A stretch of DNA of 44,015 bases. Source: Basidioascus undulatus (lineage: Eukaryota). Shown piece after piece: positions 1 through 44,015 of this stretch. Below the pieces are notes generated by a model, which had not been told where the DNA came from, made no database searches, and saw only the letters and a program-made list of their open reading frames with translations. A program made the position numbers and the translations under genes. The DNA lies in the NCBI GenBank assembly GCA_000826855.1, contig JTLS01000025.1, positions 1 to 44,015 of the forward strand. The letters are read 5' to 3'. How positions within the stretch are numbered: the stretch's first letter is position 1; every line of letters begins with the position of its first letter.

Positions 1-63
1 AGCGCACGTCCGCCCGCCCCCTCACCCGCCCACAAGCCCCTCACCATCACCTCCGCGCTGCAG

Positions 64-1054
64 CTGACCAAGCCGCGGCGGAAACGTGGGACCGGCAAGG
101 TTTCGCGCAACGTCTTTCTGTGCTACGTCATTGGCGCTGCGGGCAGCGGCAAGACGAGCCTCCTCCGCGCGATGGTCAACAAGCGCTTTGAGGAGAGCTA
201 CGAGCCAACGCGGGGACTGCTGAGCGTCGTCAACTCCGTCGAGGTGGAGGGCGGCGCGGAGAAGTACTTGGTGGCAAGTCTTCACTGGAATACAGCTGTT
301 TCGGGCGTGGGCTAACTGGCGCGAGGAACAGCTTCAAGAATTCGGCTCTTCCTACGAGGCGTCAACGCTCCGCAATCCGAAGAAGCTCGACCTGGCAGAC
401 GTGATCCTCTTTGTCTGTGCGTGGACATGGTGCTCGCCCACAAGAGTGGTGCGCTGACCCGTCTATTGACCCGTCTAACGCAGACGACTGCTCCGACGCC
501 AACTCCTTCACCTACCTCTCGAACGTCCGACAACAGTACAGCCTTGATCATATCCCCTGCGTATTTGTCGCCACCAAGTCAGACCTCGACCTGACGCAGC
601 AGGTGCGCATCCTGCGATTTCTCAGTGCAGGAACAGCCACTCACATGTTTGCACATAGCGCCATGAGGTCCAGCCAGACGTCTACTGCCGACGCCTCAAC
701 CTCCCCGTGCCCGTGGCCGTCAGCGTGAAAGCGCACCAGACGGCCGACCTCTTCCAGACCATCTGTTCCGTAGCTCTCAACCCGTCCGTCACGCCTTCTC
801 TCGCTTCTCGTCTGCAAATGATACCAACGTTTTGCTGATGCCTGCGATTCCGCTACAGCCGACAAGCCCTCCCCCTCATCCCCCACCCCACTCGGTGGCT
901 ACACGTGCTCAGCTTGACAGCCCTCGTCGGCGGCAGCGCCGCAGGCGCGTACATCGTTTGGCGGCATTTCTGGCGGCCCGGCCTCTCTGGCGGAGGATTG
1001 GGCTCGGGCGGCGTGTGGAAGGGCGTTTCGGCGTGGTGGCGACGCGAGTTGTAG
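64..1054 (+). CDS. GEM1: Mitochondrial Rho GTPase (Miro), C-terminal part: second GTPase domain plus tail anchor; 5' end lies outside the window
   Basis: Hand-spliced translation VFLCYVIGAAGSGKTSLL...EKYLVLQEFG...YDCSDANSFTYL...PCVFVATKSDLD...VQPDVYCRRLNL, then a hydrophobic tail (LSLTALVGGSAAGAYIVW) and TAG at 1052-1054. Four internal introns, the first probably GC-AG. Confidence 0.93.
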
Positions 1055-1209
1055 TGATGGCGGAGGGCACCGCGGCGCGCTGCTGCTCATGTCATCCCGC
1101 TTTTAGGGTTTCGTGCATTCTTGGGCATGAACTGCTACAGTCGGCTATACCGCCACCCAGGCATACCGATGCTGCACGCGTGCAGAACCGGTGGTGCACA
1201 AACTGGCCC

Positions 1210-1239
1210 CACCGGTGCAGTTCGAGCACTGCACCGGTG
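1210..1239. repeat. Perfect 11-bp inverted repeat (hairpin) within a CACCGGTG/TGCA-rich patch downstream of GEM1
   Basis: CACCGGTGCAG (1210-1220), 8-nt loop TTCGAGCA, CTGCACCGGTG (1229-1239). Confidence 0.75.
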
Positions 1240-2311
1240 CTGCACCGAATATAATCCGCTAAATTCAGCCACACTTTGGACAGGGAACGGACGTCTGGCG
1301 GCACCTGTCAGTCGAAGACCACTAATTCACTATTAAATTTGCAATGCCACTTGCTTTAATGCCTCATAATGAAAGTAAACCCGTTAAATTTAGAACCCGT
1401 TGCGATCCTAAACCCGTCATCGATCAGCAAGTGATTTCACTGCTGTGAAAGCTGCCCATCCGAAGTGAGAACCCGACAGGCACACTGCTGAGGGCTGAAG
1501 CGAAAGGAAGACGAATGATCTGAGAAAGTATAAGCACATCATGGAGAAGGTCAGGCTGTCGGAAGCTTCCTAAACGGAAACTGGCATCATTGCACTGTAG
1601 CTGGATTTGCAGTGTGCGCTGCAGGCTGCAGTGATGTTTGAACCTGCCTGATTGGGCAGAAAACCTTCGCTGCGAATCTGTTTTCGATGTGGATTTAACA
1701 CTTTCCAATGGTGCGAGGAGGCGTATCCCGTTGTCAGTCGAGTGGAAGGCGGCAAAGGTTCGCTGCTGCTGAGTGCCTACGAGACTGTCACAGCAGTGCG
1801 GGGCTGGAGCATTCCTTTCCACGCAGTTTGACACTTAATATACAATGGAGTAGATACACCACATTTTTCGAACCAAAGGGGCTCGGAAATCGAGCTCAAG
1901 GGAGCCAATGCCCATCCGCGGTGAGTTTGCCTTCAAATGTACAGCAGGTATTCGCTAGACAACTCCTTACACATGCACGCTTAGTGGCTTACTCTAGGAT
2001 CTCTTGAGACATGTCTTGATAAGAATAATCCACGCTTAAGTTCAAGCAAGAGCTGTCTCGCGATTGCGCCAGGCAGGTGTTCAAGCCTGGGCTTCGGGGC
2101 TCACGCAGTGCGAGGGCCTTGCTCTGTTCCCGCCTTTGATAGCTCTTGATTATTTTGATACTCTTGAAAAAAATCAATATTGTTTCTTCCATGCGAGCCC
2201 GAGGCGCTCGTGGTCTCAGTTTGGCAATGCTGAAAGAGGGACCGGACTGCCCTGCCGCCGTGCCCCTGGAACAATCTCCGCCCCCGCACGCGTATCCGAC
2301 GCGACTTGACC

Positions 2312-2352
2312 TTGACTGTTGTACACTTCGGTATTGACTGTTGTACACTTCG
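2312..2352. repeat. 19-bp direct repeat about 80-120 nt upstream of the RAD50 ATG
   Basis: TTGACTGTTGTACACTTCG at 2312-2330 and 2334-2352, separated by 3 nt. Confidence 0.85.
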
Positions 2353-2429
2353 ATATCTCGCGTGCAGCTCCCGCTTAACACATCTCAGTCTTTGCTGGAT
2401 CTCTGCAGGACTGTAACTGAACGGCCATC

Positions 2430-5400
2430 ATGGCGTACGTGCTGCAGTGGACTCTTCCCTCGTGTGCGCTTAACCTCGGAAGCTTGTCCTCGCAGCGCGC
2501 TCAACAAGATGTTGATCCGCGGGATCCGCTCCTTCGACGACAAGCAGAGTAACATCATTGAGTTCTACTCTCCCGTTACCGTCATCTGCGGCCACAACGG
2601 CTCGGGCAAGACGGTGCGTACCTGCGCTCCCAGTCAGCGGCGGAAACAAAGTATTGGCCAGTGGCAGTGGCAGTGGCGGACGGTGTGTTGGAGCCGGCGA
2701 TGCCGCGCCGAGGCCTTCTCGGTTGCGTTGGGAGAGGGCCGACGAAGAGGATTGGCTAGTAGGGGAGCTGACACGCGATCCGCGCTCCCATGAGCTTGGC
2801 AACCTGCGCAGCCGTGCGCCGTGGTCGATGCGTCCTCGAAACCGCCTCCGAGATGAAACTCATCCTCTTCCTCTGCGCAGACCATCATCGAATGCCTCAA
2901 GTATGCGACGACTGGGGACATGCCCCCCAACACCAAGGGCGGAGCCTTCATCCACGACCCGAAGGTTCGTGCTCCTCCTTCCTTTGACCTCGACGCAGCA
3001 CTGAAGCCGCGGTCCTTCCACAGATGGCGCAGGAGAAGGAGATCAAAGCCCAAGTCAAGCTCCGCTTCCGTTCTGTCAACAAGCAGATGTTCACCGCGGT
3101 TCGGAACGTCCAAGTGACGGTTCGGAAGGGCGGCCTCACGATGAAGACGCTCGAGGGCGTGCTCAGCGTGCAGGATGCGTCGACCGAGCAGCGGAAGGGC
3201 AAGGTGCGTGCCTTATGTTTGCTACTCGCCTGTAATTAGAGCGCTCATGGACAGAGGGGCGAGCAGGTATCGACCATCTCCACCAAGTGTTCCGAGCTCG
3301 ACACCGAGATCCCCCGCCTGCTCGGCGTCTCCAAGGCGGTACTCGACAACGTCATCTTCTGCCATCAGGAGGAGTCCAACTGGCCACTGTCTGAGCCGGC
3401 GGCGCTGAAGAAAAAGTTCGACGAAATCTTCGAGGCGAGCCGGTACGTCTTCCTAACATCCCAAGCTCAACAGCGCGGCTCATCGCTGTGCAAGTCGATA
3501 GGTACACCAAGGCGCTCAAGCAGATCCAGGACATCCGCAAAGAGCGCGCTGGAGACCTAAAAGTCGACCGCGAGCGTCTTTCGTCGCTGAAGACGGACCG
3601 TGACCGTGCCGAGAAGGTATATCTTCAGGATCGGTTCTTGATGAAGAGATAAACGTTGTGCTGATACGGCCCTTGCCGCTAATCAGATCAAGCAGCAGCT
3701 TGCCGTACTTGAGGAGGGCGTCGCCGAGATGGACCGCGAGTTCGAGGAGCTCGACCAGCAGATCTCCGCTCTCTCCGCCGCGAACAAGATCTTCTATCAG
3801 AACGCGACCAAGTTCAACGAGATCTACAACAAGGTCGAGACGCTCGAGGAGCGCGAGAAGCTCATTAAGGAGAGTATGAGCAGCATCAAGGAGACGATGC
3901 AGGAGCTCCCCGGTACGTTATAGCTATCATCTCTGAGCGCTTGCCCGTGTGGTTCTCATTCGGCTGCTTGCGCATGGGATGACTGGGCAGATTCGGACGC
4001 GGAGCTTGCGTCCAAGCGTGCGAACTTCCAGAAGCACTTACAGGAGCAGCGCCAGCGTCGCGCTGAGGAGGTCCGCAACCGCGACGCGGAGGACGACACG
4101 CTCCGCGAGATAACGAAGCGCCACCAGAACAAACTCACCGAGCGTGGTCAGCTCGAAGCCGAAGCTCGTGTATGTCCTCGCCCTGCGCTTTCCCCTTTTC
4201 CGGTTCGCTTTGCTAAGGTCACGGCCGGCGCTGCAGAAATTCGAGCGCGACATCAACGAGCGCCAGGAGATCATCAGCGAGATCGCCGCGCGCCACGGCA
4301 TCCGCGGCTTCGACTATATCCCGCTCGAGGACGCTAAGATCGAGGAGTTCATCGACAAGCTGCGCGACTACGTCAAAAGGAGCGGCGCGGAGGTGGACCG
4401 GATCAGGGTGAGTGCTGCGCGGCTGTGCGCGAGACAGGCGGGAGAATTAACGAATAGTGGTGGACTGCAGCGCGAGGGTCGGGACACGCAGGCCGAGTAC
4501 GCGAACAAACTTCAAATGCTCAACAGTGACCTCGCCGCGACGAAGCAGGCGAAGGCGGGACTTCGTCAGCAGATCGTGCGTTCTCCAGGTCCGAACTCCT
4601 CCCAATGCTGGAACTGACGTCAACGTGTCATTCTCAATCTTAGGGAGACAACCAAGCCCGCGTCCTGCGCTTTACGAACGACCTTGAGCGCGTCAAAGTC
4701 TCGCAGTCGGACATCACCGAGGCGGAGACGGAGCTGAACCGCACCCGGCAACGCTTCGACGCCTCGCAAGCCGAGCTGACGGAAGCGGCATACGACGACC
4801 GGATCGCCCAACTTCGCGTCGAGGTCCGCAAGCTCGAGGACGAGAAGGACAAGCTCGGCGCGGACATGGCCGCGCTCAACCTCCAAGCCGACACGAGGGC
4901 GCGCCTCGGCATAAAGAAGAGCGACAGGAAGGCCAAGCTGGACGCCGCGCAGGCTCTGTGCGTGTCTGATTCTTGCTGTAACGAGGCGATCTGCACGCTG
5001 ACGCTGTCGAATGCAGCATCTCGTCCAAGAATGCGAAGCATAGGCAGCACGTCGGCACGGACGCAGTCGCGGAGTCGATGGAGTCCACCGTCACCCGCAC
5101 GTACAGGTATGCTGATAATCGGCGCGACACAACAAAACGAAGCTTACTGATGTCCTACCTTCTAGTGAGAAGCAGCAGGAGCTCGGCGTCGCGCAGACTA
5201 CGTCTCAGCAAGCCAACCGCGAGCTGCAACAGATCGAGTCGACGGTACAGAACTACAAAGCCCAACACCAGGAGAAGCGGAAAGAGCTGCAGGGTGCGTT
5301 GATTTGGCATAACCTGGCTCTCTCCTTGCTCAACACCTGCTTGTTCCGTTGCGCAGCGCTCCAGAGCGAGGTCAACATCGCGCTGGAGGAGAATGCCGCC

Positions 5401-8281
5401 GAGACGCTCGGCCAAGCGATCCAATTCGCGCAAGAAGAGGTCAACTTGCGCAGAGAGTACGCCTTTTCAACTTGAAAGACACGTCAGAACACTAACGGTC
5501 GCTACCCGCGCAGATCCATCAACGGCGGCGAGGCGTTGGAAAAGTGGTTCGAGGAGACGCTCGACAACGCCAAGGTCAAGCATGCCTGCCGGGGCTGCGG
5601 TCGGCACATCAAGAATGACGAGATGTCCAAGATCGAAAGACATGTGAGTTTACTAAGCTTATACCGCTGCACGAGCGTCACTGATGCGACTTGATCACAC
5701 AGATGCGCGACATGCTCAAGCGATACGGACCGCAAACTCGCCAAGAGCACGCCGACGAGCTCAAGGACTGGGAGGCCGAGCTCGACCGTCTCAAGGCGCT
5801 ACAGCCTGCCGAGGAGACGATCCGCAAGCTCAAGGACGAGATCCCCAAGCTCGACGCCGACGTGCGGCGAGAGGAGGCCAAATTGGACCAAGCTGTCCGG
5901 AAGATGGACCAAGTACGTCCTGTCATCTCTGCTTCGATCCACCGAACGCTGCGCTAACCCTGTCTTTCCAGGTAACGGCGACGATCGAGGGGCACAAGGC
6001 GGACCTGGCCGAGATGGAGGACCTCCGGCGCGCGGCGATCGACGTCTCGCGGTTGACGCGCGAAGCTCGCGATCTTGGCCGCGACATCGCCTTGCTCGAG
6101 CGCGAGCTCGAGGCTTCGTCAAACTCGACGCTCACGGTCGAGGATGTTCAGGAGCACCTGAACACGCTTACGGACTCGATGTGGGTTCATCCTTTATAGC
6201 ACTTGACTTGCTACATCCGCTGAAGCTTTATCGAATTCACAGCAAGCGCGCGAACACCGAGGTCGCAACGGCGCTGTCGGACAAGGAGAAGAAGACCCGC
6301 CAGCTGAACGCCCAGCAGCAGAGCATCCACAAGCAGGAGCTCGACCTCGGTCAGCTTCGTTCGCAATACCGCGAGCGCGAGAACGTCGATCGGTCGATAG
6401 AGGAGGTTCGCAAGACGATAGCGGAACTGCATGAGAAATCCAAGGTACGCTCGAAGTGGCTGCTTTGGCTTGATGTGACCGCTTACGCTCCTGCGTCTGT
6501 ACCGACGCTGTCAGGCTGCGGACGATGACATCGCGAAAGCGGCCGCGCCGATCTGTCAACTCGAGGAGGAGAAGTCGCAGCACGCGATCGAGGTCACCGA
6601 GAAGGAAGGCGCGGCGCAGCGTGCGTACTCGACCATCAGCCAGAGCCTCAGCCAGATGGATGCGCTAGACGGAACTGTCAAGGCGTACGTCCCATGCTCC
6701 ATGAGAGAACTACGCGGGTTCAGGCAATGCTAAACTCTTCAACAGTTACATCAACGGCAACGGCGAACGTCGCCTTCGCAACTGCGTCACGGAGATCGAC
6801 GACATAGCGAGGACCTCGAAGGAGACTCAGAAGCGCATCGACGCGATCAACTCGCGCATCACCGAGCTGGACCGCGAGGCGGCTCGTGCGAACGAGTCGG
6901 AGCGCAACCTCGGCGACAACATCAGGTACCGCGAGAAGGCGAGGGAGCTCGCGGACATCCGCGCCAAGATCAACGAGATCGACCTCGAGGAGACGGCGAA
7001 GGCGAAGCGCCAGTTCGACGAGAAGTACGACGCGAGCCGCAGGAAGGAGACGCAGATGAGGGGTCGGGTGCGTCGAACGGCAGGCGCCCGGTCTTCGCCT
7101 CTTGTTACTGACAACACTGCGGTGGTTATTAGCACAACGTTCTCGAAGGCCAGCGCCAGTCGGAACGCAATCGCATCAAGGAGCGCCGCGACGAACTCAA
7201 CACCGAGTACAAGAACATCCACCGCGACTATATCGACCAGCTCATAAAGGTCAAGGTACGTCTGCGTTGTGACGACCGTCTTCCGGACCGCAGTTCACGG
7301 TGATCTTCGAGAGACGTCCGACCTCGCTATTCAAGACCTCGAGAAGTACGGCAAGGCGCTCGAAAAGTGTGTATTTCCTGCATGTGCGACCGGCGCTGTA
7401 TGCTGACCCGCCTGCACCGGCAGCGCCATCATGCGGTACCATGGTCTCAAGATGGAAGAGATCAACGAGCAGATCCAGCACCTGTGGCAGAAGACGTATC
7501 AGGGCACCGGTGCGGCTTTTGTCAATCCTAGCCTTGACGCCACTGTGCTGACGAGCTCTTCCGCAGACATCGACAACATCCAGATCCGTTCGGACGCGGA
7601 GGGCGCGAAGGGGGGCAGGACGTATAACTATCGGGTGCGTGCATCCCCACCCGACTTTCAAACGGGGGCGGACTCGAACGGGGCGGACTGAAGCTTAATG
7701 TGGCTGGACTGGGGTTCAGGTGGTCATGACCAAGGATAATGTCGAGATGGACATGCGGGGGCGCTGTTCGGCCGGCCAGAAGGTCCTCGCATCCATCATC
7801 ATCCGCCTCGCGCTCGCCGACTCCTTCGGCAGCAACTGCGGCATTCTCGCGCTCGATGAGCCCACGACCAACCTCGACAAGGAGAACATCGACGCGTTGG
7901 CGGTCAGCCTGGCCGAGTGCGTTGCTCTTCCCCTTGCACACGTCGAGCGCTTGCTCATCTAGTCCCCTCACACGCAGCATCATCAATGAACGCCGGACGC
8001 AGTCGAGCTTCCAGGTAAGATGTGGGCGCTTGTGTATCCCTCGGTAAGGCCTTGACGCTGATTGTCTTTTCACTCGTAGCTTCTCATCATTACGCACGAT
8101 GAGGACTTCCTCGGCCGTCTCGCGCAGCACGACGTTCTCGACTACTACTGATAAGTCCTCTCGTACTACCACACTGCATTTCGGGACTATCGCAACCTAA
8201 CACGCTACTTGCCCTTCCACGCGTGTGAGCAGAGACCGCAGGCAGCGTAGTCAGATCGAGCGCAACAGGATCACGTCCTGA
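2430..8281 (+). CDS. RAD50: DNA double-strand break repair ATPase Rad50 (MRX/MRN complex), ~27 introns
   Basis: [16 protein letters not shown]; Walker [18 protein letters not shown]-loop [13 protein letters not shown]; long coiled coil; zinc hook CRGC (~5587); signature [10 protein letters not shown]; Walker B/D-loop [13 protein letters not shown]-loop IITHDE; C-terminus [26 protein letters not shown] 8279-8281. Confidence 0.98.
8151..8220 (+). other. Non-canonical AT-AC intron (70 nt), last intron of RAD50
   Basis: Boundaries TG|ATAAGT...CCTAAC(8196-8201)...CCCTTCCAC|G. Removal restores DYYW-RVSRD, which matches the Rad50 C-terminus; I found no GT-AG pair that does so. Confidence 0.8.
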
Positions 8282-8765
8282 GCGGCGGTCCCGCAGGACT
8301 TTCTGGATTGAGGTATTGAGGACATTCGTTTCGTTGCAATAACTGTATACCCGTCATTCTTCACTGTGTACTTGTTCGCAATCGCACGCATCCCCAGCAT
8401 GCTCTTCTTCTGTGCACCGCTTCTTGTGTTGCTCGGGCGAATCAGGATATCAGGAAAAGCGCAGACTCCAGGCTGTTTCTCCGTACCGCCCGAGGATAGA
8501 GGGTTCGGTCATTCAAGCTGACCGTCGGCAGCTCACTGTGAAAGATGTGTGCCCCAGCTCAGCTCGAGCTAATTTGACGCATTTCTGCAAATTTCTGCCT
8601 TGTCTGCCACCTGCTTCGGCCACCTGTTTCGGATGAAAACCTCCACTCAGAGCACCGCTCGACCCAGAGCCGCTTACTTCGCCACGTCATGTGGCACTTC
8701 TCCTGCCGATCCGGGTATTGTCTCGCCACCATCTCTCGAACCGCTTGCATCGGTACATCACAGCG

Positions 8766-9515
8766 ATGTCGAGTCGACCTACGGAAGATATCTCCAAGTA
8801 CCCGCGTCCTCCAGCACTGGAGAAAACGTCGAGGCATCTGCGGGTAGTCTGGGAAGACAAGGATGGCAGTCAGACCGTGCTGGCGGACACGAAGGAGGGA
8901 TTCAAAGTGATGGAGACGTTGTATGTACCATGTTCGTCGTACGATAGCGTTGAATAAAGCTGAAGCCCTATTTTCAGTCATCCGCGTATGGATCTCCGGC
9001 CATTCCCTTCGGGACAGAACATGCTTACCCGGAATCGCAGCCACGTATTATCTGCCCCCGGGCGCGGTGCGGACAGACCTCCTCGTCAAGAATGACCGTT
9101 CCACTTTTTGCGAGGTAATATTTCTTAATTACAACGGGATCGCAGTACCTGACAGTTCGTGCTTTCCAGTGGAAGGGCCATGCTGCGTACTGGGACTTTC
9201 GTGCCCCTGGATCTTCCGGCGCCATTGTGCGCTCGCGCATCTGGTCCTACCTAAATCCTACCGTGCAGTTCAGTCCAGTAAAAGATTACCTTTGCTTCTA
9301 CGCTTCGACGGGTCAACCGCTCGAGGATGGACAGTGGTTCTGCGAAGTCGATGGTGAGCGGGTCAAGCCGCAAGAGGGAGATTACTACGGAGGATGGCAG
9401 ACGAGTAACATTGTCGGCCCGATCAAAGGAGGTGGGTGCCTCCCTATTCTGATCAGGCAGGCTCATTAGCTCATTCACAATTTACTGGCCAGGACCGGGA
9501 ACAAGGGGGTGGTGA
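8766..9515 (+). CDS. DUF427 family protein
   Basis: Spliced MSSRPTEDISKYPRPPALE...VMETFHPPTYYLPP...STFCEWKGHAAYWD...IWSY...CEVDGERVKPQEGDYYGGWQTSNIVGPIKGGPGTRGW*. Includes an 8-nt micro-exon at 8978-8985. Confidence 0.88.
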
Positions 9516-9925
9516 CTGCGCAAGCGGCGCTCGAAATGTGAATCGTGCCGCGTTCGCGTGCTGCACACGTTGGACCAGCTGCAGTTCGGCGCAGCGGCAT
9601 GAAACACTCGTTGTATAGACATGAAAGCTTCATAAGGCAACTCCCACACGTTGTTGGCTATACGCGATACAGATTGGCCGGAAGAGGGCAAAGGGTGTAC
9701 ACACCTGTCCGGTGATGCGACAAAGGCTGCGACACATATTGGCCGGAAGAGCCCCTGGCCAGGCAACGTGCCAAGGGGCACTTGTTGGTCCCCAAAGCGC
9801 AGACCGCCCACCGAACTTTAAAGTTGAGTATACCAGGCTCGATTTAAAGGATATAAGAGGGCGTGTCAGACATTCCGACTTTGTCCCATCCTCTTCATCT
9901 CGCCGCGATTTTGATATACGAAGCG

Positions 9926-11499
9926 ATGCGCGTCGCGTTTGCAGCCCTCGGCCTCCTCCCGGTTTTGGCCCGAGCCGCACCGTTCACGAAGCGTTCGTAT
10001 AGCCTGTGAGAAAAATTATATGGAACAGTGCGACGTAGAAGCTCACAATTTTTTAAGACTCAGTGTTAATAATGTGGTGGTTGCTGGCCAAGACATCACC
10101 GACTCCGAGATCGACGAAATTGAGCAACAGTATCCGGCGGAGCAGTGAGCGCCTCCTTTTCTCGCTTCAGAATGTCCTCTTACATTACATGCTTAGGGTC
10201 GCGGACGTATATGTGCCTGGTCGGACACCGTCCAATACCGACGCAACGACACCGCTGTCGTCGACGGACGTTGAGGCGCACAAGCCTGCTGCCTACTTTG
10301 CTGCAGTTGCAGCCTGTGGTGCTGATGGCGTGCGCTCTTTGAGCTGCGGCCGTACGTTACTGTGCTTTATCATAGGATTGATGTTTTAAACTGAAAACTC
10401 CTCTACTAGCCAATTGCGATGCTATCGCAAAGTACGACATCGAAGTCCTGTACACCTCGGGTGATGGACAGGGCAACCCTTACGGTAGGTCTTGCGCTGC
10501 GCGTGCTCTTATATGTCTTGTCTGACCACCTTTTCTTGAAAGCCTATGTTATCTACGCGGCTGCTCTTCAGTCTATCGTGGTGACACACCAGCCGACAAA
10601 CTCCTCTTCGCTTCTCTCCTGGATCAACGATGTTGTCCTCACTCCCGCGCCGTTGCAAGGCAACCTGGCGAGCGTTCGTACCCAGTCTGGCGCAACCCCT
10701 CTGGCGCACCTGGGATTCCAGAACGCGTGGTCTCGCACGAGCTCGGACGTCCTCGAGCAAGTCAAGGCGGGTCTTGCAGCTCATCCGGAGGTGACGAAGG
10801 TGCTCGTTGCGGGGCACTCTCTGGGTAGGTATACTTCTCGAACCTCGCATACTTGTCTTGTATTAATTCTATTTTTAGGTGCCGCCATTTCTATCTTGGA
10901 TGCACTCTCGCTCGTTACCGAGCTATCCGGCGTTGCTGTCGAGCTCACTACCTTCGGACTCCCTCGTGTCGGCAACGCAGACTTTGCCGATCTGATCGAT
11001 CAATACGTGAGTCATTCGGGGTGCAATGTTTTAAATTTCTTCACCTTACCATGTGGCAATCACAGCTTCCCTCTCAACGCCATGTCACAAACGGTAAGCG
11101 TTGCCTTTCCCCCTTCCGTAACTTCATTGCCGCCCGCCCGCTAAAGGCAGTGTGGGTACAGGCAACGACCAGGTACCGCACCTTCCCCCCCGTAAGTGTT
11201 CCGCACAATCTCGGTGATTCTTAAGTATTCTGAAATTCAGCACTGCAGGACTCTTCCAATATGTGCACCCGTCGGGTGAAATCTATCTTCAACAGCCGTC
11301 CTTCTCGCCCGTGTCTTGCCCGGGAAGGGAGAACGAGGTACATATCATTTTACTCCCTTTCGTGTAAAGAAGTAGGCTTATGGATATGTCTTCGCAGAAT
11401 TGTGGAAACCAGCACGACCTGGACACCAACTGGGACTTACACAACGGGCCGTACTTTGGGGTAGACATGGGTCGCACTCCGTGCACGAACCCTGTCTGA
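9926..11499 (+). CDS. Secreted class-3 lipase / feruloyl-esterase-like alpha/beta hydrolase
   Basis: Signal-peptide-like MRVAFAALGLLPVLARA; AHLGFQNAW; nucleophile elbow VAGHSLG; TTFGLPRVGNADFA; NDQVPHFPP; YVHPSGEI; HNGPYFG; TGA 11497-11499. TATA-like GATATAAG near 9850. Confidence 0.88.
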
Positions 11500-11900
11500 A
11501 AAGCTACGCACTGCGCGTCCCTTGAGGTTTATACCATGTTAGAGAAGGTTTACTTGATGGATCAACAATGCATTTTCTGGTTTGGCAAGTTCCCACAGCC
11601 AAATGAGAGAGCGGCTGTAATGCAATCGAAAGCAAAATGACGCATCGTTGCGGCGCCGGGTTTTGCCTCTTGCCTCCACCATCTCACGGTGACGGCGCAA
11701 ACTCGATGTCTCGACCCCTCACTCTTTCGCATGGCTCGAGAACTGATGCCAGTTTTACGAGCGTTTCCTTGTTGAAGATACATATCGCAGTGTCGCTCGA
11801 AGACAGTGTACCGGCACCACACTTATTTAATGCGAGCGGACCGCTGTCGAAAGAAATGTCTTCCGTACCGCTCCGTCTCCGTCTCCTGCTCACTCGCTCA

Positions 11901-11950
11901 CGCGCAACGCATCGACGCGCAACGCATCGACACGTAACGCATCGACGCGC
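11901..11950. repeat. 15-bp tandem repeat (3 copies plus a partial) upstream of the kinase gene
   Basis: CGCGCAACGCATCGA, CGCGCAACGCATCGA, CACGTAACGCATCGA, CGCGC. Confidence 0.85.
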
Positions 11951-12195
11951 CTTGTTTTTCAAACTCCTTCAAACATTTCAATCCTTGAGGGTGGGGCTCA
12001 GTCGGATTCAAAACAACGTCGGGAAGCTCAACTCTCACCTCGTCTCCCCACCTTTCCCTCAACCGTCTCGCTCTCTCCTCAGTTCGGCGCCTCGCCGCCC
12101 ATCCTCCTTGTCCTTCACCGAAATTCTTCTTCTTGCATCGACTGTGCTCCCTTTTGCTCGCCCTTTTCAACGACTCGACAAGACATCACAAGACA

Positions 12196-15100
12196 ATGAC
12201 CTCCGTTCTCCCTCTCCTCGCTCAACAATTCGTTGCGCCTTCGAGCCGTCTACCCCTCCTACCTTCGGCGTTGCCTCCCGCAGAGCCACCTCAGGACATT
12301 TTCAGTTTCACCGACGGGCAACTGGCTGCTCGCCTCGCCTTTGTCAAAGAAATCGGTATGTTATCGCTGTCGAGCTGCGGGCAGGGCAAGTCTCTAACGG
12401 TGCAGTCCTTCAGGTTGGGGAAAGTGAGTTCTCGCATATATTGCGTTGTTAAGATTGCCTTTCTCACAAGGGTTGGGGACGCAGCTGGGGCTCGACATGG
12501 CAATGCAAACGAAAGGAAGAGGACGGCTGTGAGGTGGGTCTTCCGATTGTGCACGCCCTCTCGACACGGATTGAATTGCGATATAAGGTGGCGGTCAAGC
12601 TCGTCCACAGAAACAAGACCCCAACAACGGCTGCCCGCGTCCGTGCCCTGTGCGTCCTCTTCTTTCCTGGGCGGCCAGGCCGGTGCTTACCTCCTGCGAA
12701 AGGTGGACGGAATTCAAGGTCTGCTCCTGATCCGGCTCATACTCGGACGATGTGTAACTAATGTCGTAACTGATAGGTTATTCGACACCTCTCCGCCCAT
12801 CCCAACATCATTCACTTCGAGGACTTCATCATTACTCCCTCGTACGGTTCGTCCTCTTCCACGCAGTTAAGCTGTCCGGACGCTTAGTTTACCGGACACT
12901 ACAAAGCCCTCATCACGATGCAGCTGCTTCCGACTACCATGCCTGTGGGCATTGATGAAGAGCGCGCCCGACAAGTAGGTCTGGCGACGACCGTCATACC
13001 GCACAACGATCTGACTGTACAGTGAGCGTGCGCAGTACTTTAAAGGACTGCTCTCCGGTTGTGCATTTCTGCACGGCAACGGCGTCGCTCATAACGATAT
13101 AAAGTGCGTCTTCGAGGCGATCTTTTCAGGTCGGGTGAAAGTCTTGCTGAAGAGAAGGCGACGCGCAGGCCAGCAAACATCATGCTGACGACCGAAGACA
13201 ATCCCGTTCTGCTCGATTTCGGGTTCGCGCAACGATACGAACTCGACTCTCCCGGAGCCTTCCAGTCATCGCTATGCTGGGGTACGCCCGAGGTGAGACC
13301 TGCCATGCCGTTCGATACGTTACTGTACCGCCGATGACACAGAAAAATGTAGTACTTGAGCCCGGAGCGCGCCAGCGGCAAGCTGCACGACGAGGTACGG
13401 CCCATATTCGCATTGATCCTGATCTTACTCATGTCCATCGATTGGTAGCGCCTTGCCGACGTCTGGTCGCTTGGGGTAACAGTCTTCGAGATCATAATCG
13501 GAAGAACGCCATTTGAGCTGGAGGGTACGTCCGCATGGCATGTACGTTGCGCTGTGATACTTACCGGCACGCTACTATAGGCCCGGTCGAAGAATATCAG
13601 AGCAAGGCCGAGCTGGATGCGTACTTCGCCCGCACGGAGACGGGCAAATGGGAAGGGACGTGGTCGCTATCACGTCCCGCAGAGGTTCTGTTGAAGCAGA
13701 TGATTCATCCGAATCCATGTTCGTGATCGTTTATTTTGCTGCTTCGGTCATATTCTAATAGAGACAACGGCAGCGCTGCGCATTTCGGCGTTGGACGCGC
13801 TCGTCTCGCCGTACTTTGATGAGCAGGAACATCTCAACAGTCTCATTTGTACGTCACCACCCGTCTCTGCTCATCACCACCACTCAGAACGCTCAATAGC
13901 CTTGCCTTCCAGGCTTTCCGTTGACATATACCTATTCTCCGTCACGGTACTCGCCGAAGTCTGCAAAGGCTCCCACCGCGCCTCCACTCTCACCTCTCGG
14001 TCCTACCGTCGAGCTCCAGCCCGAACCGTCGCTCATCATCGATGCCCGCCCGCTTTGGGAGGAGAACGCTGTCCCTGCCGTTGTGAAAGCGCAGCGTTCG
14101 CCTGCAAAGCGTAGGCCCGTCATGGTTTTGCAAGACGCCAACACCTGTGAGTTGAACCTGCCATATCTGCTACATCTCGACCACTGCTGACATCGCGCTC
14201 GCCTTCAGCTCTAAGTACCAAGTCGCGCTCCACGCCTCGCACCCGCACCGCCAGCATTCGCGGCTCGCCGCGTAAAGACGCCAGTTGCGCGTCCCCGCGC
14301 AAGCCGTCCCCGCGTAAGCGCCGCGACATCCCGCGGGCGGCGCGCAAGAACGACGAGAACGTCGTTCCGGTCAACGTGAAGGTTGGAACTGCGAGCGGCA
14401 AATGTGTCTTCTCGACTGCCCAGAGCACTAGGGTCCCCCTCGGCGGCGTGCCGGTGAAGGAGACGGTTGTGAAGTCGGAGCTTGTCGCAACGAAGGGTCA
14501 GTTGAATGTGTTCTGACGACTTCCGTCGCATAACTGACAACCTTTTATTGCTTCGGGCAGCGCTGGAAACGAGGCCGGTTCAGACTGCCGCAACTCCCAA
14601 GCTCCCTTCCACCAAGAACGCCACAAGTCCGGTCGTGTCTCGCGCGGATGGGATCAAGCCGGCACTCCCGTCGCCCAACGCCCGCACTCCATCGCCTACC
14701 AGCCGCATTGGGCGCGCGATGTCGGTCCTCAGCGTCGGCGAGCGGAAAAGCGGGGAAAGCGGGCGAGGGAGCCCGCGTGCCGGTGCGTGATATTACATTT
14801 GAGACCTTCGAAACCTCATGCTCACGTTTACAATCGGCCGGTCTCCGTAGTCAAAGCTTCCCTTCCGATCCACGCTGTCGCCGCAGCAACGCAAGCTGTC
14901 GGACTCGAAAACCGGCTAGACCGTGTTCACCTGTGGGTGGCGAATCGTGAGTTTGCCTTCGCTGCTTCGGTAACTCATTTGAACACGAGCGAGAGCTAAG
15001 GGAACCGATATACAGTCGAGCGCGCTGTACAAGAAGCGCAGGCGTCGTTCGCGACCGGCATGCAACCCCCGCTCCCGCCCATCCCCGTCACGCTCACGCC

Positions 15101-16245
15101 GACGCCGACGCCCACCAAGCCCCCTCCTCGTGAACGTGCGACGACGGTGTGCCGCACGACGCTGCGGGGCACAAGTCACCTCGGTACGCCGCCGCAGGGC
15201 AAGCAGGTCGCTTTCCCCTCCGCATCCGAGGACGACACGGTCAAGCTCGAGCCCGCCGGGCTGCTCAAGACGACGCAGGCGACCCAGGCGACCCAGGCGA
15301 GCACCGAGTGCCTTGTTGCGCCCAAGGACATCGTCGACGACGCGGCGCGTCCGTCGGTTGCTGTCGAGACGGATGAGGCTTCGCCTATCGTTCCGGAGAA
15401 GCCAAACAGTATGTTTCTTGGCGCTCTTGGATGCGACTGCTCATAACTCAAAATTTTCACTGCTGCAGCGACCAGCGACCTCGTCAAACCCATCTCGGCC
15501 GATCCTCTCGCTCCTCACCTTCCGCGTCGCGGCCACCGGGTGCATCTTCTTTCTTCATTGATCAATGGTTCCTCGACGAAGACGGCTAACATAACGCGAC
15601 ACCCGCAGCGCATTCCCACGCCGTACCGGTCTATCCCGCAAATTACCCTCTCGTCGACGTTTGTCGACCCCGCGGATGAGCACGTTGATGAGACGCCGCC
15701 GACGCCGCCGCTGGACAAGATCGTCGCGCGTGCTTCGTACCTCAAGTCCGCGCTTGGGGACCGCACCATCGTACTTCACGACGTCCGTCTCCTGTACCCC
15801 TCCCCCGCAGTCACCTGACTTCCCTCATACTAATCACCCTGATTCGCGCAGCCGACCGACACGCCGATCGAGCAGTTCTACGAGCGCCACCTCCTCGCGT
15901 CCGGCATCACCAAGAACGGGAACGGCTTCGAGTCGCTCGGTCGGAGCGCCAGGCGCGAGCACCGGAAGCTCGTCAGCCAGGACGCGAAGCGCCGACGCTC
16001 CCTCCCGCTTCTTCGTCTTCCTCTCGCGCCCGAGAAGGTCGCTTCGGCCCCGGCTGTTCCGCCAAAGACGCCCGACGCTCGTTCGGACGCCCCCGCGCCC
16101 GAGGAGAAGACCAAGTCGCCGTCGCGTTTGGGCACGTTGGTGCGCTCGCTCATCCGCAGGAAGAAGGTACGTGCGCTGCTTGCAGGTGTATGTTCAATAC
16201 GGACGCTGACGAGTTGATGCGGTGTTTCTGCACATGCAGCTCTAA
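12196..16245 (+). CDS. Ser/Thr protein kinase: N-terminal catalytic domain and long low-complexity Pro/Ser/Thr-rich C-terminus
   Basis: Spliced motifs EIGWGNWGSTW (10-nt micro-exon 12414-12423), VAVKLV, HPNIIHF, AHNDIKPANI, LLDFGFA, WGTPEYLSPE, DVWSLGV, GRTPFE; ends LIRRKK|L* (TAA 16243-16245). C-terminal exon boundaries are less certain. Confidence 0.9.
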
Positions 16246-16835
16246 GGACAGCCACCCTCCGAGGACGACTTCACACACGATACCCACATACGCATTTACG
16301 CTTTTAAGCCCCCATATATTTCATTTTTCCCCATAATCTATGCACCCTACACTCTTTCGCATCTGTTTTTCCCTCCCACGCATCCCGACCCCGCTATGGC
16401 ACCCCACCGTCGCCGCTTACGTTGCACGTCTATCTCGTCTCCGCTTTCTGCCCCTGCTGGACAGTCGTGTTCCTTGGTTTCGAGTCTTGTCGATTTTATA
16501 TTTCTAGCGATGCTTCGAATATCACATGTGCCTGTCTCTATAAGCATGCTGGTGGGCACTGCACAGCCTTAAAAAAGGAAGCTAGCGAAACTGCACTGCG
16601 GCAGCGTCAAAGGTCTTTCTGAGGTTGCGAGATTCCCTCACGCGCATGCGTGTTATCGGTTCTCCCGGAGTCCACACCCTTCCTACCCCAACAGAACGTG
16701 CAAGATCGAGCGATGATAGATGGTGCGAATGCAGAGAAAAAGCGATAATCAGGGTCCATGCCCTTTCCTCCTAGACTCGCCCGTCCGAATCCCTCCAACG
16801 CAAGTGCAGGCACTACCACCCAGTTATTGACCTCT

Positions 16836-17438
16836 TCATCTCCCTGCACCCCCGGCTTGCTTTCCCCGGCCGGCCGCGCCCTCCCGCAGACCCGCCTGCG
16901 CCTCGGGGACGTACGCTGCCGAGCCGTGGGCCGGAAGCTCAAAGTCCGTCTGCGGCGCCATGCTCGGGATCCTCTCCCTCCCCGCCCCGCCGCCGCGCCC
17001 CGGCAGGCCCGACCAAACTCTGAGCAGCCGGTCCTTGACCGACCCGCGAGTGGTATTGGCGTTGCGGACCGCGGGGCGGCGCGGGGTGCCCCAGTGCGCG
17101 TCCGCAGTGTCCCACGCGTCGTCGTCGTACTCGTCCGCCCAAACTTTCTCGGGCTTCTTGCGGCCGACGAGGAGCCAGTACGCGAGGACGGAAACCCCGC
17201 CTACGACAAATATGACGATGAGCGCGATGACCCAGCCCGAGAGGCCGCCGGAGCTGTTATCGCTGTTCGAGGACGGATCGTCGCGGATGGACAGGCTGCG
17301 AGAGGCGCAGGCGAGGCGTCAGTCCGAAAGAAAACACTTGCTCGGCATGTTGGTGGACGAGACGCACGGCGAACCCCATGCTCCTTGTGCAACGCACGCT
17401 GCGAGGAGAGGCGAGAGATGGGCTCCAAACACGCGCAT
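16836..17438 (-). CDS. Small hypothetical single-pass membrane protein
   Basis: Two-exon model MRVFGAHLSPLLAA|LSIRDDPSSNSDNSSGGLSGWVIALIVIFVVGGVSVLAYWLLVGRKKPEK...GAGR*. The TM helix is followed by basic RKK. GTGCGT donor, CTGAC branch site, CAG acceptor. Start is tentative. Confidence 0.55.
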
Positions 17439-18021
17439 GACGAGAGGAGCAACGAACTTGAAACGAAACGGATGCGGTCGATGCAAGAGAACCGGAAGGG
17501 GCCTGCTCGTACGGAGGTGAGCGTGCAGCTCTGACGATGGTAATGGTGGTTGGTCAAAGAGGAATGGACTAATAAACAACAAATGCAGAGGGGATAGGCT
17601 CGGAGCAACGGCGTCGGGGTCAAGGGGAGTGACGGAACGGGCCGTCGCTGTCTGTTACAAACGATATTGACTGCGGAGTCTCGACAATAATGATCGTGGC
17701 ATACTCGAAACGCTTTTGGATCGAAACGCTTGTGGATGGTCTTGAGATTTTTCCTGAGATCTTTCATAGGACAGAAGATGGAAAACGTGAAAAGATTACA
17801 CGCATTCAATACCGGGAAGTTGTGAGCCCTGCTGTCAGGACGCTGCAGCTGCTGGCAGTCTGCCTGTCACGTCGAGGATCCGCGCCTAAGCCGGACATCG
17901 CACGCAAGCCAATGAGAGTTAAGAAAAGGAGTGAAGGAGCAAGTCAACATAAGTAGGGTGTGTATACAATAAACGTCGTGTCCCGCATCCCCTCCATCGC
18001 CGAAAAGAACAAGTCCCCGCA

Positions 18022-20487
18022 TCACGCCCTCTCCCCTGCGCCCACCTGCCCCACCTTCTCCGGCTCGTCCTCGTCCGCGTCCGCGTCCTCGTCGCCGTCG
18101 CCGAGCGACGTGCGCCTATCCGCCTCCGTGCCCAGGCCCTCCTTCTCCTCGCCCTTCTGTGCGACCGTATCGATCCCCGCGGCCGCAAGCGGGACGCGCC
18201 GGCGGTGCGTCAGGTCCGCGTTGCCGCGCTTGCGCGGGCGCTTGAAGCGGCGGCGAGCGACCTGGGGGGGCAAAGGGAAGGCGTGCGCATGAGCGGGGGA
18301 ACGGAGAAGAGGAAAAGAGGAGGTACAGACCATCACGGGTACAGATGACTTTTGGACAATGTAGTGGGAGGTCGAGCCGAGGAGAATGCTGCAATTCGTT
18401 CCGTGATGGTCAGCAGCCCACCCAGCTAGCGCGAACAGAGGGAGCTTCGGCGCTGCACACCCTTTCAAGTTGCCCAGCCCCCGCGAACCAACGATTGCGA
18501 GCCTGCACCCGCGTCGCAAACCCCACAACGTTCAGTCCTTCCCTCTAATCCATCACCCATCCAACCCCACCGTGCCTACTCACGTCGGCTCAAGGTAATC
18601 AATCATATCTGTCGCAGCACGCACAACCCCGCACGCATCAGCATCCTCGCGCATTCCCCCCGTAACGGCCAGAGAGCTCGGACGCACCCAAAAGCATATG
18701 CCTCGAGTTCTTCGCGTGCACGGCCTGGCAGATGATGGTGACGTGGAGCTTGGTGCGCTGGAGGAGGGAGATGGCCTGGCGTGAGAGCAGCTGCGCGTAG
18801 GTTTGACGCTGGGGTTTCGTTCCGGTGTATCAATCAGTCAGTCTTACTTGAGGGGAGGGGGGTTGGGGGGATGCATGGAAGAAAGGAGGGCTGTGGGCGA
18901 GCTGGTGGTGGGAATGGACACACACCTCACGCTGGTGCCGGATGCGCGCGGCGCTGTCGAGCTTCTCGCCCTCCACCGGGTCGACTGGGGAGATGGCTTC
19001 TTAGTGAGCCGATTGACGCAGAATGCGGGCGGCACGGAAGGGCGGGAGACGAGGGCAGGCCAGTGCCGATAGATGGAAACAGAAACACGCACGCTTGGTA
19101 TCAGTCTCTTGCACCGTGCCGATAACGCACTCGTCCCCATCCCGGAGCACAGTGCCGATGGCCCACTCGACGGCGTACTTGCTCTCGTTGGACAGATCGC
19201 TCGCGACAAAGTACCTCTTGCCCTTCCGCCCGCTCTGCTCCAGCGCCTCCTCCGGGTTCTACCTCCTCCCTCTCCATCAGCCTTTAACCATCCCATTTCC
19301 ACCCTACATCCCTTCCCTCCCCGCCCCAACAGACACGCACCCCGTGCACAATGACAACCGTGCACCGGTCCCGCTCGAATTTCGCCGGGCGCGTGATAAG
19401 CGGGAGCGGGTCGACGCGCGTCGACGGCTTGCGCTGCCTGCGCGCGCCGGTGTAGGACGACATCGAGCCGAAGTTGGGCTCGGCCGAGCGGAGGATGTTC
19501 GGGCCCTCGTCGAGCAGCGCGGGCGGCTCGTCAAAGAACTGCTGCTGCTCGCCGGATATGTCCCCAATCGGCGTGAATTGGGCGTTGAGCTCTGTGGGGG
19601 AGGGTAGGGGGAGGGTTTTGAGCATGAGGGAAAGGGGTGAAGGGGCAGGGCTGGGACGGACCGGTGTTCATCTCGAGCTCTTCGTCCGTCGACCAGTCCT
19701 CCAACTCGGACTCAGAAAGCTCCTCATCTGAAGCGCCCTCCTCACGCTCCTCGTCCGTATCCACAAACGCGTTGTCTGGTATCCCGCGCAATCCCAACCC
19801 GCATCAGCCATCTCCACACCCCTCAGCTAACAGGCCGCCCATCAACGTACGCTTCGGCCGGACAGCGTTCTCCTCCGCCAGATCGTCCCAGTCGCTATCC
19901 GCATCCACGTCGCTCTGACTCTCCCTGAGGGGCTCCGCACTGGGACTGCGCCTGCGACTAAGCGAGAACCGACCGCCGCTGGCGCTGCGGCCCTCCCTCG
20001 TGCGGCTCTCGCTCCGACTGCGGTCGCGCCCGCGGTCCTCGTCCTCGCCCTCGCTCTTCTCCCCGCTCCCGCCCGCGCCGCCGCTCTTGCTCTTGCTAGA
20101 GCGGAAGGCAAGCGAGAAGCGGCTGCGGCCCCTGCGCTTCTCGGCGGGGTGGACCTTCTGCTCGTCGTCGGACGAGGGGACGTCGCTGTCGGTCACGGAC
20201 AGGCTGGGCACCTTGCGGTGCAGCGTCGAGGCTGTGGTGGACATGGAGTCGGTTGAGGGGCGGGGGTTTAGGGACGATGCGCCGGTGGAGGAGCGGTCGA
20301 GGGCGGCGCGGAGGAGGTCGTTGGCCTGTTGGGAGTAGATGTTCACGGGCGAGGAGGAGGGGGAGGGCGGTGAGCGGCTGAAGGAATCCAAGCGGAAGAG
20401 GCGCGGGATGCGGGTGCGCTTGAAGGAGGAGGACGAGGTGGATGTGGCTGAGGAGATGGACGAGATGGACCAGCCAGAGTTGGACAT
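18022..20487 (-). CDS. Universal stress protein (Usp)-domain protein with long Ser/acidic N-terminal extension
   Basis: RYFVASDLSNESKYAVEWAIGTVLRDGDE; HVTIICQAVHAKNSRHMLL..IDYLEPT; AIVGSRGLGNLKG|ILLGSTSHYIVQKSSVPVMV, the Usp signature. Confidence 0.9.
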
Positions 20488-21314
20488 GGACTTTGGGGGA
20501 GTGTGGTGTGGGGAAGGGGAGGGGGGTGGGGAATGATGGGGTGTTGGGATGATGGTGGTGCGGAGACAAGGAACGGGAAAGACAAAAAGATGGAATAGAG
20601 TCAGGAACGGAACAGAGACTGGCGCTGACCTCGTCGTGTGAGACCCGGCCTGACAATGCCTGAGTGATTGAACCGTTGAGTCAGTGTCGTGGGACGAGGA
20701 TGAGATCCAAGAGTCCAAGCAGCCCGACGCACATAATCCGCCGCCCGCTGCACATTGCCGTTGTGTCTGTTTGGCGGCGCATGTACCCCGTATAAGAACC
20801 GCAGCAACCCGGTCAGGATGTCAAGCAACTCAAGTGAAGGGAATGGTTGGTCGCTTGCACCGCCTCCGCGTTATCAAAGGGGCTCAGTGCACAAGCACGT
20901 ACCTGTCGAGCGCGTACTGCGCCGTATGCTCTTTAATCCCGAGCTCGAGTAGTCGGTCCATTAAATGTTACTTTCAGTGATATGTGAGTGTTAGTCGCGG
21001 AACACGCAGTTGCAATGTGCGATAGAGCGGAGCGAGGCGATGGTGATGCAGATGCGGCAGGGGAACGATGACAGGGTTGCGTGAGCGAGTGGATCACCTT
21101 GGCCCGAGCCTTCGTCCCGCTTCGGCTGCCGACCACACGTGCACACAGCTCGCCGTCTTCTCCATTTCATTTTCTTCTTCATGTTCATCTTGATTTTATT
21201 GGACAAGAGAAGAACATTATTGGAGCGATTCAGGCGCACGGGGATATATGCGATGCAAACACTCCTCTGAATCCCCTAGCGTCGCACAGGCATGATGATC
21301 CAGTCTCCAAGCCT

Positions 21315-24300
21315 TCACTTCGCAGCACCCTGCTTCTCAACGGGCTTCTGCACCTTCCCAACCTCCTTGGCAGCCAACGCCTTACTCCACTCCCTCAGCA
21401 CATTCTTCTGAACCTGTCCTCGCCCACCCCACAAATCAACGTTCCGTCCCCTGCGATCCCACCTTCCCTCGCCCCCACACACGTACCTTCCCACTCAGCG
21501 TCTTCGGCAGCTCCTCCTGGGCGCCGTCCTCGCCGACGAACCACACCCACGCGGGCGCCGCCTGCGGGCCCGCAACGCCCTTCGATACGCGCGCGCGGAC
21601 GTCCTCGCGCGTGAGCGAGCGCCCCGCGTCGTCCGGCGTGCGCACGACCCACGCGCCGACTACCTCGCCGTAGACCGCGTCGGGCACGGCGATGATCGAG
21701 GCTTCGTAGATCCCAGGCGTGCCGTCGAGGCAGTTCTCTGCTCATAGGAGGTGGGGGTTGGGGGTTGTAAGAGGATGGGAGATGGGAGCCTGGAGGTGGG
21801 AGGGCACGAACCGACGACGACGGGGAAGATGTTCTCCCCGCCGCGGATGATCAGGTCTGCCACACGAAGCCCGTATGTCAGCATTGGTAGTCCTCTTCCT
21901 GAGAGCAGGCTTTGCGCTCACCCTTGATCCGCCCGACGACCCGCAGCTTCCGTCCGCCCCCAACGTCAAAATGCGCGCGAAACAGAGATAAAGCCCATCA
22001 ACTCACGTATCCCTCTTCGTCCATGATGCACTCATCCCCCGTATGCAGCCACTTCGTCTCCCCATCGCCGGGGTGCGTCTGAATCATAGCGTTGGTCTGC
22101 TCTTCGTTCTTCCAGTACCTGTCCGCTTCTCCTCATCAGTCCTCACCCCTCACCCCTGACCCCTCTCCACACGCACCCTTTCTGCAGAGAATACCCCGCC
22201 ACGCAGAGCTCGCCCGGCGTGCCTGAGGCGCTCGGGCAACTCATCAGCGCTGCTCGATCTCAAGGGGGTTGAGTATGAGCATGAAATGCGACTCACCGAC
22301 GGGTAGGGCCTTCCCCTCGGGGTCGCCGGGCTGGACGATCTTCGCCTGGAGGTGCGGGCGGATGCGGCCGACGGTCTCGACGCGCTGCATTCGCAATACA
22401 TCAATTGGGCTGCTTCGTTATCTTCCGTAGCCCGAATGCTGACCTTGATCAGCGGGTCATCCGTCTGAGTCTGGAACGATACCGGGCTGCTCGGTGATAT
22501 CTTTTAGCCTGCGTCGCAGCTGACGGTCGAGAGCACGGGAGCGCACCTCGTTTCCGCTGAAGAAGGGAAGAGGCTAGACGCGTCAGTTCTCGAAGCCCTG
22601 CGTCGAACGTACAATACGTACTCATGCCATATGCGTTCGTGAGCTGTTCATGTTCTTCGGTCGGTCAGCGAAGCTCCTACGGTATCTCAGGTGCTCAAAA
22701 GTTCCCACCTGAGTCAAGTTGATCCTCTTGATCAGTCTCCGCATCCTGCTCGCACGTGGTGAGCATCTCAGCCTGCGCGCTACGACACCCAACGACATCT
22801 CGCGACTCACAAGTCCATTGGTACCGGCGACCCGGCAGCGATCCCGGTCCTGTCCCACCTGATGGTTGAGCGCTCGTCCAGATTGCAGTTGGCCGTGCAC
22901 CTTACCGAAGGGTCGAGAAGTCCCACTCTGCCCCTCGGCCGGCCGCTTCTTCCTGGTCGAGGATCGCGAGCTCGGAGATGAAGTGCGTGGGGACGCTGTT
23001 GGTTAATGCGTGCGTCACAGTCGCCGTTGGTAAGAAAAAGAAGTGTGCTGAATGAACGGGGGGAGGAACGAGGTGAAAGGAGAGGAGGAGAGGACGAACC
23101 CGTGTAATGCTGTGGCTCGCTCTTGCACGACTGCTTCAAGCGTTGCGCGCGGGTCGAATGAGTTTGCGGCATCTGTGCAGGCCCATCAAGAATGTCAGCG
23201 TACTCTCTCCACCGGCGGAATCCTTGATTGGAGATAGAGCTTACAAACGATTGTCGAGCCGTGCGTCCACGCAGCGAGGTTCCCGAGCTGTGCCGTAAGA
23301 CGAGGACGATGAGCGGTCTAAGTGAGTTGGTGCCCACAGCGCGAGTTCGAAGTAAACCTACGCAGATACCCTGATGCAGTCCCGTTCCATCAGCACACGA
23401 TCCGCGCGACCGAGGGTGATATGAACACGGCGCACGAAGCAGTGAAAGAGGGGAGCAGGGTTGACGAGGATGTCGTCCGGTGTCAGACGCATTGCATCGC
23501 CTATTTGTAGGCCATTATTGAGCAGGTTGCGGTGGGTGAGCTGTGTTCGTCGCCCGTCAGTGCCGCGCAGGTTTGGGGGAGGGGGATGGTGAGATGCCGA
23601 AAGACGCACACAAACAGCCTCTGGGCGGAGCGGCCGCGGCGCGTCAGTGTTTACACATCACGGCAAGTGTCAAATAGGGAAACATAAGAATGGGACTCAC
23701 TCGGTAATCCGGTTGTCCCCGACGTAAACTGCATGTTGATAACGTCCTCATTGGACGCGTCCTTCGCTCTGGCCTTCAACCTCCCATCTCCCAGCCCACC
23801 ATCCTCCACCCGCACATCTTCGTAGCGCGCGACTCCGTCATACCCATCCGTCTCGACCCCAAAGAGCACGACGCTCTTCAGCTCCGGCAGAGCTTCTTCC
23901 TGAAGCTCGTGGGGGCGCCCGGTCTTCAGCCCGGGGAGAAGCTCGGAGAGTGGAACGAGGAAGAGCGCTTTGGCGCCGACCAGGCCGAGGAGCGAGACGA
24001 GGGATGAGGGTGTGTATGCGGGATTGAGACAGACGAGGATCGCTCCAATACGCGCTGTTGCCCATTGAAGAGTCGCGTAGGCAGAACTTTTATTGCGAAA
24101 GACCGATTGTCAGCAGAGCGTTTCCAGCCGCAACGTGAGATAAGAGGGACCTCACTTGTTGCCCATCAAGATCGCTACTCGGTCACCCTTCTCAATGCCC
24201 ATCTTTATCCTGTTCCGTCCCGAGGCTCAGTTTAAGCGCTCTTGCAAGATGAACGACAACTCACAGTCCCCTCGCAACCTCATCCACGCGCTCGTCCATA

Positions 24301-24635
24301 GTCCGGAAGTCCCATCTCAAGCACCCCTGCCCGCCAGGCTCGTCCGACTTCTCATGTCGCGAGATCAAAGCGGGCAGATCTCCATGAGGCTCAAGGATGT
24401 GTCTCTTCCAGTATTGGGGGAGAGTGAGTTCGAAGAGAGGGGGATGCGACTGTAGGCGATTACTTTGAGCGTCATTCACTCTCGCGGGAAGATGAGGAGA
24501 ATGGCCTAGGCTAACCTCGCCCTGCACCCGAGAGAGTCCATTCTGCGGCAAACGCGCTGGGAAGGCGCTGGTCGACCGGACGAGACGGAGAGCTCGATGG
24601 GAGAGATGAGGTCGGACGCGTCGCGCGGCGTGCAT
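21315..24635 (-). CDS. AMP-dependent acyl-CoA synthetase (ACSF2-like), probably mitochondrial
   Basis: Arg-rich N-terminus [99 protein letters not shown]; stop at 21315-21317. Contains 10- and 11-nt micro-exons. Confidence 0.92.
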
Positions 24636-24836
24636 TCAGGCTGCTGGAAGGACGAGATTCGCTGTCGGTACGTGCCTCGCTGGCGTTTTTTTTTGGCTCG
24701 TTATGGATGTCGGAGAACAAAGATGCGGGTTGAAATGCGTGCTCTGTAAGGTGGCATCTCCCAGCCTGGGGCCGCTGCAAGGGCGATATGCACTTCCGGC
24801 AATCGGGACGCGTTTCTTTTCGAACCGGATTAAGCA

Positions 24837-24844
24837 CACGTGAC
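24837..24844 (-). promoter_or_regulatory. bHLH E-box (GTCACGTG, Cbf1/USF-type) about 200 nt upstream of the acyl-CoA synthetase ATG
   Basis: CACGTGAC on the + strand is an exact match to RTCACGTG. Function is inferred from position only. Confidence 0.3.
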
Positions 24845-25683
24845 GTGAAATGACAGGTGACTGCCCCGGTATCGTCGGCCCGTGTAGATTACGAGGCCAG
24901 GTGGGTGTACCAGTGCTAGCTGGGATAAGGGCCAGAGAGACGATTTTCTAGGTCACAGCCTTGCTGAGCAAAGAAGTTAAGGAAAAGTGAAGGAAAAGTT
25001 CGAGGACGAAGTCCACGTTCTGAGGCGGTATGAAGCCGCCCTGCATGCGTCGACGCGTGCCTCGGGCGCAAGGGCTATCATGCAAGGGCAAACGAGTTGA
25101 TGGCGGAGAAAAAAGACGAAGCATCAACCTAAACCAATCTACCGTGCTTCTTTTCCAGTTGGTGGTCAAGGTCGATCCAGAAGTCGTGCTGCTGGTCGCT
25201 GACCTTTCAAGGCGAGGAACAACAGCTAGCAGCTCTAGAGATCCTCAACGCGAGGTGTCCTGATGTGCTGGAGATAGACTACTGGCGTCCAACCTGCACC
25301 CAGCATGCACCGGCTAGAAAGCATTCTGAGCATAATAACGCGGCTGGGACCTTGCGTTAGGCTTGTACTGCGCAGAATCCTTGTTCCCGAACTGTCGCCA
25401 GCGCTTGTATAGCACAGCTGTTGCCCTTTTCAGTGTGCACCCATCTCGGACGAAGGCCTACCGACCAATGGATATAGCACGGGGACTGTGAAGGGTTGTC
25501 AGTCCGCCTATATTTCGGAAGCCTTTGCGGGAGGAGCTGTGTTGACGCCCATGGATCGCTTTCGCAGCGGCCGCCGCACGCTGAACACGTTCACAGTTCA
25601 GTTCACGCAACCCGGGTGACAGTCCTTCTAGCAAAAAGGTAGGCATCCAAGCTGTTGTTGTGTTGGAGATTAGGTCCATCAAT

Positions 25684-26976
25684 TCAAGCTTCGAGAGTGC
25701 TAATGATCCCAACGCAAGTTTCGGCCTCCTTGTTGAGGAAAGGGTTTGGCTCTCTGGTTGGCAACGTCTTTCCCGCTGCACTCGAAACAGGCACCTACAC
25801 CGTGGATACCAGCATCAGAAACATCGCAGGTACAACAATCTGGCATACAGGGTCTAATCCGCACCTGACACTCCCGGTTCGAGCGCTTTGTCAAACGCGA
25901 GCATGACTGTCTCCATGGGCGTGGCTATGTCGGCAAAGCGCGGGTCCATCTCTGCGATGAGCGGGGTATCTGTAAGTATGGTCATTTAGATAAAGAGGGA
26001 CACATATAAATGTTCTCCTACAGATCAGGTTGGGGAAGACTACCCCAAGCGGCAAGAGGCACAGTCAGTGGTCATATATGCTCGGGGGAAGGGACAACGC
26101 AGTCGTGCCTCCATTTACGGTGATTCCCTCGTTGGCCTTGTCTTTTCCCAGAGCACGAACCAGGCCCACAAACCCATATTTGGATGTGCAATAAAGAGGA
26201 TGGGGCGACGGGGCATAAAAGCAACTGTAATGGAAGCGCACTTGTCAACCTCGTCTGCACAGAAGCAGCCCAGAGAAGCACATGAACTCACCTCATAGAG
26301 CCAGTCATCACAACCCGCTTCAAAGCTCTTAAAGTTCTGCAGCCCAGGGGAGACCGTGAAGACCGCGCCCTTGATATTGACGTCCAAAGGCGCGGTCGTC
26401 GGCTCGACGTATTCGTCTGAGTTGGAGTTCAGCCCCGTCTTCGAGAACGCTTGGGTCTGCTCGAGGACTCCAGCATTGGCGAACACTGCAATTCCCCGCC
26501 TATTAAGTCTTTCCTTCTTTCTGAGAACAAGAACAGAGCATACTTACCTTGATCGATTCTCCCGAAGGTTCGTTTTGCGTCGTGGAAGAGGGAAGCCTGT
26601 TCCGAGAACGATGTGACGTCTACTTTACGAAATATCGCAGTTCTGTTTGGGCTACAAGTTTAACGTATACGTTTCACCGGGAGTGAAGCAAGATGTACTC
26701 CGGCGAGAGCTGGTTCAGCTCCAGACGAGCGCCTGGCCAGCGTCAAGGCTGAGGTCTGCGATAGCGATCCGTCCGCTGTATAGGTCGTTTGGGATCTTCA
26801 GGAAAGCCACGACCAAAAATCGAAGAGGGATGCTCACCCTTTCTTCGCCAGATGCAGGGCTAGAGTTCGACCTATGCCAGAAGCACCGCCTTGACCCCAC
26901 GATCGAGGTCAGCAGTGGCATCAAGCACGACCCACGCGCAGCTACCCGCGATTATCGAGACGGCACGGCTTGCCAT
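25684..26976 (-). pseudogene. Short-chain dehydrogenase/reductase (classical SDR), frameshifted
   Basis: MASRAVSIIAGGASGIG; VDVTSF; GRIDQVFANAGV; DVNIKG; VVMTGSMS; catalytic LYCTSKYGFVGLVRAL; GITVNG. The frame breaks near 26722 (gives TGA at 26715-26717), near 26320-26350, and probably near 25750. Confidence 0.8.
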
Positions 26977-27424
26977 ATTTGGCTGCTCAAAGAGGCAAAG
27001 GGTTTACGGGCAGGTGTGTAGGGTAGAAAGCGACGGAGGTCAATAAGGATCGACTCTGCATCATGCGCCATTTGGTCCGGCTGTACCCCATTGCCTTATC
27101 AAGGCCGACTGGGAGGATCGGGCCGCATCTGCGACAACGCGCCTTACGCTTACTACTCTGACGCTCCCACAATACCCTTCCGCATTGTGTAACGCGAAAG
27201 CGACTGCCAGAGAGTGTCTCGACCTTGGTCACCAGCGACAGATCCGCGAGTCACACGCAGTAGCGTTAATCAAGCCGCACGGATACATAGACCTGGTGAA
27301 GCAAGAAGGCAGAGCATGCGGAGAAGCATGGCAGAGAAGGGTTGGGTGAAGGGTCATAACAGATAATGCACTAAGACCGAAACGATGCAAGGCGGCCGTG
27401 ATGAATGAAACTATCCAGCGCCCT

Positions 27425-28784
27425 CTACTCCCTCACGCCGCCCCACCGACTCATCATCACCTGCAGGTCGTGCAACCGCTTCTCGAACTCCTCCTTCACA
27501 GCCGCCCGGTCATCCTCGGGGACGCCGTCCAGGTTGTCCAGCGCGTCCGGTCCAGCCGTCAGTGGGTCGAGCACGATACTCCCACCGCTGGGCAGGGGGA
27601 TCGTGAGCCCGAAGACGGGCTTGACCGCCCCGGCCGGAAGGAGCTTGACGCTCTGCCGCTTGGAGCCCTTGCCACCGCCGTTCGTATGTAGGCCGGCGAG
27701 CACCTCGGCTTGCACGGCGTCAGGGTCCGGAAGGTCCTCGCCTTCGTCGATTTCGGCGAGAGGATTGACAAGCGGCGAGCCGTTGATTGAGAGGATCGAC
27801 TCGCCCCGCTTTGGGCGGCGTGCGGACGGGAATAAGGGCGTGTTGGGGAGGAGCGGGTTGAAAGACGAGGTGGACGGGGGACGAGGGCCGGGGGACGGCG
27901 CGGTGGAGGCGCGGCGGGAGGAGGCACGGGTAGCGCGAGCGCTGGAGGAGACGCGTGTCGTACGGCGTGGAGCAGAGGCAGGTGCGGTGCTGCTGGACGG
28001 TGGGTTCTTGCGGGCTGCAGGACAACAGGGGCGTCAGTCGAATGAAGGCCACGCGCAGTGTCAGCAGAACGCACCGGACTTGGCGGCTTTATTTGATGTT
28101 TGCGGAGCATCGTCCTCGGTGCCGGCAACAGACGCGGCGGGAGTGCCCGCACGTTTCCTATGTCAAAAAGACGGACGATCAGTAGGTGTTCAAGGTTCCT
28201 GAGTAACAGCTAAACGGAGGTGCTCTGATCACGGCTGTCGCGAGATGGCCCCATCCAGCCAAAAGACCCTACTTCCAGCCTCGTTCGAGGGAACGCTCCT
28301 AAGGTTCCCAATGGGTGGGGGCACCGCAGAAGACATAACTCAACGCACCTTTTCCGCGCTGCCTCCCACTCCTCCTCCTTGCCCTGCCCTTCGCGCTCGC
28401 GGACCTGCTCCAGCGCCTCTCCGCGGACAGCACGGGCGATGTCACCGCCGAAGCGGTCCTCAAACTCGCGCAGCGTCATGTTGTGCAGCTGCTTCGGGAT
28501 CGAAGCGATCACCGAGAGAGCGCGGGACTCGTAAGCCGCAATGGACGTGTCCATATGCCTGCGCATCCCTTGGAGCTTGCTTTCGACTGTGGAAGGTGGT
28601 TTCAACGTGAGCTCGTCTTGAGAGAAGAGCAGATGTATGATGCCAGAAACTGACCGTCCATCCGGAATCCTTGGATGATGATAGCTAGCTCCTCAGCCGT
28701 ATGGCCATGCTTGGCCCTGGGTGCCTTTCGAGGCGTGGAGGCCACGGACGCAGCGGGGACTGCTGCTTTGACGGCAGCTGACAT
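27425..28784 (-). CDS. Nbl1/Borealin N-terminal-domain protein (chromosomal passenger complex subunit-like)
   Basis: IIQGFRMD|VESKLQGMRRHMD...VIASIPKQLHNMTLREFEDRFGGDI resembles the Nbl1/Borealin-N pattern (F..EV...IP...R.MT..EF). It is followed by KRKR, a low-complexity linker and a helical C-terminus. Recognised by eye. Confidence 0.7.
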
Positions 28785-29356
28785 GGCGGAAGCGGATATC
28801 GATGGAAGCTGATTCGAAACGGTCGCAGAGCGTTGGCCGGAGGTCGTGATGGCGGGCGGTCGGTCTTGATGGAAGTTGAGAGCAAGGAGCAGGAGCACCA
28901 AAGACTGGCGCGTGTCGCGTCGATTTGGATCACGTGCAAAAATCCTACGCAGCCTGTTCTTGCAATCCATCTGGGGACTGCAAACCCGACTTCCTCGTGT
29001 CATTTTTATTTTCGTAACGATATAATAAGGCCCAAGATTCTGATACAAATTAAGAACCGTGCGAGAAAGAGGCACTGCGGTGGGGCGACATGGAAAGCGC
29101 AATCCCCGGGCGCTGGAATTATAATGGAATCCACCCAGACCAGAACGCGTCCGTGTAATGAAACTAGATTTTGAGAATGCTGATAGGGGCCGACTTATTG
29201 TCGGGGAAAGACCGGTGCGGGGCAGGCTTGAGGTTGATCGGGCGAGAGAGCTCGATGCTGCCCTCCTCTCGAACGAGCTTGGGCATTGAAGTCTCTTTCG
29301 GTCCATTAAACTGCTTCGGTGCTCATTCTTATTAGCTGGCGTCTAAACCGTTTGAA

Positions 29357-30610
29357 TCAAGTGGCCGTTGTTACCTGGGCGCCTGCGCTCGCGCCCTTAG
29401 ACGACTTGCGCTCCTTGCCTGTGAAAACGTCCTTGATCCAGCTGCCGCTCGTGCGCCTGTTGATCGACTGTCCGTTCTTGCCCGCCGAGCGGCTCCCGGT
29501 AACCCGGTTGCGAACTGTCTTGAATTCCACCGCTTGCTCAGGCTCCTGCACCTCGCGGACGACCATATGCGGCGGCACGGTCGGCATGCGCATGTAGGCG
29601 GGGACCTGACTCCCAGCGTCCGCCGCGCTAGGAAGCATCGTGGTAGCAGTAGGGACGCTCGCTCCAAGGACCTTGTCCCATTCTTTAAGTGGCGGAGACG
29701 AGACCGCCTTGCGGCCGGGCATGAGGAAGCGCATGCAGGCGGAGATGAAGCCGCCGATTGCCCTGAAGATGGACGTGATGATGTTGCAGACGAAGGCTAC
29801 GCCGGAGCAGAGCAGGGCCAGGAGGTTTCCAGGCCGAAATTTGGAGGGCTTGCGAGGGAGCGGCGGCGAGGACGGGGCAGCTCGAATGCGCGCTGAGGCC
29901 GCGAGGGGTGAACCGTGCCGAGGAGTAGAGGGCGGCGTGGCGAGTGCAGGGGAGACATAGAGCCGTCCGAGCATCTTGAGTAGCTGCGTTGCCGCGTACG
30001 AGGCCCCGAGGATGTAGGCTATACAGATGATAAAGTGTCAGTTGATGTTAAACTTGCATAGCACACACGGGCCTGACATACTAATTGGATAGCCTTGCAC
30101 TGCGGAGGGGGACGGCGTCAGCCTCTTGGGTATTATCTAAGACCTATCACATTTGAGCTCACTCAGTGTTAGGACCAGGATATTGACCGCGCAGATAGTC
30201 ATCGTCCCTAATACACCACTGCGATTAAACGGACGTCAGTCTCTGGAGGACGGGCATTTTAAAGCTGCTTGTCGCTCACACGATAGTTTGCTTGACCGTT
30301 CGACCACTGACGGTCCGCTGCAGGTGATTTTTGAATAGAGGGAGCAGGAACAGGCTCGAAAGCTACCAACGAAAGTCGTGAGTCCCACTCCACTGCCCTT
30401 TTAGTGGGACGAAAGGACGTAGACTCACGAAGATGTAGACAAGGCCATTGTAAGTGAGTAGGGCCTCGTATCTGTGCACTCAAAGTCCCATCAGCTAGTT
30501 TCAGTCGACTACAAACCCCTTGGGCACTTACTGCCCCACCATGACCGCCGTCCACACGCTCGGCTGCTCCTCGCGTAGGAGCAGAGTGCGACCCGCGTAG
30601 CTTGAATAGG
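29357..30610 (-). CDS. Hypothetical multi-exon protein with hydrophobic segments; start not resolved
   Basis: 205-aa terminal ORF (29357-29974) extended upstream by exons with GTAAGT/GTGAGT/GTGAGC donors (EQPSVWTAVMVGQ|YEALLTYNGLVYIF...YILGASYAATQLLKMLG). No family recognised. Confidence 0.5.
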
Positions 30611-30886
30611 CTGTGAGTCAGATAAGGAAGATATGCCACCAGTCTTGAAACAGCACTCACAATACGCCCATCACGAACAGGTAAGGTAGGAGGGTGAGAA
30701 TCAGACGCTTTGCCGGCGCGAGGACGACGCTTGTCGTGCGTTGGTAGAGCGTTCGCCGAGGAGAAACGAACTGCGGCTTCGGCGCCACCTCAAGCTGTAT
30801 GTTTTGTTTTCAGGATGTGAGGCCCAAAGTCCGTGGATGGTTCATTCGCACCTCTTCCAACCGAAGTGTCAGCCTCACATTCAAAG

Positions 30887-31417
30887 TCATTGGAAGATGT
30901 GCTCACTTTCGATCAGAAAGAGAACGAGCGGGCTCGACGCTCCTCCGTCTCCCAGGGCGAAGCAATCGTACTTCTTCTCGTCCTGCCCCTTCTTCGTCTT
31001 CATCCCCGCTTTGATCGAAGCCGCGATCTTCTCCAGGTCCGCCGCCGACCCGTTCTGGCCGCCTGTCATGCCCTCCACCGGCTGCACTTGCAGCGCGTTG
31101 TCGGCAAGAACGACGGCGACGTTCTGCTTAGGGTAAGCCCCGCTTTATCGAAGTAGCGTGAAATGTCAGTGTCGGATAGAGATGGGGGAGCAATTTTGAT
31201 CAGATCGGTCCCACCTGATCTCCTTGCAGATCTGCCCACAGAGGTCGGCGTAGTCGCCCTCCTTGCAGCTCATTGCGGCGCACAGTTTCTGAAGCTTGTC
31301 CGCCGTGACGGCAGTGGCGGGCTCGTCGAACTTCATCATGTCGAGGTGCTCAGGCGACATGGTCGTGGCCATCAGCGTTGGAACAGATCGGTCCGCGTTT
31401 GTCCACAGAGCGGACAT
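30887..31417 (-). CDS. Hypothetical ~150-aa protein, one intron
   Basis: MSALWTNADRSV...LCGQICKEIS|GAYPKQNVAVVLADNALQ...LFLIESEHIFQ*. A GT..CTGAC..AAG intron joins the two ORF-track fragments in frame; GC3-rich codons. Confidence 0.65.
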
Positions 31418-32152
31418 GGGAGTAGAAGAGGTGGCGTTGTGAGATGCGTCCTGTTTTTTAGGTCACCTTCCGCAGACGTTGAGTCAATGCGGGAGGCAGG
31501 GCCAACGATATAGACGGGTTTCATGAATGTGCCGCCGCTGCCCCGCGAAGCTGGTGAAGAAGTCTCGCTTCGGGCTGCGCTTTCTGAACTAGATCAGCCT
31601 CGTTAGCTAGGGTGTTCCACTTGGCAAGTGGTATTATGAATGATTACAAATAAGCTTAGACAACTCCAATCGTGATTGTTGATGAATCTGAAGAGTGTTT
31701 GAGCCCCGAGGCCTGGCCATCCTGATTAGCTTAGCATGCTCAATCCGGTTGATGAAACGGAGGAAGATATCGGGAAATGTGAGTTGTAATCGTTCCAGTT
31801 GATAACACCTGAACGTGGACTGGAAAATCGCCATGTGAAGGAACCAGCCTGAGGGTGGGGTCGCTTTCATCTGTTGCTGGCCGACAGTCAAACAGTTCCG
31901 CCCCCGCTTGAGCCATGTCACTCTCAAAGATGTTCCACTAAACGACAAACCATCTTCTCAAACGCGCCCTAATTTCTACCTGCTGTGTTTACAGACTGTC
32001 AAGCAATGGCTCTTGCCGGGCTCAAAAGGTGCGACTGCCGGACGGGACGGAAGGCGGGGGCGGGTGGAGCGAGTGCTACATGGTGTTGCGGACGTTCTGA
32101 GGACGATGTGTTAAATGAAAGTGCCCCCCCAAAAAAAAAGCAACAAAAGATG

Positions 32153-32244
32153 CGACCAGAGCAGGATTTGAACCTACGCGGGCAAAGCCCATGAGATGTC
32201 GAGATGATTCGAGTCTCACGCCTTAACCGCTCGGCCATCTAGTC
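32153..32244 (-). tRNA. tRNA-Ser(CGA) with a 10-nt intron (32198-32207)
   Basis: Acceptor stem GACTAGA/TCTGGTC plus discriminator G; A-box TGGCCGAGCGG; anticodon arm TGAGA-CT-CGA-A^A-TCTCA; long variable arm GGGCTTTGCCC; T-loop GGTTCAAATCC; oligo-T Pol III terminator downstream. Confidence 0.95.
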
Positions 32245-32593
32245 CTGTTGCTTTCATCCCGTGATAAACAAATGATGCAACACTTGCTCTTCACGCGCGC
32301 CTTTCCCGCGACCCTCCTCTCACCCCAAAGCGCCGTGCTGTCACACACCTACAAAGGGGGACTTCTTACAGCTACAGCTATCATTGGTGTTCGACCTTCG
32401 ATATTGAAACAACGGTAAACGACTCTCAAGCCCGAGAGCAAGGAACCTCCCTGGTCCCATATACCCTCCCCTTTCTTCCCCTCTCCGGCCTTCCCCACCT
32501 CCCCTTCCCTCCCTCTCCTCCGGTCTTTCCTCTCTCCCTTTGCTACTACTTGACCTTTGTCCCTCACCGCCTCACCTGCTTGCCCGCCCACAG

Positions 32594-33656
32594 CCATGTT
32601 CGGCGTGCCCAAGTACAGCAAGGCGCTCGAGCGCCTGCGCGTCGAGCGCGACGTAGAAGGCCTCTTCGAGCACAACCTCGTCTCCGTCGACGCGAAGCGC
32701 AAGGCCGCGACGTTCAAGCGCCCTGACGGGACCACCATCGAGCGCGAGTTCGATCTCCTGCACGTCACGCCCCCGCAGGGCCCGCTTGAGTTTGTGAAGA
32801 ACTCGCCGCTCGGTGCGTGTTTTATTTCTTCGCCCTTCCATCTGCCCTTGCGCTTTCCCACTTTCCTCTTCCCATTTGCCTCGTCCCTCTTGAAATACTG
32901 ACTGACATGCTGGGCATTCGCAGCCGACGCCGCCGGCTGGGTCTCCGTCGACCCGGCGACGACGCAGCACACAAAGTTTGCGAACGTCTTCTCCCTCGGC
33001 GACGCGTCCTCCATGCCCAATTCCAAGACCGCCGCGGCCATCACGTCCCAGGCGCCCGTGCTCGTGCACAACCTCCGCGCGGCGATGGACGGCAAGAAGA
33101 GCAGGGCGGCGTACGGTGCGTCACACTTCCCTCCCCATTCTTCTCCTCCTCCCCTCTTTCCCCTGAGCCTTCTCTGACCTGATGGCATGTCCGGGGAAAC
33201 AGACGGCTATGCCTCCTGGTCCGTCCCCTTACTCCACCCCTGCCTTCTTACCTTAACTGACTTTCCGCGCGCCGACGCAGCCCCCTCCTGACCGGCCACA
33301 ACGAGCTCATGCTCTGCGAGTTCAAGTACGGCGGTGTCCCGAAGGAGACGTTCGCGCCCGTCTTCGGCTCGCAGGACGTCCCGCGCCGGGCGTTCTATCA
33401 CCTCAAGAAGTGCGTCTTCCCCGCTCCTCCTCTCCTTCTTCCCTCTCCTCTTTCTGGGTTAGAGTTGGCTGGATGCGGGGACTGATTGCGGGTGTCGGGG
33501 ATAGGGACTTCTTCCCCGTCGTGTACTGGAACAACTTCGTCAAGGGCACGTGGTTCGGTCCTTCGGTGCGTCCTTCCTCTTCTCCACCCCTCTTCATCTC
33601 TGAGCCTTCTTGCCGTCCGCAACTTGTAGGGCCCGATCCGCCCGACTTTCGACTAA
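32594..33656 (+). pseudogene. Sulfide:quinone oxidoreductase (SQOR/Hmt2-like), C-terminal half only; 5' exons absent
   Basis: MFGVPKYSKAL...FDLLHVTPPQGP...GWVSVDPATTQH..FANVFSLGDASSMPNSKTAAA...YDGYASCPLLTG...LCEFKYGG..KETF...FYHLKKDFFPVVYW...GTWFGP...; TAA 33654-33656. Preceded by a pyrimidine tract and CAG acceptor, with no upstream SQR exons before the tRNA. Confidence 0.75.
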
Positions 33657-34042
33657 GCGCATAGCGTGCGTTTGGTGATGGGGGACGTTGGTGCTTGCTT
33701 TCGGCTAGCATGTATACCATTTTTGTCTTCTTGCTTTTTTGCCGTTGAAGGGGGGTCGATGAGCATATAGACATTAATTTCGTTGAAGGAGGAGGATGCT
33801 TGAGGCGCTTGATGTGCGTGCGTGGGCTGGGCTGAGGCAGCGCTCTTTTTCCGCATCGAGTATTGTAGTAGGCATTTTCACGCAGTGACACTGGTCCGCA
33901 TCAATTTGAAGTCTGTTTTGAGGCAGTTGTCGGCTTTTTTGGAACTCCAGCACTGTCAAGTGTCCGGCTGTTCCTAGCCATGCTCTTCTGCGGTGTTTGT
34001 GAACCCACGCAACGGAGTTCCCCATTTCATTACCTAGCACAT

Positions 34043-34062
34043 ACACACACACACACACACAC
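34043..34062. repeat. (AC)10 microsatellite
   Basis: Directly visible dinucleotide run. Confidence 0.95.
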
Positions 34063-34873
34063 TTCTCTCAAAGATGGACGGACTGCAAGCGAATCATCTG
34101 CCATGCAGCGGCACCGAAGTTACCGATCGCAAACGGTGCAGGCGGGGATCGCTTTCGACTTTCGGCTGCCCTTGGGCCCCTGCCGCTGCATGGCAAGCCT
34201 CAGGGCGCTAGCCAGCGCTTTTCTCGATGTATTGCATGTTTGGAACGTAATATGGGTGGCTGTAATCACAAATAGTCCTGCCCCCTGGACAACAAGTGTA
34301 CTTGTCCATGCGGTACTTAGTCTCTTTCGTCCTGCGAGCTTGAACATTCACCGACGTTCCCACAACGCCGCCCCGCTTCCCGTCTTGTTATCGACTACCT
34401 CTCCCACTGTATTATCGTAACTCTCGGAACAGCCCGCCATGTATACACCCGCCATCATAAAACCCCTCGGCATGCGCGGGCCGCATCCGTTTTCGCTGCC
34501 GGACGACGACCTCGAGGGACACGCTCGTTTTCGTCCAGGTCATCCTCGACCCGCTCCCGCCTGGCTTGCAGGACCGAGAAGAGTGGCTTTTCCTGATCTT
34601 TTCGAAGTTTGGCAGAGTGTAAGTGTGCTCTGTGCTCCTCATGCTGCCTTTGGGCTTTGTAAACTGAAGTGAGGTGAGGTGGCCTTGGTGTGCGACAGCA
34701 CGCCTTCTCGCCCGATGCGTTCAGCCTCCGGGGTGCTAGGTACGGACATGTCCGAATGACTTACCGCGAGTCCGCCCCGGCTGCGATCAAAGGTATCATC
34801 GAGGCCCCCGGGAGCGGTACGTCCATGTTGTCAAGGGAAACATCGACGGCTATCGCAGAAACTGCACCTGGAG

Positions 34874-35703
34874 CTACGGGCCGTGGCCCCCGCCGCCTGC
34901 GCCTTCTCTTACGGCACGCTCGGCAGCGTTCCTGGTGGAGAACCTAGGCGGACCCCCCAATTCCATGGGTACAAAGGGCCTCGGGTAGTTGCGCTTCTCC
35001 GTCTGCCACACACAGGAGCCCAATGCGTACACACGCTAGCTGGGCTGAACCCGGCGCCCGCTGAGACTTCGGGCGCCCTACAGGCGACCGAGGTGTGCCT
35101 GGACTCGAGGTCAGCTATCACCACGGGCTCCGAGTACATTATGTTCCTGAGCACGAGGTCCTTATGGATTACTCCGTGCGAGTGTAGCCACTTGAGACCC
35201 GAGACCATCTGCAGCAGCCATGTTGCGTGCTGCTTAAAGTCTGTGTCCCTGTGGCCCACTACATACTCGAAGAGGTCGGTCGTGTACCTAGGGAACACAA
35301 GCCTCATGTCCTCTGTACGCCCCAGTAGTTCTATCACAGATGGGCACCCTCTGACCTTGAGCAGGTTCTATATCTCGCTCCTGTACATGCAGCGCTTGAG
35401 ATAGTGGGTCTCCTCGCTGACCTTGGCGACCGGAAGCGTGGATATCTCCTCAGATATGTCCTCGCTGTCGTCCTCCGGCTCGTCAGGCTCCCGCGGTTCC
35501 TCGTACTCTATGTGTGCAACATCGTCTCCGTCTATCAGGAGGCTGCGGCCGTACCCAGGGAGGTCCTTCCTGAAGGCGAGGATATCGGCAGCCAGGGTCC
35601 CCGGTCTGTAGACGAACCTCACGTAGCACCCGTCGTACCAGAGGTAAGCATCTGTATCCGAGTAAAGCCAGCGGCAGCCCTTTGAGTATCCGAACTTATT
35701 CAT
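34874..35703 (-). pseudogene. Intronless protein-kinase-like gene with a premature stop and a frameshift
   Basis: MNKFGYS...HYLKRCMYRSEI*NLLKVRGCPSVIELLGRT...GLKWLHSHGVIHKDLVLRNI...VIADLE...RAPEV...FSPAS/VYALG. TAG at 35368-35370; 1-nt deletion near 35033 in the expected SDVYALG motif. 3' end approximate. Confidence 0.82.
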
Positions 35704-36808
35704 CGCGTCTGGTGTAGCGCTAGCAACCGCAGTTGGGGATCGTTCCGCCGTTCGTGCCCCGGCCTTGCTGCGCGCTGCCCCGGAACGAAGCTGTGCCCCC
35801 GGAGCACCAACGCTGAAAAGTGTAACGCGGTTGAAGCTCAATCCTGGTTCCAAATTCAGGCCTTGGTGCTACGGCAAAAGCAAGAACGAAAAAATCAATG
35901 AAGCATTGGTAGAAGCAACACGCAAGCGAGGTAAACCTGAACAGCTCGAACAGTCATGCTGAGATCTTCAACGACTTCAATTCTGGAAGGTCCGACTCTT
36001 TGTGCCTGGTCGGATTGTTCGGCTTGCAATGGCAATCATGGGTACGTGATCACCCTATTCATAATTGATCACCATTCTTCATACTTTTTTGGGAATATCG
36101 ATAGATTGCGGACACGAGTCAAGCACAAGGACGCGAGGATGTCGATTGCTCGAACCTCAGTGTAGAGACCTCGGCCTGACGCACATGCAGATACGTTACA
36201 AGGAGACGTTGAACCATTCCCCTGATCGCAGGAGGTTTATGATGGGACATATGTCCGAATTTATTACGGCCGTTTGGCTACAAGTTATCACCAACAGAAG
36301 AAGTATCTGAACTGGAGTTCAGGTGCTCCCCACCTTCAATTGCAGGCGTCGTCAACCTGCACGACAGGCCCGCTTTCGGCTTGTCCGGTGGGGTCGGAAA
36401 TTGACACTATCGTAAAGTATAAGGTAATATTGCCGGCGCCTTGCATAATCCCTATGCAGGCTTCCGGGCTGATTGCTCTGCGTCCGGCCGCATGGCACTG
36501 GCACTGGGCCCGTTGGTTCTCAGCTGAATACATTTACCTTCCCAGGCTCCGCGGGGACCCCCCTTCATGGTCGTCCATCGCTCGGTATACGTCTGTTTTG
36601 ATTGTTTTTCTTGAAGTCGCAGGGCTTCTCAGCAAAAAAATGCCTGTGTTCTTTGCTGTAATCCGTTATCGCAATCGCCGATGACGTGACCGGCGAGAAC
36701 GCTTCATCCACGGCCCTCTTGCGTCTTCTGCTCCTTCTCCACCACCATCCCTTCAGCCCAACCACCAGCCACTCCCAGAGCACCGTACCAATTCGCTAAT
36801 ATCGCACC

Positions 36809-37946
36809 ATGGCAGTCCCACCAAGTGAGCCTTCCCCCCCGTCGCCGAGTCAGATAGATCGATCCAGCTGAGCCTCCCTCGTTCACCTCCGTACAGAGCT
36901 CGCGGTGCGTACCATCGTCTGCCCCATCCACCCAACGAGAAGCTCTTTAATAACCTGATCTCGCACTGTACTACAGGGCCTGATCAAAGGCAACCTCGCG
37001 GCGCCCAACACGCTCGAGCTGTACATCGACTACCTCTGCCCGTTCTCCAAGAAGCTCCTCGTCAACGTCGACGAGGGCCTCTGGCCGCTCATCCAGCAGT
37101 CCAAGGACTTCAAGGACCAGGTCAAGATTGTCGTGCGTCCGACGCCACAGCCTTGGTACGTACTCCTCTCTGACGTCATGTTCTCCTCGGCTTAGATTGA
37201 GCTTACTGGACGATGGATGGTGGGCCAGGCACGTCTCTTCCCCACTCCTGCACGAGGCCGCCCTAGCCGTAGCGAACGTCGCGCCCGGCAAGTTCTGGGA
37301 GTTCTCCGTTTTAGTGCGCCGACCTCCTCTCTCTTCCCCCTCCACCTCCCATCCCTCTTCACCTATCCCCCGCTGATGCGCCTCCGGCCTACCAGCTCAT
37401 CAAATCCCAAGACCGGTGGTACGATGAGCGGGCGAAGGACCTGACGCCCAACACGATCCGTGACGAGCTCGCAGCGTTCGCGGGGAAGTACGTGCCCGAC
37501 AAGGCGGCGGTGCGTCGCTTGCTTGAACCCGCGGAGGGCAACAGCGGAGGGCAGGTGGTGCCTGACCTCAGTGCGTCCTCGACTTTTCTTTCGGCTTGAG
37601 GCTTGAGCTGATTGTAAGACCTGTATATGGATTCCAGAGTACGTCATCAAGGTCGGACGCCAGAACGGGATCCACGTTACGCCAACTGTCCTGTTCAATG
37701 TGCGTAGTCTCTAACACTCACCACCTTCCATAAATCTCCTTCTCAGGCCCTTTGAATCACCATTCTTCCGGGAGCAGGGAGTCATTGAGGGCTGTAGGTC
37801 CTATTATCCACGCATCCCACATCACCCCCCGAATGCAACTGACAGCGCCCCACCCGCACACCTTCTCCACAGCCATTTCGTCCTCGTGGGAGGCAGAGCA
37901 GTGGCGTGAATTCTTGGATGGGAAGATCCCGAAGGGGGGCCTGTGA
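36809..37946 (+). CDS. Thioredoxin/DsbA-like fold protein (single-Cys DYLCPFS type; resembles yeast Pxp2/YJR111C)
   Basis: MAVPPKLAGLIKG...TLELYIDYLCPFSKK...PQPWHVSS.LLHEAALAV...FWEFS..L...KVGRQNGIHVTPTVLFNG...ISSSWEAEQWREFL; 8-nt (36897-36904) and 16-nt micro-exons. Confidence 0.82.
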
Positions 37947-38363
37947 TGGGGTCAACAAGTGTGCACAAGAAAAGTACTGTGAAATACAACGCCTTACCTG
38001 ACCTTTGCTTGGACGAGATCTGGTCCGTCGTGGCGCGGGCTGGGCATTGTGTCCAGGGCCTTCATGTCACAGAGCTATCTGTGTTAAAGAAAGTTTTCGG
38101 GCCCCTCGGGAAGACCTTCGTCTGATATGTTACAGGAAACGAGGCCAAGGACCGGGAGTTCCTTGATAGTTCGTTCAGCTTGGGCTTAAACGCACTGATC
38201 AGGCATTCCTACATCGAAGGTTGTTTCCTCTTTTTGCGTCTTTGAACGTCTTTCGAATATCGCGACCAACACACACACAACACTGGCCGTACTGGCCGCG
38301 CAGCGTGGAATCTCTTCAACAGCACGCGCAAGTGCTCCCAGTTCAGGAACTCGCTCTTCACCG

Positions 38364-38366
<3 letters not shown>

Positions 38367-38398
<32 letters not shown>
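38367..38398. repeat. (AC)16 microsatellite
   Basis: Directly visible dinucleotide run. Confidence 0.95.
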
Positions 38399-38404
<6 letters not shown>

Positions 38405-38527
38405 CGTCGCCATCATCAGCTTTGGCGTCTATCATCGGTATTCACCCCTGCCGCACTCCGTCATGGCTGCGCAACCTCTGTCACCGAAGGCAGATCGTCT
38501 GCGGCGCGAAGGAAACGTGCGTGTTGA

Positions 38528-40660
38528 ATGTTAACGAGTCAGCGTCTTCCATCTCTCGGTGTTTGCTTAAGCGGCGGAAACACGCAGACCTTCTTCACCG
38601 AAGGAAGATACGCTCTCTCTATCAGCCGCTATACGGACGCGATCAGCGCTTCCCCCACGTCCGCGGTCTTGTACGGCAATTGCTCCGCAGCGGAGGCGAA
38701 ACTCCAGCAATGGAGGGCCGCGGAGCAGGGCGCGCGTAGGGCAACCGAGCTGCGATTTCGCGGGACTGAGCCTTTTTTTAAAATTTTGCGCATCCCTGAC
38801 GACTGTGTTGACGGCGCAGCCAGATCCTAGCTGGTCGAAGGGATGGTCGAGGCTCGTTGGTGCACAGGAGGGCTCGAGACGTACGCGGAGGCGCAGAAGA
38901 GCTGTGAGTACTCCAAGACCAGGGAAACGGCGCTTGTACAAAATGGTGAAACGTTTAATGTCCCCTTTATGGGACGAGGGCAGCCTTGCTCGAAACTGAC
39001 GCACAACGTCGGCAAGGCATGATTCGCTTCCACGCTCCTACTGTTACCCTCGATACAGAAGCTCACCTGCCCGTCATTACTAGAATATAACGCGAAATAA
39101 GAGCGCCTCTGAAAGAAGACGCAGTCCAAGGAGAAGAGGCGAGCTCAGGAGGTCCAGCTCGACGCAGACTCGGAAACCGTGGCGAACACACCCCTTCAGG
39201 CGGATCGAGGCGCTGCAAGCTCAAGGCGTCGTTTCGCCCCAGAATCAGCAGCCCCAAAGGTCTGAAAGGCCCATATAATCTTCAGGAAGGCAATGCAGGT
39301 GTGCGCATTGATTCGGCAGCCGCAGCTCCGACGCGACCGTGACGTTGACGTTTCTCCTGCAGAACCTCGAGAAAGCGTTGGTGCTGCCTGGGAGCCGCTA
39401 TCAATCCAACCTCGGCATCGTCGCTGAGCTGGCTACATCGATCCTCATCGTAAGGGTGCTTGCTTGGCTGCTGTCTGTCACGCTCATGATACTCAGACTT
39501 GCTTCGTCAGACTGCCGCGGCTTCGAGGCGGCGTTTGCGTGACGCCCTTCAACGCCTCAGTAACTCTCTTTCCCGCTCCTTCTCCTACTCTGCGTCGCTG
39601 ATGAAGTTTCTCAACAGATGGGCAGCTTACAGCTGAGGAAACTCGATTCGCCGCTCCGAAGGCGGACTAGTCAGCCGCGGAGATTGTGGACTATTACGAT
39701 GCCCGGGTGAAAGCTGAGGGCTGGGACGACTGCGTCTTTCTCTACATCATCTAACGGTTAAGATTTCCTGAAACATCGCTTGGTGGGCAGTCGCCCCGAA
39801 CGGCCCGGCGTCCGCCCCGCTTTGAGCTTCACAGTGGGCGCGCAAGTCGTCAAGGGGATGCTTGCCGAGGAGATGGGAGGGCTCATAGGCGAGGCCGCTT
39901 CGCATTTCCGCCGGTAAATTGGAGTTTGTTTTCGCATCTCACATTGGCCCCTTTTTAATGACTCCCTGCCATGCCACAGAGCCGTCGCCGACATCGAGCC
40001 CGGACGCGCTAGGTGGGCGCAAGTGGTAGGCTTTTCTCTTAGCCGGGCTGTTTCTTCCCTCTAACTTGATGCATAAAACTTGCTCAGGCCCCGAGTATTC
40101 GATGACTCACACTCGACTTGACGTTCCTGAGAACTATTCAGGTTATGTGAGTAAGATCAGCCGCTTTTCACGCCCGACTCGCTCTGACCAGCGTTTCACG
40201 CATACCGCCTGATGAGTGCGTCTTCTTACGCAATGTCCCTCATTCCAACCTTATCGACTCACTCTCGCCGTTGGCTGCAGATAGACACTCTGATGGACCT
40301 CATAGGCCGCAAAGGCAGGCTCGAAGCTTTACGCGAGGTCAACCAGATCGCGGTCAACCTGGTCGAAGTGGGTCTTACACTTCCCTCTCTTTCTCATGTT
40401 CATGCTGATCTCTTACTTTCACGCAGTCTCGGGGAGATGGTGTTCGCGAATTGCGCTCAGGCGGCATCGCCGATGCGACGCTGAAGGCCTACCCCGAGGC
40501 GGAGGCCTGCGCAGCGCTCGACTTTCTCGCAGCAGACAACGCGAAGATAGTCGGAGGAGAGCGACCTTGTCGACGACGTCCGGCGCGAGTCCGAGGCGGC
40601 AGCGACGCAGTACGCTCTCGCTGCGAGCCTCCTTCCGCTTGATGAACCGCTCAAGCGTAA
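38528..40660 (+). pseudogene. Degenerate TPR-repeat protein gene
   Basis: TPR-like GNTQTFFTEGRYALSISRYTDAISASPTSAVLYGNCSAAEAKLQQWRAAEQGARRATEL...DPSWSKGWSRL. Downstream exon-like blocks still carry GT/AG signals, but the donor near 38752 appears lost and frames are broken. Boundaries approximate. Confidence 0.6.
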
Positions 40661-42036
40661 TTGCATTCATGCGTCGCTTTACCAGTCATATGCTGTTTCT
40701 ATCTTTACCAAACACATACTCACACAACTGTCTCTGCCAGCTTCCTTGACAGTGGCGATCTCATGCGGTGCCTTTCTTTTTCTTCGTCGTCTATTTGCAA
40801 TCTTTCGTTGACCATGCGGCACTTTATCTTGCTTGCGTTGTCCAAAACTAGACTTTAACTAGTAGCAGTCTGTAGCTTTCACGCAGTCTAACATGGTCGC
40901 TCGATTTCGGTCATCGAATTTGACTTCTCCAGTACAATTCACGGAACACAAGGAGATTAAGTTGTTACTTTCCATGTGGCGGAGGTTGGACTAGCCGCCC
41001 TGCTAGTGCGATGCTGCCCTGCACTCGGTGCGACGGCATCCAGTTGTTCCAGCGGCAGCCCACGGTATAACTTGCTCTTTCAGCCTTTTCGTTGGGTCGT
41101 ATGTCCAAATGTTAGACAATTAAGTTCCAGTAAACAGTAGAAGCCGGTAATTGAGGGTGTAAACCGAGAACGGCTCTCGTAAGGGGTCCTCAAAGCTGCA
41201 GCTTTTTATTGCCCTGTCATCTGGGTCAATAGTAGGGGATGTCTAATAGGAATTTTTGGTGGCATACGCCTGATATTAATTCAAAGACGGCTGCTTGTGA
41301 AATCGTGCTTGCTTTGCAGTGTGTGTGTCTCCATAGTGTCTGATCTTTGTGAATCTAGCGTCGATACAACTGATACCTGAGTGATGGATGCTCGACTCCC
41401 CCTACGCCGAGCATGCCGAGCATAAAGAAGAGGATATCCGTGATGTTTCATAAATTATTATAAAGAAAGGCAAACACTGTGTGCCAAACAATGCAGCGGC
41501 ATTGCCGGCTGTTATCGTGCACGCAGCTGCCGCGCTGCCGCGCCGCCCCAGCCGTCGGGCGGCGTTATTCCTTTGTCCTGACCGTCAACCCCTCGCCGCT
41601 CGCCTCCCACGCCTTGAACTTACAACTTTACGTCGTTCTGCGCTGGGCGATATTCCAGAGGATCAGGTACGATTGTCTGTCTTTGCCATCCAAATCTAGT
41701 TGAACGAACGTCTGAATCCGAGGGGATGCAGCCTGACCGGACGGATCTCGACTGGGCTGCGTGCGGACATTTCCGGTGTAGAGCGCTCGGGCGGGTACTT
41801 TTGTTGTGTACGTGCCCATTCGTTCTTTCTGGCGCGAATATAGACGGCTTGGGGGTACACTGGGTGCAGATGGCTCGAGGTGGCGGGGCTGATAGCGAGC
41901 AAATCATGGCTGACGACGGGCCTGCTTGGACCACCGCCCGTGCGCGCAGGCTCAGTCAGGGCCGTCAGCGCTGCGACTATCCGCCTAGCGAGGACTCAGC
42001 CAGCTGCGAAGCTCAGGCGTCGACCGCGGTACCCCC

Positions 42037-44015
42037 ATGCAAGCCATGACCAGCACCCTGCCCTTCCCCTCGACTTCCATGCCCTCCGCCTCCGCATTCC
42101 CGTACTCGACATCCCCATCCGCACCGCCCCCGCCGAGGCAGCACACGGCGACCACGACGCCCATGATGGGCCAGTCGCACCTCCCCTCCCCCTCCGCATC
42201 CCCGACGACCTCCTCCCAGCCGAGCACGACGACCCCGACCTCCCCGCTCTTCCTCCCCACCTCGTCCTCATCCACCACTCTCCACACACAGCCGTCCGTC
42301 CCCACCCTCCGCCCGCTCGAGCCGCCCCCGGGTGTGCCGTTCGGGCAGTGGGTCCGCGCATGGGACGACGCGGACGTGGGCGCATTCCTCGCGCACCACC
42401 GCTGCTCGGCTTACGAGGGCGTCTTCAGGGATAACGACATCCGCGGGGACGTCCTGCTCGATGTGGACCAGCAGGCGCTCAAGGAGATGGGCATCCAGAG
42501 CGTCGGCGACCGCATCAAGCTCGTCGTGGCTGTCAAAGTCCTGCGCACCCGGTGCGCGCGGGAAGGAAGCGGTGGGGCGGGGATAGCCGGAGGCGGGCTG
42601 AGGCTCGGGGCGGGGTCGGGGGCGCCGAGCGAGAACCCGCGAGTGACGGTTGACGCGCCCATGGACTCGCCCCCCCGCGCCGGACTCGACCTCACCCGTC
42701 TAACAGGCATCGGCGACTTTTCCCAGCTCCCAGGCGGGACGTCTCGCCGACGACCTGCCCACTCCCGTCCGCCGCCCCTCCATCTCGCCCAGTCCGCCGC
42801 ACGCGACCTCCCCCAGGCGTACCAGTCCACCCTCGCCCCCTCGCCCAACATCCGCGCGGGCACTTCCTCTTCCTCTTCCAACTACCTCGGCCTCCGTCCC
42901 TCCGCGCCTAGCTCCACAGGTCGCGCCTCCCCCGCCCCATTCTCTTCCACCACCCACTCCGACGTCCCCCCTCCCACACCTGACAAGCCCTCACACATAC
43001 ATCCGAAGCAGCAGCAGCCTCAGCCGCAGCGGGGGCTCAACGTCCCGCTCTCCAAAGCCCCCCGACGAGGCAGCGACGCGCGCTCCGCGGAGCCCCCCGC
43101 GTTCACCTCCAACCCGCTTCCGACCCCGCCCACAGGAGCGCCGAGCAGCCAGCGCGGGGGTTTGGGCGTGCCGAGCTCGGTGTTCCGCTCCCCCAAAGCC
43201 CCCGTGCACCGCAAGAACAACTCGCACTCCTCCCCCGGGCGCGTCCTCTTCTCCTCCTCCTCCTCCCACCACACGACCTCCCGGCCGTCCACGGGCCAGT
43301 CCGCGCGCCCCTCCACCTCCGGTTCGCTCCAACAACACCCGTACGCGACATCGCAGGCGTCCCCAACGCTCGAGTACCACCCGACCTCCCCGACCGCGGA
43401 CCAAGGCACCTTCGGGCCCGCCGGGGGCGCAGGAGCAGGGTATCGGATCGGGACGGGCCCGTTCCCGAGCACAACGCCGCCGTCGGCGCTCTCGCTCACG
43501 GACGTGCGCCGCAAGTGCGTCAAGTTCATCAACGCCGAGGACGGGCACACGCGCGTTATCGACGTCAGCGAGTGCGAGGGCGCGGGCGAGGTCCTTTGCC
43601 GCGTGCTCAAGAAGTTCGGCAAGATTGAGCCCTCTGCGCGCGCGGGCTCGGGCGACAGGGAGGAGGGGGACAAGACGTGGTTTGGGTACAATGGCTGGGG
43701 CGTGTTTGTCAACTCGAATGGGCAGCGTGCGTGTTTGCTTTCTTCGATTGGCTGGGAAGTAAGTTGGGGTGGGACTGACTGGGTGGGTTCCTGGTCGCAG
43801 CTGTTGGGAAGCCCCTCAGCGAGGATGAGATCCTCGCGGTGTGCCACGCGCCCCCCGACGACCCGCACCGCGAGCGGGGTCTTGTCCTCCAGCGGATCTC
43901 GGATCTCGAAGGCCCGAAGCGTAAAGGCCGGCGCAAGCTCGAGGCCTTCTTCGGCGAGAGGCCGCCGAAGCGCCAGCCCACCTCTCCCACCACTCCCACC
44001 TCCGCCTCCTACACC
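42037..44015 (+). CDS. STE11: MAP kinase kinase kinase Ste11/Kpp4-like, N-terminal part (SAM plus Ras-association domains); runs off the window
   Basis: SAM domain WVRAWDDADVGAFL...VFRDNDIRGDVLLDVDQQALKEMGIQSVGDRIKL; Ras-binding region VRRKCVKFINAEDGHTRVIDVSEC....EVLCRVLKKFG; LSEDEILAVCH...RERGLVL; RKLEAFFGERPP. The kinase domain is not in the window; start could be 42037, 42046 or in an upstream exon. Confidence 0.85.
   Translation, partial: MQAMTSTLPFPSTSMPSASAFPYSTSPSAPPPPRQHTATTTPMMGQSHLPSPSASPTTSSQPSTTTPTSPLFLPTSSSSTTLHTQPSVPTLRPLEPPPGVPFGQWVRAWDDADVGAFLAHHRCSAYEGVFRDNDIRGDVLLDVDQQALKEMGIQSVGDRIKLVVAVKVLRTRCAREGSGGAGIAGGGLRLGAGSGAPSENPRVTVDAPMDSPPRAGLDLTRLTGIGDFSQLPGGTSRRRPAHSRPPPLHLAQSAARDLPQAYQSTLAPSPNIRAGTSSSSSNYLGLRPSAPSSTGRASPAPFSSTTHSDVPPPTPDKPSHIHPKQQQPQPQRGLNVPLSKAPRRGSDARSAEPPAFTSNPLPTPPTGAPSSQRGGLGVPSSVFRSPKAPVHRKNNSHSSPGRVLFSSSSSHHTTSRPSTGQSARPSTSGSLQQHPYATSQASPTLEYHPTSPTADQGTFGPAGGAGAGYRIGTGPFPSTTPPSALSLTDVRRKCVKFINAEDGHTRVIDVSECEGAGEVLCRVLKKFGKIEPSARAGSGDREEGDKTWFGYNGWGVFVNSNGQRACLLSSIGWEVSWGGTDWVGSWSQLLGSPSARMRSSRCATRPPTTRTASGVLSSSGSRISKARSVKAGASSRPSSARGRRSASPPLPPLPPPPPT

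What the first reader, a model, noticed from the sequence alone, without database searches (positions are those of the whole stretch)
8151..8220. U2-type AT-AC intron required to complete Rad50
Seen: after ...HDVLDYY the genomic frame reads TGA. Removing 70 nt from ATAAGT to CCAC joins TG+G (Trp) and restores [19 protein letters not shown], matching the conserved Rad50 tail (YYxVSRD...S.I). The donor ATAAGT is the U2 consensus GTAAGT with G1>A, not the U12 ATATCCTT. There is a CCTAAC branch site and a pyrimidine tract. Established: terminal G-G to A-C double substitutions can be spliced by the major spliceosome, natural U2 AT-AC introns are very rare, and Dikarya are generally considered to lack the minor spliceosome. 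Both termini are changed in the compensatory way, which argues against sequencing error. Inference: retention yields a Rad50 lacking its last ~20 residues, so this could be a rate-limiting or regulatory intron. Standard gene finders would mis-annotate it.
Basis: partly seen in the sequence, partly recalled or inferred. Interest (0 to 1): 0.8.

Follow-up and report, generated by a model that had tools for sequence, protein, structure and literature searches.

The report
Spliced AT-AC intron in fungal RAD50
The last intron of this basidiomycete's RAD50 DNA-repair gene starts with AT and ends with AC instead of GT and AG, is nevertheless spliced out, and looks in every other respect like an ordinary major-spliceosome intron: a rare but already known kind that gene finders tend to miss.

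Summary
Bases 8151-8220 (70 nt) begin ATAAGT and end CAC. Unspliced, the frame stops at TGA 8149-8151.

A 4,142-letter contig of run X3 skips all eight introns in 6700-8600. Seven are GT..AG. The eighth joint is exactly 8150^8221, AT..AC, with no other possible placement. X3 is filed only as 'DNA?', but it behaves like a transcript assembly.

Two genomic contig sets, X1 and X2, show the same intron bases. They may be the window's own source.

Splicing creates the Trp codon and restores the conserved Rad50 tail.

The internal signals are U2-type:
- It is the only one of the gene's 27 introns with AAGT at +3 to +6.
- It has an exact CTAAC 20 nt from the 3' end.
- It has a strong pyrimidine tract.
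- It matches the U12 donor consensus at only 3 of 8 positions.

The same intron position holds a GT..AG intron in 41 of 41 relatives that have it, so AT-AC is most likely derived.

U2-type AT-AC introns with an /ATAAGT consensus are known but very rare (PMC1557818, PMC5029451). This is therefore a new member of a known kind. Nothing here supports a regulatory role.

The parts
2430..8281 (+). RAD50 coding region: 28 exons and 27 introns (26 GT-AG, 1 AT-AC), model of 1313 aa
   Evidence: The last 8 introns come from the X3 spliced contig. The other 19 come from my own frame-keeping search plus hand fixes and are not verified by RNA. An earlier 1334-aa version, before 5294-5356 was removed, aligns end to end with RAD50 orthologues P0013, P0030, P0009 and P0057. 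Pfam AAA_23 matches the first large exon and SbcC_Walker_B matches 7720-7914.
7978..8014 (+). 37-nt micro-exon two exons upstream of the AT-AC intron
   Evidence: Joints 7916>7978 and 8012>8078 (cut +2) in the X3 contig.
8080..8150 (+). Penultimate coding exon, carrying the H-loop 'THD' and ending ...TAC TAC TG
   Evidence: The peptide aligns to the same exon in 78 of 80 metagenome loci, counting all loci with a hit for this exon except L057 and L080.
8149..8151 (+). In-frame TGA that ends the protein after ...DYY if the intron is retained
8151..8220 (+). AT-AC intron, 70 nt, phase 2 inside a Trp codon (TG|G)
   Evidence: Joint 8150>8221 'skips 70, AT..AC' in X3 record 5. Genomic contigs of X1 and X2 are identical to the window, with 0 other letters.
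8151..8156 (+). 5' splice site ATAAGT, which is the U2-type consensus GTAAGT with A at +1
   Evidence: 4 of 4 matches at +3 to +6, against 1-3 in the other 26 introns. It matches the U12 consensus ATATCCTT at 3 of 8 positions.
8197..8201 (+). Predicted branch site CTAAC, branch A at 8200, 20 nt before the 3' end
   Evidence: Prediction only; no lariat data.
8201..8217 (+). Pyrimidine-rich tract, 76% C/T
   Evidence: 0.76, against 0.35-0.82 in the other 26 introns.
8218..8220 (+). 3' splice site CAC
8221..8281 (+). Last coding exon, the conserved Rad50 tail RVSRD..., with the stop at 8279-8281
8282..8387 (+). 3' untranslated region as far as the X3 contig reaches
   Evidence: X3 record 5 ends at 8387. 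A contig end is not a mapped poly(A) site.

Best explanation
8151-8220 is a real, spliced intron of the RAD50 gene of a basidiomycete fungus. Its terminal dinucleotides are AT and AC instead of GT and AG. It is most likely removed by the ordinary major (U2-type) spliceosome. Positions +2 to +6 (TAAGT) pair with U1 and U6 as in a consensus donor, CTAAC at 8197-8201 pairs with U2, and the A at the first position and the C at the last replace the usual G-G contact between intron ends. It most likely arose from an older GT-AG intron at the same position through two substitutions, G to A at the first base and G to C at the last. Splicing is needed for a full-length protein. It builds the Trp codon across the joint and adds the last 20 residues of the ATPase head. 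Shown here: the bases, the joint and the conservation of the tail. Inferred: which spliceosome acts, the branch point and the direction of change.
For: (1): one X3 contig (4,142 letters, depth 23.1) skips 8 of 8 introns in 6700-8600. Seven have GT..AG ends and one is 8150>8221 with AT..AC ends and no ambiguity. The joined form is absent from the genomic contigs of X1 and X2 (0 contigs), so it is not a retrocopy present in those assemblies. (2): X1 (depth 17.4, record of 10,198 letters) and X2 (depth 42.5, record of 36,582 letters) both read the intron exactly as in the window. (3): the spliced product ends with the YYW|RVSRD..QRS.IE.. tail shared by basidiomycete Rad50, and the model aligns end to end with four orthologues. 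(4): among the gene's 27 introns it alone has AAGT at +3 to +6; it has 7 of 9 matches to CAG|GTAAGT (others 4-8); it has an exact CTAAC 20 nt from the end (2 of the other 26 have an exact CTAAC); its pyrimidine fraction is 0.76; its length is 70 against a median of 61. It matches the U12 donor consensus at 3 of 8 positions, and its best match to TCCTTAAC is 5 of 8, at a site that ends only 7 nt from the 3' end. (5): 41 metagenome loci carry an intron at the same codon and phase, and 41 of 41 are GT..AG. (6): in a tree of 63 rows (50 distinct) the window sits in a 33-row clade (95/90), between L021 (GT-AG) and a 30-row GT-AG clade (97/95). (7) Papers. U2-type AT-AC introns have a strong /ATAAGT consensus, and an engineered AT-AC intron splices in yeast (PMC5029451, passages). 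G1-to-A is rescued by last-G-to-C in yeast and human, though less efficiently (PMC1557818, section 20). No convincing minor introns are found in Ascomycota or Basidiomycota (PMC10639083, passages).
Against: X3's library type is not on record; the tool marks it 'DNA?'. That it is RNA-derived is my inference from its content. RNA cannot show the intron's own end bases. Those rest on X1 and X2, which may be the window's source and are then not independent of it. No whole genome is held, so I could not check that U11, U12, U4atac and U6atac are absent. One paper reports such RNA genes in a basidiomycete yeast (PMC7072748, passage). The branch point is only predicted. The direction of change rests on 103 alignment columns, a midpoint root and one fork at 95/66. 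Nineteen of the 27 introns used for comparison are my predictions, not RNA-verified.
Confidence: 0.85

Rival explanations
1. It is a U12-type (minor spliceosome) AT-AC intron, and this lineage has kept a minor spliceosome.
For: AT-AC ends are typical of one class of U12-type introns. Frey and Pucker report U12-type snRNA genes in one basidiomycete yeast (PMC7072748, passage). The snRNAs could not be searched here because no genome is held.
Against: The donor matches ATATCCTT at only 3 of 8 positions. No TCCTTAAC-like branch site lies at the right distance; the best match is 5 of 8 and ends 7 nt from the 3' end. The donor is instead the exact /ATAAGT of U2-type AT-AC introns (PMC5029451, passages). 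The orthologous intron is an ordinary GT-AG intron with U2-type donors in 41 of 41 relatives. Larue and Roy find no convincing minor introns in Basidiomycota (PMC10639083, passages).
Confidence: 0.03
2. The joint is not evidence of splicing. X3 is not RNA-derived, or the contig is an assembly artefact, and the true gene ends at TGA 8149-8151 with a truncated Rad50.
For: X3 is listed as 'DNA?' and no holder is on record as RNA. The evidence is a single contig.
Against: That one contig removes 8 of 8 introns precisely, including those around a 37-nt micro-exon, and continues 106 nt past the stop. By my gene model it also includes about 94 nt upstream of the ATG. X3 totals 15.7 Mb against 34-35 Mb for the genomic runs of the same organism. 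The joined form is absent from X1 and X2. The lost tail is conserved across basidiomycete and ascomycete Rad50 and aligns inside solved Rad50 chains.
Confidence: 0.04
3. It is spliced, but slowly or conditionally. Retention, which gives a protein ending at ...DYY, would then tune Rad50 level. This is the reader's regulatory idea, and it adds to the main explanation rather than replacing it.
For: The AT-AC pair restores splicing 'although less efficiently' in yeast and human tests (PMC1557818, section 20). Retention stops translation exactly at the exon end.
Against: There is no retained-intron contig in X3, and the only assembled form is spliced; contigs drop rare forms, so this is weak evidence. 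The intron carries the strongest donor, branch and pyrimidine signals in the gene, which looks like compensation for efficient splicing. The state is not conserved in any of the 41 relatives, which a selected regulatory device might be.
Confidence: 0.1

Closest known systems
U2-type ('type II') AT-AC introns of animals, e.g. SCN4A/SCN5A and TAF2 (Sheth et al. 2006, PMC1557818, section 20 and table passage; Gould et al. 2016, PMC5029451, passages)
   Same: AT and AC ends, the /ATAAGT donor consensus, an otherwise normal U2-type branch site and pyrimidine tract, and great rarity (24 of 610,067 introns in five species).
   Different: The host is a basidiomycete fungus. The animal cases are conserved between orthologues, whereas this one is GT-AG in all 41 relatives examined, so it looks like a recent conversion rather than the 'relic' those authors suggest. 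Dependence on U2 was tested for SCN4A/5A but not here.
Engineered first-base G-to-A plus last-base G-to-C double mutants in yeast and human introns (cited in PMC1557818 section 20 and PMC5029451 passages; the primary papers were not read)
   Same: The same pair of compensating changes at the two intron ends, spliced by the major spliceosome.
   Different: Those are laboratory constructs. This one is natural, lies in an important gene and has above-average flanking signals.
Natural AT-AC intron nested in the S. cerevisiae RPL30 intron (PMC5029451, passages)
   Same: A natural AT-AC splice in a fungus that lacks the minor spliceosome.
   Different: The RPL30 form makes up 1-2% of transcripts and its donor does not resemble /ATAAGT. 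Here the AT-AC splice gives the conserved protein, is the only assembled form, and has the exact /ATAAGT donor.
AT-AC junctions in RNA-seq surveys of filamentous ascomycetes (Fusarium graminearum, PMC3577648, passage; Trichoderma longibrachiatum, 69 of 14,305 junctions, PMC4324775, passage); xylanase genes of filamentous fungi 'hypothesized' to hold AT-AC II introns (PMC1557818, section 20)
   Same: AT-AC introns in fungi of the Dikarya, found from transcript data.
   Different: Those are ascomycetes, and the passages I read give no donor type or orthologue comparison. This one is in a basidiomycete RAD50, with U2-type signals and the ancestral state documented.
U12-type AT-AC introns
   Same: Only the terminal dinucleotides.
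   Different: The donor and branch-site consensus are not met.

Membership tests
U2-type (type II) AT-AC intron | Intron begins with AT and ends with AC | tested here: met
   (bases). X1 and X2 genomic contigs are identical, and the joint is labelled AT..AC with no alternative placement.
U2-type (type II) AT-AC intron | It is actually excised at these borders | tested here: met
   X3 record 5 joins 8150 to 8221. Caveat: X3's library type is not on record, and its RNA origin is inferred from 8 of 8 introns being removed.
U2-type (type II) AT-AC intron | 5' splice site fits the U2-type consensus except at +1 (/ATAAGT) | tested here: met
   ATAAGT, with 7 of 9 matches to CAG|GTAAGT. The consensus is taken from PMC5029451 and PMC1557818 (passages).
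U2-type (type II) AT-AC intron | Lacks the U12-type donor and branch-site motifs | tested here: met
   3 of 8 matches to ATATCCTT; the best match to TCCTTAAC is 5 of 8 and misplaced. The TCCTTAAC consensus is recalled; ATATCCTT is quoted in PMC5029451.
U2-type (type II) AT-AC intron | Splicing depends on U1/U2/U4/U6, not on U11/U12/U4atac/U6atac | not testable with these tools
   Needs snRNA depletion or genetics. The genome is not held, so even the absence of minor snRNAs could not be checked. Papers report none in Basidiomycota (PMC10639083, passages).
U12-type AT-AC intron | Donor /ATATCCTT and branch site TCCTTAAC 10-15 nt from the 3' end | tested here: not met
RAD50 (SMC-like ABC ATPase of the Mre11 complex) | N-terminal P-loop half and C-terminal signature/Walker B half of the ATPase head | tested here: met
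   AAA_23 (E 1.8e-10) on 2497-2613 and SbcC_Walker_B (E 9.3e-08) on 7720-7914; the best named hits are RAD50 of basidiomycetes.
RAD50 (SMC-like ABC ATPase of the Mre11 complex) | Full-length collinearity with known RAD50, including the long coiled coil | tested here: met
   blastp over residues 1-1334 of the model against 1-1308 of P0013 (42.7% identity), and similar end-to-end alignments with P0030, P0009 and P0057.
RAD50 (SMC-like ABC ATPase of the Mre11 complex) | Central zinc hook (CxxC) | tested here: inconclusive
   A C-x-x-C is visible in the translation of exon 5514-5643, but Pfam gave 0 families for that 43-aa exon at E <= 0.01.

The most novel reading that the evidence does not exclude
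This is a recent, natural GT-AG to AT-AC conversion in a fungus without a minor spliceosome, at an intron position that relatives have kept as GT-AG. It may have passed through a viable intermediate that used the in-frame AG 9 nt downstream (8228-8229). It may still be spliced less efficiently than its neighbours, so that the level of full-length Rad50 depends on how tolerant the spliceosome's second step is. If so, it would be a natural reporter for the contact between the first and last intron bases, and a counter-example to the view that U2-type AT-AC introns are only relics.
Probability: 0.12. Interest if true: 0.6.

Novelty: new member of a known kind. Interest (0 to 1): 0.35.

Why it matters
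Practically, a gene finder limited to GT-AG and GC-AG would end this RAD50 at ...DYY or invent a wrong tail, so the annotation needs a non-canonical junction here. Scientifically, this is a clean natural example, backed by a transcript contig, of the compensating A...C pair at intron ends working in a fungal lineage reported to lack the minor spliceosome. The ancestral GT-AG state is documented in 41 relatives. That bears on whether U2-type AT-AC introns are relics (Sheth et al. 2006) or can arise anew. It adds no new kind of intron or mechanism.

Tried and rejected
- Whole genome: none is held, so I made no search for U11/U12/U4atac/U6atac or for other AT-AC introns genome-wide. Rfam on the window found only a tRNA, which says nothing about minor snRNAs.
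- RNA runs: no RNA holder is listed.
- X4 (soil metagenome, 0.05 of the words): it gives only short pieces. One 226-letter contig has 3 differences over 7205-7427, and none covers the intron. It yields no information on the intron in wild relatives and no conclusion about habitat.
- Closer relatives: a coiled-coil exon (4644-4955) found none at E <= 0.001 among 281 candidates, so the age of the AT-AC state could not be narrowed.
- GT-AG or GC-AG alternatives: all in-phase options delete conserved residues, so I rejected them.
- First gene-model pass: it over-spliced (2,681 nt against about 2,900 expected) and I replaced it.
- Earlier notes of this scan: nothing on this genome. A word search returned one unrelated note on GC-donor introns in an amoeba, which I did not use.
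- Paper searches for an AT-AC intron in RAD50 (3 papers, titles unrelated, not read) and for fungal xylanase AT-AC introns (only Sheth 2006 and one unrelated paper) found no prior description. PMC3091305 matched 'AT-AC' only through 'KS-AT-ACP' domain strings.
- Supplements are closed. Files S7 and S9 of PMC7072748 (U12 status and splice-site counts per fungal species) and Additional file 12 of PMC3577648 could bear on how common such introns are in fungi.
Full report
**What is in the sequence.** The window's + strand reads ...GAC TAC TAC TG|ATAAGTCC... at 8140-8158, has CTAAC at 8197-8201, and reads ...CCCTTCCAC|GCGTGTGAGC... around 8220/8221. Left unspliced, the frame meets TGA at 8149-8151. 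In the downstream frame there is a TAA at 8198-8200, and no AG lies between it and 8227. No GT-AG intron can therefore link the two conserved reading frames without losing conserved residues. One search lists every in-phase GT-AG, GC-AG, GT-AC, AT-AC and AT-AG junction around the site. Only 8151-8220 gives the conserved join, with ...DYY, then a Trp built from TG+G, then RVSRD....

**The gene.** The surrounding gene is RAD50.
- The exon at 7720-7914 matches basidiomycete RAD50 proteins at up to 92% identity and the Pfam family SbcC_Walker_B. The first large exon matches AAA_23.
- I built a gene model running from ATG 2430 to the stop at 8279-8281. It uses the eight introns seen in transcript data, a frame-keeping search for the others, and hand fixes at the 5' end.
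- An earlier 1334-aa version aligns end to end with four RAD50 orthologues, for example residues 1-1334 against 1-1308 of P0013 at 42.7% identity.
- Removing one more likely in-frame intron (5294-5356) gives 1313 aa, within the orthologues' 1306-1313.
- The model has 27 introns: 26 GT-AG and one AT-AC. Nineteen of them are predictions, not RNA-verified.

**Is it spliced?** No whole genome is held and no run is on record as RNA. Four holders were laid on 6700-8600.
- X1 and X2 are genomic. Each has one contig covering the whole stretch with 0 differences, at depths 17.4 and 42.5, in records of 10,198 and 36,582 letters.
- They are separate read sets by depth and contig structure. They may be the window's source, however, and then they are not independent of it.
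- X3 comes from the same sample as X2 and totals 15.7 Mb, against 34-35 Mb for the genomic runs.
- X3 holds one contig of 4,142 letters (depth 23.1) that skips eight stretches. Seven have GT..AG ends. The eighth is 8150 to 8221, 'skips 70, AT..AC', with 73 letters on the shorter side and no letters that fit on both sides, so the joint cannot be placed anywhere else.
- The contig also crosses a 37-nt micro-exon (7978-8014) and runs 106 nt beyond the stop, to 8387. By my model it includes about 94 nt upstream of the ATG.
- The joined form is absent from X1 and X2.
- I therefore read X3 as a transcript assembly although it is labelled 'DNA?'. That is an inference.
- No X3 contig covers the intron. 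Contigs drop rare forms, so this says nothing firm about retention.

**What the splice achieves.** The joined reading frame ends with the tail shared by basidiomycete Rad50 (YYW RVSRD..QKS.IER.R in most full-length hits). In the rust orthologue fragment P0004 the same tail aligns inside the sequences of solved eukaryotic Rad50 chains: 5da9_A residues 279-443 of 449 and 9bi4_C residues 1146-1303 of 1312. The tail is therefore part of the ATPase head. Without splicing, the protein would lack the Trp and the last 20 residues.

**Which spliceosome?** The internal signals are those of the gene's ordinary introns, only stronger.

| Feature | AT-AC intron | The other 26 introns |
|---|---|---|
| Matches to AAGT at +3 to +6 | 4 of 4 | 1-3 |
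| Matches to CAG\|GTAAGT | 7 of 9, despite the A at +1 | 4-8 |
| Branch site | exact CTAAC, branch A 20 nt from the 3' end | CTRAY within 8-40 nt in 11; exact CTAAC in 2 |
| Pyrimidine fraction, -20 to -4 | 0.76 | 0.35-0.82 |
| Length | 70 nt | median 61, range 51-267 |

- Against the U12-type consensus, the donor matches ATATCCTT at 3 of 8 positions. The best match to TCCTTAAC is 5 of 8, at a site that ends only 7 nt from the 3' end.
- The donor is letter for letter the /ATAAGT consensus reported for U2-type AT-AC introns (PMC5029451, passages; PMC1557818, methods passage and section 20).
- Those papers also state that a first-base G-to-A change is rescued by a last-base G-to-C change in yeast and human introns, 'although less efficiently', and that an engineered AT-AC intron splices in yeast.
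- A survey of over 3,000 genomes found no convincing minor introns in Ascomycota or Basidiomycota and describes complete absence from Dikarya (PMC10639083, passages).
- One study did report U12-type snRNA genes in a single basidiomycete yeast (PMC7072748, passage), and I could not search this genome. I therefore keep the U12-type reading open at about 3%.

**Origin.** I fetched 80 metagenome loci that encode relatives of the 7720-7914 exon and located the flanking exons in each.
- Sixty-two loci were scored automatically. Forty-one have an intron at the same codon and phase (37 as TG|...|G and 4 as CA|...|A), and 41 of 41 are GT..AG. Twenty-one have no intron there.
- Eighteen rows were dropped: 9 had no tail hit and 9 were not aligned up to the junction.
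- I inspected 14 of the 18 by eye.
  - L007 and L039 have a GT-AG intron two codons upstream.
  - L055 and L056 have none at this site but a GT-AG intron further into the tail.
  - Nine have no intron at the site.
  - L080 ends before the site.
- I did not inspect L057, L064, L077 and L079.
- Read-through gene calls among the protein hits (P0080, P0086, P0112) also fit GT donors at this position. P0079 would fit a GC donor, an inference from back-translation only.
- No relative shows AT-AC, GT-AC or AT-AG.
- A tree of the C-terminal head peptides has 63 rows, 50 distinct, and 103 columns. It puts the window in a 33-row clade (95/90) with 31 GT-AG rows and one intron-less row.
- In that tree L021 (GT-AG) branches first, at a fork with 95/66 support. 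The other 30 GT-AG rows form a clade (97/95).
- With the midpoint root, GT-AG bearers lie on both sides of the window, so AT-AC is most simply a change on the window's own branch. This is modest evidence because there are few columns, the rooting is by midpoint only, and L021 has a long branch.
- One detail from the sequence alone: the next AG downstream (8228-8229) is in phase. An intermediate that had lost the original AG could therefore have used it, at the cost of three codons. This is speculation about the path, not a finding.

**Regulation.** I found nothing for it. The intron has the best signals of the gene, which looks like compensation for the odd ends. That is as described for GC-AG introns (PMC1557818, passage) and for the strong consensus of U2-type AT-AC introns (PMC5029451, passage). 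The only assembled transcript is fully spliced. Efficiency can be measured only with raw reads.

**Comparison with what is known, and novelty.**
- U2-type AT-AC introns are a known, very rare class: 24 of 610,067 introns in five species, with none in C. elegans or A. thaliana (PMC1557818, table passage and section 20).
- In fungi of the Dikarya, AT-AC junctions have been reported in four ways.
  - They appear among Sanger-confirmed non-canonical sites in Fusarium graminearum (PMC3577648, passage).
  - They make up 69 of 14,305 junctions in Trichoderma longibrachiatum (PMC4324775, passage).
  - A 1-2% isoform lies inside the yeast RPL30 intron (PMC5029451, passages).
  - They were hypothesised for fungal xylanase genes (PMC1557818, section 20).
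- Across fungal annotations AT-AC is rarer than in animals or plants (PMC7072748, passages).
- My searches for an AT-AC intron in RAD50 and for AT-AC in basidiomycetes found no description of this one. The basidiomycete papers I opened only list AT-AC among accepted junction types (PMC5389616 and PMC12230235, passages).
- This is therefore a new member of a known kind. It is well documented, useful for annotation, and mildly informative on whether such introns arise anew.

**Verdict.** My confidence is 0.85 that this is a real intron spliced by the major spliceosome. Interest is moderate to low, at 0.35.

Noticed in passing
window 7978-8014: A 37-nt micro-exon of RAD50, flanked by 61- and 65-nt GT-AG introns and crossed by the X3 spliced contig. 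This is another feature gene finders often miss.
   Followed up: partly
window 2430-2495: The RAD50 start appears to be a 5-nt first coding exon (ATGGC) followed by a 61-nt GT-AG intron. This is inferred from the frame and from the orthologues' N-termini, not RNA-checked.
   Followed up: partly
window 5294-5356: A 63-nt stretch with good GT-AG intron signals that is in frame and free of stops. Removing it brings the protein to the orthologues' length. Whether it is always spliced is unknown.
   Followed up: partly
window 2614-2880: The second RAD50 intron is 267 nt, about four times the gene's median of 61 nt. I did not examine what it contains.
   Followed up: no
window 32152-32244 (-): A tRNA-Phe (GAA) gene of 93 nt. 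The Rfam model's 71 positions are spread over 92 bases, so it probably has a tRNA intron.
   Followed up: no
L007:1950-2050 and L039:820-930: In two relatives the last RAD50 intron lies two codons upstream (AA|GT...AG|G, before ...YWR) instead of in the Trp codon. This is either a shifted or an independent intron position.
   Followed up: partly
protein P0079: A metagenome gene call reads ...YYW then Q-V-L.... By back-translation this would fit a GC donor (TG|GCARGT) at the orthologous intron in that relative. No DNA was seen.
   Followed up: no
window 7205-7427 (run X4): A soil-metagenome contig of 226 letters differs at only 3 places from this RAD50 stretch, intron included, so a very close relative or the same species occurs in that data set. 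It does not reach the AT-AC intron.
   Followed up: no
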